The translations under genes and the position numbers were made by a program. From Prorocentrum cordatum (lineage: Eukaryota), in the NCBI GenBank assembly GCA_963575745.1, contig CAUYUJ010000084.1, positions 62,001-118,573 on the forward strand: a stretch of 56,573 nt of DNA, given 5' to 3'. Below the pieces are notes generated by a model that was not told the DNA's origin, did not search any database, and worked only from the letters and a program-made list of their open reading frames with translations. This document shows positions 1 through 56,573 of this stretch, in pieces (the first letter of the stretch is position 1; every line of letters begins with the position of its first letter).

Positions 1-307
1 TACAGATGATACAGATGATGATGATGATGTTGGTGATGATGATGATAACGATGCTGGTGATGATGATGCTGATGAGGATGATGATGGTGATGGTGACGAT
101 GATGGTGATGGTGGTGATGATGATGATGATGATGATGAGGATAAGGATGGTGGTGATGATGATGGTGGTGGTGGTGGCGATGCTGACGATGATGAGGATG
201 ATGATGAGGATGATGATGATGATGATGACGATGCTGGTGCTGGTGCTGGTGTTGGTGCTGCTGCTGATGATGATTATGATGATTCTGACGATGATGATGA
301 TGATGAC

Positions 308-345
<38 letters not shown>

Positions 346-645
346 CGATGGTGATGGTGATGGCGATCACGATGATGATGATGATGGTGATGATGATGAT
401 GATGATGATGACGATACTGGTGACGATGACGATGATGCTGATGATGGTGAGGGTGATGATGATGATGTTGATGATGGTGATGGTGGTGGTGATGGTGATG
501 CTGAGGATGATGAGGATGATGCGGATGATGAGGATGATGATGCTGATGCTGGTGCTGGTGCTGGTGCTGGTGCTGCTGCTGCTGCTGATGATGATGATGC
601 TGATGATGATGGTGGCGATGACGATTATGATGATAATGATGATAC

Positions 646-678
<33 letters not shown>

Positions 679-920
679 CGATGTTGATGACGGTGATGAT
701 GATGATGATGATGATGATGGTCATGATGATGATGATGGTCGTGGTGGTGAGGATGATGATGAGGATGAGGATCATGATGATGGTGGTGGTGATGATGATG
801 ACGATGATGAGGATGATGATAATGAGGATGAGGATGATGATGATGATGATGATGATGATGGTGATGTTGATTATGGTGATGACGATGATGATGGTGATGA
901 TGATGATGATGATGATGATG
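1..920. repeat. Degenerate (GAT)n microsatellite tract
   Basis: Continuous GAT repeats with GGT/GCT/GAC/GAG variants; source of the spurious poly-Met ORF. Confidence 0.97.
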
Positions 921-923
921 CTA

Positions 924-2080
924 ATGGGCCCATGTTGGGGTCAAGAAAAATACTGAAACAATTTGTGTGGTTCACGCGGTTTTCGCGATGACACGTGTCA
1001 CCCGTGCGCGGTTTCACATTGTATGGACCCATGTTGGTGCCCAGAATACGAGGGAAGCAATTGGTTTATCTCAGACAGTTTTCGGGGTGGCACGTGTCAC
1101 ACGCATGTTGTTTCATGTTGTATGGCCCCATGTCTGCGTCCAGAATGCGAGTGAAACAATTGGTTTTTCTCACGCGGTTTTCGAGGTGACGCGTGTCACC
1201 CGTGTGGTGTTTCACATTGTAATGCTTCATGGTGGCGTCCAGAATGCGAGTGAAGCAATTGGTTTTGATCACGCGGTTTTCGAGGTGACACGTGTCACCC
1301 GCGTGTTGTTTCATTATGCATGACCCCATGGTGGAGTCAAGAATGCAAGTGAAACACTTGAGTTTTCTCACACGGTTTTCGGGATTGCAAGTGTCACCCG
1401 TGTGTTGCTCCACATTGTATGGCCCCATGTTGGCGCTCAAATGACGAGTGAAACGATTCGTTTTGCTCACGCGGCTTTCGGGGTGGCACGTGTCACCCGT
1501 GTGTTGTTTCACACTGTACGGCCCCATATTGGCGTCCAGAATACGAGTGAAACATTTGTTTTTCCTCACACGGTTTTTGGGGTGACACGTGTCCCCCGTG
1601 TCTTGGTTCACGTTGTATGGCCTCATGTCGTCGTTCAGGATACGAGTGAAACAATTGGTGTTTCTCACACGGTTACCGGGGCGACACGTGTCACTCGTGT
1701 GTTGTTCCACATTGTACGGCCCCATGTTGGCGCCCAGAATGCGAGTGAAACAATTGGTTTTTCTCAGACGGTTGTCGGGGTTGCACGTGTCACCCGTGTG
1801 TTGTTTCACATTGTATGGCCCCATGTCGGAGTCAAGAAAAAGACTGAAATAATTGTTTTGTCTCACGCGGTTTTCTGGGTGACACGTGTCGCCCGTGCTG
1901 TGTTTCACATTGTATGGCCCCATGCTGGCGCCCAGAATATGAGCGAAACAATTGGTTTTTCTCACACGGTTATCGGGGTGGCACGTGTCACTTTTGTGTT
2001 GTTTCACACTGTAGGGCCCCATGGTGGCGACCAGAATACGCGTGAAACAATGTGTTTTTTACACACGGTTTTCGGAGTGA
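924..2080. repeat. 99-bp tandem satellite, about 11.7 copies
   Basis: Unit starts at 924, 1023, 1122, 1221, 1320, 1419, 1518, 1617, 1716, 1815, 1914, 2013 (exact 99-bp period); consensus unit carries the palindrome TGACACGTGTCA. Confidence 0.95.
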
Positions 2081-2084
2081 ATTC

Positions 2085-2875
2085 AAGCCCAATCCAGAAT
2101 TTCGACATTCGTTTGAACCCCAGGCCCTAGCAGTGGCCGCAGTCCGAGTTTGTTTTTTGTTTTGTTGTTCGTTTGGTTTCGCGCGCGCCTCAAACGGGAC
2201 CTCGCCCCTCGCCCTAGCTTCGGCCCTGTAGCCCTCGCTGCAGCCCTGATTAGTTATTCGTTTTGTTATTCGTTTGTTTTGATTTGCCCTCTCGTCGGGT
2301 TCAAGCCCCAGCCCTAACTTCGCCCTGGTCCCAGCCGTCGTTCCATATCTTCGTTTGTTTTCCGTTTTGTTTTTCGTTTTGTTTAGTGCATGCCCCAACC
2401 GGCACCTCCCACCCCCCGCCTTAGCCCAGCCCTCAGCCGTAGCCGCAGGCCGAGTTTGTTTTTCGTTTTGATTTGCTCACGCCGAACCCAGAAACGCGAC
2501 ATTCGCTGGACCCCCAGGCCCGAGTTCGCTTTTCGTTTGCTTTCGCCCGCGCCTCAAACCGGACCTCGCCCCTCGCCCTAGCCCCGGCTTTGTAGCCCTC
2601 GCCGCATCGTTGGTTCGTTTTTCGTGTTGTTGTTTCGTGTGTTTTGTTTTGCCGTTTTGTCTGGTCCAAGCCCCAGCCAGATTCTCGCCCTGGCCCCAGC
2701 CGTCGTCCCATGTATACGTTTCGTTGTTCGTTTTGTTTCCAGCGCGGTCTGCGAAGTTCGTTTCGTGTTTCGTTTTGTTTTCTCTAAGAGCGGTGGCCTC
2801 GTTTCGTTTTTAAACGTTCGTTGTGCAATAGTCGGGTTCGTTTTGTTGTTTGTTCTAGACGCGAACGCGTTTTAA
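2085..2875. repeat. T-rich degenerate tandem duplication (about 365-bp period)
   Basis: GCGCCTCAAAC.GGACCTCGCCCCTCGCCCTAGC block at about 2185 and 2550, embedded in (GTTTT/GTTC)n. Confidence 0.75.
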
Positions 2876-2904
2876 ACATCGTTGTGCTCGGGCTTTGTAC
2901 GGAT

Positions 2905-5330
2905 CATAATGTTGATGATGACGCCTGTGGTGTGAACGCTTCTGTTGATGCGGATTTTTATGGTGATGATGACCATCACGATAGTGAAGATGATGAGGAT
3001 GGCGATGACGATTATGATGGTGATGCTGAAGACTGACGATGACGGTGCTGGTGATGATGTTGATGATGACGATGATGCTAATGATTGCTGCTAATGATGC
3101 TGTTGATAGTGATGATGGTGAGGGTGGTGATGATGGCGGTGATGATTATGATTTCGTTGAGGATGGCTAATTATGACGATGATGATGGTGACGCTAGTGA
3201 TGGTGATGATGATCACGATGACGATGACGATGACGGTGACGATGCTGATGATGAGGATGATCATGATGGTGATGGTTACGATGATGTTGACGATGTTGAT
3301 GATGATGTTAATGATGCTGATGTTGATGCCTGTGATTTTGATACAGATGGTGCTCGTGACGATGATGGTGGTGCTGATCATGATAAAGATGTTGCTGACG
3401 CTGATGGTGATGATGATAACGATGATGGTGATAAGGATGATGATGTTGTTGATGATGTTGCTGATGAGCCTGAGGATGCTGTTGATGATAACTTCGATGT
3501 TGACCTTTATGATAATAATGACGATGCTGATGGTGAGGATGATGATGATAATGGTGTTGATAAAGATGATGCTGACTATTACTGTTGTGGTGATGATGAT
3601 GCGAATGTTGCTGATGATGCTGTGTATGCTGCTGGATTTGGTACGGATGATGTTGCTGATGATGACGACGGTGATGATCAGGATGGCGATAACGATGACG
3701 ACGATAGTGATGGTGATGATTATGACCATGGCGATGATGCGTACGATGACGAAGCTGATGATAATGACATTGTTGATGTTGATGATGGTGATAGTGGCGC
3801 TGATGGTATGGTGGTGACGATTATGATGCTGTTGAGGATGGCGATGGCCATGGTGATGACGCTGGTGATGCTGATGATTGTCACGATGACGATGACGGTG
3901 ACGATGCTGATGATGATGATGGTGATTGTGATGATGATGATGATGTTGATGACGACGACGACGACGACGATGACAATGATGACGATGACGACGATGATAA
4001 TGGTGATGTTGATGGTGATGCTGGTCGTGGTGATGATGAGGAAGATGTTGTTGAGGAGTCTGAGGATGCTGTTGGTGCTAACTTCGATCTTGGCGCTGAA
4101 TAAAATAATAATGACAATGATGATGCTGATGCTAAGGATCATGATGAGGATGATGATTGAGGTGGCGGTGATGATGCTGATGATGTTGATGATGCTGATA
4201 GTGTTGACGATACTGGCACGGATGATGATATTGATGATGGCGACGGTGATGAGAAAGCTTCTGCTGATGATGATTGTTACATTGGTGATGATGGTGATGC
4301 TGAGGATGGCGAGGATGATGATGATGACGATGATGTTAGTGATGATGATGACTATGAAGATGACGGTGCCGATGATGATGCTGATAACGGCGACGATGAC
4401 GATGGTGATGATGATGCCGTTGATAACTATGATGGTGAAGATGGTGATGGAGGCGACGGCGGTGGTGATGATTACGATGCTGTTGGGGCTGGTGATGACG
4501 ATGATGATGACGCTGGTGATGGTGATGATGATGATCACAATGACGATGACGTTGGCGATGATGATGGTGATGAAGATGAAGACGATGAGGATGATGATGA
4601 TGATGCTGATGATGGGAAGTGTGATTGTGATTATGATGATGATTATGGTGATGCTTATAATAATCATGGTTTTGCTACATTATTCTTATGGTTAGTATTA
4701 TGATGATGGCGATGACGACGGTCAGGTTGACGGTGATGTTGGTCGTGATGCTGATACTGATGATGAGGATGAGGCTTGTGATGGTGATGCTGATGGTGAT
4801 GACGATGCTGATCATGATGATCATGATGATGTTGACGATAATGATGCTGATGCTGATGCTGATGATGATGGTGGAGTTGATGATGGTGATGATTATGATG
4901 ATCATAGCGATGATGATGCTTATGATAGGGATCACATTTAGAACGATGATGATGATGATGATCATGATGATGATTATTGTGGTGATGATGATGCTGATGA
5001 TGAGTATGAAAATGTTGTTAATGATGAAGATGCATATGATGAGGATGGTGATGCTGATGATGATGAGGAGGAGGATAATGATAATGAGGATGATGATGAG
5101 GATGAGGAGCGTGATGATGGTAATGATGATGATGATGATGGCAACGATGGTGTCGATGATGGCGATGATGATAATGATGATGACGATGACGATGTTGATG
5201 CTGATGATGACGATGTTGTTGATGATGGTGCTGATGCTGATGATGATGGCGGTGGTGATGATGATGCTGATAGTACTGATGATTATAATGATGGTACCAG
5301 TGATGATAATGATGATGATAATGATTGTAG
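2905..5330. repeat. Highly degenerate (GAT)n tract
   Basis: 2.4 kb of GAT-derived triplets giving poly-Asp/Met/Ile ORFs in several frames. Confidence 0.95.
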
Positions 5331-5669
5331 TGGCCTTCGGCCAGTGCCGCTGATCCGGGTCGCTCGGTGTTATTCTCCAGACGCAGACATTATGGGCGCA
5401 CACTCAAACGCACAAACTTCTCGGGTTACCTTCGAAAGGGCGTAGGAATGCAGTTGGGTCAATAGAGCCATCTCGCAACAGTGGTTCTATCAACGGCGGG
5501 GTGCTTGCAGTGACCGTGGGGACGGGAAATAATAATGACATGAAAATTCCATACAGGATGCCGATCACTTTGGAAACTCACGATACGTCGTGCACGGAGT
5601 CGTGTTACGAAACATGTGGCCTGGACGATGTGGTGCGAGCGGTGGAGGCGAGCCTATCGGCGCAAGGAC

Positions 5670-6160
5670 GCCCTCTTGGGGCGTTTTTTGAGCCATCTTA
5701 GGAGCCTGTCAGGGCGTCGTGGGGGCTTCTTGGGGGCTTTCGGAGGCCCTCTTGGAGGCTCTTGGGGCCTCCTGGGGGCCTCGTGGGCTGGAAGGCTAGA
5801 TTTTTTCCGCTTTTCGTCCCTCTTTTGGGTCCTCTTGGGGCCGTCTTGGGGGCCTGTTGGGCCGTCTTGGGCGGCTCTTGGGCCGCCTTGGGGCCCTCTT
5901 GGGCCGTCTTGGGACTGTCTGGGGGCCTCCTGGGCCGTCTTCGAGCGGTCTTGGGGGCCTCTTGGGCCGTCTTGGAGCGTCGGAAAGCCGAAAAAAGCGA
6001 CAACCCCAAAAACATTGAAAAAAACAATGGGAATCAACGATTTTTGCCTCTGGGGGCCATCGTGGGAGGCCTCTTGGAGGCCTCTTCAGACGTCGTGGAA
6101 GGCTCTTGGGCCGTCTTGGGGCCATCTTGGGCGTGTTCGGGCGATCCTTCGGGGTCTCGG
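5670..6160. repeat. Dispersed repeat built from about 11-bp GGGCC(G/T)CTTG units
   Basis: Recurrent GGGCCGTCTTG/GGGCCTCTTGG; related copies at 44740-45300 and about 49140-49330. Confidence 0.8.
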
Positions 6161-6386
6161 GACTTTCGTAGACCGTCCTCAGAGACTTTTGCGGCCGCGG
6201 CCACCCTTCCAGCGCATCCTCGAGATTAGAGCCTTCTGTAAAAGCAGCGCCCCGCATCCGCCGGAAACTCGCACCCCCCCCCCCCATCCCCCCTTCCCCG
6301 GCAGAGCCACCCCGGCAACCCCCCCAGAGGCTGAGGCTCAGCCTCGAGGCTGTAGCTGAGACTCCTTGAAACTCACACGCCGGATC

Positions 6387-6418
<32 letters not shown>

Positions 6419-6446
6419 ATGATGATGATGTTGATGATGATGATGC

Positions 6447-6499
<53 letters not shown>

Positions 6500-6540
6500 C
6501 TGATGCTGATGTGATGATGATGATGATGATGATCATGATC

Positions 6541-6621
<81 letters not shown>

Positions 6622-7045
6622 CCTTGTCCTCCTCATCGTCCGCCACCTCCTGTAAAGGGGGGGCGTGTCAACATGTGGGACCAGACGGATGACCGCAAGA
6701 TTCAACCCTTTGGGTACCCGTGACCCTCGGATCCTCTGGGCTTTGGTCGTATAAATCTTCTCGCTGATCAACGCTCGTGCCCGAAAACGGACGCGCCAGT
6801 TTTTCGATTTCACATGAATTTAGTCTAGTTCGGGGGTCGGGGCGCGTCAGTCATTCAGTGAGTCAGTCAGTCAGGCACGCAGGCAGGCAGGCAGTTAGTC
6901 AGTCAGTCAGCCAGTCAGTCGGTAAGTCAGTCGGTCAGTCCTCCCCCTCCTCCTCCTCCTCCTCCTCCTCCTCCTCCTCCTGCTCCTCCCCCCCCCTCCT
7001 CCTCCTCTTCCTCCTCCTGCTCCTCCTCCTCCTCCTCCTCCTCCC
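6387..7045. repeat. Microsatellite cluster: (GAT)n 6387-6620, (CAGT)n 6848-6940, (CCT)n 6940-7045
   Basis: Direct reading of the tandem units. Confidence 0.95.
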
Positions 7046-7279
7046 GCCGTTCCTCTGACCGCCCCCCTGGCCCTTCTGGTCTCTGGCGTCGGCCCTCGGA
7101 ACCTTTCCTCCCCCGGAACGCACTCGCGGCCCCCGGGGCCTCCGGGGCGGGTCTTCTTGCCCCCCAAGGCGACCGAGGGGGGGCGCGCTGCCGAGGAGGA
7201 CCCGGGATTCGGAGCTCACGAGCAACTCATCCGCCAGGCAAGCGCAACAGAGCTCGAGCGAGATGAGTGACGGAGGGAA

Positions 7280-7311
<32 letters not shown>

Positions 7312-8679
7312 GCTGGCATCGCACGCGGGGTCCGACCTCCGCGGTTACGAGCGCCGCGCACGGCTCAGCCCCTCCATGAGCCGGGAGCGCAGCAATTGAA
7401 GCAGGAGCCCGCAGCGTTCTCAGCGTGTGACCGACGGGGGGACGCACGACAGATATCTGGGACGCGGCAGACCGCCATAGCGCCCTCATTGTGCAGCGAG
7501 CGTTCGCGTGGGGTGTAGACCGCGCCGATTTAGGGAACAGCGGTGAGGGACCTCTCCCTGGGCCGATTGGCCCCACCCAGGGAAGAAACAGGACGGAGAT
7601 TCTGCGGTGAAGCGCGCGGCCTTGCGGCCGCGCTTGGTTGGTGCTGATGGCAGCCGACACGGAGGCCATCGGCACGGCAGTGGAGGCTGCAGCTGTACGC
7701 CGGCCCTGGCGGGCGGCGTCCCAGGCGGCCTGGAGCGAAGCGTGGGCGTCGTTGGGCGGAGGCGGGGCGGTCGAGCCCCACCTGGCGCTGGCGCCCGAGG
7801 GGAGCCAATCTGGTGGACGCTGGCGCACGGCTCGGGTCCCTCGCGGCTGCAGCAGTGAGATGTCTGGACGAGGCGCCCCGCCGGTCTCGAGGGACCGTGG
7901 GGGATCCTGGGGCGGGTCAGCGGGGTCAGGGCAGGAGGAGGATGAGGAGGAGGAGGAGGAGGAGGAGGAGGAGGAGGAGGAGGAGGAGGAAGAGGAAGGG
8001 GGAGGAGGAGGAGGGAGGAGGAGGAGGAGAGGAGGAGGAGGAGGAGGAGGAGGAGGAGGAGGAGGAGGAGGAGGAGGAGGAGGAGGGGGGAGGGGGAGGG
8101 GGAGGAGGAGGAGGAGGAAGAGGAGGAGGAGGAGGAGGAATAGGGAAAGTAAGAGGAGGGAGGGAGAGAAAGGAAAGGGGGGAGAGGGCGGATGGGTGGT
8201 CGCCGATGCGGAGAGCCCGCGCTGGGAGTCGACCGTAGGCCTCGCCGCCTCAGCATGTCTGGCCGCCTCGGCGGCTGGTCGGTCACAGTGGCGGGGCCAG
8301 AGGTGGCCGCGCTCACCGTGGATGAGACGGTTGAGGGAAGAAATAAAGCAACACTCCCCCCCTCCCCCGCAATTCAAAGTTGGCACGTTCCTTGAAGACC
8401 ACTCGGAGGTCCCAAACCGGAAGATCCGAAACCATTATTGCATTTTGGGGGGAGGGGGGGAAGTTCAAACCACATGTTTTTGCATGTGTGTTGCTTAATT
8501 GTTTCCGACACCTGGATGCCCGAGAGCCGAGAGAGGCGTGGCGGTGACAGAGGTGCTGGCGCTGCTGTGATGCGGCCTCGCCAGGCCCGTCAGGGGGCCG
8601 TCGTCGCAGTCCATGTTGCCGCCGAGGCCGAGAGGGTCGTCCTCGCCCAAGGAGAGGGAGAGAGAGAGAGAGAGATCGA

Positions 8680-8753
8680 CACAGACACACGCAGACACAG
8701 ACACAGACACAGACACAGACACAGACACAGACACAGACACAGACACAGACACA
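8680..8753. repeat. (ACAGAC)n microsatellite abutting the spliced leader
   Basis: Pure ACAGAC repeats ending 1-2 nt before the SL; the same unit resumes at about 10627. Confidence 0.95.
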
Positions 8754-8754
8754 A

Positions 8755-8776
8755 TCCGTAGCCATTTTGGCTCAAG
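8755..8776 (+). other. Genomic copy of the dinoflagellate spliced leader (DinoSL)
   Basis: TCCGTAGCCATTTTGGCTCAAG is a 22/22 match to consensus DCCGTAGCCATTTTGGCTCAAG; followed by a 25-nt UTR and ATG, not by an SL-RNA GT donor. Confidence 0.97.
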
Positions 8777-8801
8777 CCGTGCCTGGGCGCGCTCGGGCAA
8801 G

Positions 8802-10106
8802 ATGGCGCGGGAGAGTCTGCGCGGGGTGGCTGGTGCCCGCTTCGCTGCAGACCGCCTTGTGCAGCGGCTGACGCGCGAGCTGGCAGAGGCCCGGGGCGAG
8901 GCCGCAAGGCTCCGCGAGCTGCTCGAGGCGAAGGTCGACAGTGAGGGGGACCCCGAGGTGCTGCGGCGTGAGGCGATCGCGAGGCCTGTCCTGGCGGCCC
9001 GCGTCGCCGGCAGACCCGAGGCCCCAGCAGCCAGGCGGCGGCGCAACGTGGCCTGGCACGCCGCTTCCTGCCCGCCGGCCGGAGCGGAGCCGGCCGCATG
9101 GCGCAAGGCCGAGCGCGGGCCCCGCCTGGGAGCAGCTCCCAGGCCTGCTGGTGCTGCTCACGGCGGTGCCAGCCGTGAAGGGGCGGCGCGGCCGCCGCTG
9201 GAGATACAGGTCGAGATCTGCGTCGCCGAGCCCGCCGTGAAGCTCGGGCGACCAGCGGAGCCGAGGGCGAGCCTGCGGTCATGCGCCCAGCCCTTCCGTT
9301 CGAGGCGCACGCCGCTGCGGAGCGGGGCCACACCGTACGTGCCCTTCCGCCAGCTGAGCTGCGAGGAAACCGCCGAGGAGGTGCTCGCGGCTTTGGACTG
9401 CGGGCCCCCGGCTCCCGTGGACAGGGCAGAGCCTGGCCCTCCCCGTGACGGGGCCTGGAAGGCAGACGTGGTGCAGGAGGGAGACGGCGCAGCTGCCCTC
9501 CAGGTGCCGTGTCGTGCCGAGAGGCCCCAGGTGGGCGGTGCTGCAGGCGCTGGTGCGCCGCCGCCGCCGCTGGAGCATCTGGGAGGCCCAATCGGAGAGC
9601 AGGGCGACAACAGGCACGGCGAGGGCGAGAGCGCCGAGGGGAGCCAGGACAGCACGGTGTGCTCCGCGACCCTCTCTGCCGCCACCGCCGAGCGCAACGA
9701 TGTTGCCACGCATTACCTGCTAGATAACTATGCTGCGCTCCTCCGAGGGGGAATCGGTAGCGTCGAGCGCGATGAGGACGTCGAAGGCTCCGTGGGCGGC
9801 GATTGCAGTTCCTACGTCTCCTCCGTGTCAGGGGTCTTCAGGGACTACGGGCCCGACCACGGCCAGTACCTCATCGACGAGTTCTCCGACGGCTGCGAGC
9901 GCGCTGCCGAGTACGACCTCGAGCGTGCCGCATGGCTAGCCCAGGGCTCGCCGAGCTTCGCCGAGCAGTGCGCTCGGCTGGAGCGCAGCAGCCACTTCGG
10001 ATATGAGTTCGAGCGAGGTCTTCTCAGTGTTCAGAGTGCGCGCGAGGCTGTTCTTGGCAGAAGCGTCCGCTGGTTTATTGTCAGTGTTCTCCTGCTCTGC
10101 ATGTGA
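8802..10106 (+). CDS. Hypothetical 434-aa protein (N-terminal coiled-coil-like segment, RRRRNVAWHA motif)
   Basis: First ATG after the SL (CAAGATGG); uninterrupted to TGA; MARESLRGVAGARFAADRLVQRLTRELAEARGEAARLRELLEAK. Function not recognised. Confidence 0.6.
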   Translation: MARESLRGVAGARFAADRLVQRLTRELAEARGEAARLRELLEAKVDSEGDPEVLRREAIARPVLAARVAGRPEAPAARRRRNVAWHAASCPPAGAEPAAWRKAERGPRLGAAPRPAGAAHGGASREGAARPPLEIQVEICVAEPAVKLGRPAEPRASLRSCAQPFRSRRTPLRSGATPYVPFRQLSCEETAEEVLAALDCGPPAPVDRAEPGPPRDGAWKADVVQEGDGAAALQVPCRAERPQVGGAAGAGAPPPPLEHLGGPIGEQGDNRHGEGESAEGSQDSTVCSATLSAATAERNDVATHYLLDNYAALLRGGIGSVERDEDVEGSVGGDCSSYVSSVSGVFRDYGPDHGQYLIDEFSDGCERAAEYDLERAAWLAQGSPSFAEQCARLERSSHFGYEFERGLLSVQSAREAVLGRSVRWFIVSVLLLCM

Positions 10107-11502
10107 TCGCGCGTTGAGGGTGTGAGTGAGTGGCCTTCTGTATTTGCATGTGTGCGTGCTTGTTGCAGTCTGTGCCCGCTTGCACAGCCACTTCGAGGAT
10201 GATTTCGAGTGAGGTCTTCTCAGGGTTCTGAGTACGCGCGAGGCTGTTCTTGGCAGATGCGTCCGCTGGCTGCTCAGTCAGTGTTCTCCTGCTCGGAATG
10301 CGATCGCGCGTCGAGTGTGTGAGTGAGTGGCCTTCTGTATTTGCATGAGTATGTGCGTTTTGCAGTCTGTGCCCGCTTGCACCGCAATTTTCCTCCTGTA
10401 TGTTCCTTGGTGCGGGAGATGCCCTATAGACGGGGGTAGAGCTTCAGACGCGTCGTGCTGTGCCTCGGGGCCGCAGCGCCCTCGAGGCAGGAGTTTTCCG
10501 ACGTCGTCGAGGCTCTCGGGGCCGAAGCGCCCTCCTCCTGTCTTGGGAAGGCCCCTGTGGGCCAGGGCCCTTCACGCGGGCCTGGGCCCTCAGTGGGCTC
10601 CTTTTGCCTTTATAGGCCCCGCGTCAACAGACACAGACGCAGACACAGACACAGACGCTGACACAGACGCACACACACACACACACACCACCCACCCACC
10701 CACCCACCCACCCAACCACCCACCCAACCACCACCACACCACCACCCACCACACACCCACCCACACCCGCACCCACACCCGCACCCACACCCACACCCAC
10801 ACCCACACCCGCACCCGCGCCCGCACCCACACCACACCCACACCCACACCCACACACGCACGCACGCACGCGCGCAGACACAAAACAAAAAAAACGTGTT
10901 CTTCGCCGTCGTCGCTGTCCACATTGCCGCCGAGGCCGAGAGGGTCGCCCTCGCCCAAGGAGTTGGGGAGAGTGATAGTGACAGGGAGAGAAGCACACAA
11001 AACGCGTGCTCTCCAAGTGCCTCGTCCTTGGCCGGCAGGCCGCAAGGCGACAGCCCAAGTTGCCGTCGTCGCGCGATCCTCTGCCTCGGCGTCTCCTCCC
11101 GCCGGGGAGCAGCCTCCAGAGTGGAGGTTCGACCTCGATCCTCTGGTCGCCTCGACGTCTCCCCCCCCCCCCCCTCATTCTCCGCTCCTCTTATTCCTTC
11201 TCCGCCTCTCCTCTGGTTCTCTTCCTCCGCCTCCTTCCTCCTAGCTCCCCTCCGTGCCCCGGGGCCCTCGGGTCCGAGGAGGGCCCCGGAGCGAGCGCAC
11301 CGCGCCCGCCGCCGCGGGCCGGGCCCTCAGTCCTTCCGCCCCGGGCTGGGGCCCGCCGCCGCCGCCGGCGCCACCCCGCCGCCGCTCCGGGCCGCCGCCT
11401 CCGCCACCCGCTTCCGCCGCTCCTCCTCGGCGCTCCTCCTCGGCGTTCCTACTCCTTGGCCTCGCCTCTCCTCCTCGGCGCGTCTCCTCGGCGGCCCTTC
11501 CC

Positions 11503-11660
11503 CTCCTCGTGCTAGTGTTGTCCTCGTGCCAGTGCTGTCCTCGCGCAAGTGCTGTCCTCGTGCTAGTGCTGTCCTCGTGCTGTCCTCGTGCTGTCCTCGT
11601 GCCTGTGCTGTCCTAGTGCTGTCCTCGTGCGTCCTCGTGCAGCAGCGCTGTCCTCGCGCT
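11503..11660. repeat. GTGCTGTCCTC 11-bp minisatellite
   Basis: About 10 copies with occasional GTGCTA spacers. Confidence 0.85.
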
Positions 11661-11992
11661 GGCGCCGTCGTCGTGCTAGGCCGCCGGTTCCAGGCCGTCG
11701 TCGCTAGGTCGTCGTGCTGGCGTTGTCGTCGTGCCTCCTAGCTCCCCTCTCTCTTTCTTTCTCCTATGGGTTCAGGTTAAAGCCTTAAAGCCCTTGTTCC
11801 TCCTCGCTCCTCCTCCTCCTCCTCCTCCCCTCCTCCTCCTCCTCCTCTCCTCCTCCTCCTCCCTCCTCTCCTCCTCCTCCTCCTCTCCTCCTCCCCCTCC
11901 TCCTCCTCCTCCTCCTCCTCCTCCTCCTCCTCCTCCTCCTCCTCCTCCTCCTCCTCCTCCTCCTCCTCCTCCTCCTCCTCCTCCTCCTCCTC

Positions 11993-12023
<31 letters not shown>

Positions 12024-12921
12024 TGATGGAAACCTCAGGATGACCAGCCCCGGAAGACGCACGAGAAGACCTCCGACCCAAAAAAAACACCGTGAGCTTC
12101 CGAATGCCACGGCTGATCGGGCCCAGGCCAGGGAGACGTCGCTCCAGCGCGTTCTGGAACGCTCCGAGGCTCTGGAACGGCCGCGGCGCCCGATACTCCG
12201 AGGCGGGAATGTATACGTGACCGCCGCCTGGCCGCCTGGAGGATCAATTTTCGGGGACCTCGGCAGGCCCCCCGGGGGCCAAGATATATCCATATCCACC
12301 GCCCGCTGGGGCACCAGGGTGTCGCTTCCCAGGCGGTGGATATGGATAAATCCCCGCCTCGCAGATACGTCCTCTAGAACCCACCGGATCTCAGAGATCC
12401 CCGATCTGTGGTCCCCGTCCGATGTTGTCCCAGTCCTGGCCTCTCGGGGGCGTCCAAAAGGGGCGGGGGGGGGTTGACTGGGATGGGTGGGCATCGTGGC
12501 CAGGGCCATGATGCCTCCCCAGATCTCTTGGCCCCCTTTCTGCCCCAGAGGCTTCCACCGATGCTCCCGTGGCCCGCGCACATGCCTCGGGGCCCTCCTC
12601 TTGGGCGCACCCCCCCCTCCTGGACGCCCTCATCTTGGGCGAACCCTCCACAGTCAACCCGCGTAGTGAGGATGGGCAACCTTCCCAAGTGTATTCTTGC
12701 GTTCCTCTCCCGTTCGGCCCATCCCTGGCGACTTTCGCTGGCCAACCTCATACGAAAATCGTCACCTTGGCCGTCCAAGCCCCTTTGCATCCTCACCGCA
12801 CATCCTCGACTGCAGCTTCGCCTCGCATGAGGCCCACGCTCCCGCCAGGGCCCTCGCCCGCGGTGGCCCTCCCCCGGCGCGCGCTCCCCGGGGGAGCGGG
12901 GCGCCCGCGGGCGCCGGGCAG

Positions 12922-12954
12922 GGGCCGTGGGTGGCGGCGCGGAACTACGTGCTG
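12922..12954 (+). CDS. RCE1: RCE1 CAAX prenyl protease 2, exon (GPWVAARNYVL)
   Basis: CAG|G acceptor, G|GC donor; RNYVL precedes the APxxEE motif. The 5' boundary could extend to an upstream AG (about 12848); earlier exons not found. Confidence 0.8.
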
Positions 12955-13097
12955 GCGCCCCTCCCCCTTGCAGGAGGAGGAGGAGGAGGAGGAGGAGGAG
13001 GAGGAGGAGGAGGACCTGGTCACGCTCGAGGAGGAGGAAGAGGAAGAGGAAGAGGAGGAAAAGGAGGAGGAGGAGGAGGAGAAAGAAGAGGAGGAAG

Positions 13098-13151
<54 letters not shown>

Positions 13152-13226
13152 AGGATGCCCGCGCGCGCAGCCCGTTCATTCGGAAGCAAATCGTGGGACC
13201 TGGTATACCCTCTTAATTCAGTCTTG

Positions 13227-13350
13227 AGCGTCGACTAGCGTCGATTAGCGTCTGGGAGTTGGTGCGGTAGCGCCGATTTAGCGTCGGCTAGCGTCGCTTA
13301 GCCTCGATTCAGCGTCGAGTAGCGTCGATTTGGCGTCGCTTAGCGTCGAT
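13227..13350. repeat. AGCGTCGATT 10-11-bp minisatellite
   Basis: About 11 degenerate copies of (T)AGCGTCG(A/C)T. Confidence 0.85.
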
Positions 13351-14004
13351 TCGCAGGAACCGACAAAATGGTATGGGAGGCTCCCATAAGTTGCCGCTTC
13401 CTGAGGTCCAGGCGCTGCCGCTCTTTACACCGGACGTCTTGGCGCCGCCTCGGGCCCCGAGGGGCCACTCCGGATCCATCCGTTGCGCGACGGGCGCCGC
13501 AGAGATGTTGCAGTTCCCGTCGCGTCTTCTGGCGATGCTTCTACTCTACTTTTGTCGCAGCGTCGGATCTCAGGGACTCGGCGCGGGGAGCGCCCGAGGG
13601 GAAATGGCCGGAGGATCGGATGCCTTCAGAGTGGGGCCCAGGGGCTTTCATTCTGGAGGCGTTTATCTCATCCATTCTGAGTGGAGATTCGGCCTCCTTT
13701 TGGTGGGTTTATGTTCTCCGTTCTGGAGCCTTTTTTTTCACCGGCAAGCAGGTTCGACATCCAGACTGCATTTATTCGATCATTTGGGTGGCTGAGGAGG
13801 CTGTTTGTCGTTGAGGTCCGGGTTGAAGTGATTTCTCCTTACCGTGAGGTGGTTGTCCTGCGGAGAGGCAGGTGTTGGTTACAAGCGACCAGCATTCTCA
13901 TAGGACACAGGAGGAGAAGGAGCGGGAGGAGGAGGAGGAGGAGGAAGGGTCGGGAGGAAGGGAGGGAGGGAGGGAGAGAGGAACGAGGAGGGAGGAGGAG
14001 GAGG

Positions 14005-15469
14005 ATAACTGCAAACCCAAGACGCATCAAAGACGTCGCAAGCAAAAACATCCTACAAGTTCTCTCGTCATATGTCCTTGCAAGAACCTGTATATTGGCT
14101 TGCATCTTGAGGAAGTACTTGATGGGATAGATGTCCCGCTTGAGGAAATACTTGAGAGTGCTGATGAGATAGATATCCCGCTTGAGGAAATACGTCAAGA
14201 ATGCCGATGGGGTAGATCTGGTTGTCCCACCACATGTGGAGGAGATCGTCGCCCTGCCCCTCCTGCACGCCCTCCGAAGAGTCGTCGCTGTCTAGGCGCT
14301 CCAGTCGCACTCGCTCAGCAACTCGTCCTCCGAGGTGGTCTGGAACGCCTTCGCCTCCTCCGTGCCACCGTCCATCGCGTTCGTCATCAGCTCGTCCTCC
14401 GAGGAGGTCTGGGACGTCGTGTTTGGTTGGAGCGTCTCGCTCAGCAGCTCGTCCTCCGAGGTGGTCTGGGACGCCTTCGCCTCCTCCGTGCCGCCGTCCA
14501 TCGCGTTCGTCATCAGCTCATCCTCCGAGGCGGTCTGGGACGTCGGGTTTGGCTGGAGCGTCAGCTGCTCTGTCACCGCCTACACCATCTGCTTGATCAA
14601 GGCCGCTTTCGCCACTGGGCGCAGCGAAGGTAACGGAGCAATACTCGTCGCTGCCGAAGTCACTGGCCGAGGCGGGTCTTCGAACGAGAACGTCTTGTAG
14701 CACCGCGCCGACGCCCTCCTGGCCCCGATCGCCACATCGTCCAGGTACGTGACCGCCGCTAGCGCCAGCGGCTGCTTGTCCGAGGTCATCCCCAGCTCCA
14801 TCTTCAGCGCCTGGATCTTCTCGAGGAGTTGCGACCGTATGTGGGTCTCCCATCCCGACGAGGGTGGCACCGACACGGCCGTTGTGTGCACCAGCTACGC
14901 AATCGGCGTCGGCATAATCTTGCACTTCTTCCAGCTGCCAACCACCATCGTCGGGGTGCGCTGCTTGGCCTGCTCCTTTAAGGCCTGTCGTAGGAGCGCC
15001 TTCTTCTCCGCGATGAGCAGCGGAAGACGCGTGATCTCCTCGTTCGACAAGGCGATCGGGCGAGGTACACGAGCAGGGGATCGCAGCGGCTGTGGAGTTG
15101 TCGCACGGCGCGGCGGTCTTGACGGAGGCGCTGGGGTCAGGCAAACCTTCGGCCGGCGCGGCGGCGTGGACGGAGGCGCCGGGGTCAGGTAAGCTTTCGG
15201 CCTCCAAGCCGAGCCGCCGAAAGCCAGGCCCGCGTCGGCGCCATCGCCCTGGGCCGTCTGCGCGAGCCCCGTCGCCCTGCAGCAGGGCCCACTCCGCCGA
15301 GGCGATGCGCGACGCCAGCGGGGCAGCCGCCGAGCCAGCGCAGCTGCATGACATGCCGAGGGGGGGAGGAGCGAAGAAGAGGACCGCGCGCCCGCCGCGC
15401 GGAGGGGGGGAAAGGAGAGGCGAGCGCGCTCAGGGCTGCGCTCCGAGCCGCGGCGCCCAACTTGAGCCA
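14005..15469 (-). pseudogene. Antisense intronic retro-pseudogene with truncated SL relic
   Basis: TGGCTCAAG (3' 9 nt of DinoSL) at 15469-15461, ATG at 15354, intronless frame broken by TAGs (14897-14895, 14582-14580) and frameshifts; internal 126-bp (42-aa) duplication and YFLKRDIY repeats. Confidence 0.6.
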
Positions 15470-16683
15470 CGTGGGGCATCTACCCCATCAAGCCGCTCAA
15501 GTATTTCCTCAAGCGGGACATCTGCCCCATCAAGTGCTTCCTCAAGATGCAACTCTCGTCGCCGCTCCCTAGAGCCTCGAAAGCGATGCTGGCGTCGAAG
15601 TCCCTGCCAGTGCTGGGGATTCCCCTGTCCAGCAGTCCGTCGACGAGCAGAGGGCGGACAGGGTACAGCCCACGGCGCTCGATGCGGCCTACCTCGACGG
15701 GTTTGTCGTGGCCAGGGCGCTGGCCATGGGTTCTACGGTGTCTGTCGTAGACCTCCAGAGTTCCCTGCAGGAGCAGGGCCGCTTCCTAGCGCAGCAAGGA
15801 GCGGCCCAAGGCAACCGCGACAAGGTCGCGCAAGGCATCGGCATCGGGAGGGTGTCGGCCATGCTACAGGAGCGTCTGGAAGGGCCGCGCACTCACTGAG
15901 GGGATGACATACCGAGGGGTGAATTCAGCAGCGAGTTTTTTAGGCGCGCGTGGAGGCCAGGCCGCTGCCCAGGAGTTCTACGCGGGCGCCCAGGGTGCCT
16001 CCGTTGCTTGCTGCTCGGCGACTTCGGCCTCTCCGCGGTGGGCTTCCCGTGGCTGGTGGCGGCCAGCGGGCCGCGCAGGGGTCCGAGGACCTCCCCGCCG
16101 TTCGCTGCCTACCGTCTTCATCTGCGGGGGCGCCCTGAGCCTACACACCTGTTCCTCGTGTTTCTCGCGATCTTCGCGTTCGAGCGCCACTGTTTGGTAT
16201 CGCATGGGCTCTGCTGATCCTCGCGCTCTTGATTGCTATCTTGGGGAATAGCGGTTTGAACGCTCTCTCTCTGGCTTGATGAGGTGTGGTGGATTGTGAT
16301 TCCTGCGTCTGATGCACGGGTAAGGCCGTGCGGCAGAGCGCTGTCAGGCCCAACGTGAAAGCACCTTGAGGCATTTTGCCTGGTGCTTGGCAACAGGGGG
16401 CGGCCGCGCAGTCCTCTATGCTTCGGAGTGCCTCACCGTGGTGGGTCGGTCCTCTTCGTGGCGGTGGCGATCTTCATGACAGTTGACTCGTACGCGGACC
16501 CAGGCGTCGTCCAGCTGCAGGTCCCAGAGGTATACTCCGTTGTGGTTGAAGTACCATGTACTTCCTGCCAAACCTGTTCCTCCAGTCGTCGCAGGGCTAC
16601 CGGCTGAGGGGGCCGTGGCCTGCTGTGGAGGCGGATCGGCCAGGAGGGGGGGGGCTCAAACAACAAAAAAGAACATGTATATT

Positions 16684-16701
16684 GACACATACATATACAT
16701 T

Positions 16702-16738
<37 letters not shown>

Positions 16739-16802
16739 CCATATACATATACATGTACATATACATATACACATTCATATACATTTACATATACACATAT
16801 AC

Positions 16803-16839
<37 letters not shown>

Positions 16840-17087
16840 TACATATACATGTACATACACATATACATATACATATACATACATCTATATATACACATAC
16901 ATATACATATACACTTACACTAACATATAATACATATATATAAACATACATAACCATATCCATATACATATACACATACAAATACATCTACATCTACATA
17001 TACATATACATAAACATATACAAATACAAATACAAATGCACATACATACATATATATACATATACATATATATACATCTATATATAC

Positions 17088-17143
<56 letters not shown>

Positions 17144-17276
17144 GCATCGACATAAACATGTACACATACCTATTTATATACAAATATGCATTTATACATT
17201 TATGCAACTTTACATATAGACACATATACATGTACATACACACATGCATATACATTTACCTACATACATACATATG
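16684..17276. repeat. (TACATA)n hexamer microsatellite
   Basis: Direct reading; yields spurious YI/YT/HT ORFs. Confidence 0.97.
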
Positions 17277-17589
17277 CGGATATATTGACTGCGGGAGTTG
17301 TCCCATTGAAAGACAGCCTTTCAAGAGTCCTCAACGGTGCCACAAACAAATCTTGGAAGTTCAACGCCGCGAACTCTCGCGACTGTCGTGATGATAATCC
17401 TCACTGGTGCTAAGTATTTGAGAGCTCAACGCCGCGAACTTACGCGATTGTTGTGCCCTGACAGCCCTAAATCGTGCCAGAACACCACCACTGAGTTTTT
17501 AACACCGCGAATCGATGTGACTACTGCGTCCTGGCCCGTCCGGGCATTCCTGAATCGTCCCAGAACGCCATCTTTGGACTTCATCCGTA

Positions 17590-18040
17590 CGAACCTTTGA
17601 AACTGTTGTGAAACTGTTAAACGGATGTGCGCGGCGCTCAGCCCGGGCCACATTTTGAAAAGGAGTCACTCTCTATTCTTGAAGCTGCGACAAGCTTGTC
17701 AGATGAATGCGCGCGGCGCTATGGCAAGAACCACATTTGAGAACGACCCGCCCTCGATCCTGGAAGCTTCTGCTAGCTTCTAGAACGACTGTGTGCGGCG
17801 CTGGGGAGAGAGAGAGAGAGAGAACCGCATTTGAAAACGACCCGCCCTCCATTCTTGAAACTGCTGCAAACTTTTAAGACGAATGTGCGCGGCGCTAAGG
17901 CGAGAGACATACTTGAAAACGACCCGCCGTCCACTCTTGAAACTGTTGCAAATGTCAAGCTTCCGGATCACGAGTGGCGAGAAAATGTCGGGCGAAACGC
18001 TCGGCCTGCCCTTCCGACGCGTCTCGGGGTCCGACACCGC
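17590..18040. repeat. About 82-bp satellite-bearing dispersed element
   Basis: GAATGTGCGCGGCGCTAAGGCGAGAG-type units x4; homologous array with a similar terminal segment at 46880-47455. Confidence 0.8.
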
Positions 18041-18438
18041 TGGTGAACCAAACATCCAGAAGGACGCGTGGGCAGAAGAGTGCACGATTGGCCACTCTTC
18101 GTGAACATGCAGAGAGACACCTTGCAGAGCAACTGCGTGCGCATAGAGTTACGGTTGTAAGGAAAAGGGCGCACCACGACCGTGAAACGGATAGCCAGAG
18201 GAAACGGATTAAGGGGAGCAACGCAGAAACGGATAAGTACATGCGCTGCTGTTGCGGGGGGCAGTCATTCAAAAGACATCGTACTGGTGGAGGAGGAAGA
18301 GGAGGCGGAGGAGACGGGGGAGGAGGAGGAGGAGGAGGAGGAGGAGGAGGAGGAGGAGGAGGAGGAGGGAGGGATGGAGGGAAAGAGGGACGGAGGGAGG
18401 CACGGAGGGAAGGAAGGAGGGAAGGGGGAGGGAGAGGG

Positions 18439-18632
18439 TGTGTATGAAGTCCGCTCGTATCACCATTATATCCTGATCTACTGCCGACGTCTCGGCTCTG
18501 GTATTGTTTTTTCTGTACAGCGCCGCTTGTCCGCAGCGCATGGGACAAGGGGGCGTTACCCTTTCCCTTGCCTTCCTCTACCTTGGGAAAATCTAGTAGG
18601 TTCAAGTCTTCGGTCGTCAACCTACGTACACA
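18439..18632 (+). mobile_element. Putative 5' LTR (194 bp)
   Basis: Termini TGTGTA...TACACA form a perfect 6-bp inverted repeat (TG..CA rule), immediately followed by a PBS-like site; no second LTR found. Confidence 0.7.
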
Positions 18633-18643
18633 GGTTATCAGCC
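18633..18643 (+). promoter_or_regulatory. Primer binding site, copia half-tRNA type
   Basis: GGTTATCAGCC directly after the LTR CA; resembles the GGTTAT-type PBS complementary to a tRNA anticodon arm. Confidence 0.65.
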
Positions 18644-18929
18644 TCTTCTTTTTCGCTCTCCGTTGCGACACCCCGCATCGTTTTTGACCCCGCCGCATGG
18701 CGCTGGACCCAACGGGGACCAGTGCCTGTGTGCGCGCTGGGTCTTCGACGGAGCGAGGGCGTCACGACGCCGCGGAGAGGGCAACAGGACTGGCTATAAC
18801 GCCCCCCCCTTTTCATGCGATAGCAGTGTTGACGCGCTCGAGGCTGCGGTCGGAGACATGGACTCCGGCACACCTCCCGCGTTGGCGCCTTCTCACACGC
18901 TTGGGTTCGGACGCGCTGCCCCGTTGACT

Positions 18930-21420
18930 ATGATGTCCCCTGGCGCCACCTTTAGTTCGGAACCCTCGCCAGTGGAAGCACCCACGGTTGCCCCCGCAGC
19001 CACCGCTGGATTCGTTTCGCGTCTTCCTCCAAGCTTCGCCGATGGAAACACCCGCGGCGCTGGCGCCAGTGATGCGTCTCCCCAGAGCGCTTCCGCGCGG
19101 CACCGCCGCTGGGACGCGCGGCGTCTCATCGGGCCCACCGTGGTTTCCGTCTCAGAACGCGCGTGAGTCATAGAAGATCGCACTGGGCAAACCTCGCAGC
19201 GAAGAGCCCCCCCGCGGCATCGTCCCCAGTCTCCCGGAGGCGCTCGCGGCCGAGTTCGCTGCGGCGCAACATCGCGCCGCGCGCGTCGCCCTCTGCCAGC
19301 GATTTGGCCGAGTTTAGAGACCAGGTTAAAACTTGCGCGACGCAACAGTTGTCGGGTCTTGCTGCGCAGACAGCAACAGCGAGGCAAGAGCTTCAGAACG
19401 CCCTTGCCCTCGTCGACGTTCGGATCGGTGAAGATCGATCGGTCCTTGCTCAGGTCCGGCATCAAGTCGACCGCGTTGAGTCACGCCGAGGTTCCGACTC
19501 CGCTGCACTTCAGACGCCCCACGACTACCCATTCGCAGTAGCGGCCCAAATCGCGAGCGTTAGGGACACGGGCGCTGCTGCTGTCGGGACCCTGCACGGA
19601 GCTCCTGACAGTGCGGCTGGTTCCAGCTATGCAGGTACATGGGCCCACGGATCAACATCTCCGAGACGACCTCAATGCGCTTCGTACTCAGGTTGAAGTG
19701 ACTACGGCCACCCTACACCCCCAAAGCGCCACAATCACGGCCGAGTTGCACGGCGAGCTGCGTAGTGCTGAGATCTATCGCTCAACGTCTTGGCGACTCG
19801 GAGGGGCGCGTACCAACGCTTGAGAACCGAGTCTCCACGGTCGAGCAGCAGTTGCCTGAAATGCAGGCTGCGCTGGCTGAGTTGCACGTCGCGCGGGCCC
19901 GGACTGACCAGCTGGGCGCCCCGACTGCGGCCGGAGATTTCGCCGCCCTCGAAGCCCGAATGTCCGAAGCGCGGGCGGCGGCGGACCGCGCGCAGTTACT
20001 GCTCGCCCGGATCCCCCGCGAAAGAGACGCCGACGAGGCGCGGGTCGAGAATGCACTCGCCCGTTGGGAACGGGAGCGCGAAGCGCGCGACCTACGAATC
20101 CAGGACAGATCATCGGCCGGACTTGCGCCCCCAGCGAACATGCGACACCAGAGGCGAGATTCGCGGTTTACGACAGAGCGCCGAGAAGACGCAGACCGAC
20201 ATCGCAACAACTGAGGCCACCGCGCAGGCCCGCGCGAGCGACGCTCAGATCCACATCTCGATCCTGCCTCCGCAACCCACCACCGATTGTGCCCCAACCT
20301 TTGCCGATGGACGCGCCCTTGCTGGACGACCGCAACTTCAGTCGCCAGTTGCCGCCTCTGCAGCGGCATCGGCTCCGGCTCAGACACGTCGCGTCTCGCC
20401 TGCGCGTGAACCATCGCCAACGCCACCGATTCCATCGCAGAACCTCTCGCAGCTCTCTCTCGGTGGTACCACCCAGATTAAGGAATCAAGCAGTGTCCGT
20501 ATTCCTCAACTGAACGCGCTGCCCAGTTGCAGGGGTGGCAGCATATGGTCAGGGAAAATGTTGGCAGCGCCTCCGGACGCCCTGCCATGGCGCTCGCATG
20601 CCTTCGCGTTGCCGAACAGCCCGACACTACGTTTGAGGACTTACAACGGAGTGGCCATTTCGAAAGCATCGATTGCAAGTTTGCTGCTGGATTTCCAGCA
20701 GTTCTCAACGCTAAGCTCCGTTATATCTTGAAAAACCTCACAGCTCAGGAGAATGGGGCTGGCCGCGTGCGGAAAGGTAGACAGATCTTTTTGGGCTATA
20801 CTGGAATCGCGCAAGGTCACTGACGTCGACGACGCGACGCGCGACTTGGGACGCGCGCAATTTACTCGCGCGCGGGATGACGATCTCCAACGATTCATCG
20901 CGGACTTGAACACTTTGCTCTTGGGATGTCGCGAACCACCCGACAGAGGTGCTCGTCATGTTCCGAGCTCAGATCTGCAGACGTCCGCGGGCGAAGCAGG
21001 ACATGCGCGTTTGCAACAAGATGGAATCAAATGACCCCAATCGCACGCGCGTTTGGTTGAGAACGCGCCCTGGCCAACGTCGAGTTACATCGACTCGGGC
21101 GCAACCGGCGCAACTTCAAGAACGAAACGACTCGTTGCGAGTCAGCCGTCTGCGTTGCATTCAAGTCAGGACATTGAAAGAACGGAGGGCGGTGCGAGCT
21201 GCTGCGCGCAGCATTTGGCAACAGCTCCACGTCGCGACCTCCGCGTAGAGCATCGATTGCAGGCGGAGACGCCCGCGAACGACGACCTTCCACGGGGCGA
21301 GGCTCCAAGCTACCGCCCAAGAGCGGCAAATGAACTTTCTGTTTCGCCTTCGCGAAACACGGCGCCTGCCCGCGACGAGATCGATGCAAATATACCCACG
21401 CACTGCCAAATGCAGCTTCC
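18930..21420 (+). pseudogene. gag-like region with C-x8-C-x5-C-x3-H zinc finger
   Basis: Fragmented frames with coiled-coil-like segments, then FESIDCKFAAGF..GRQIF, and CFAFAKHGACPRRDRCKYTH at 21340-21399. Confidence 0.65.
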
Positions 21421-22234
21421 ACGCAGACGCAAAATTACAGCAAACGCGGCAACAGTTGCCGATTTGCGCACGGCCCCAGCGATGCCCCGGCCGGGCGCGC
21501 AGCCAAGATGGTCGCCATCGGACGCCTTCTCCAAGACACACGGGGGGCCGCGGACGCCCCCCGTGCAAGGGGCGGCGGGGCTCGCGGAGCCCGGAGGGCG
21601 CGCGTTGGTCGTGCCGAGGAACGCCGTCCCCAGGGCGCGGGGGGCGGCGAGGCTCGCGCATTCCGGGGGGTCGCAGATGGCCACCGCGGTGCCCGCGACG
21701 CTCCCGATCGTCATCGCGGGACCGCAACCGCGACCATCATCGAGAACGTTCCCCCGCCGGGAGTGACGGGGGCGGAAGCCGATCCGCGCCCTGCGGCGAC
21801 AGCCGACCACCATCGACCCGCAATCGGAACCGCTCTCCTGCAGCAGCGCGCCGCAGTGGGCGACTGGATCGAACGCGTGTGTCCCGCGAAACGATGCTTC
21901 GCATCACCAATCAACAATCACGGCGCCTACGCTTCGACCTCGACAACATTGGCGTCATCACCTGCGCGTTTCATCGCCGACCTTACAAGTCAAAGGGACC
22001 ATGTGCCAACCAAGGTGACCCCGTTGATGTGTCTGATCCGTTGCCTGATTGGCGGTTGGAAGACAACGCGCAGGCGCTGCGCGACTGTCAGACCGAGGCT
22101 CAGCGATGGCATGATGACCTCATGCTGCCCCCCAGACTGCCTGCGGCGCCCGTCGCGCCGTCGCAGGGCGACGCTGCGTCGGCGGCAACGCCCGCGCCCG
22201 AGTCTATATCGCTGACGCTGTCCACTGCAGCGTC

Positions 22235-22480
22235 GTCACGGACGCGGATCCAGAACGGTGGTTCTGCCCATCATATCCGCGCCGAGGCCGATCTCACACC
22301 GCGAAAAACAACTGACGTGCACCAAGGACGCGAACAGATGCGAAACAGATCGTCGACGAACATATTCACTTGAAATTGCCGCACATTGGACTATCCAGTT
22401 CAGCCCTTACGCTGGATGATTGCCCATCGACGCTATCTTTGGGACATCTGGAACAAGACGGCTTCCGACAAATCTGGGAT
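22235..22480 (+). pseudogene. Aspartic protease relic
   Basis: RIQNGGSAHHI (degenerate D[S/T]G motif) and downstream LDDCPSTLSLG, positioned between gag and integrase. Confidence 0.5.
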
Positions 22481-22894
22481 CTGCACTTGGAATACTGTAG
22501 GACTCACGCGGTCTATGGTAGCAGGTTGCTGTCAATGATGTCTCAGAACTCGACTGTAACAATCTGGAGCGGATTTCGCCGCCCCAGTTGTGTCCCGCGC
22601 CAGTTAAATCACGACGTTTACGACGCGCGCTGCAGCATGGGCCTGGTTTTTCGCATCCGTTCTTGTGTGCATGTTGCATGGGCGATGCCATCGCGCCGGT
22701 GGACGCACCTGCGTCTACGCCCCAAGCGAGCGGCGAGAGACATGGCGCATTGTTCCTGCGCCGGTGGACACCCGCATCCATTCCAATTGTGAGCGACCTG
22801 ACGTCTGGTGATTTAGCGCCGGCGGGCATGCCCGCGTCTACGCTACCAATTCGTGACGCGACACTACCTGGCCGACCGCGGCCGCCCATCGATC

Positions 22895-23800
22895 CCTCGC
22901 ACTACATCACTCGCAGCCCAACGCATCCTGACTGTAAGATGGGTGCACGAATCCTGGTGCACAGTTCACCATGCCGACGCCAGCGCCGAGCACGCCCATC
23001 AACGCAACCCACCGAGAAAGACGCTCAGTGCGAGGTATTGTACCCAAGCGATTCGGTGAGGCGTTGACTGCCGACCGCATTGTCCTTGCTGCAGACGATG
23101 CCGCCGATAAATATGGTGATAAGTACGCCTTGGTCGCGCTGGTTACGTTTACGGGCGCCATCATGGCATATCCTGCGAAGCACAAGGACGCTGAAACCAC
23201 CAAGGCGTCCTTCCTCGAGCTCCTTGCCGCCAGCGATGAGGTGAAGCACATCTACGCTGAAAGTTCTGGTGACCTTTTGAAGACATGCCGTCTTTTGGGA
23301 TGGCGGCACGACGCCAGCATGCCACATCGGCCGCAAACCAACGGAATGGCCGAACGTGCTGTCAAGTCAGGTATTCAGGGCACCCGTGCGGTGCTCCACA
23401 ATTCTGGCCCTGGTCATGAATGGTGGAAGGAGGCTTTGCAGGCGTGATGTTGTGGCCACAGCTTCACTACTCGAACATGTCTTGGCGTTGCAGCCACACG
23501 GGAAGCGCACAAGGACTACACAACACACGAAGTTCAATTCGGAGAATCCCTCAAGGGACACAATGTCCCGCTTGGTGCTCGCATCTTTTGGAAATGTTTC
23601 AACACCCGACCTCAACAAATCAGCAGCGAAGTTAAATGAGACAACGCGAAAAGGCTTGTTCGTGGGATGCCATCCCCATTTTGGCGGTCGCTGGTCTGGT
23701 GATTACCTCGTCATCGGCAAGGCCACGTACGCCAAACATCCTGATGGAGAACATTGCCATGCACATCGTGTCAAGAACATCGTGATCCCGGACGGGGAAC
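22895..23800 (+). pseudogene. Retroviral-type (rve/DDE) integrase, disrupted
   Basis: Degenerate HHCC (HYITRSPTHPDC), LTAD, IYAESS (second D appears as E), PHRPQTNGMAERAV, then GLFVGCHPHFGGRWSGDYLV; in-frame TGA at 23445. Confidence 0.88.
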
Positions 23801-24169
23801 ACGTTTCCCCCGCCAAAGAAGGTCTCCCACGACACCACAGCCCGGAAACACATAATCTGATATTTTTCCAGCCATCCCGCCCGCGAGGAGAACCGGTCAA
23901 CGACAACCCAATACTCTGAAGCCCAGCCGAACGGGACGACCCCAGTAACATGGAGTTTCCCGAACCAGACCATCCCGAAGCTTCCGGCTCCAGAGTGCGG
24001 CTTCCCGAACCAGTCCTTCCCGACAACTCGGTGAGGCTATCCTACGACACATCCGCACACCTCGTACTCAGCTTTTTCGCCCTGCCGATGATGCGATCGG
24101 GATCCCAGTCCTGGTGGACAAGCCCGATGTCATCCGCAAATTCGAGACCACCGAAGGCGAGAAAAAAAG

Positions 24170-24510
24170 GAGGGGCTGGGGGGCTGGGGAGGGGGAGGGG
24201 GGGGAGGGGGGGAGGGGGGAGGGGGGTGGGAAGGGGGGGGGGGGAGGGGGGGGGGGGGGGGGAGGGGAGCGGGGGGGGAGGGGAGGAGGAGGTGGAGGGG
24301 AGGGGGGGGAAGGGAGGGAGAGTGGGAGGGAAGGGTGAGGGAGGGAGTAAAAAGGGAGAGGGGAGGGGAGGGGGAGGAGGGGAGGGGAGGAGGGAGGAAG
24401 AGAGGGAGGAGGGGAGGTTGGAGGGAGGGGGGAGGAGGAGGGGAGGAGGAGGAGGGAAGAGGGGAGGGAAGGAGGGGATGGAGGGGAGGGGAGGGAAGGA
24501 GGGGAGGGAA
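24170..24510 (+). repeat. Extreme G/A-rich tract
   Basis: Long G runs separated mostly by single A. Confidence 0.9.
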
Positions 24511-26106
24511 CACGCCCCCGGCCTGCTCGTCCCTCTGGCCAGCGCCCAGCGGCGGGGCGAAACGAACCGCGGTGTCGGGGCCCTGCGGGGCTGAGGAGGA
24601 TGTCTGCGCCGTGGGCAGCTCTGGCGCGAGCTCAACGCAAGCCTGGGTTCGAGGAGGAGGTGCGGGGCCGTGGGGGACTTCAGTGTTGTAGGCAGCTCCA
24701 GCGCGAGCTCCAGGCAAGCCTGGGATAGAGGAGGAGGTGCGGGGGCTGATTGAGTGGGGCAGAAGGGGGGGTGGGAGGGAGGGAGGGGGACGTGAGAGGC
24801 GCCGACGGGGAGGGGGGGGGACTGGTCTGGTGCAGGGTCAGGGGAGGATTGGCCCAGGGGGGGATGCATCGACCCCCAATCGCCCACTCATCGCTGACAG
24901 GGCCCACCCCGCCCAGGAGCGTGCGGCCTCGGCATCGGGGATCGGTGATGTTTCGCCGATTTCGGGTCGAAAGTCCCCCCCCCCTGAGCCGGTCCCCCTC
25001 CAGCATGTTCCCCTCCAGGACGGGGACGCCAGAGGCCCCGAACGGGGGGGATTGGCCCAGGGGAAGTTGGGCATTCGTGGCCAAGACGAGGTCTGATTAT
25101 GCGCACCCTGAACTCGTGGGGCAGCGAGTCGACGCTCCAGAGGACGATCTCCACGAAACACTATGGCTGCCAAATGCAGTTTCCCAGAATCGAGCGAGTG
25201 CTACGTAACAATCACGGCCCAGCCCCGAGAAGAGTGCAAATAGCACAACGGTTTCTTAGAAGCCAGCGTCAAGTAACGTACGTTGTGAACCGTCACGGCG
25301 CCGCCACTTGGAAGCAGCATTGACATAATACTTGGGAAAAGGTCTTCAGTTTAATGGACGAAACTGATGTGCCTCTGTACTGTCCGCACGCGGGCTAAGC
25401 CTCCATAGCGTGAGTTTGATGACATTTCTCCTCCCAGTAGCAACAATCTCAGGATGCAAGTAATAACAGCCACTGACTACGGGCGGCGCCGACCCGCAAA
25501 CGAGAGCACCCCCTCGCGGCCGAGCAAATGTAAACTGGCGTGAATCAGTGAGAAAACGATGAGGGCACCGACTGCCGAGGCATGCCGCCAGACAATCCAA
25601 AGACACCGTCTTTCCAATCCCACACAGCAGAACTGCATGCACCCGCCGCCTCCCAGACCTCCACGACTCAGATACTGACCCACTACGCACGGCGACCTTG
25701 ATATGAGGCGAACGGATGCCACAAATAAGGCAGAATGCAACGAGGAACGGTCCATAGAGCTGAAGGCGTGTGCAAAACGTCATGGTACAGGAGAGAAGGA
25801 GGAAGGGGACGCGCAGTGCTGCAGATTCAAGGCGAAGATCGGAGGGTCGGGGAACCGCACGCCGAGAAGCGCAGAATCTGCAAAGAAAAACACCCTCCGA
25901 GAGGACCGCGGAAGTGAGAACCGCTGGCGACTCCCGCCAGGCAGCCGCCTCGAGCCTCGCCAGAGCACGCCAGAGACCTCCGAGCGCGAGGGCCGCCGAG
26001 CGCGCCGCCGAGCGCGCCGCCGCCGAGAGCACCGCCGAGGGCCGCCGAAGGCCCCCCCCCCCGCCTGCCCTGGGGAGCCGCCGGCAGCGGCCTCCTCCGC
26101 GCGGAG

Positions 26107-26121
26107 GCGCCCATCTCCGAG
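26107..26121 (+). CDS. RCE1: RCE1 15-nt microexon (APISE)
   Basis: GAG|GCGCCCATCTCCGAG|GA; joins RNYVL to EFVFR, completing RNYVLAPISEEFVFRAC (catalytic EExxxR). Confidence 0.8.
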
Positions 26122-26390
26122 GAGCGCGGCACGCGGCGCTCTTGCGCGCGGCCGGCGGCGGCCGCCCGCGGCAGCTGCTGGCGGCGGCCGCCAGCGGCAG
26201 CTGCGCGACGGCGGCGGCGGCCGGCGGCGGTCGGCGGCGGCGCCGCGTGGCGGCGGCGGTCGGCGCGGCAGCGGCGGCCGCCCGCGGCAGCTGCTGCGGC
26301 GGTGGCGGCGGCGAGGGCGGCAGCTCGCCGTGGTGCCCAGGAGAGGACGGGACATCGATGCCGCTGCCTCTCCGTCGTCGCCACGGCTCA

Positions 26391-26535
26391 GAGGCGACGA
26401 TAGGGGCGAATGGCCTAGGGGAGTGCAATACATGTATCCAGGACCAGGAGCGCCGATGATCTATGTCTTCGACCAGGCTCCCGGGCGAGTACGTGTAATG
26501 CCTGCCCCTGGGCTATTCGCCCCTATCGTCGCCTC
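26391..26535. repeat. Fold-back inverted repeat
   Basis: Perfect 21-bp arms at 26391-26411 and 26515-26535, extending imperfectly inward to about 60 bp. Confidence 0.85.
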
Positions 26536-26759
26536 CGAACGGCGGGGTTCGCCCCGGAGTTCTGGTCAGAGAGCACCCTTGGAGAGAGGTCCAGGGAGCA
26601 GCGGCATCGGTACCTTGCTGTCCCCGAGGTGCTTCTCCCCGCTCTGGGCCTCCCTGGGGCCCTCCGCGGGCCCGAGGACCGTCAGAAGGCGGCCCAGGAT
26701 GAAGAGCGAGGGCTGGTCCCATCAGGGCCAATGTTCCAGTGGGGGCCCCTGCCAAGAAA

Positions 26760-26890
26760 CACCCTGCTTGCCTCCAGGGTGCCCTGGGTTTCTTGGGTTC
26801 TGCGATGGAAAGCGTGACGCTCCCACACCGCAAATCAATGGACGTCCTGGGGTCTCAGGGTTGGGCTTCTTGTGGAAGGTCTCTTGTGGA
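26760..26890. repeat. Dispersed repeat copy
   Basis: CTTGCCTCCAGGGTGCCCTGGGTTTC...GGAAAGCGTGACG.TCCCACACC, also at about 36390-36530. Confidence 0.85.
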
Positions 26891-27670
26891 GTGGCCTCTT
26901 ACTGCAGGGGGCCTCCGGCTCGGGCTCCGGGGGGGGGGGACGCACCGACCCCCGATCCCCATGCATCGCGGACGGGGGCCCGATGGTCTGCCTCGCCCGG
27001 CCCGTGCGGCTTCGCTGTCGGGGGCCTCTCGCTGATCTGTTGGCGATGTATCGCCGATCTCGGGTGGGTGCTCGGCTTCCCCCCCCCCCGAGCCAGTCCC
27101 CCCCCCAGACGCGGCCCCTCCAAGGCGTCGGGATCCAGGACCCGTCTCCCTCCGGCTGCCTGGCAGCAGCTCTGACGGCGGCGGCGCCGTGCCTGCGACG
27201 GCGGTGGCTCACGGGGCGCGGCTGCACTACAGGTTCTGCTTGGTGGAGTCCCTTTCCCATCAGTTGGGAAGCCGGCAGTGTCCACCTTTTTCGGAGTAAA
27301 AAAAACGTCCGTTTAAAAAGCGTGTCTGCATCGATGCAATGTACCGCAAGTCCCCCACGGCGCGACGGCGGTGGCTCACGGGGCGCGTTCTACTACTCGC
27401 AAGCGTCCGCAAAAACACGTGTCTGCATCGATGCAATGTATCGCAGGTCCCCCTATGGCGGACCCTGGCTATTTGCGAGCACTTGCTCTGCGAGCGGTAG
27501 TGGAGCGCGCGCGTCGAGCGGCGGCGAGAGCGCGGACGGAGCAGGGCGGGCGCTCTGTGGCAGGACCGAGGGCTCGGGGGGGGGGCTCGGGGGGGGGCTT
27601 GGGGGGGCCTCGGGGGGGCTTGGGGGGGCTCGGGAGTCTCGGGGGCTCGAGGGGTCGAAGGTCGAGGGGC

Positions 27671-27830
27671 AGAAAAAACGGCACGGGCACAAACTTCAGG
27701 AGCTCCGCGCGGATTTTCTCGGAGCTGCGCTGGGCCCCCTGACGCGCTCCGCGCGCCAGTGATGAGGCTCCAGTGCAGATCCAAGAACTCCGCGCGGGGA
27801 CCCCCGAGAGGTTGTTCGTGCCGTTTCTGT
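27671..27830. mobile_element. MITE-like fold-back element, diverged copy
   Basis: Homologous to 32270-32465 and 32750-32950; terminal inverted arms retained, one internal hairpin. Confidence 0.6.
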
Positions 27831-28286
27831 TGTGCTGCCCCCCTGGAGGGGCCGGAGGGGCCGAGGGATCCGAGCTGAGGGGGGGGGCGCCAGCCCGAGC
27901 GGAGCGCGGAGCAGGCTGCGGCGAGAGAGGCAGCCCGAGTGCGGCCTCTCACAAGAGGGGAAGGAGAGGAGTGGAACGGGGCGAGACGAGAGCGCGATTG
28001 AAACCGGCATTCTCTTGACTTCCTCCTCCTCCTCCTCCTCCTCCTCCTCCTCCTCCTCCTCCTCGTTCTCGTCGTTCTCCTCCTCCTTCTCTCTCCCTTC
28101 TCCTTTTCCTCTCCCTCCTCCTCCTCCTCCTCCTCCTCTCCTCCTCCTCCTCCTCTTCTTCTTCCTCGTTCTCCTCCTCCTCCTCCTCCTCCTCCTCCTC
28201 CTCCTCCTCCTCCTCCTCCTCCTCCTCCTCCTCCTCCTCCTCTCTGCTCCCTTCCTGTCCCCCCGCCCCCCCCGCTCCTGGCCCAG

Positions 28287-28342
28287 GAGTTCGTCTTCCG
28301 CGCTTGCCTCGTCAGGCTATGGCTGGGGGCCGACTTTCCTAG
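28287..28342 (+). CDS. RCE1: RCE1 exon (EFVFRACLVRLWLGADFP[R])
   Basis: CAG|G acceptor, AG|GC donor, phase 2; EFVFRAC motif. Confidence 0.92.
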
Positions 28343-29621
28343 GCCGGCTCTCCCGAGCCTGTCGTTAGTCGTCAGTCTCTCTCTCTCTCTCTCTGTCTCC
28401 CGGATTTTGCCAGGGGTGACCCTGGTCGACTGCGTACTCGTGTGACGAATCCTGACTCGACGAATCCTACTGCACTCGATACTATAATATTTTGACATCT
28501 GATCGAAGATCAGAGTCGATCGTACTGCCACGCCGCTGGGACTCAAGACCCATCCCAGAGACCAACCGTAGATGGCCAGAAGATCGGATGATCAAACCAT
28601 TGGCGTGCGAAGAATGCCGTACGTAGGAGGCAAGATCGGAAACATGATCTACGACCGACCGCTCTCGTCTGCCGTACTCCGTCTGTGGCTGCCAAAATGT
28701 TCAAGATTCGCGTTTCCCTACCAGCCCATCCAGAAGGGATCTCAAGGCGAGAAGTTATTTGGTGAGCAGTGGAGGAAAGTGAGTGAATCGAAGAGCGGGG
28801 AGAGCAGTTGAGCCCAAGATGAGGTCAGCCCGAGCAGACCCAGGAGTCAGCCATAAAGGTCTCTCTAGAGCTCGCGCTGGATGAACGAATCGAAGCTGTA
28901 GCGAGGCCGAGAAATCTCAACAATGGCCAAGCTGGGGAGCCGAGATGTGTGGCAACTTTCCCAAGAGAGCAGCATTGGGGAACGCCAAGGATTCGTGCTC
29001 CAACCTCGGGTGCGAGGGTGCCGCATCACACCTGACCACGCCGCATTCGCCCTAATTTCGCCTGTTAGGCCGTCAATTGGGGATAGGCCCGATGCAGAAG
29101 GGGAGAAGGATGATCCAACCGGTTGGACGCCAGCCGAATTTACGATTATGCATAACTTACAGACGCCTCATCCACTCTTTTTGCGACTTCATCCGCTCAT
29201 TTCCCTGCCCCCTAACAAGGGGCACCCCCATGGGTCGGCATGGATGCGCAAGGGTCGGGAGCCATCAGTGGCACACTCAGGGGGAATGGTGGCGTGCGCG
29301 AATCGAGTCAAGAGTACATACACTCCACATACGCCCCTGCAGCCTTTCCTTCTCGGGGAAGAGTGGTGACCGTCTTCAATACATTCAATACATTGAGATT
29401 CGCAACGCCGGTTTGGGAGGATCCACCAGTGAGAACAATGGGCCAAACGCTTCCCTCTTGCCATGAGGCTCGACATGAGGGATCGAACAGCACGTGCAGC
29501 TCTTTCCCTTCTCCCCCTGCTCTTCCTCCCCCTCCCAGAAGCCCAGGGTCGCCAAGATTCTCGCCCCCACCCCCGCCCCGTTCCCTCCTCCACCCTGCCG
29601 CAAGCCCACTGGCAAGCCCAG

Positions 29622-29688
29622 GGCCGCCATCATCCTCGTCAGCCCGCTCTGCTTCGGGCTGGCGCACGCGCACCACTTCATGGAGCAG
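29622..29688 (+). CDS. RCE1: RCE1 exon (AAIILVSPLCFGLAHAHHFMEQ)
   Basis: FxxxH motif (FGLAH.HH); CAG|G acceptor, CAG|GT donor; phase matches the previous exon. Confidence 0.93.
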
Positions 29689-30831
29689 GTGCGGAGGGGC
29701 CGCCGACCGCACACCGACACCGATCCTGACCTGCAATGCCCTGCAACGCGTCGTTGACAGTGTCAAGGTCCGCCCCCGAGTTGATGACCTCCGACGTGTC
29801 CTCGGAGCCCGCAGGTCGCGATGCGCTGGGCCGGGGATGGGCACGGGGGGCCGAAAAGCTCGGCTTGAGCTCCGCGGGGGGTGTTGTTCAGGCGCTGCGC
29901 CCAGTCTGCCGGCCCGCAGTTTGTTTCATGGTTGCTATCTGCCCGTGTGCTCGGTGGGACTGGGACGTTGCTGGGTCGTGGCAGTTTCCCCGAGCTGTCG
30001 CGTGAGGCCCGCGTGGGGTGAAGCAGCCGCCGGGTAGATCAGGGGCAAGCCTCGGGGCCTGGTGGTGTGGATCCACGAGCGAGTAGTGTCATACCTCGGG
30101 TGGATCGGCTTGCGTCGGGCGGGCGGACCTAAACTGGCGGGCCAGGCGGGCGGACCCTGATGGGTGTCGGGGCCGCGGCCCCGACGGCTTGGGCGGTCGG
30201 GGCGGGCGGGCCCCGACGCACGGGCCTGGTGGGCGGGCCCTGACGGCCGGGTCGGGTCGTGCGGGCGTGGCGTGAAGGCGCGGATCCCTTGCAGAAGGGC
30301 CGCGCCCCCCGGGCGGTCGAGGCGGGCCGGGCGGGCGGACCCCGACGGGAGGGTCGGGCGGGCGGGCCTGAACGGACGGGTCGGGCCACCTGGCGGGCCT
30401 CAGCAGGCGGGTGGGGCGGGCGGGCGGGACATCCAAGTGTGAACGGCCAGGGGAGGAGCCAGTCCTCGGGCGGCCAGGACGGGCCGGGCCGGGCGGACGG
30501 GCCGCAGAGGGCGGGTTGGGGTGGCGGCCTTGGGCCTTGGCTGCCGGGTCGGGCTGGCGGGCGTTGACGGGCGGGCCGGGGCGGGCGGGACATCCAAGTG
30601 TGGATTCGCAGACGAGTCGGATCGCGGCTCTGGCACGAGCAGCTCGTGTCCGGCGCGCGGGACTTCGCAGGCGAATCGGGCGGCGGGCCCGAGCGGGCGG
30701 GTCTGGCGGGCCGGCCCTGGGTCGGGCCTGGCGGGCGGAGGACGACGGCCACGACCACGCGGTGGGGGTCGCGCGGGGCGCAGCGGACACGACGGCGTGT
30801 GGCGCCGACGCGGGCACAGCGCTGCGGGGAG

Positions 30832-30936
<105 letters not shown>

Positions 30937-31087
30937 GGCGGCGGCGGCGGTGAAGGTGACGGCGGCGGCGGCGAAGGCGAAGGCGACGGCGGCGAAGCGG
31001 CGAGGTGGCGAAGCGGCGAAGCGGCGAAGCAGCGAAGCGATGAAGCGGAGGCGGCGGCGAAGCGGAGGCGGGCGCAGTCGCTTGCAG

Positions 31088-31138
31088 GTGCGGAGGGGCC
31101 AGGACAAGGCGACCGCCGCCCAGACCACCGCCTTCCAG
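31088..31138 (+). CDS. RCE1: RCE1 exon (VRRGQDKATAAQTTAFQ)
   Basis: CAG|G acceptor, CAG|GC donor, 17 codons; ends in the conserved FQ preceding xxYT. Confidence 0.88.
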
Positions 31139-32269
31139 GCGCGAGCGCCGCCTCGCGCGGGTGATGAGCCAGCCAGAGGGGGCTTGGGCCGCGGCGGGTC
31201 GCTGTATGCCACGACGATCGAAATTGGTACGGAAAGAATGCGGACAAAGGCCAACAACAAATCCTGCCCTTTTGGAGTAGGACTCGTTGTCGGCGCCGCC
31301 GCGGTTGTTGTCCTTTCGAGATAACAGGTCGCCTGCGCAACAAGGGCCGCTGCCAGTTTGGGGCAACATGTGCAGTTGGGCATCGTACCCATTTTTCTGT
31401 ACGCATTTCGGGCGTGCCAAGCGGGAGTCCGTCCCTGGAGGATCAAGGAAATCCGTTGTGGAGGTCGAGACCCCATCTTGGAGAGACAGAAGCATCCAGG
31501 ATATCGGATAGAGGGGGAAAGAGGGCATCCAGAGTTGGAGTTTGGGCCTCAACTCTGGCGACGTTCGGTCCTCTGGGTCCTCGCCTTTTTCCTCCCGCCC
31601 TCTTCCTCCTCCTCGTCCTCCTCCTCCTCCTCCTCCTCCTCCTCCTCTTCCTCGTTCTCATCCTCCTTGTTCTCATCCGCCTCCTCCTCCTCCTCCTCGA
31701 CCTCCTCCCCCATCCTCCTCCTCCTCCTCCACCTCCTCCTCCTCCTCCTCTTCCTCCTCCTCCTCCTCCTCCTCCTCCTCCTCCTCCTCCTCCCCCATCC
31801 TCCTCCCCCTCCTTCTCCTCCTCCTCCTCCTTTATCCTCCTCGATCCTCCTCCTCCTCCCTTTCTCCTCCTCCTCTTTCTCTTCCTCCTTCTCCTCCTCC
31901 TCCTCTCCTCCTCTTCTTCCTCCTCCTCCTCCTCCTCCTCCTCCTCCTCCTCCTCCTCCTCCTCCCCCATCCTCCTCTCCCCCGCCCTGCCCCTCTCCCA
32001 AGACTGTGGTCTGTCTCTCCTCGGCTCGAGAGGTCGCATTCTGGAGCAGCAGGCGTTCAGCTCCCATGGCATCATCGAAGACCGCACTGGGGGGCGCTCA
32101 ATCAATCAACCCTCCTCCCGAGGGGGGGGGGCTGCCAGACCGCAGCCGCGACGGTACAGCGGTGGGAGTCCTGCCCTCCTCGAGGTGAAGGAGGTGTTTC
32201 CCAGAGGACCGCAGCAGTCCCATGAGGCCCGCACAGGGTTCGATCTTCAGGACGTTTGTTAGCACAATC

Positions 32270-32465
32270 TGTAAGAAGACAACACCGCATAAGCATAAAC
32301 TTTCGAGGTTCTGCGTGGATCTCTTGGATCCGCGCTGGGCCCGCATGGCGGCGCCTCCAGCGCCCCCCCTGGCGCGCTCCGCGCGCCAGGGAGGGTGGTC
32401 CAGCACAGACCCAAGGAATCCGCGCGGAGCGCCAACAGTTTATGTTCATGCCGTTTTCTTCTCCT
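32270..32465. mobile_element. MITE-like T-shaped fold-back element
   Basis: Long imperfect terminal inverted arms (CATAAACT...AGTTTATG at 32294/32444) enclosing two GC hairpins. Confidence 0.7.
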
Positions 32466-32749
32466 CCTGGAACTACCCTGCTCAGCCCCACCTGCAGCAC
32501 GCAGTCAGTGTCGGCCCTCACTGCATCGCCCGAGCCATAGTGAAGGGAAGGGCTTCGGTGGACGAACACACGTTGGCGCCAACACGCTCCGAGGGTCATC
32601 GAGTCATCTCCAGAGGCTGTGCGGAGGCCCCGAGGAGCGCCCCCCCGCGCATCAGCAGTACGGTAGCGTGATTCGGAGAGTGGCACAGCCAGCAGAGCCC
32701 TGAGACTGGCTCGTTGGAACAATCCGAGATTCAAAATGGTAAGCTCCGT

Positions 32750-32950
32750 TCGAAGAAGAAAAAACGGTATAAACATAAACTTTTGGCGCTCTGCGCGAGT
32801 TTCTTGGATCTGCGCTGGGGCCCCCCGGCGGCGCTTCCAGCGCCGCCCCTGGCGCGCTCCGCGCGCCAGGGAGGGGGGGTTCCAGCGCGGATCCAAGGAA
32901 TCCGGGCGGAGCGATACAAGTTTGGATGTATGGCGTTTTTCTTTTTCTAT
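32750..32950. mobile_element. MITE-like T-shaped fold-back element
   Basis: Same family; internal hairpins at 32827-32847 and 32848-32870, each with a TCC loop. Confidence 0.7.
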
Positions 32951-33621
32951 CCGTTGCATATTGTTCTGACGGCGCCTGCCGAACATTGGATTGGGGACGG
33001 TGCTGCCGCTCGAGCGCCAGCCACATCTCTGATTGGGAACGGTGCTCCGCCCGAGCGCCGGCCATGATGACATGCTGGGACGCTTGCTGTCCCCATCTTT
33101 GAGTGGCTGTCCTGGTTGCCTGGAGTGTTTTCTGGCGACTTTCTGTTGGTACTTTTTCTTATTGAACACGGTCGGCCACTCTACTACGCGTGTTCCCTTC
33201 TCTACCTCTCTTCCCCTCTTCCTGTGCATTCTGCGTCCCACGTGTGTCGCTGCTTCCCGACTGCACGGTTCATGCGGATTGCGTTGTGCCTTCGCGTTTG
33301 TCTCTCCATGGTTGTCGTTTGGGGATCAGGGGCGGCCAGATCGACCCCACAGCACACCGACCCCTTCCATGACGCCTCCCTCCACGTCGCTCCAAGACGT
33401 GAGCAGGCGTCCCGAGGGGAGCCTGGAGGCTGGGGCTCGGCACGGCAGGGGCTCGTCACGGCAGGGCTCGGTTAGGCTTCAGGGGACCGCCGCACAGCGC
33501 CCTTGCCACTTCCGCCGAGATTTCGACTGTCCAGCGCATTTCGGCGGAGTGCTGCTGCAGTGTCTGCGGGGACAACAGGCGGATGGGGCCGGTCATGCCG
33601 TGCCTCCCTCCCTTCGCCAAG

Positions 33622-33690
33622 GTGTGCTACACCTGGCTGTTCGGCATGTTCTGCAACTTCCTGCTGCTCCGCACCGGCTCCACGCTGGCG
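33622..33690 (+). CDS. RCE1: RCE1 exon (VCYTWLFGMFCNFLLLRTGSTLA)
   Basis: Matches the RCE1 YTxxFGxxxxFxxxRTG segment; AAG|G acceptor, G|GT donor. Confidence 0.93.
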
Positions 33691-35496
33691 GTCCGCCCTG
33701 CGCCGCCGCCTCACCTCTCTGCCGGCTGGGGGGTGGGAGGGGACGAAATGGGGACTGGGAAAGGGAGGGGTTACAAAATTTGCTTCACGCAGCTGGTTTC
33801 GGTCCCACCGTCGGCCGCTTTCCTCGATATGGTGGCGCATCTGCTAACCCCCTCTTTGCTATCCTCAGGAAAAAATCACACAGGCACACATAATCGTCGG
33901 TGCCCAGGGAGATATGGGAAAGATGGGAAGTGGATGCGGAGACGAGCACCCATCAAATGTGGAACAGCTGGGGAATCCTGGGATCTGTGCCATCTGGGTT
34001 GGCGTGTCCCTGGGCTCCTTCACATCCCCCCTCTCCGTCCGCCCCGAAAGGAGGGAGGCAGGGACTCGGAGCTGTCGAGCTCCCCGACTACGGAGGCCGC
34101 GCCTCCGTTCTAGAAGTAGGGAGACCTCCGGGATGGGAGAAAGAGAGGCCTCCAGGGTGGAAGTCGGGTTCCGTTTTGGGAGGTCATCGATCTTCTCGGG
34201 AGGTGGAGGTCGGAGGGAGGGAGGACAGCAGGGAGGAGGAGGATGAGGAGGAGGAGGAGGAGGACTGAGGAGGGCTGAGGACCTGGGGAGGATCGAGGAA
34301 TGGGAGGAGGAGGAGGAGGATGAGGAGGAGGAGGAGGAGGAGGAATTAGAGGAGGAGGAGGAGGAGGAGGAGGAGGAGGAGAAGGAGGAAAGGGGGGGAT
34401 GAGATACGGTAGGTGCGCTCGCGCCATGTCTGATATCATCCTTCGCGCCCATCCCTTCTCATTGCGTTATTGCGCTGACTTTTTCATATCCGCAGACGCG
34501 TGCGGACCTGGAATTCCCCCAACGACCCTATCATGTTACGGGTAATCCGAAAGGGGGAGCTGAGCAAGAGGAAAGGGAGGAGGATGAGGGAGGAGGATGA
34601 GGGAGGAGGAGGAGGAGGAGGAGGACGAGGAGGAGGAGGAACTACGAGGCTGAAAAGCAGCAGTGGGAATTGGAGTGGAAAGAGCGGGAGGAGCAGGAGA
34701 ACTAGGGGAATTGGAGGAGAAAGGAGGGGGGCGACAACGATGGGGAAGGATTCAGATGCAGAAAAATGGCCTACGCTCGGGTGAGCAAAGCGCCGATCTG
34801 AAAAGGAGGCCCACGCTGCAGCGGGAACACCATCTTGACATATCGAAAATCATCGGACTGCAAGACAAAGCATAAGAACACACACACCAATCCAATCCTG
34901 TGTGTTAGAAATACGCGAAGAGGGCGGGACATCTCAGGCCAGGTTCGGATCCGATCCGAGTCCGATGCGCCCCTACCGATTCTGGTTCTGGTGGTTCTGG
35001 GCCGATGCCATGTATGCTTTCTGATTTCGATTCTGGTCCGATGTGCGGATACCGATTTTGGTTCCGATCCGGCGTTCTCGACTCCCATCGATTCTGGTTC
35101 GGATTCCGATGCTTCGTGCGGAACTCAAGGAAGGTAGGACGGGAGAGGCAGGGTGAAACAAGAGGAAGAGAGGGAGGAGGAGGACGAGGAGGAGGAGGAG
35201 AATGAGGAGAAGTTGGAGGAGAAGCTGGAGGAGGAGGAGGAGGAGGAGGAGGAGGAGGAGGAGGAGGAGGAGGAGGAGGTAGTAGAAAGGGCCGAGAAGC
35301 TGGTGGAGGGAGAAGGTGAGAGACGGCTGAGGGAGGAGAGGCCAGGGGAGGTAAACCGCCGTGCGCTGCCGCGCGCTCCTCTGGGAGCGGGCCCCCCCTG
35401 CGGGGAGGGGGGCCCCCTGCCGGGAGGGGGCCCGCTGCCGGGAGGGGAGCCCCCTGCCCGGAGGGAGCTTTTGCCGGGTCGGGTTGGGGGGCACGC

Positions 35497-35570
<74 letters not shown>

Positions 35571-36203
35571 GGGAGATCCTGGGTGGTTCTGAGGCGTGCT
35601 GGGAGACCGCGTTCGATTCCGATTTCGATTCCGGTGCGGCGGACCGGTTCTGGTCAGAAATGTTTCTGAATTTCCTATTTTGATCCGATTTGTTGAGCGT
35701 GTTTCGGGTTCTTTCCAGTCCAGTTGTCCGATGTTTTCCGCCGATTCGATTTCAAGTTTTCGATCCGATGGAGGGTGGGTTTGCATCTTGCGGACGGACG
35801 AGAGTAGAAGGCAGGAGGAGGCAGGAAGAGGCATGAGGAGCAGGAGGAGGAGGAGGAGGAGGAGGAGGAGCGAAAGAGGAGGAGGAGCAGCGAAAGGGGA
35901 GGAGGAGGAGGAGGAGGAGGAGGAGGAGGAGGAGGAGGGAGGAGCGAAAGGGAGGAGGAGGGAGGAGGAGGAGGAGGAGGGGAGGAGGAGGAGGAGGAGG
36001 AGCAGGAGGAGGAGGAGGAGCGAAAGGGGAGGAGGAGGAGGAGGGAGGAGGAGGAGGAGGAGGAGGAGGAGGAGAGGAGGGAGGAGGAGGAGGAGGAGGA
36101 GGAGGAGGAGGAGGAGCAGGAGGAGGAGGAGGAGGAGGAGGAGCAGCAGGAGGAGCGAAAGGGGGAGGCGGCAGTCCCTCACCGCGCTGGACGGCGGCCA
36201 AAG

Positions 36204-36251
36204 GTGATCCTAACGCACGCGTTCTGCAACCACCAGGGGTTCCCCGACCTG
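36204..36251 (+). CDS. RCE1: RCE1 exon (VILTHAFCNHQGFPDL)
   Basis: HxxxN motif (HAFCN..GFP); AAG|G acceptor, G|GA donor. Confidence 0.93.
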
Positions 36252-37064
36252 GAGCCCCGCCCGCCCCGTCCGTGCCCGCCGGCGCCGCTGCACCGCCCGC
36301 CCTGCCGTGGGGGTACGATCGAGATTGGCACCGAAGGAGCGGGGAAGAGCTCGAGGCGAGGATGCATACAGTGGAGACCCATGGCTTGAAGCACCCTCCT
36401 TGCCTCCAGGGTGCCCTGGGTTTCGATGGTTCCGATGGTTTTGCGGTGGAAAGCGTGACGTTCCCACACCAAAAATCAACGGACGTCCTGGAGGCTGAGG
36501 GTTGGGTTTTTTTGTGGAAGGTTTCTTGTTGTCGAGCCCCTACTGTACCCAGCCACCGCCTGGAGGGTCGATCAACGCGGACCTCCACAGGCGGTGGATA
36601 TGGACAGATTCGGGCCCCCGTGGGCCGAAATATAGAACCACCCACCAGGGCACCAGGGCGTCAGTTACCAGGCGGTGGATATGCATAAATCCCCGCCTCG
36701 CAAAGAAGGCCGACGGCAAGGCAAGATACGGCTTCTTAGTCCCTGGCCATAACGGGCGCGACCATGGGGGTGGGGGTGGGTGAGGGGAGGGGGCCGGGCT
36801 GGTCGCGTCGCGGTCCGCGCGGGCGCCGTCCCAAGTTTCTGGGCGGCTCGGCGCGAATCGTGAATTGGGCAGGGGGTGGTCGGGTGTTGCCGCAAGTGCC
36901 CCTGGCCCAAGGTGCCCCCCAGGATCCTTCAGGAGGCCCCCACGGCCTCCGGGGGCCCCACGGGCTCCAGAATTGAGCGAAAAGCTGGGGGCACCGCGGC
37001 ATCCTTGGGCCAGGGGCACCGAGGGGGGGGGGGGCGGGCGGGGCCAGTCCCGGGCGCGATCGCG

Positions 37065-37435
37065 AATGAACATGAAAGTAACAATAATGATGGTACTAGT
37101 TAAAAAACAAGGGTAATCGTAGCGCTAGTAATAACAGTACTACTAACGACCAGAAGAGTAGTAATTGTTATAATCATTCGACGAAATACAATCATCATCA
37201 TACTCATAACCATGATCGTAGTAACTGTATTGATTATCATAAACAGACTAATGTTCGAAAGAAATAATGATGATATATCACTCGTACTTTGATTGGAATG
37301 AGTATCACTACTTGTTCTTAGTTCCAGTATCAGTAGTTGGATTCGTATTCATATTCGTACTATCATGTTCATTCGTGTTCCTATGTGTACTACCATTGGT
37401 GACATTATAATTCTTAGTATGGTTCTCATTTCTAC
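37065..37435. repeat. AT-rich decayed (TAA/TAG)-type microsatellite
   Basis: Sharp low-GC island of TAA/TAG/CAT-like triplets. Confidence 0.6.
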
Positions 37436-39382
37436 AAAAACGAGCTCCAGCGCAACGCCCGATCGGCCCATGGCCAGGCCTGAAACAGCGGGAAAAAGCA
37501 CACACGGCGGCCACATGTTCGGAATGTCCCCGGGAAGCCAGACAAAAGAACACAGCGTAGCAATACAGGAATTCAATCAGCCCACCCATCGCTGCCTTGG
37601 CCTCCCACGCCGCCGATGAGGAGTTGTTAATTTTGACCAGGGTTGTGCCCCCGTGCCCATGTTTTTTCCGTTTCCGAGTCGGGCGGGCCGATCCTCGGCG
37701 CGGAGGAGGGGCCCGGGTTCCCAGCGCGTCGGGAACCTACTTCGAGTGCTCTTCACAGCAGCTCCGGGCGACCAGCAGGCCTCTCCCAGGCCGCGGGACC
37801 GGCAAGCCGCGTCTCGGGGTGAAGACGAGCCTGCCGTGGGGAGAGCCCAGAGGACTTCTGGGCGGGGCCCTCGCCTGGGGCCTCCCGGAGGCCTCTCGTC
37901 GCCACGGCCGGGCCCGCCTCGCGATTCGGGCCGTGGCGCGCCTCAGGACGGGTCCAGTCCGTTAAGACGGAGGTGGTATGGAGAGGTGCTGGTGTGTCTC
38001 GGCTGATCCAGCGAGCGGTTTCTGCATGGTGACACAGCGGAAACAGATTTTTCACCGATTTCGCAGCACCTGATTTTCTCACATTTTTCATGCAATTCAG
38101 TGTTTTCCTGGATTTTCAGGCTGTCCATGAGTGGCTGCCTTTTTAACCAATCCGGGGGAAGGCGGGGAGGGTCGGGGCTCCCGGGCGTGCAGGATGCTTT
38201 GGCTAATGATTGCGGGGCAAGGCGTCCTGGAGTTTCGCTGCAGTGTGCGGCCCCTGGCCGCCCTTCTGGGGCGCGCAGCGGCCACAAGGACAGCCCAGGA
38301 TGAAACAGGTGCCCCTGGGGGGACGTCTTCGGGCACCAGGACCGTGAGGTAGTTAATCATCTGCGACGAGCGCCGAGTAGCGACCTCCCAAGGGAAGGTT
38401 GGACCTCCATGCCAGAGTCGTTCATTTTCTGCTGGCGTTTCTGTGCTCTTCCAAAACGCAGGCTCGACCTTTGGGATGAAGGCCTTCGACCTTCTGGGGG
38501 AAGCCAGGCCTGGGGACGGCGTCGGGAGGCCCTGGGGCCCCCAGTGCTCACGTCGTGAAAGTCAGCGACACCAGCGCAAGCACCTCGTCTCGGCGGCGAG
38601 CCCGTGGAGGGAAGTAAGGAAAAGAAGGCCTTCTCAGAAGGCTTGGCAGTCCCCCGGCCTTCCGAGAAGTGTTCCAAGCCTTTCCCAAAGACACGAGAAG
38701 CCTCTCAGAAGGCCGGAGGCCTCTGAGAAGCTCCGCCGCCTTCCGAGAAGGCCTTATTTTTCGTATGGTTATTTTTCTTCTGATTCTTCTCCTCGCCCCC
38801 CCTCGCTCGCCGCCGGACCTCGTCGACCTCCGCCGATGCCGACCGGAGCCCCCTCGCGGCCTGGCGCACACGGCGCCACAGTGTCGAGGCACGCAGCGCA
38901 GCAGAAGCGCAGGCTCTCGGGCGGTCCGCGCGGGCTCCTCGGGTCGGCGCCGGCCGCGCCGCCGGCGCCGCCGCCCCGTTGGCGCGCCCCGTGCGCCGAA
39001 GGGGCTGCGGAGTCCAGCGCCGACCGCAGAGAGCCGCGCGCACCTCGAAGTCGGGCACGTCCCCCTAAAGAGGAGTGTCCAAAAGTACAATAGTCTGGGG
39101 ACGATTTGTCGACTATGTTTGACCATTTGGGGATATTTTTTGACTATGTTCTGTTTTTCGTCCAAAATCTACCTGTAGGGGGACATGCCCAACATGTGGC
39201 GACCGCGCGCCAAATCCATGGATCGCTAATCCATGTTTGCGCGTCCCCGAGACAGCCGCACGCACCTCCGAGAGTTCCTGCCTGCGCCGTTTTTTTTGTT
39301 TCTGCCGCAAGCTCGGCTTTGGCGTCCCTCTCTCCTCTCGTTCTCTTCCTCCTCCTGCGCTGCTCAGTGTTACTGGCGCCCT

Positions 39383-39461
39383 CCCCGCCGACTTGGGCGG
39401 GATGGATGGATGAACCTTTCAAGGCGCTGTTCATCCATCCATCCCGCCCAAGTCGGCGGGG
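39383..39461. repeat. Perfect 33-bp inverted repeat with 13-nt loop
   Basis: CCCCGCCGACTTGGGCGGGATGGATGGATGAAC (39383-39415) and its exact reverse complement (39429-39461). Confidence 0.95.
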
Positions 39462-41140
39462 TCGAACGATATCCCAGTATAATCAGGCTCTCCCTGAGGT
39501 CCGACGTGGCGAACACAGCGCACAGTCGTGAAAGGTCACGTCCTGGACCCTGGACCCCAACCTTCGCCGCGTCTTGAGTCGGTTCGATCCGTAAGGGTCA
39601 CGGTCGCCCGAATCTGGACGAGGGCAGCCAGCGTGAAACAAATGCGACGCCAGGGTACGGTAGGTTCATGCCGTGTCGACGCGGCTGCGACCACAGCGCC
39701 GGGCTGAACACCGCCGGTTGCCCAGAGTCGACCAACATGGAACGATCCAGGGGTCGAAACATCGCCGATCTTTGAAGACTGAACGGTCCAGCGATGGGAA
39801 GACGAAATTTTGCAAGTTGTTCCTGACCGCGTGCGGCTACACCTACCTACACTGCGACGCCACCCGGTCGCACAACCCCCGCCCCCTGCGTTTCAAATGT
39901 TGGTTTGAAGCGAGCGCTCCAAGTCTGGGTGAACAAGATAATGTAAGTCAACATTAAAACGTGTGCGGGGGGAGTGCATCTGAGATCGATGGAATCTGAT
40001 CCAAATTGGCACGCTGTTTCTCATAATGCTCAGATAACTTGCGATTTTTCGTCCACCCACTGAAGCGGCATCAGAAACCCACACCGAAGGTGTCACGACG
40101 CGAGTCTGCCGTACCTCCGCGACTTCCGCTACGGACATTTGAGCCCCTGGCGGCCGTCAGCTCACCGCACTCCAGGGCGCTCCTTGGCAAGCGTGCGCCA
40201 GCGCCAACTTTGTTCCGTCGGCGGCGAGGCGGAGGCGATCCGCACCAGCGTCGGGCTAACTGGCGTGCAAGAAGAGAACGTGGAGGAGAAGAGGGCGGCC
40301 GAGAGGGGGGAGAAGGAAGGAGGCGCTCAGACGCGGAAGAATTCCGTGGTGAGCGGGACCAGAGCGGCCAGTCAGTGCAGCGGGGTCGCTGCAGCAGCGT
40401 GCCTGCGCCAACGCATCTTTTCTGGATCGCCTGGGGGCGCAGCTTCTCAGTATCGTTTAACCGACCCCCATTCCCATCCTCATCCCCTTCGAGACCCCCA
40501 CCAAATTACCACCCCAGCTGGGGATACAGCCCTCGAAACCCGAAGGGAACGGCCTATATCCCCATCTAGGGGGGTAAATCGGCCAGTGGGGCCCAGGCCA
40601 CGCCGCTGGGGATGGGGGTTGGACAAACGATGCTCAGCTTCCCCAGCGGCAGGTGTGGAGAAGACGCCAGACCCTGAGATCTGGGTGTTGCAACTTTTCG
40701 CACCGGGCGCGCTCGGCCAGCTTCGGGCCCTGGGACCATCAGACTACAGATCGACCCGGCTCACAGGGTACCGCACAAAGGTGGGGTCGAGGGCTCCAGT
40801 CGTGATTTCCCGCGACGTTGCAATCTTTTTCGCAACGACGGATCTCAGGGGAGCGGTTCCCGCGACGTCGGAGTTGGGGCGAGGGGGTCACCCCATCTTC
40901 TTTACAAGAGGGTTCTGTGTGGCAGTGAACGCAAACCATGAAGGTTCGACTTCCATTCTGGAGGCGTTTTTGTTCCTCCATTCTGAAGTCTGTGTCCTCC
41001 ATTCTGGAGGCTTCTGGAGATCCTGGATTCTCTGGGCAACTGTCCATACCCACGTCTTCGTCTTTGGCTCAGCTTTCCCTGGCGCCCTCTGCCTTGCGCC
41101 TCAGCTTTCTGACCGCTCCCCCCACCAGCCGCCCTGCCAG

Positions 41141-41229
41141 GGGTTCCTGGCGTGCCGCCATCACTTCTTGTACGAGCAGCGGCTCATCATAGGGGCACTG
41201 TACTTGGTGGGCATTGCGCTGTTCTGCTG
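41141..41229 (+). CDS. RCE1: RCE1 exon (GFLACRHHFLYEQRLIIGALYLVGIALFC[W])
   Basis: Final TM helix with YLVG pattern; CAG|G acceptor, G|GA donor, phase 2. Confidence 0.88.
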
Positions 41230-42478
41230 GAGCCCATTTTATGTGCGTACATGTCGGGCGGCGAAATCTATACGTATCCACTGCTCCCTGGGCAGGCCCA
41301 TCCTGAACCCAGGAGCTGTGTAGACGTCCTCCCGGGCCAGCCAGGAGGGCGTGGCGTAACATCGCTGCTGGGCTCAGGACAGGCCTGGCCAGGGAGCAGT
41401 GGACATTCAGAGCTCTCGTCGCCCCATGATGTGCGCACGTGCTGGCTGCTTCTTTGCCTCGCTGGCCCACGCGTGCAGGTCTTGCTTCATGATGTCCCAA
41501 CCTGCCTTTAGCCTCGACCATCAGAAAGAATTTCGAGCGCCAAACAACAGGTACCGAAACTCTAGGGTCTTCAGGTGTCGGGCCCTGGGAGGCACCCGCC
41601 CGACACGGCTTCGACACTCTCCCGACACTCCTCCGGGTGGTCCTCAGGCACGATGGGAGCAACAGAAGTCCCGCGCCCCTCTCCCGACACCGGGGCGCGT
41701 GTCGGGCCCGCGGCCTCGGCCGGGGCCTCGGCCCTCGGGCGGGTATGTAGCACGAAGGAGGCGTCGACCGCAGGGGCGTGTGTCGCAGGGGCGTCGGCGG
41801 GATTCGTGTTCGGGGGAGGCACTATTAGGGTAGCGGGCGGGAGAGCCGGTGGAGCACTGAGTCGTTCTTACGGTATAGGCGTCGGAAGAGGACGGGATCG
41901 AATACCTTCATCCTGGAAGTCGAGCCTCGATTCTGTGGGGGGGAGAACTCCAGAGTGCGTAACTACCCGTCGGTCGTCGAAAGTCGGCGGTATTTTCGGA
42001 TGCCCAAGTCCCAATCTACTGTAGGCGCCTGCCTACTTCAAGAACTCGAGTGGTGCTCCCTCTGCCCTCCCTCTCAGGGGACTGGCGGTGCCGTTCCACT
42101 AGTTCCGACCGAAGGGTACGCCTGAACATTCATTATGGCGGTTTTCGATCCTCCAGGGAGGGTGTCCCTGTGACCTGGAAAGGCGTTGTCTGCCGCAGCT
42201 CACGCCCATGGGTATTTGCCAGAGCCCTTGACTTAGAGCGCGCAAGGACGACTCCTTGGCGCGCGCGAGGGTGTCCAGTAGGCTGGAGCACCCGGGGTGC
42301 CTGCCTGGACGCCCCCCTCGAGTACCCGAAGGTGCTTGCCAGGACGCTTCAGGGGCATCCAGACGGCGCCTTTTTGAGATCCCTCCCAGGATCCACCCTG
42401 GCCAGTTTTTCCACATCGGATCGATCAATGATGGTCTTGGGGCCCAAAGCGGACCCCCAGAGGTGGAAATTGTCGTCT

Positions 42479-42595
<117 letters not shown>

Positions 42596-42649
42596 TCGTT
42601 GTCGCCATCGTCGTCGCCGCCGTCGTCGTCGTCGGCGGCTGTTCTCCAG

Positions 42650-42692
42650 GCTGATCGGCCCCATCACGGCCGGCTTCGACTCCACCTTCGTG
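42650..42692 (+). CDS. RCE1: RCE1 exon ([W]LIGPITAGFDSTFV), 3' boundary uncertain
   Basis: CAG|G acceptor restores the TGG codon; LxxPxT pattern like the RCE1 C-terminus; possible G|GC donor at 42693; stop-codon exon not identified. Confidence 0.7.
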
Positions 42693-43714
42693 GCCCCAGC
42701 AGCCTTGGTCGGGAGGCGCTCGCAGCGCAGCCGTCTCGACCCCCGCCGCCGCTGCGGCTGCATGCGGCTGCCGTCGCCGTCGGCCTCGGCCTGCACGGGC
42801 TGCCCTCCGCCCTCCGCCCGCGAGAACCGCCACTGGGCGACAACGAGGAGGCTCCGGCAAGAACCCAGGAGGGCTCCGCGACGCCTCAGGAGGCGCTCGG
42901 AAGGCCCCACGAGGGGCCCCACGAGGCCCCCCCTCCCCAGGCCCCAGGACGCTCCACGAGGAGGAGGAGGAGGAGGAGGAGGAGGAGGAGGAGGAGGAGG
43001 AGGAGGAGGAGGAGGGAGGAGAGAGGAGGGAGAAGGAAGGAGGGAGGAGGAGGAGGGGAGGGAGGGAGGAGGGAGGAGGGAGGGAGGGAGGAGGAGGGAG
43101 GAGGAGAGGAGGAGGGAGGAGGGAGGGAGGGAGGAGGGAGGAGGGAGGGAGGAGGGAGGAGGGAGGGAGGGAGGAGGAGGAGGAGGAGGAGGAGGAGGAG
43201 GAGGAAGGAGGTGTGGAGGAGGAGGAGCAGGAGGAGTAGGAGGAGGTGTGGAGGAGGAGGAGCAGGAGGAGCAGGAGGAGGTGTGGAGGAGGAGGAGCAG
43301 GAGGAGGAGGAGGAGGAGGAGGAGGAGGAGGCGCGCGTTGCAGATTCAAAACGAGGGCCCAAATCACATGGGAGGGTTTGGGAACAGTACAAAGTGATCA
43401 CGGGGTGTCCGAGCACAATCCAGAGTTCGCGACTGAGTGCATGTTCTATTGCTTTGATTTCCTTAGTTGAGACGGCAAGTGGGCGCCATCCCGCAGTTCA
43501 GAGGCGAGCCCAGGGTCTGCCCGGTTTCTTGGTCTTGGTGTTCTTGTTGCTTAGCCTCGGTTCCCCAGTCTCGCTCCGCGGGTTCCCCGGCCTTTTTTCG
43601 GTTCCACTGTGTGTTCTTGCCTCGGGTTCCCTGGTCCTGTTCCTTGGATCATTTGGTCTTGTTCCTTGGGGTCTTTGGTCTTTCAACATGCCAAGCACTG
43701 GTGAGCGCTGCGGA

Positions 43715-44005
43715 GCAATGTCAAGCAACGCCAAATGCCAATCAATGCAAAGCAAAGCAATGCCAAGCAACGGCCAAACAACGCCAAGGAAGGACAAACA
43801 ATATCAGACAGCGCCAAACCATACCAACCAGCATCAAACAAAGCCAAGCAGTGCCAAACCATACCAGACACGCCAAGTAGTGCCAAGCAATGCCAAGCAA
43901 TGCCATGCAAATCAGTGAAAAGCCATGCGAGGCAACGATTACAAGCCAAGAGACGCCAATCAATGCAAACCAATGCCAAGCCACGCCAACAAACGCCAAG
44001 CAATT
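43715..44005. repeat. Degenerate GCCAAGCAAT 10-bp minisatellite
   Basis: Recurrent (A)ATGCCAAGCA/ATACCA units. Confidence 0.8.
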
Positions 44006-44197
44006 CTTCACGCTCCTCGTATCCCCACCAGCCCGTCCAGAAACGTTGCCCATACTCAGAGCTGATGGGGAAAGGGACAAAGAGACGCATATAGTGAAAC
44101 AAAGCGAGCAGCCAGGATGAACAGAGATATGTCTGGGAGCAAGGGGATGGCCTTGGAGGGCCTCTTCGTGCCATCCCTGAGTCCCGCGGGGGTGAGG

Positions 44198-44475
44198 GGA
44201 TGATGGTGATGATGATGGTGATGATGATGGTGATGATGGTGGTGATGATGGTGATGCTGATGCTGATGCTGATGATGATGATGCTTCTGATGATGATGAT
44301 GGTATGATGATGATGATGAAGATGATGATGATGGTGGTGATGATGATGATGACGATGACGATGACGATGATGATGATGATGATGATGGTGATGGTGATGG
44401 TGATGATGATGCTGATGCTGATGCTGATGCTGATTATGATGCTGATGCTGATGCTGATGCTGATGCTGATGCTGC

Positions 44476-44516
<41 letters not shown>

Positions 44517-44537
44517 CTGATGATGATGATGATGATG

Positions 44538-44579
<42 letters not shown>

Positions 44580-44720
44580 GTGATGATGCTGATGCTGATG
44601 CTGATGATGAGGATGAGGATGAGGATGAGGATGAGGATGAGGATGAGGATGAGGATGAGGATGAGGATGAGGATGAGGAGGAGGAGGAGGAGGAGGAGGA
44701 GGAGGAGGCGGAGGAGGAAG
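44198..44720. repeat. (GAT)n grading through (GATGAG)n into (GAG)n
   Basis: Direct reading. Confidence 0.95.
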
Positions 44721-44739
44721 AGGAGAAGGAGGCAACCCA

Positions 44740-45300
44740 CCTCTTGGGGCCCTCGTGGGACGCTCTCGGGGCGCGAGTTGGAGCTCCTGGGGCCGTCTTG
44801 GGGCCCTATTGGGGCCTCTTGGGGCCCTCTTAAGAGCCCTGTAAGGCCTCTTGGGGGCATCCTATAGGGCGTCGACCGAAGAGAGGGGGTGGTGTTCGAA
44901 TTCTGTCCCCCCCCCCCTCTGGGCCTCCCAAATCGCATCTTGGGGCCCTCTTTGAGCGCTCTTGGGCCGTTTGGGGGCGCTCCTGGAGCTGTGTGGGGGG
45001 CCTCTTGGGCCGCTCTTGGGCCTCTCCTGGGCCATCTTGCGGCCTCAAAGAAGCATCGGAAGCAAAAAGGCGAGAAGCCAATAATCGATGATTGCTCTAA
45101 GATTTTTGCAGGAGTTTGGCCCACCAGGGGGGGTCCTCGTGGGGGCTCCGAGAGCACTTGGAAACGTTTTGTGGCCTTCGTCGGGCCTCTTGGAGGTATG
45201 TCGGAAGCCATATTGAGCCATCTTCGGCTGTCTTGATCCATCTTGGAGGCCGTCTTGAAGCATCGAACGCCCTCTTGGAGTCATCTTGGTGGGCGAAAGA
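44740..45300. repeat. GGGCC(G/T)CTTG-family dispersed repeat
   Basis: Same units and orientation as 5670-6160. Confidence 0.8.
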
Positions 45301-46373
45301 AGGACAGTTTGCCAACTCGCCGCCAGGGAGGGGAGGGGGAGGGTACTTCTCCCCGAAGAGAAGAAGGTGTTTTGGAAGAGGAAATAACGATATCTTTAGG
45401 CCGCCTTAGCCCAAAGGGCGGGTGGGATTTCAAGAAATGGCGCGCAACGATTCCACACAAAGCCCAGCGATGCGAAGAACTGCCAAGCAACGCTTTGCAT
45501 TGCATTGCATTGCTCTGCACTGCTCTGAACTGCTTTGCATTGCCCTGGCCCTCATCGGGTTCGCACCGGGCTCGTTTTGACGAGGACGGTGGGGGCGGTC
45601 GTCGGCTCTGGCGGTTCTGGCGGCATTGGCCCTGGTTGGGGCCCGAGCAAGTCGGCGAGTGTGTGCTTGCCAACGAGGAGCAGCGATGGGCTCCCCGAAG
45701 CGGAAGAGGAGGCGCGGACGAGGAAGCGCCCTGACTTCGGCTGGAGAGCTGGCAGGACTTCGGCCCTCGACGCTCGTTCTTCCCTACCTTCCCGTCGCGG
45801 CGACGGTCGCTCGGGTGCGCTCCCCTGGCGCGCGCGCGGGCGAGGAAAGAGGGAGGAGGAGGGAGCAGGATGGAGGAGGGATGGGACGAGGGAGGGGGGG
45901 AGAGAGGGGAGGAGGGGGGGGCGAGGGGGGGAGGCGGGAGCAGGAAATGGATGAGGAGGCGGGAGGAGGGAGGGAAGGAGGAGGAGGAGGAAGAGGAGGA
46001 GGAGGAGGAGGAGGAGGAGGAGGACGAGGAGGAAGAAGAGGAGGAGGAGGAGGAGGAGGAGGAGGCGGAGGCGGAGGCGGAGGAGCAGGCGGAGGCACAA
46101 GCGGAGGCGGAGGCGGAGGCGGAGGCGGAGACGCAGGCCGAGGCGGAGGCGGAGGCGGAGGTGGAGGCGGAGGCGAAGGCGGAGGCGGAGGCGAAGGCGG
46201 AGGCGGAGGCGGAGGCGGCGGAGGCGGAGGCGGAGGCGGCGGAGGAGGAGGAGGAGGAAGAGGGAGGAGGGAGGGAAGGAGGGAGGAGGGAGGAGGGAGG
46301 GGGGAGGAGGGAGGGGGGAGGAGGGAGAACGGAGAAGGGGAGGAGAGGAGGGAAGGGGAGGAGAGGAGGAGGA

Positions 46374-46404
<31 letters not shown>

Positions 46405-46879
46405 GAGGAGGAGGAGGAGGAGGAGGAGGAGGAGGAGGAGGAGGGACAGAGTACGTAAGTCCAAGATGCAGCAACGATGTTTCAAGCAACACGCCCATCC
46501 GTCTCAGTTCCTTGTTCACTCCGGGAAGTGCCACCAGTGAAAGATGAGCGCCCCCCGTCGTCCTGCAGTTCAGGCAAGAGCCCTGTCTTTACCAGGAGCT
46601 GCCGTCCGTGCTCCTGGCTACGTGTGAGGACTGCGGCGAGGCAGGATCACGACCTTCGAGCCGACTAGCTGTCCAGCGAGAGCTCCGCTTTGAAAAAGGA
46701 GCGCCCCGTGCAGATGTTTTACCTACACATCAGGTTATAACATGCAATGACGTCTCAAGCGAGATCCCCAGCTTGGAAAGGAGCCGCCCTCCATGCGAGT
46801 AGCTATTGCGCAGTGTCATATGGTTATGGCTCACCAAGCTGATGGCGAAAGCGTTGATCGTAGGCGAAAGCTTTCTTAG

Positions 46880-47455
46880 AAAACGAGCCGCCCTCCGTCC
46901 GCGTAAGTGCTGTATAATGTTACAGCGAATGTGCGCGGCGCTAAGGCAACGGCCACATGTTTTAAACAATCCATCCATCCGTGTAATTCTTGGGGTTTCA
47001 AGCTTCGGGGCCATAGGCGGCGAGGACGTCTCAGGCGAAGCTGCTTTGTTGGCGAAAGTGCGGGGCGCTAAGGCGAGAGTCACGTGTTCAGAAGGAATGC
47101 CGTTCCGTTTGTGTAGCTGGTGTAATTTGTTAAGACGACCGTGCACGGCGCTAAAGTGAGAGCCACATCATACAACAAATAACGACCCCACGCTCCATCC
47201 GTGTACTTGTTAGAAGCGTAGACACATGTGTGCGGTGTTAAGGCGAGAGCCACATCTTGAAAACTGCCGCCCTACATCCGTGTAACTGTTGGAAGTGTTT
47301 CAGACGAGTGTGCATGGCGCTAAGGCGAGCACCACATGTTGAAAACGCCCCCTCTCCATCCGTGTAACTGTTGTAAATGTCAGGCTTCGGGGCCATAAAC
47401 AGGGAGGAAGTCTCAGGCGACACGTCTGGTCCGCCCAACCGACACGTCTGGTGGA
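46880..47455. repeat. About 82-bp satellite-bearing element, second copy
   Basis: GTGCGCGGCGCTAAGGCGAGAGCCACAT units; homologous to 17590-18040. Confidence 0.8.
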
Positions 47456-50224
47456 CAGATGAGGAGGATGAGGCAGGAGGAGGGTGAGGAGGAGGAGGGT
47501 GAGGAGGAGGAGGAGGAGGCGGAGGAGGAGGAGGAGGAGGAGAAGGAGGAGGAGGAGAGAGGGAGGAGGAGAGAGGGAGGAGGAGAGAGGGAGGAGGGAG
47601 GAGGAGAGAGGGAGGAGGAAGGATGACGAGGAGGATGGGGGAAGGGCGGGAGGAAGGGGGGGATGATGATGGTGATGATGATGGTGATGGTGATGGTTCC
47701 GGTTATGGTGATTACGATGGGCATGGTGGTGATGATGGTCATGGTGATGATGATGGTGATGACGAGGATGAAGAGGAAGGATTATGATGTTGATGCTGAT
47801 GCTCATGCTGATGGTGATGGTGATGGTGACGGTGGTGGCGATGGTGATCCCCTAGGCGGCGGCGGCGGCGGCGGCGGCGGCCGCCCTCCCCGGCGGCAGG
47901 TGACGACGCCATCTGGGGCCGGAGGAGCCGACGGCCCAGGGGATGTCGGCCGACTCTCCAGGGCGGCCAGGCGACCGCCCGCTCCCCGGCCGGGAGCCTC
48001 CCCTCTCGCCAGAGGGCCGCGCCAGTGGCGGAGGGCGAGGGGTAGGAGGGAGGAGGGAGGAGAGAGGGAGGGAGGGAGGGAGGGAGGGAGGGAGGGAGGA
48101 GGAGCAGGAGGAGGAGGAGAGGAGTAATAAGAAGAACAATTAGAAGAAGAAGAAGAAGAGGACGAATGATAGAAGGAGGAGGAGGAGGAGGAAGAGGAGG
48201 AGGAGGAGTGGGAGCAGGAGGGCGGAAGACGAGTGGGAGCACGGAAGAGGCGTGCTTCAAGGGTCAGGGGAGAGTTGCTCTCGATTTGATCGCTGCCTTT
48301 AAGGCGAGGGAGGTCAACTTCTCGTGTCCGCCTCAGGCTGCGGTGCAGGAGGGCGGAAAAGGAGCAGGGGGAGGGGGAGGGATGATGGAAGGAAAGGGGT
48401 GAGGAGGAGAGTGGGGGAGGGCGGAGGGTGGAGGGCGGAGGGCGGAGATCGAGGAGCAGGAGCAGGAGGAGGGGAAGACGGGAGGAGGAGGGAGGAGGGA
48501 GGGAGGGGGGAGGAGGGAGAAGGAGGGGAAGGATGAGGAGATGGTCGGAGGGAGGAGGAGGAGGAGGAGGAGGAGGAGGAGGAGAAGGAGGAGGAGGAGG
48601 AGGAAAGGGGGGAGGAGAAGGGGAGGAGAAGGAGCAGGAGTTGGAGGAGGATTAAAATGGATGTAGAGGGCAGGTGGATGAAGATCCTCTCTCTTTCTTC
48701 CTTCCTCCCTCCCTCCTTCCTGCTCTCCCTCATACTCCCTGATCCCTGCTTTTCATCCCTCCTCCGTCCCAAGACACCCTCTCGCCACGAACAACAATCA
48801 CGTCAGAATGTGTTTGCCAGTCCTCTGCCTCCGGAGGTGCCTTTCGTATCGGGCCCCAGGGCCGTGCAGAACAAGACGGTCTGGCAGAGAACAGAACGGC
48901 CCCGGGGGAACGCTGTCCCAAGGTCCACGTTGTAAGGACAAACGCGACGCGGGGGCTCTTGGTCTTTGCCCTCATCCACCCCTCCCCCTCTCGTCCTTTG
49001 TCCATCCTCGGGCCCAGGCGGGGACTTGGATGATTCAATCGGCTTGCGCCGGTCCGCCGACCCCCAGAGGGAGTGAGAGCGCGGTGAAGACCGCCGCACG
49101 ATGCAGCTGAGATAGTTTCACACGCGCAGAATTTGAGACGCCTCGAGCCACCTTGGGAAGAAGAGGGGCGTCTTCGAGGCCTCTTGGGCCGTCTGGAGGC
49201 CAGCTCTGGTGTTTTTGAGGCCTCCGCGGCGTGTTGGAGTCCAGCTTGAGCTAGCCCACCTGGCATCTCAAGGATCCTGGAGGCCACGGATCGTACTGTT
49301 GGGGGCTCCAGAGGCCCCGGGGGGCGCCGGGGAGCCCGACCCCCCCCCTCAAACGGCATTGAAACCTGGGAGGGGGGGAAAGAGGGAGAGGGACAGCCAC
49401 ACGTCGCACACGCCTTCTCACCCCAGGCAAGCGGGGGCCGGCGGATACCCCAGGGGGGCAGTTCACCAGCAGCGCATTTGTGGGGTTGGGGTGGAATTTT
49501 GGAATCATCCATCTTCCGTTTCCGCTCGTCCTCTCCTCCCCTCGGCCTTCTTCTTTCTGCTGGATGCTGTCTCAGCCCCGAAACGCTCCTTCCCCATCCC
49601 CCGCGGAGTTCATACAACCGTTTGTGTGTAGCTGCGCGCTTTGCGTCGCCGCCAAGCCGGCTGGTCTGGCAGCCATACAGGGCTTTCGTAGCCTTTCTGG
49701 CCCATTAGCACAAGGCTGCTGTTTGCGCTTCGACTCCTTGCGTTGAACTTCCACTCCGCGGGTTCGTTGGCCGCTGCATCCTGGCTTTACAGCGCCTCAT
49801 TTTTTCCACCGCTAATCTGCATGGCCGTGGCTGGATTTCTTCACCATGGCGGGTCCGATTAAGTTTTTTCGCAATTGGCACCTCCACCTGCCGATTTAAA
49901 GTGTGTATCTATGTACAACTGTATGTGTTTTGTATGTTCTTTCTTCGGTGTGTGTACATGTATATTTATATGCAAAATTATGGTTTGTGATTAACGGTGT
50001 GCGTATGTGTGACAGTCGTATGTCTGAATAACGTTGCAATGAACGTTTCCATGGGTTCCTTTTTGCGGGGGATAATTGATGTATTCCTTCGTCACAGAGT
50101 ACCGAACTGATTTTTTCCCCGACAATCCTGTGGTGTTGGGTCCTCGTTTTGAAGAGACGGTCCCCGCGTTCCTCCTTCCCTCCTTCTCCCCCTCCTCCTC
50201 CCTCCTCTATCATTATCGTCATCA

Positions 50225-50805
50225 CCCGTTTCAGAACATCCGTCACACGTTTCGTGGCACCATAGAGAATTCTTCCGAAGGTCCACATGGCAGCGTTCGC
50301 ATGCGCCCGCCGCATTCATGCCGGCACACCCTTCACACGGTTCGTGACCCCATAGGGAGCTCCACCGAAGGCCCCAGTGGCTGTATTCGCGTGCGCCCGC
50401 CGCACCAATTTTGGCACATCCTCACACGTTCCGTGTCCTTGTAGGGAGCTCCACCGAAGGCCCCAATTGCTGCGTTCGCATGCGCCCGCCATCAATTTCG
50501 GCACACCCCTCACACGTTTCGTGGCTCTATGAGGAGCCCCACTGGATGCCCCAGTGGCTGCGGTCACATGCGCCCGCCGCACACACTTGGGCACACCCAT
50601 CACACGTTTCGTGGCCCCGTAGGGAGTTCCACCGAAGGCCCCAGTGGCTGGCTGCGTTCGCATGCGCCCGCCGCACCTGTTTTGGCACATCCTCACACGT
50701 TTCGTGGCTCCATAGGGAGTTCCACTGAAGGCCCCAGTGGCTACGTTCGCATGCGCCCGCCGCGCCCTTTTCGTCACACCTTTCACACGTTTCGTGGCTC
50801 CGTAA
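50225..50805. repeat. About 90-bp tandem satellite, about 6.5 copies
   Basis: CACACGTTTCGTGG anchors at 50244, 50334, 50423, 50511, 50601, 50694, 50784. Confidence 0.93.
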
Positions 50806-50838
50806 TCCAATAGCCCTTATAACGGCGACGATGGAACA

Positions 50839-50906
50839 CAGTGCCGGGGAACTGCTTTGAACATCACCAGTCGTTCAAAGCAGTGCCCCGGCACTGCTTT
50901 GAACGA
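50839..50906. repeat. Overlapping (flip-flop) palindromes
   Basis: Perfect 17-bp arms at 50871-50887 and 50890-50906; 50839-50862 is a 23/24 reverse complement of 50873-50896. Confidence 0.9.
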
Positions 50907-51699
50907 TGCGGAAATGCGATCAGCAGGAGCCTTCGTCTGTTCCTTCTCCTCTTCTCGTCGCTGTATGCTCTTCCTTGTCCTCCCTCCTCCCCCGTTCCCT
51001 CTCTAATTAATTACCTCGTTCTCCCAGTCTCACGCGCACTCTTCCTCCCCCCTCTCCTCCTCCTCTTCCTGCTTCTCCTCCTCGTCCTCCTCCTCCTCCG
51101 CCTCCTCCCCCTCATTTGTTATATTTCTCCGTCCTTGTCCTCCTGTCCCCGTTCTCCTTCTCCCTCTCCTCCTCCTCCTCCTCCTCGTCGTCGTCGTCCT
51201 CCTCCTCTTCCTCCTCCTCCTCCTACCTCCTCCTCCTCTTTCCTCCTCCTCCTCCTCCTTTCCTCCCTCCTCCTCCTCCTCACCTTCTTCCTCATCCTCC
51301 TCCTCCCCCTTTCCTCTCATCCTCTCATCCTCTCTCCTCCCTTCCTCTTCCTATCTGACTCCTCCATAATTCCTGTCCGCTCCTCCCCTTCACTGATCTT
51401 CCTCTTCGTCATCATCATCCCTTTCGTCGCACGCCTCTTAATCCTCAATCGGTTCCCAATCTTCTCGACTTTCTTGTCATCCGCGTCCTTGGCTGTTGGA
51501 GGGGCCTCAGGAATTCTCGGGGCTCTTGTGTTGCACGCGAAGGCACACCTCCCAGGAACGCATCATCCTCCTCACATTCACCCTCCTCCTCCTCATCCTC
51601 CTCCTCCATGCACGTTCGGCTCAAGCCCGCGCCGACGGTAGGTTTCACGGCGGTTGGGCGGGCTCGCGCCCGCCTCCGCGGCCTGCAGTCGGGGCAGAG

Positions 51700-52866
51700 A
51701 TGCGTGCAGGGTGGGATGACAAAGCGGAAGAGGAAACACGGGCCGCAGTTGCGGATTCTTCAAAGAGCAGCGGCGGCGGTTGGGGAACAAGTGGGGGTTG
51801 GGGCGGCCGCAGTGGCGGATACGGCGGCGGAGGTGACCGCAGTGGCGGCTGGGGCGGCGGAGATTCTCTTGGCGGATGGAGAGGAAAAGCGCAGGATGGC
51901 GGCGACGGAAGTGACCGCAGTCGCGGATGGGAGGGCGGCGGATGGGGCGGCAACGGATGCGAGGGTTGGGGAATGGAGGGCGCCCGCTGGTGGGACGACG
52001 AGGGTGGCTGGTGGAATGCATGGGAAGGTGGCCGCTCGAGTGCCTCGGCAGGTTCTCCTGCCGCGGAGCCCGCGGCCGCAACAGCGGCGGGCAAAGGAGG
52101 CGGTCCCCTGCTTCCCCCAGGGCGCGAAGAACAAGGCGCAGTTGCGCTGTTTCAAATTGTGCGCAATGAGCCGCTGCCAATTTTCAAGTTGGAATTCTTC
52201 GAGAACTCCAGGGCGAACTGGAACGGCAATTATAAGCAGCACAACGCGGCCTTGAAGTGGTTCCGAGACGAGTACGAAGACCGAGAAAACCCTTTCGGCA
52301 GCCGCACGCCCGTATTCGGAGGTACCGCAGTTGCGGAGGAAATTTCGAAGATCCTTAAGTACCGCGCAAAGGGGAAGGCGCAGGACAACAGGGATTGGGA
52401 CTGGGACCACACTGTCAAAGTGCCGAGGTCTTGGCTGGAGATGGTCGCGCAGATGGATGGACCTACAATGCTGCGCGTCGTGTGCGGCCCTGACAATGAC
52501 CGCAGTCGCGGGTTGGTCCGCTGCGAGTGCCGCCCGTGCCCTAGCAGTCTCTACAACATGAGGCACACGAAAGGGGTGGACAGAGGACAGGCGCAAAGAA
52601 TCCCTCTGCCCCAGTGGGATTTCGTCCTCATCCGCGACGACGGCTCGGGCATTCGCGTCCACCCATCCTGGTCTAGCCCGAAGTTCAACACGTATGAGGT
52701 GGAGCCGCACTAGCATCCCGTGCGGGGCCCGAGGGCAGGTCTCGGCAAGAGCGATGGCCACGGAACGTTCACGTTCTGGAAGATGCTGCACGCCCATCCG
52801 AATCCTGGGCGGTTCGACGCGAGCAAGGGGGCGCAGCTGCAACCGCGGTGGTCCGCGCAGCCTTGA
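51700..52866 (+). pseudogene. Intronless hypothetical gene, Gly/Trp-rich N-terminus plus globular domain, one in-frame TAG
   Basis: SL-like TTCGGCTCAAG at 51615-51625; ATG at 51700; protein-like sequence (YKQHNAALKWFR, WDFVLIRDDGSGIRVHPSW) continues past TAG 52711 (GLGKSDGHGTFTFWK) to TGA 52864. Confidence 0.65.
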
Positions 52867-53531
52867 CACAGCAGTTGCGGGATTGCGCAGCCATGGAACC
52901 GCAGTTGCGGGGACCGATCGCGTGACGCCGCGCTCGTTTGACTCACTATGCGCGCTTTTGGCCGCAGTTGCGGCGCTGCCTTCTAGCGACTTCATACAGC
53001 TTGGCCGCAGTTGCGGCGCTCCCACGACTGACCGCTGTAATTAGGTGCTTCGGGCGCGCATCACCTCCGTTGAAGCACTCGTGACGTTAATTAGCGCGGC
53101 CGCAGTTGCGGAGACAGGTACTTAAACAGATGGATCCGCAGTTGTTCGTCGTCCTCGTCGCCACTTCCCCGTCGTCCTCGTCGCAGTCTCCTCCCTCCGC
53201 CTTTCCTCCTCGTCGCAGTTCCTTCCGTTTGCCGTAGCCCGCCTCCGTTGGCCGAGTCATTTCCCGTCGTCCTCGTCGCAGTCCCCCCCGAGGGCCGCAG
53301 TTGCGGACTTTGTTGATTCCTCCTCCTCCGTTTCTGCCCCGTCATCCTCGTCGCAGTACCCTTGCTCCTTTCACCCTCGTCTGAGCTCTTCGCGCCATCC
53401 TCTTCCGTCGCGTCCTCTCCATCCTCCTCTTCGCCTTCCTCGTCCTCATCCCCGCCGTCTCCCTCGTTGCCCTTCCTCTCCCAAGCCGGCCGCAGGTCCC
53501 CCGTCGGACGGGGGCCGCGCGCGGCCGCGCC

Positions 53532-55361
53532 ATGGACCCAGGTCGCAAAGCCGAGGTCGACAAGCGGTTCGCCGAGCTGAAGCAGCAACTGCGGGAAAGG
53601 TTCGGCCTGCAAGGGGCTGCCGCGGATGCCGCAGTCGCGGAGCCGCCGGAGGACCGCAGTTGCGGAAGCCCCGAGCGACCGCCGCGCGAGGCCTCCCCGC
53701 AGTCGTCTAGCTCCTCGCGGGAATATCGGCCGCCGCCGCCGATAAGCGCTGCGAGTGGGAGCTCTGCTGGTGGGAGGCGCGAATAGGCGCAGTTGCGCAG
53801 GGCGCACTTGACCCCCAAGGCAAAATGGGGGCCTCGGGCGCAGACGCCGACGAAGCAGCAGGACCAACCAACAGTGACGGGAGCCGCCGCCACCGAGACC
53901 GCAGTTGCGGGGGTGGCCGGCGAGCCAGGTGCCGCGCGCGGCTCATCTGGGAGCAGCGCGCCCTCGGCCGTGCTGCTCGCAGCCGAGTCCAAACGAGGCG
54001 CCCAACCCGAAGACGAGGCCGCCTCCCAGGAGAAAGCCGCCGAGACAACCGCCTCGGCCGATTCGCGGCCGAGGAAAAGGCCGCCTCCCATGGAAGACTC
54101 GCCGCTGTCAGAACCGCAGTCGCGGGGTCGCGCGGGGCCTCCGTCGGAACCGCAGTTGCGGGAAGATGCGGGAGCACCGCGGAAGAAGCAGCGGACCAGG
54201 TCCCCTCCAGGGATAAACTACTTTGGGGAACGCCCCAAGTGGAACGAAGGATTCCTTCGTACAGAAGACGGCACTCGGGTTCCGTCCACCATCGCTTTGG
54301 TGTTCAACGTGGTGGTCATCACGAAGGTGGCAACAAAGGAAGATGTCTTCAGGTGCATCTTGCACCAAACTGCGGCGGTCGTCTTCGTCGCATGGGACCC
54401 CGAGCTGTTCCGCACGGGGAACGTCGAAGGCGCTTGCAGCTACGACGTTCGCGTTGGACTCAGGACTGCCGTCGACGACGCTGTCACTTTGAAAAACGCC
54501 TCCGTGGAGCCTTACTGGACGACGGTTGCCCTGTTCAGAGACACGGGCGTGGTGCTCGCGCGCCCGCACATCATCGCAGAGACCGCAGTTGCGGGTCATG
54601 TTGTTGGGGCCACCCACGCCGTCACGATCCTGAGCTTTCGCCTGAAGGGCTCCGAGATGAATCCTGCCGCGGTGATCCGTTTTGCCGTCGTGTCCAGACA
54701 CGCAGTCACCGAACGTCTCCAACACAAGATCACGCAAACAGAACAATCAGCGTGGCATCCAGCTTTCTTCAAGGACGCGGTTGCTTCCATCCATAAAAAT
54801 GATGTGCGGTTCTTGTGCGGCCTGTTTGACATCCCGCCTGAGCAGCTCGCAGCATTTGGCCGCAGTTGCGGAGCCAGCTACACCTGCCCGGCGGGGGTGG
54901 TGTTCAGGGCTGGACCCGCCCTGTTCGGAGGCATTGTGGAGGGCACACGCGTCATGCATCCGAATTACGTCCTCCCCATTGGCCCGTGCGACGTGCGCAT
55001 TGCGGACTACAACCTGGATTTTGCAGGGAGGCCGTCGAAGAACGATCCCCAGTGGCTCCCTGGTTGGATGCATCGAACAAGCGACTCCATCATCTCTCGG
55101 CGCTGGGTCCCAGCGAAGTACATGCCCAAGTGGGAGGATGACCCTGACCGCAGTAGCGGAGTCAGAGAAAAGCTCGGCTTGGCAGCGCTGCCCCCAATCG
55201 GCAAGGTCATTCAGAAGGAGCTCAACGAGAAGACCTTCAGCACGCACTGGTGCGAGGGCATCAACCAAAACATCGTCTTCGTCGGCCACGGACGCGCAAG
55301 TCGGGCGAGCAAGCGGAAGCACGAAGAGGCGCGATCTGCCGCAGTTGCGGACGAGCGGTGA
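53532..55361 (+). pseudogene. Intronless hypothetical gene with alpha/beta-type C-terminal domain, one in-frame TAG
   Basis: GCCATGG start; 53532-53786 and 53793-55361 are the same frame, separated only by TAG 53784; complex globular sequence from about 54200. Confidence 0.65.
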
Positions 55362-55945
55362 GTGCGGCAAGACCGAGGAGCCGCAGTTGCGGAACAGAGC
55401 TCGGTACTACTGGGCGCCTGCTGCTTGCGTAGTGCATCCCAGTGTAGGATAGCCCGCAGTTGCGGTGTTGCGGTTGCGGTGTAGGATAGCCCGCAGTTGC
55501 GGGGTTGCGGTTGCGAAGCCGCAGTTGCGGTTGCGTATAATAGGAGAGCACGCGGTTGCGAAGCCGCAGTTTGCAATAAGTGTGCGCGCGATGGGTCATC
55601 ATCATCGTCGTCGTCCGTCCTCGTCGTCGTCGCTGCCGTCGTCGTCGTCGCGTCTGTCGTCTGTCGTCAGCAGTCGTCGTCGGTCGTCGTCGTAGTCAAG
55701 TCTGTCGTCTGTCGTCAGCAGTCGTCGTCGTCGTCGTCCCTCCTCCCTCCTCCCTCCTCCCTCCTCCCTCCTCCCTCCTCCCTCCTCGTCCTCCCCCAGG
55801 CCGCATCCCCCCGCCACCTCCGTCCTAGCTCTCCTTCCCCTTCCCCTCCTCGTCCTCCTCCAGCTTGCACCCCCCTCCCTCCTCCAGCCTGCACCCCCCC
55901 CAAGCTCTCGCCCGATATTTTGGATTTAAACTGAGCCTTCAGTCG

Positions 55946-55965
55946 TCCGCAGGCATTCGGCTCAG
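55946..55965 (+). other. Degenerate spliced-leader relic
   Basis: TCCGCAGGCATTCGGCTCAG aligns 17/22 to DinoSL, about 110 nt upstream of the next ATG. Confidence 0.5.
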
Positions 55966-56076
55966 CAGGTCGTTGGGCTCCTGGCACACACGCCTCCACC
56001 CTGAGCGACGGACGTCGTGCCATAGTCCGCCATATCGGAGCTCCGGGCCGCAGTTGCGGACAGCGTCGGCACAGAT

Positions 56077-56573
56077 ATGAACGACAGCGTCGGCACAGAT
56101 AATGCCGCAGTGGCGGACAAGAAAGCCGCAGTGGCGGACGAGACAGCCGCAGTTCCAGGCGGAACGCAAGGGATCTTTCAGAGGGCCAACGCCTTGAGGT
56201 CTAGATTCAGGACAGGGGACAAGGTGCGCCTCCCTGTGCTCCTGCTCGCCCCGCACACGGGCAACCGAGGCGGGCACTACCCTCAGCAGGAAAGGGTTCG
56301 GGAACTCGCTGTGAAAATCTTCCTGGCTGGATTCACGCAAGCCGAAGCTGACCACGAAGGTGTCTGCGTTCAGATGTACCCAGCACCAGAGCTGGTGCTG
56401 AGAAAAAGGGAGGACCCGAAGTTCCAGACGTACACAGAGTACAATCTGGAAAAAGCGACCGGCCACCTCGCTGCGTGCTTCGACCGCAGTTGCGGAACAG
56501 ACGTTGCGTATGGGACGTGTTCGCACTCCCAATTGTGCCTCGTGTTGCGGGCGTGCGCCCTGGGAGCCAAGTG
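56077..56573 (+). CDS. 5' part of a hypothetical protein with possible ParB/Srx-like domain (runs off window; absent from the ORF track)
   Basis: Open frame MNDSVGTDN...PHTGNRGGHYPQQERVRELAVKIFLAGFTQAEADHEGVCVQ...YGTCSHSQLCLVLRA to the window end. Confidence 0.7.
   Translation, partial: MNDSVGTDNAAVADKKAAVADETAAVPGGTQGIFQRANALRSRFRTGDKVRLPVLLLAPHTGNRGGHYPQQERVRELAVKIFLAGFTQAEADHEGVCVQMYPAPELVLRKREDPKFQTYTEYNLEKATGHLAACFDRSCGTDVAYGTCSHSQLCLVLRACALGAK

What the first reader, a model, noticed from the sequence alone, without database searches (positions are those of the whole stretch)
51743..56495. Strand-polarised, coding-compatible 12-bp palindrome saturating a 5-kb gene cassette
Seen: 28 copies of CCGC-AGTN-GCGG (e.g. 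51743, 52325, 52899, 53654, 54583, 54860, 55339, 56048, 56484), all in one orientation, and none exact noticed in the preceding 51.6 kb. In these copies only loop position N varies; two further copies show paired arm changes (GCGCAGTTGCGC at 52136 and 53787) that preserve the stem. Copies sit inside ORFs in all three frames (AVA, PQLR, RSCG), even within globular regions, so the signal is nucleic acid rather than peptide. Inference: a HIP1/REP/uptake-sequence-like self mark of a large mobile element or endogenous virus (packaging, modification, replication or RNA-processing site; the AGNN tetraloop recalls Rnt1p-type recognition).
Basis: partly seen in the sequence, partly recalled or inferred. 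Interest (0 to 1): 0.88.

Follow-up and report, generated by a model that had tools for sequence, protein, structure and literature searches.

The report
Strand-specific hairpin motif saturating dinoflagellate genes
A 12-letter hairpin-forming DNA word is packed, always on the coding strand, into and just after the genes of a multi-copy dinoflagellate gene cassette and its distant relatives. It is kept letter-perfect while the proteins diverge, which points to an undescribed recognition signal, most likely read in the RNA.

Summary
There are 28 exact CCGCAGTNGCGG copies, all on the + strand, at 51743-56495 and none elsewhere in the window (0.14 expected by chance).

The window is dinoflagellate nuclear DNA: it holds a perfect spliced-leader relic at 8755-8776. 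The cassette has three same-strand ORFs without Pfam hits. It is multi-copy, and this copy is decayed, with one in-frame TAG in each of ORF1 and ORF2.

- **Same motif in relatives.** The exact motif, sense strand only, saturates seven marine metagenome contigs. Two encode ORF3 relatives at about 31% identity. Others encode DDE-like and nuclease-like proteins. The total is 93 sense and 0 antisense copies in 23.4 kb.
- **Peptide shadows.** The three frame translations (xAVAx, PQLR, RSxG) are enriched about 40-fold in hundreds of family proteins.
- **Selection on nucleotides.** 51 of 54 A-V-A tripeptides are coded GCA-GTN-GCG, against 3.8 expected.
- **Hairpin support.** Flanks covary to extend the stem up to 9 bp with unrelated sequences.
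- **Placement.** Copies lie within about 35 nt after the stop codon at 7 of 10 ORF ends.

Best reading (0.5): a sense-strand RNA hairpin with an AGUN loop that serves as a multi-copy binding site for a reader protein. A single-strand or polar DNA signal is the main rival. No virus hallmark genes were found, and no published description turned up.

The parts
51743..56495 (+). Field of 28 exact CCGCAGTNGCGG copies (plus one decayed copy at 52869), all in sense orientation
51701..52866 (+). ORF1. It has a Gly/Trp-rich (GW/WG) N-terminal region and a conserved C-terminal alpha/beta domain with no structural match. This copy has an in-frame TAG at 52711-52713 where the 99% homologue P0006 has Ser. 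It holds 6 motif copies.
52869..53111 (+). Cluster of motif copies starting 3 nt after the ORF1 stop codon: the decayed copy at 52869, then 52899, 52962, 53005 and 53100. TAATTA words lie at 53038 and 53088.
53130..53470 (+). Pyrimidine-rich low-complexity spacer with repeated CCTCGTCGCAGT units, which contain the 5' half of the motif core. It holds one full motif at 53295.
   Evidence: families D2, D12
53532..55361 (+). ORF2, 608 aa in homologue P0001. This copy has an in-frame TAG at 53784-53786; the other genomic copies read G at 53784. It holds 9 motif copies in all three frames, plus the GCGC-arm variant at 53787.
55381..55571 (+). Cluster of motif copies starting 20 nt after the ORF2 stop codon (55381, 55454, 55491, 55519), with additional GGTTGCG half-motif repeats
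56048..56573 (+). ORF3 start, with ATG at 56077, cut by the window end. The full protein (P0004) is 816 aa. It has an N-terminal domain with a weak ParB-N-like match, a helical middle and a C-terminal SET-like fold. Motif copies lie at 56048 (29 nt before the ATG), 56105, 56126 and 56484.
52136..52147 (+). Variant GCGCAGTTGCGC. The outer pair is swapped C-G to G-C, so the stem is kept.
53787..53798 (+). Second GCGCAGTTGCGC variant. Its peptide AQLR is conserved in the 58% homologue P0003.
50839..50896 (.). 24-nt inverted repeat (96% complementary) between the 90-bp satellite and the cassette. It is a possible left boundary, because the multi-copy depth begins about here.
51004..51013 (.). TAATTAATTA block upstream of ORF1. 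The same AT-rich three-frame-stop word flanks genes in the related contigs.

Best explanation
The 12-mer is a selected, sequence-specific hairpin: a stem CCGC/GCGG, often lengthened by complementary flanks, capped by the loop AGUN. It is read on one strand only, the sense strand of the genes. It is a family-wide cis signal of a multi-copy, mobile-element-like set of dinoflagellate genes (ORF1, ORF2 and ORF3 here; DDE-like and nuclease-like genes in related contigs).

The most likely mechanism is inferred, not shown. The hairpins form in the transcripts and act as many additive binding sites for one reader protein that recognises the loop and closing stem. That would give all mRNAs of the family a shared treatment, such as protection or stability, export of intronless messages, translation control, escape from silencing, or recruitment into a particle.

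Shown here:
- the motif is real and strictly strand-polarised;
- it is linked to these gene families;
- selection acts at the nucleotide level;
- the stem covaries;
- copies are placed just after stop codons;
- sites turn over by substitution.

Inferred: that RNA rather than DNA is the molecule read, that a protein reader exists, and what the benefit is.
For: 1. **Strand rule.** In the window cassette plus 7 metagenome contigs (23,435 nt) there are 93 sense and 0 antisense copies. Only about 9 single-mismatch variants occur away from position 8. In all 8 sequences the motif strand is the strand of the long, homology-supported ORFs.

2. **Conserved beyond the proteins.** L045 and L046 encode ORF3 relatives at 31-32% identity yet carry the exact 12-mer.

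3. **Peptide shadows of the three frames are strongly enriched.**
- ORF3 family, 152 representatives: 311/39/37 observed against 7.7/1.5/2.5 in shuffles, present in 139 of 152 proteins.
- ORF1 family, 41 proteins: 64/19/75 observed against 1.1/0.4/1.8, present in 40 of 41.
- In 53 aligned full-length ORF3 relatives, all 53 have at least one. There are 201 in total at 54 sites. One site is shared by 25 sequences and 26 sites are unique to one sequence.

4. **Nucleotide-level selection.**
- 51 of 54 A-V-A tripeptides are coded GCA-GTN-GCG, against 3.8 expected, and 34 use the rare GTT codon.
- Position 8 is T in 24 of 29 non-coding copies but only 6 of 17 in the frame where T would encode Cys.

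5. **Hairpin.**
- Flank -1/+1 is Watson-Crick in 50 of 93 copies (shuffle mean 26.2, maximum 39 of 2000). The same covariation shows in proteins as A-A, S-D/E, P-G and T-V pairings of xAVAx.
- At least 2 extra pairs occur in 26 of 93 copies (mean 6.5, maximum 17 of 5000). At least 3 extra pairs occur in 12 (mean 1.5). Some stems reach 9 bp with unrelated sequences inside coding DNA.
- The covariation score is 0.141 against 0.104 +/- 0.012, reached by 1 of 500 shuffles.
- The bare RNA hairpin folds at -6.3 kcal/mol.

6. **Transcript-like placement.** At 7 of 10 ORF ends a copy overlaps the stop codon or starts within about 35 nt after it, often opening a cluster of 3-5 copies. Copies also lie near start codons (51743, 56048, 56105).

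7. **Sites are gained by substitution, not insertion**.
Against: - **No direct RNA evidence.** The only RNA-library material was short contigs covering few motif sites, and DNA carry-over cannot be excluded.
- **No contig separates the readings.** None carries genes on both strands, so 'follows the transcript' and 'follows the element' cannot be told apart.
- **Wobble pairs do not favour RNA.** G-T type pairs are not enriched in the extended stems: 14 G-T type against 11 A-C type at offsets 1-2.
- **The window's own copies lack stem extension.** 25 of 28 have no extra pair and purines flank both sides. The covariation therefore comes from the relatives.
- **Adjacent copies can pair with each other.** In the minimum-energy folds of the clusters they do so instead of forming local hairpins.
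- **The encoded proteins look DNA- or chromatin-directed.** ORF3 has a SET-like fold and a weak ParB-N-like match, and no RNA-binding domain was found.
- **The metagenome contigs were found with a three-copy pattern,** so clustering in them is partly built in.
Confidence: 0.5

Rival explanations
1. DNA-level signal. The hairpin forms in single-stranded DNA (during replication, transposition or transcription bubbles), or the asymmetric word is read as a polar duplex site. The reader would be an element-encoded DNA or chromatin protein, such as the ParB-N-like/SET-like ORF3 or the DDE-like protein. The word would then mark the element's DNA as 'self' for copying, segregation, chromatin marking or protection.
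For: - ORF3 models with a C-terminal SET-like fold (Z 9.1, rmsd 3.6, 123 residues aligned to 1zkk_A) and a weak pNOB8 ParB-N match (Z 6.3, rmsd 5.2, 225 aligned).
- Related contigs carry a DDE-like ORF, by motif reading only.
- The near-palindrome resembles centromere-like and transposase binding sites.
- There is no excess of G-T wobble pairs in the extended stems.
- The motif also sits in spacers (53295, 56048).
Against: - A symmetric duplex reader would not impose 93:0 strand polarity.
- Variable, covarying arm extensions argue for intra-strand pairing rather than half-site reading.
- Clusters sit directly after stop codons, and the long pyrimidine-rich spacers hold almost no copies. This follows gene structure, not element structure.
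- The ParB match is weak and lies in the range the tool calls common. No transposase family passed any threshold.
Confidence: 0.25
2. Mutational or conversion drive without function. A repair, gene-conversion or hairpin-templated process among the many copies keeps creating and homogenising the 12-mer, as proposed for uptake sequences or HIP1.
For: - The cassette is high-copy: word depth 300-900 in run X3 against about 6-16 in nearby single-copy bins. That gives ample templates.
- Sites turn over, with 26 of 54 sites unique to one sequence.
- Exact copies vastly outnumber one-off variants.
Against: - The same exact word persists in lineages whose proteins are only about 31% identical.
- Position 8 yields to coding needs only where it must.
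- Copies are placed just after stop codons at 7 of 10 ORF ends.
- Lineage-specific stem extension uses unrelated sequences.
- Strict polarity holds although both orientations are free of stop codons in every frame, as the sequence itself shows.
Confidence: 0.1
3. Target sites for a small RNA. The word is complementary to a guide loaded in an Argonaute, with many sites in the coding region and the 3' UTR. The GW-rich ORF1 would be the Argonaute-binding partner.
For: - Multi-site layout with 3' UTR clusters.
- The ORF1 family has a Trp/Gly-rich N-terminus. That composition is recalled as typical of Argonaute-binding 'hooks'.
Against: - Self-complementarity and covarying flanks are unexplained by guide pairing.
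- One free position inside an otherwise invariant 12-mer is not a seed-type pattern.
- An element would be expected to lose, not keep, sites that silence it.
Confidence: 0.05
4. A protein-level repeat: a short peptide motif such as AAVAD selected in the proteins.
For: xAVAx peptides are abundant in all three protein families.
Against: - The same DNA word is read in three frames as unrelated peptides, and 29 of 93 copies are non-coding.
- 51 of 54 A-V-A tripeptides use one codon set.
Confidence: 0.01

Closest known systems
Dispersed packaging-signal stem-loops of single-stranded RNA viruses (MS2/STNV/HBV-type; recalled knowledge)
   Same: Many short sense-strand stem-loops with a conserved loop motif and variable stems are scattered through coding and non-coding sequence. 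They act additively as binding sites for one protein.
   Different: Here the inner 4-bp stem is invariant as well. The carrier is nuclear dinoflagellate DNA in many copies. No capsid-like or polymerase gene was found, and there are no relatives in viral contigs.
AGNN-tetraloop hairpins recognised by yeast RNase III Rnt1p
   Same: The loop begins with invariant A-G, and the last loop position is free.
   Different: The third loop base, U, is also invariant. Stems are 4-9 bp, too short for the measured cleavage 14-16 bp from the loop. Copies inside coding sequence would be self-destructive if cut.
Iron-responsive element loop CAGUGN (recalled knowledge)
   Same: An A-G-U turn is presented on a C-G closing pair. 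The 10 copies with G at position 8 spell CAGUGG.
   Different: There is no bulged C five pairs below the loop. The copy number per transcript is far higher, and copies lie inside coding sequence.
HIP1, REP/BIME, uptake sequences (USS/DUS), Chi/KOPS and Rickettsia palindromic elements in bacteria (recalled knowledge)
   Same: These are short over-represented words, often palindromic. Some tolerate coding sequence in several frames, and some are strand-polarised. They mark a replicon or are spread by a drive.
   Different: All are prokaryotic and genome-wide. HIP1 and USS lack the 93:0 polarity. REPs are extragenic. Rickettsia palindromic elements are 100-150-bp insertions, whereas these sites arise by substitution and are confined to particular gene families.
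Export or stability elements of intronless and retroviral RNAs (CAR-E, CTE/PRE, and the RSV stability element just after the gag stop codon; recalled knowledge)
   Same: They are cis RNA elements that act in multiple copies on intronless messages. One class sits directly after a stop codon to shield the RNA.
   Different: These are unrelated sequences from animals and their viruses. No functional test exists for the motif here.

Membership tests
Rnt1p-type AGNN hairpin substrate | AGNN tetraloop | tested here: met
   The loop is AGTN in 93 of 93 copies.
Rnt1p-type AGNN hairpin substrate | Long double-stranded stem reaching the cleavage site about 14-16 bp below the loop | tested here: not met
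   Stems are 4 bp plus 0-5 extra pairs, and 43 of 93 copies have no extra pair.
Bacterial REP/BIME or HIP1/USS-type genome-wide repeats | Spread through the whole genome of a prokaryote; extragenic (REP) or without strand polarity (HIP1, USS) | tested here: not met
   The host is a dinoflagellate. There are 0 copies in the other 51.7 kb of the window. 64 of 93 copies are coding. Polarity is 93:0. The whole genome could not be mapped.
DNA transposon (DDE class) | Recognisable DDE transposase | tested here: inconclusive
   L041 and L048 share an ORF with D..D..D-like motifs by eye. It has no Pfam or PDB sequence match, and no such gene lies in the window.
DNA transposon (DDE class) | Terminal inverted repeats and target-site duplication | not tested
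   The window ends inside ORF3, so the right end is unseen. Only a 24-nt inverted repeat at 50839-50896 lies near the left depth boundary.
Repeated or mobile element in general | Many copies per genome, including decayed ones | tested here: met
   Word depth is 300-900 in X3 and 600-1900 in X4, against about 6-16 in nearby low-copy bins of X3. The other copies read G at 53784 where the window has the T of a TAG. A second in-frame TAG lies in ORF1.
Endogenous large DNA virus | Hallmark genes (capsid, polymerase, packaging ATPase) or relatives in viral collections | tested here: not met
   There are no Pfam hits in ORF1-3 or the related ORFs. There are no relatives and no motif triplets in IMG/VR. 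Only generic SET-fold matches appear in BFVD.
SET-domain proteins (ORF3 C-terminus) | SET fold | tested here: met
   The model has pLDDT 83.3. Residues 573-775 match SET8, COMPASS Set1 and PRDM domains at Z 8-9.1. Foldseek probability is 0.99 but E is about 0.03. Cofactor and catalytic residues were not assessed.
ParB/Srx-like N-terminal domain (ORF3 N-terminus) | ParB-N fold | tested here: inconclusive
   There is one match, 5k5d_B, at Z 6.3, rmsd 5.2, 225 aligned, rank 50. There are also weak DUF262/GmrSD rows in BFVD at probability 0.13-0.21. The domain was not folded alone.
Endonuclease/exonuclease/phosphatase family (L048/L051 ORF) | Pfam PF03372 match above threshold | tested here: inconclusive
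   E is 0.14 at 12.3 bits, against a cut-off of 24.5, for the L051 ORF only. GDFN and SHFP-like motifs were seen by eye. No link to the window's ORF2 was found (hhalign probability 1.2%).

The most novel reading that the evidence does not exclude
The hairpin is a molecular barcode shared by all messages of a large, ancient family of selfish multi-gene elements in dinoflagellates. It would be read by the family's own proteins. One candidate is the GW-rich ORF1, whose conserved C-terminal domain has no known fold and whose Trp/Gly-rich tail could engage Argonaute. The effect would be that the element's RNAs are collectively shielded from, or routed around, the host's RNA surveillance. In organisms that regulate genes mainly after transcription, this would be a new type of cis code written through coding sequence in all three frames.
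Probability: 0.12. Interest if true: 0.92.

Novelty: new variant of a known kind. Interest (0 to 1): 0.8.

Why it matters
Dinoflagellates control genes mostly after transcription, yet very few cis-acting RNA or DNA signals are known in them.

Here a 12-nt word is exact enough to be searched with plain text. It is embedded in coding sequence at roughly one copy per 250 nt. It is maintained at measurable cost to codon choice and protein sequence across hundreds of diverged genes.

That gives several things:
- a direct handle for pull-downs, to find a reader protein;
- a marker to delineate an uncharacterised, abundant element family in very large genomes;
- a clean natural example of overlapping protein and nucleic-acid codes, where stem covariation is visible even in protein alignments.

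Tried and rejected
- **Whole-genome k-mer map.** No genome is held for this window.
- **Rfam.** No family matched in the window at gathering thresholds.
- **Two-copy pattern in IMG/VR.** It gave 30 contigs (L001-L030) with just two copies each, mostly 21 nt apart. The three-copy pattern gave 0.
- **Three-copy pattern in metagenome contigs.** 14 of the 21 loci are regular tandem arrays with 17-42-nt spacing. None of these 44 loci (30 viral plus 14 metagenome) encodes a relative of the cassette proteins. They were dropped as unrelated repeats.
- **Relatives of ORF2 and ORF3.** None in IMG/VR. None for ORF2 in metagenome contigs by peptide patterns.
- **DNA of the protein homologues.** It could not be fetched. 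Motif presence in them therefore rests on peptide shadows.
- **ESM Atlas.** Not available.
- **ORF2 and the nuclease-like ORF of L048/L051.** BLASTP gave E 0.017 for one short stretch and hhalign gave probability 1.2%. The link is rejected.
- **ORF1 C-terminal domain.** The model is confident (pLDDT 81.6), but the best structural match is Z 4.9.
- **Relic spliced leader before ORF1.** GGCTCAAG at 51618 occurs 3 times in the window against 3.3 expected, so it is not evidence.
- **RNA editing in the loop.** The few RNA-library contigs over motif sites show no change there. This is too little to conclude anything.
- **12-bp insertion model.** Aligned homologues show substitutions, not 4-residue gaps, at motif sites.
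- **Literature.**
  - Searches for the word and its complement found only unrelated papers that hold the letters. There were 27 papers, 20 listed, and only the listing was read.
  - Three keyword searches found no description.
  - For PMC12787238 and PMC4738411 only passages were read.

Full report
**1. The observation.**

One search finds 28 exact matches to CCGCAGTNGCGG, all on the + strand, between 51743 and 56495. None lies in the remaining 51.7 kb. One hundred dinucleotide-preserving shuffles gave a mean of 0.14 and never more than 1.

Position 8 is T in 19 copies, G in 4, C in 4 and A in 1. One search confirms the two GCGCAGTTGCGC variants at 52136 and 53787 and shows a near-copy at 52869.

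Laying public contigs on the region shows that the other genomic copies read C at 52870. That makes 52869 a 29th, decayed copy.

Larger local duplications explain little. Only four short pairs share flanks (52857/52887, 52958/53001, 55442/55479, 56101/56122).

**2. The host and the cassette.**

No genome is held for the window. The window is rich in microsatellites and has a patchy GC content of 47-71%.

At 8755-8776 it holds a perfect 22-nt dinoflagellate spliced leader, about 25 nt upstream of an ATG. The sequence is the one given in the abstract of PMC2606063 (abstract in the search listing). Relic leaders upstream of retroposed genes are described for dinoflagellates in PMC5585692, of which I saw only the title and the start of the abstract. 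The window is therefore dinoflagellate nuclear DNA.

The motif field covers three same-strand ORFs, separated by pyrimidine-rich low-complexity spacers.

- **ORF1 (51701-52866).** It has a Gly/Trp-rich N-terminus and a conserved C-terminal domain.
- **ORF2 (53532-55361).** It corresponds to the 608-aa protein P0001.
- **ORF3 (from 56077).** It is cut by the window end and corresponds to the 816-aa protein P0004.

None has a Pfam match.

This copy is damaged. ORF1 has an in-frame TAG where the 99% identical P0006 has Ser. ORF2 has an in-frame TAG where P0001 has Glu, and the other genomic copies read G there.

Contig word depth over the cassette is 300-900 in run X3 and 600-1900 in X4. Nearby non-satellite bins of X3 have about 6-16. 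The cassette is therefore a multi-copy repeat. The stretch, or most of its words, occurs in runs of 15 studies, mostly marine.

**3. The same word in distant relatives.**

A scan of metagenome contigs for three copies close together returned 21 loci.

Seven have dispersed copies on one strand only: L032, L041, L044, L045, L046, L048 and L051 carry 5, 12, 6, 12, 7, 16 and 7 copies. The other 14 are regular tandem arrays. Neither they nor the 30 viral-contig loci encode any relative of the cassette proteins, so all were dropped.

The seven dispersed-copy contigs encode the following:

- L045 and L046 encode ORF3 relatives at 31-32% identity.
- L041 and L048 share a large ORF with DDE-like motifs by eye (40-64% identical to each other).
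- L048 and L051 share an ORF with GDFN and SHFP-like motifs. It has a sub-threshold Exo_endo_phos match, E 0.14.

No Pfam family passes for any of these ORFs.

Over the window cassette plus these seven contigs (23,435 nt) there are 93 sense copies and 0 antisense copies. Only about nine single-mismatch variants occur away from position 8. In every one of the eight sequences the motif strand is the strand of the long ORFs.

**4. Family-wide peptide shadows.**

The three sense frames translate the word as [SPTA]AVA[VADEG], PQ[LSW]R and RS[CRSG]G. ORF3 belongs to a large family: 882 representatives at E <= 0.001 in the 50%-clustered library.

| Family | Proteins examined | Observed (three frames) | Shuffle expectation | Proteins with at least one |
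|---|---|---|---|---|
| ORF3 | 152 | 311 / 39 / 37 | 7.7 / 1.5 / 2.5 | 139 of 152 |
| ORF1 | 41 | 64 / 19 / 75 | 1.1 / 0.4 / 1.8 | 40 of 41 |

In an alignment of 53 full-length ORF3 relatives, every protein has at least one shadow. There are 201 in all at 54 sites. One site is shared by 25 sequences, several by 8-15, and 26 sites are unique to one sequence. The family therefore keeps a density of sites, with a few old fixed positions and much turnover.

At aligned sites, homologues without the word show substitutions, not four-residue gaps. Copies are therefore gained by point change, not by 12-bp insertion.

**5. Selection acts on the nucleotides.**

Of the 93 copies, 64 are in ORFs: 44 read as AVA, 17 as RSxG and 3 as PQLR. 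The other 29 are non-coding.

Of 54 A-V-A tripeptides in these ORFs, 51 are coded GCA-GTN-GCG, against 3.8 expected from the ORFs' own codon usage. Thirty-four use GTT, a codon used for only 17% of other valines.

Position 8 is T in 24 of 29 non-coding copies and in 33 of 44 AVA-frame copies, where all four bases are synonymous. It is T in only 6 of 17 copies in the frame where T makes Cys. T is therefore the preferred letter, and it yields only to protein constraints.

Neither orientation of the word contains a stop codon in any frame, as the sequence itself shows. Coding therefore cannot explain the polarity.

**6. It is a hairpin.**

The bases flanking the word are Watson-Crick complementary in 50 of 93 copies (shuffled partners: mean 26.2, maximum 39 in 2000). 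They use G-C, T-A, C-G and A-T.

The same rule shows through the proteins. Among 382 xAVAx peptides, the pairings A-A, S-D/E, P-G and T-V are over-represented: 182 on the predicted diagonal against about 106 expected.

Stem extension beyond the core four pairs is also enriched:

- At least two extra pairs occur in 26 of 93 copies (mean 6.5, maximum 17 in 5000 shuffles).
- At least three extra pairs occur in 12 copies (mean 1.5).
- Several L048, L045 and L046 copies inside coding sequence form 8-9-bp stems with unrelated arm sequences.

The pair-counting tool gives a covariation score of 0.141 against 0.104 +/- 0.012, reached by 1 of 500 shuffles. It counts 108 doubly changed cells against 84 +/- 6.5, reached by 0 of 500.

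Against this, the window's own copies have purines on both sides and no extension in 25 of 28. This lineage uses the bare 4-bp form, plus the two swapped-arm variants.

The bare RNA hairpin is predicted at -6.3 kcal/mol. In the clusters, neighbouring copies can instead pair with each other, because with U at position 8 the RNA word is self-complementary through two G-U pairs.

An invariant A-G-U in the loop, invariant inner arms and free, covarying outer arms together indicate a folded single strand whose loop and closing pairs are read sequence-specifically.

**7. Placement along genes.**

At 7 of 10 ORF ends examined, a copy overlaps the stop codon or starts within about 35 nt after it. It usually opens a cluster of 3-5 copies.

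- The seven are window ORF1 and ORF2, the second ORF of L041, L044, L046, the first L048 ORF and L051.
- The three without are the first ORF of L041, L045 and L032.

With about one copy per 250 nt, a single hit in 35 nt has a chance of roughly 0.13.

The metagenome loci were found by a cluster pattern, which biases clustering but not its position relative to stop codons.

Copies also sit close to start codons (51743, 56048, 56105). The long pyrimidine-rich spacers hold only one copy (53295).

A second cassette-linked word, TAATTA or TAATTAATTAA, gives stops in all frames. It stands at or just after several stop codons in the relatives. Four of its five occurrences in the window lie in the cassette, against 1.13 expected for the whole window.

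**8. The proteins.**

- **ORF3.** It models confidently (pLDDT 83.3). Residues 573-775 adopt a SET-like fold (Z up to 9.1, rmsd 3.6, 123 aligned to 1zkk_A). The N-terminal half gives only a weak match to a pNOB8 ParB-N domain (Z 6.3, rank 50).
- **ORF1 C-terminal domain.** It models confidently (pLDDT 81.6, pTM 0.76) but matches nothing (best Z 4.9).
- **ORF1 N-terminus.** It is W/G-rich in all homologues. I recall this composition as typical of Argonaute-binding GW proteins. Part of it is itself the motif read as DRSRGW.
- **ORF2.** It has three homologues and no assignable fold.

No RNA-binding domain, capsid, polymerase or reverse transcriptase was recognised. No relative was found in IMG/VR.

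**9. Interpretation.**

The following are firmly shown:

- The word is a real, strongly selected, strand-specific hairpin signal.
- It is tied to a set of co-occurring, multi-copy dinoflagellate gene families.
- It is old enough to be shared by proteins at about 30% identity.

Which molecule is read is not shown. I favour RNA (0.5) for these reasons:

- The word always follows the sense strand of five unrelated gene families.
- It respects gene anatomy: clusters lie right after stop codons and near start codons, and the long pyrimidine-rich spacers hold only one copy.
- Many additive sites inside a message are how dispersed protein-binding stem-loops work in RNA viruses and in intronless-RNA export or stability elements (recalled analogies).

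A DNA-level reading (0.25) stays open for these reasons:

- All genes seen are co-oriented.
- The encoded proteins look chromatin- or DNA-directed.
- Wobble pairs give no RNA signature.

A pure mutational drive (0.1) fits the copy number and the turnover. It does not fit the placement, the coding trade-off at position 8 or the lineage-specific stem extension.

**10. Novelty.**

I found no description of this word or of these gene families.

- The literal searches returned only unrelated papers (listing only).
- Three keyword searches returned nothing relevant.
- Passages of PMC12787238 and PMC4738411 do not mention it.
- Earlier notes of this scan hold nothing on it.

It belongs to the broad known kind of over-represented short hairpin or palindromic signals. 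It differs from every named family I could compare: a eukaryotic host, confinement to particular gene families, 93:0 polarity, an invariant loop and inner stem, residence in coding sequence in three frames, and gain by substitution.

Noticed in passing
window 8755-8776: A perfect 22-nt dinoflagellate spliced-leader sequence follows a (GACACA)n tract and lies about 25 nt upstream of an ATG at 8802. This is a relic leader of a retroposed gene and identifies the host lineage.
   Followed up: partly
window 50223-50798: A 90-bp tandem satellite (6.4 units) sits directly upstream of the cassette. Its summed word depth in two runs is about 480,000-500,000, a thousand-fold above the cassette.
   Followed up: no
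window 50839-50906: Nested inverted repeats (24-nt arms at 96%, and 17-nt arms at 100%) lie between the satellite and the cassette, about where the multi-copy depth begins. This is a possible element end.
   Followed up: no
window 51004-51013, 53038, 53088; L046 1609-1630 (TAA stop and the block after it); L041 2089-2215; L032 614-645; the 3' end of L041; the 5' end of L046: AT-rich TAATTAATTAA-type blocks, which give stop codons in all six frames, stand at gene ends in a 55-65% GC context. Four of the five TAATTA words in the window are in the cassette.
   Followed up: partly
window 51701-52080 and the N-termini of P0006-P0046: The ORF1 family has a disordered Trp/Gly-rich N-terminus with many GW/WG and DRSRGW units, reminiscent of Argonaute-binding GW proteins. 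Some of the units are the DNA motif read in frame.
   Followed up: no
window 52711-52713 and 53784-53786: Two in-frame TAG codons lie in otherwise conserved ORFs. Homologues have Ser and Glu there, so this copy is a recent pseudogene whose motif copies are still almost all intact.
   Followed up: yes
window 53164-53368: The unit CCTCGTCGCAGT is repeated 4-5 times in the pyrimidine-rich spacer before ORF2. It is a pyrimidine tract plus CAG, so it looks like a splice acceptor, and it shares CGCAGT with the motif.
   Followed up: no
window 14-920, 2960-5325, 6383-6620 and many others: There are very long trinucleotide arrays: (GAT)n of about 300 units, (ATG)n of about 780 units, and also GGA/TCC/GAG tracts. 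No Pfam-recognisable gene was found among the 12 large ORFs tested in the first 50 kb.
   Followed up: partly
L045, last 200 nt in sense orientation: A tandem array of a different hairpin unit (AAAACAAGTCCCCTGGGGACTTGTTTT) lies after the ORF3-like gene, in place of the usual motif cluster.
   Followed up: no
L001-L030 (viral contigs) and 14 of the metagenome loci L031-L051: The same 12-mer occurs as part of regular tandem repeats with 17-42-nt periods in unrelated phage-like and bacterial-like contigs. These have no dispersed copies and no related proteins.
   Followed up: partly
L041 574-2088: An ORF upstream of the DDE-like gene ends in a Cys-rich stretch with a DGDCG motif that recalls OTU-type cysteine peptidases. 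It has no Pfam match.
   Followed up: no
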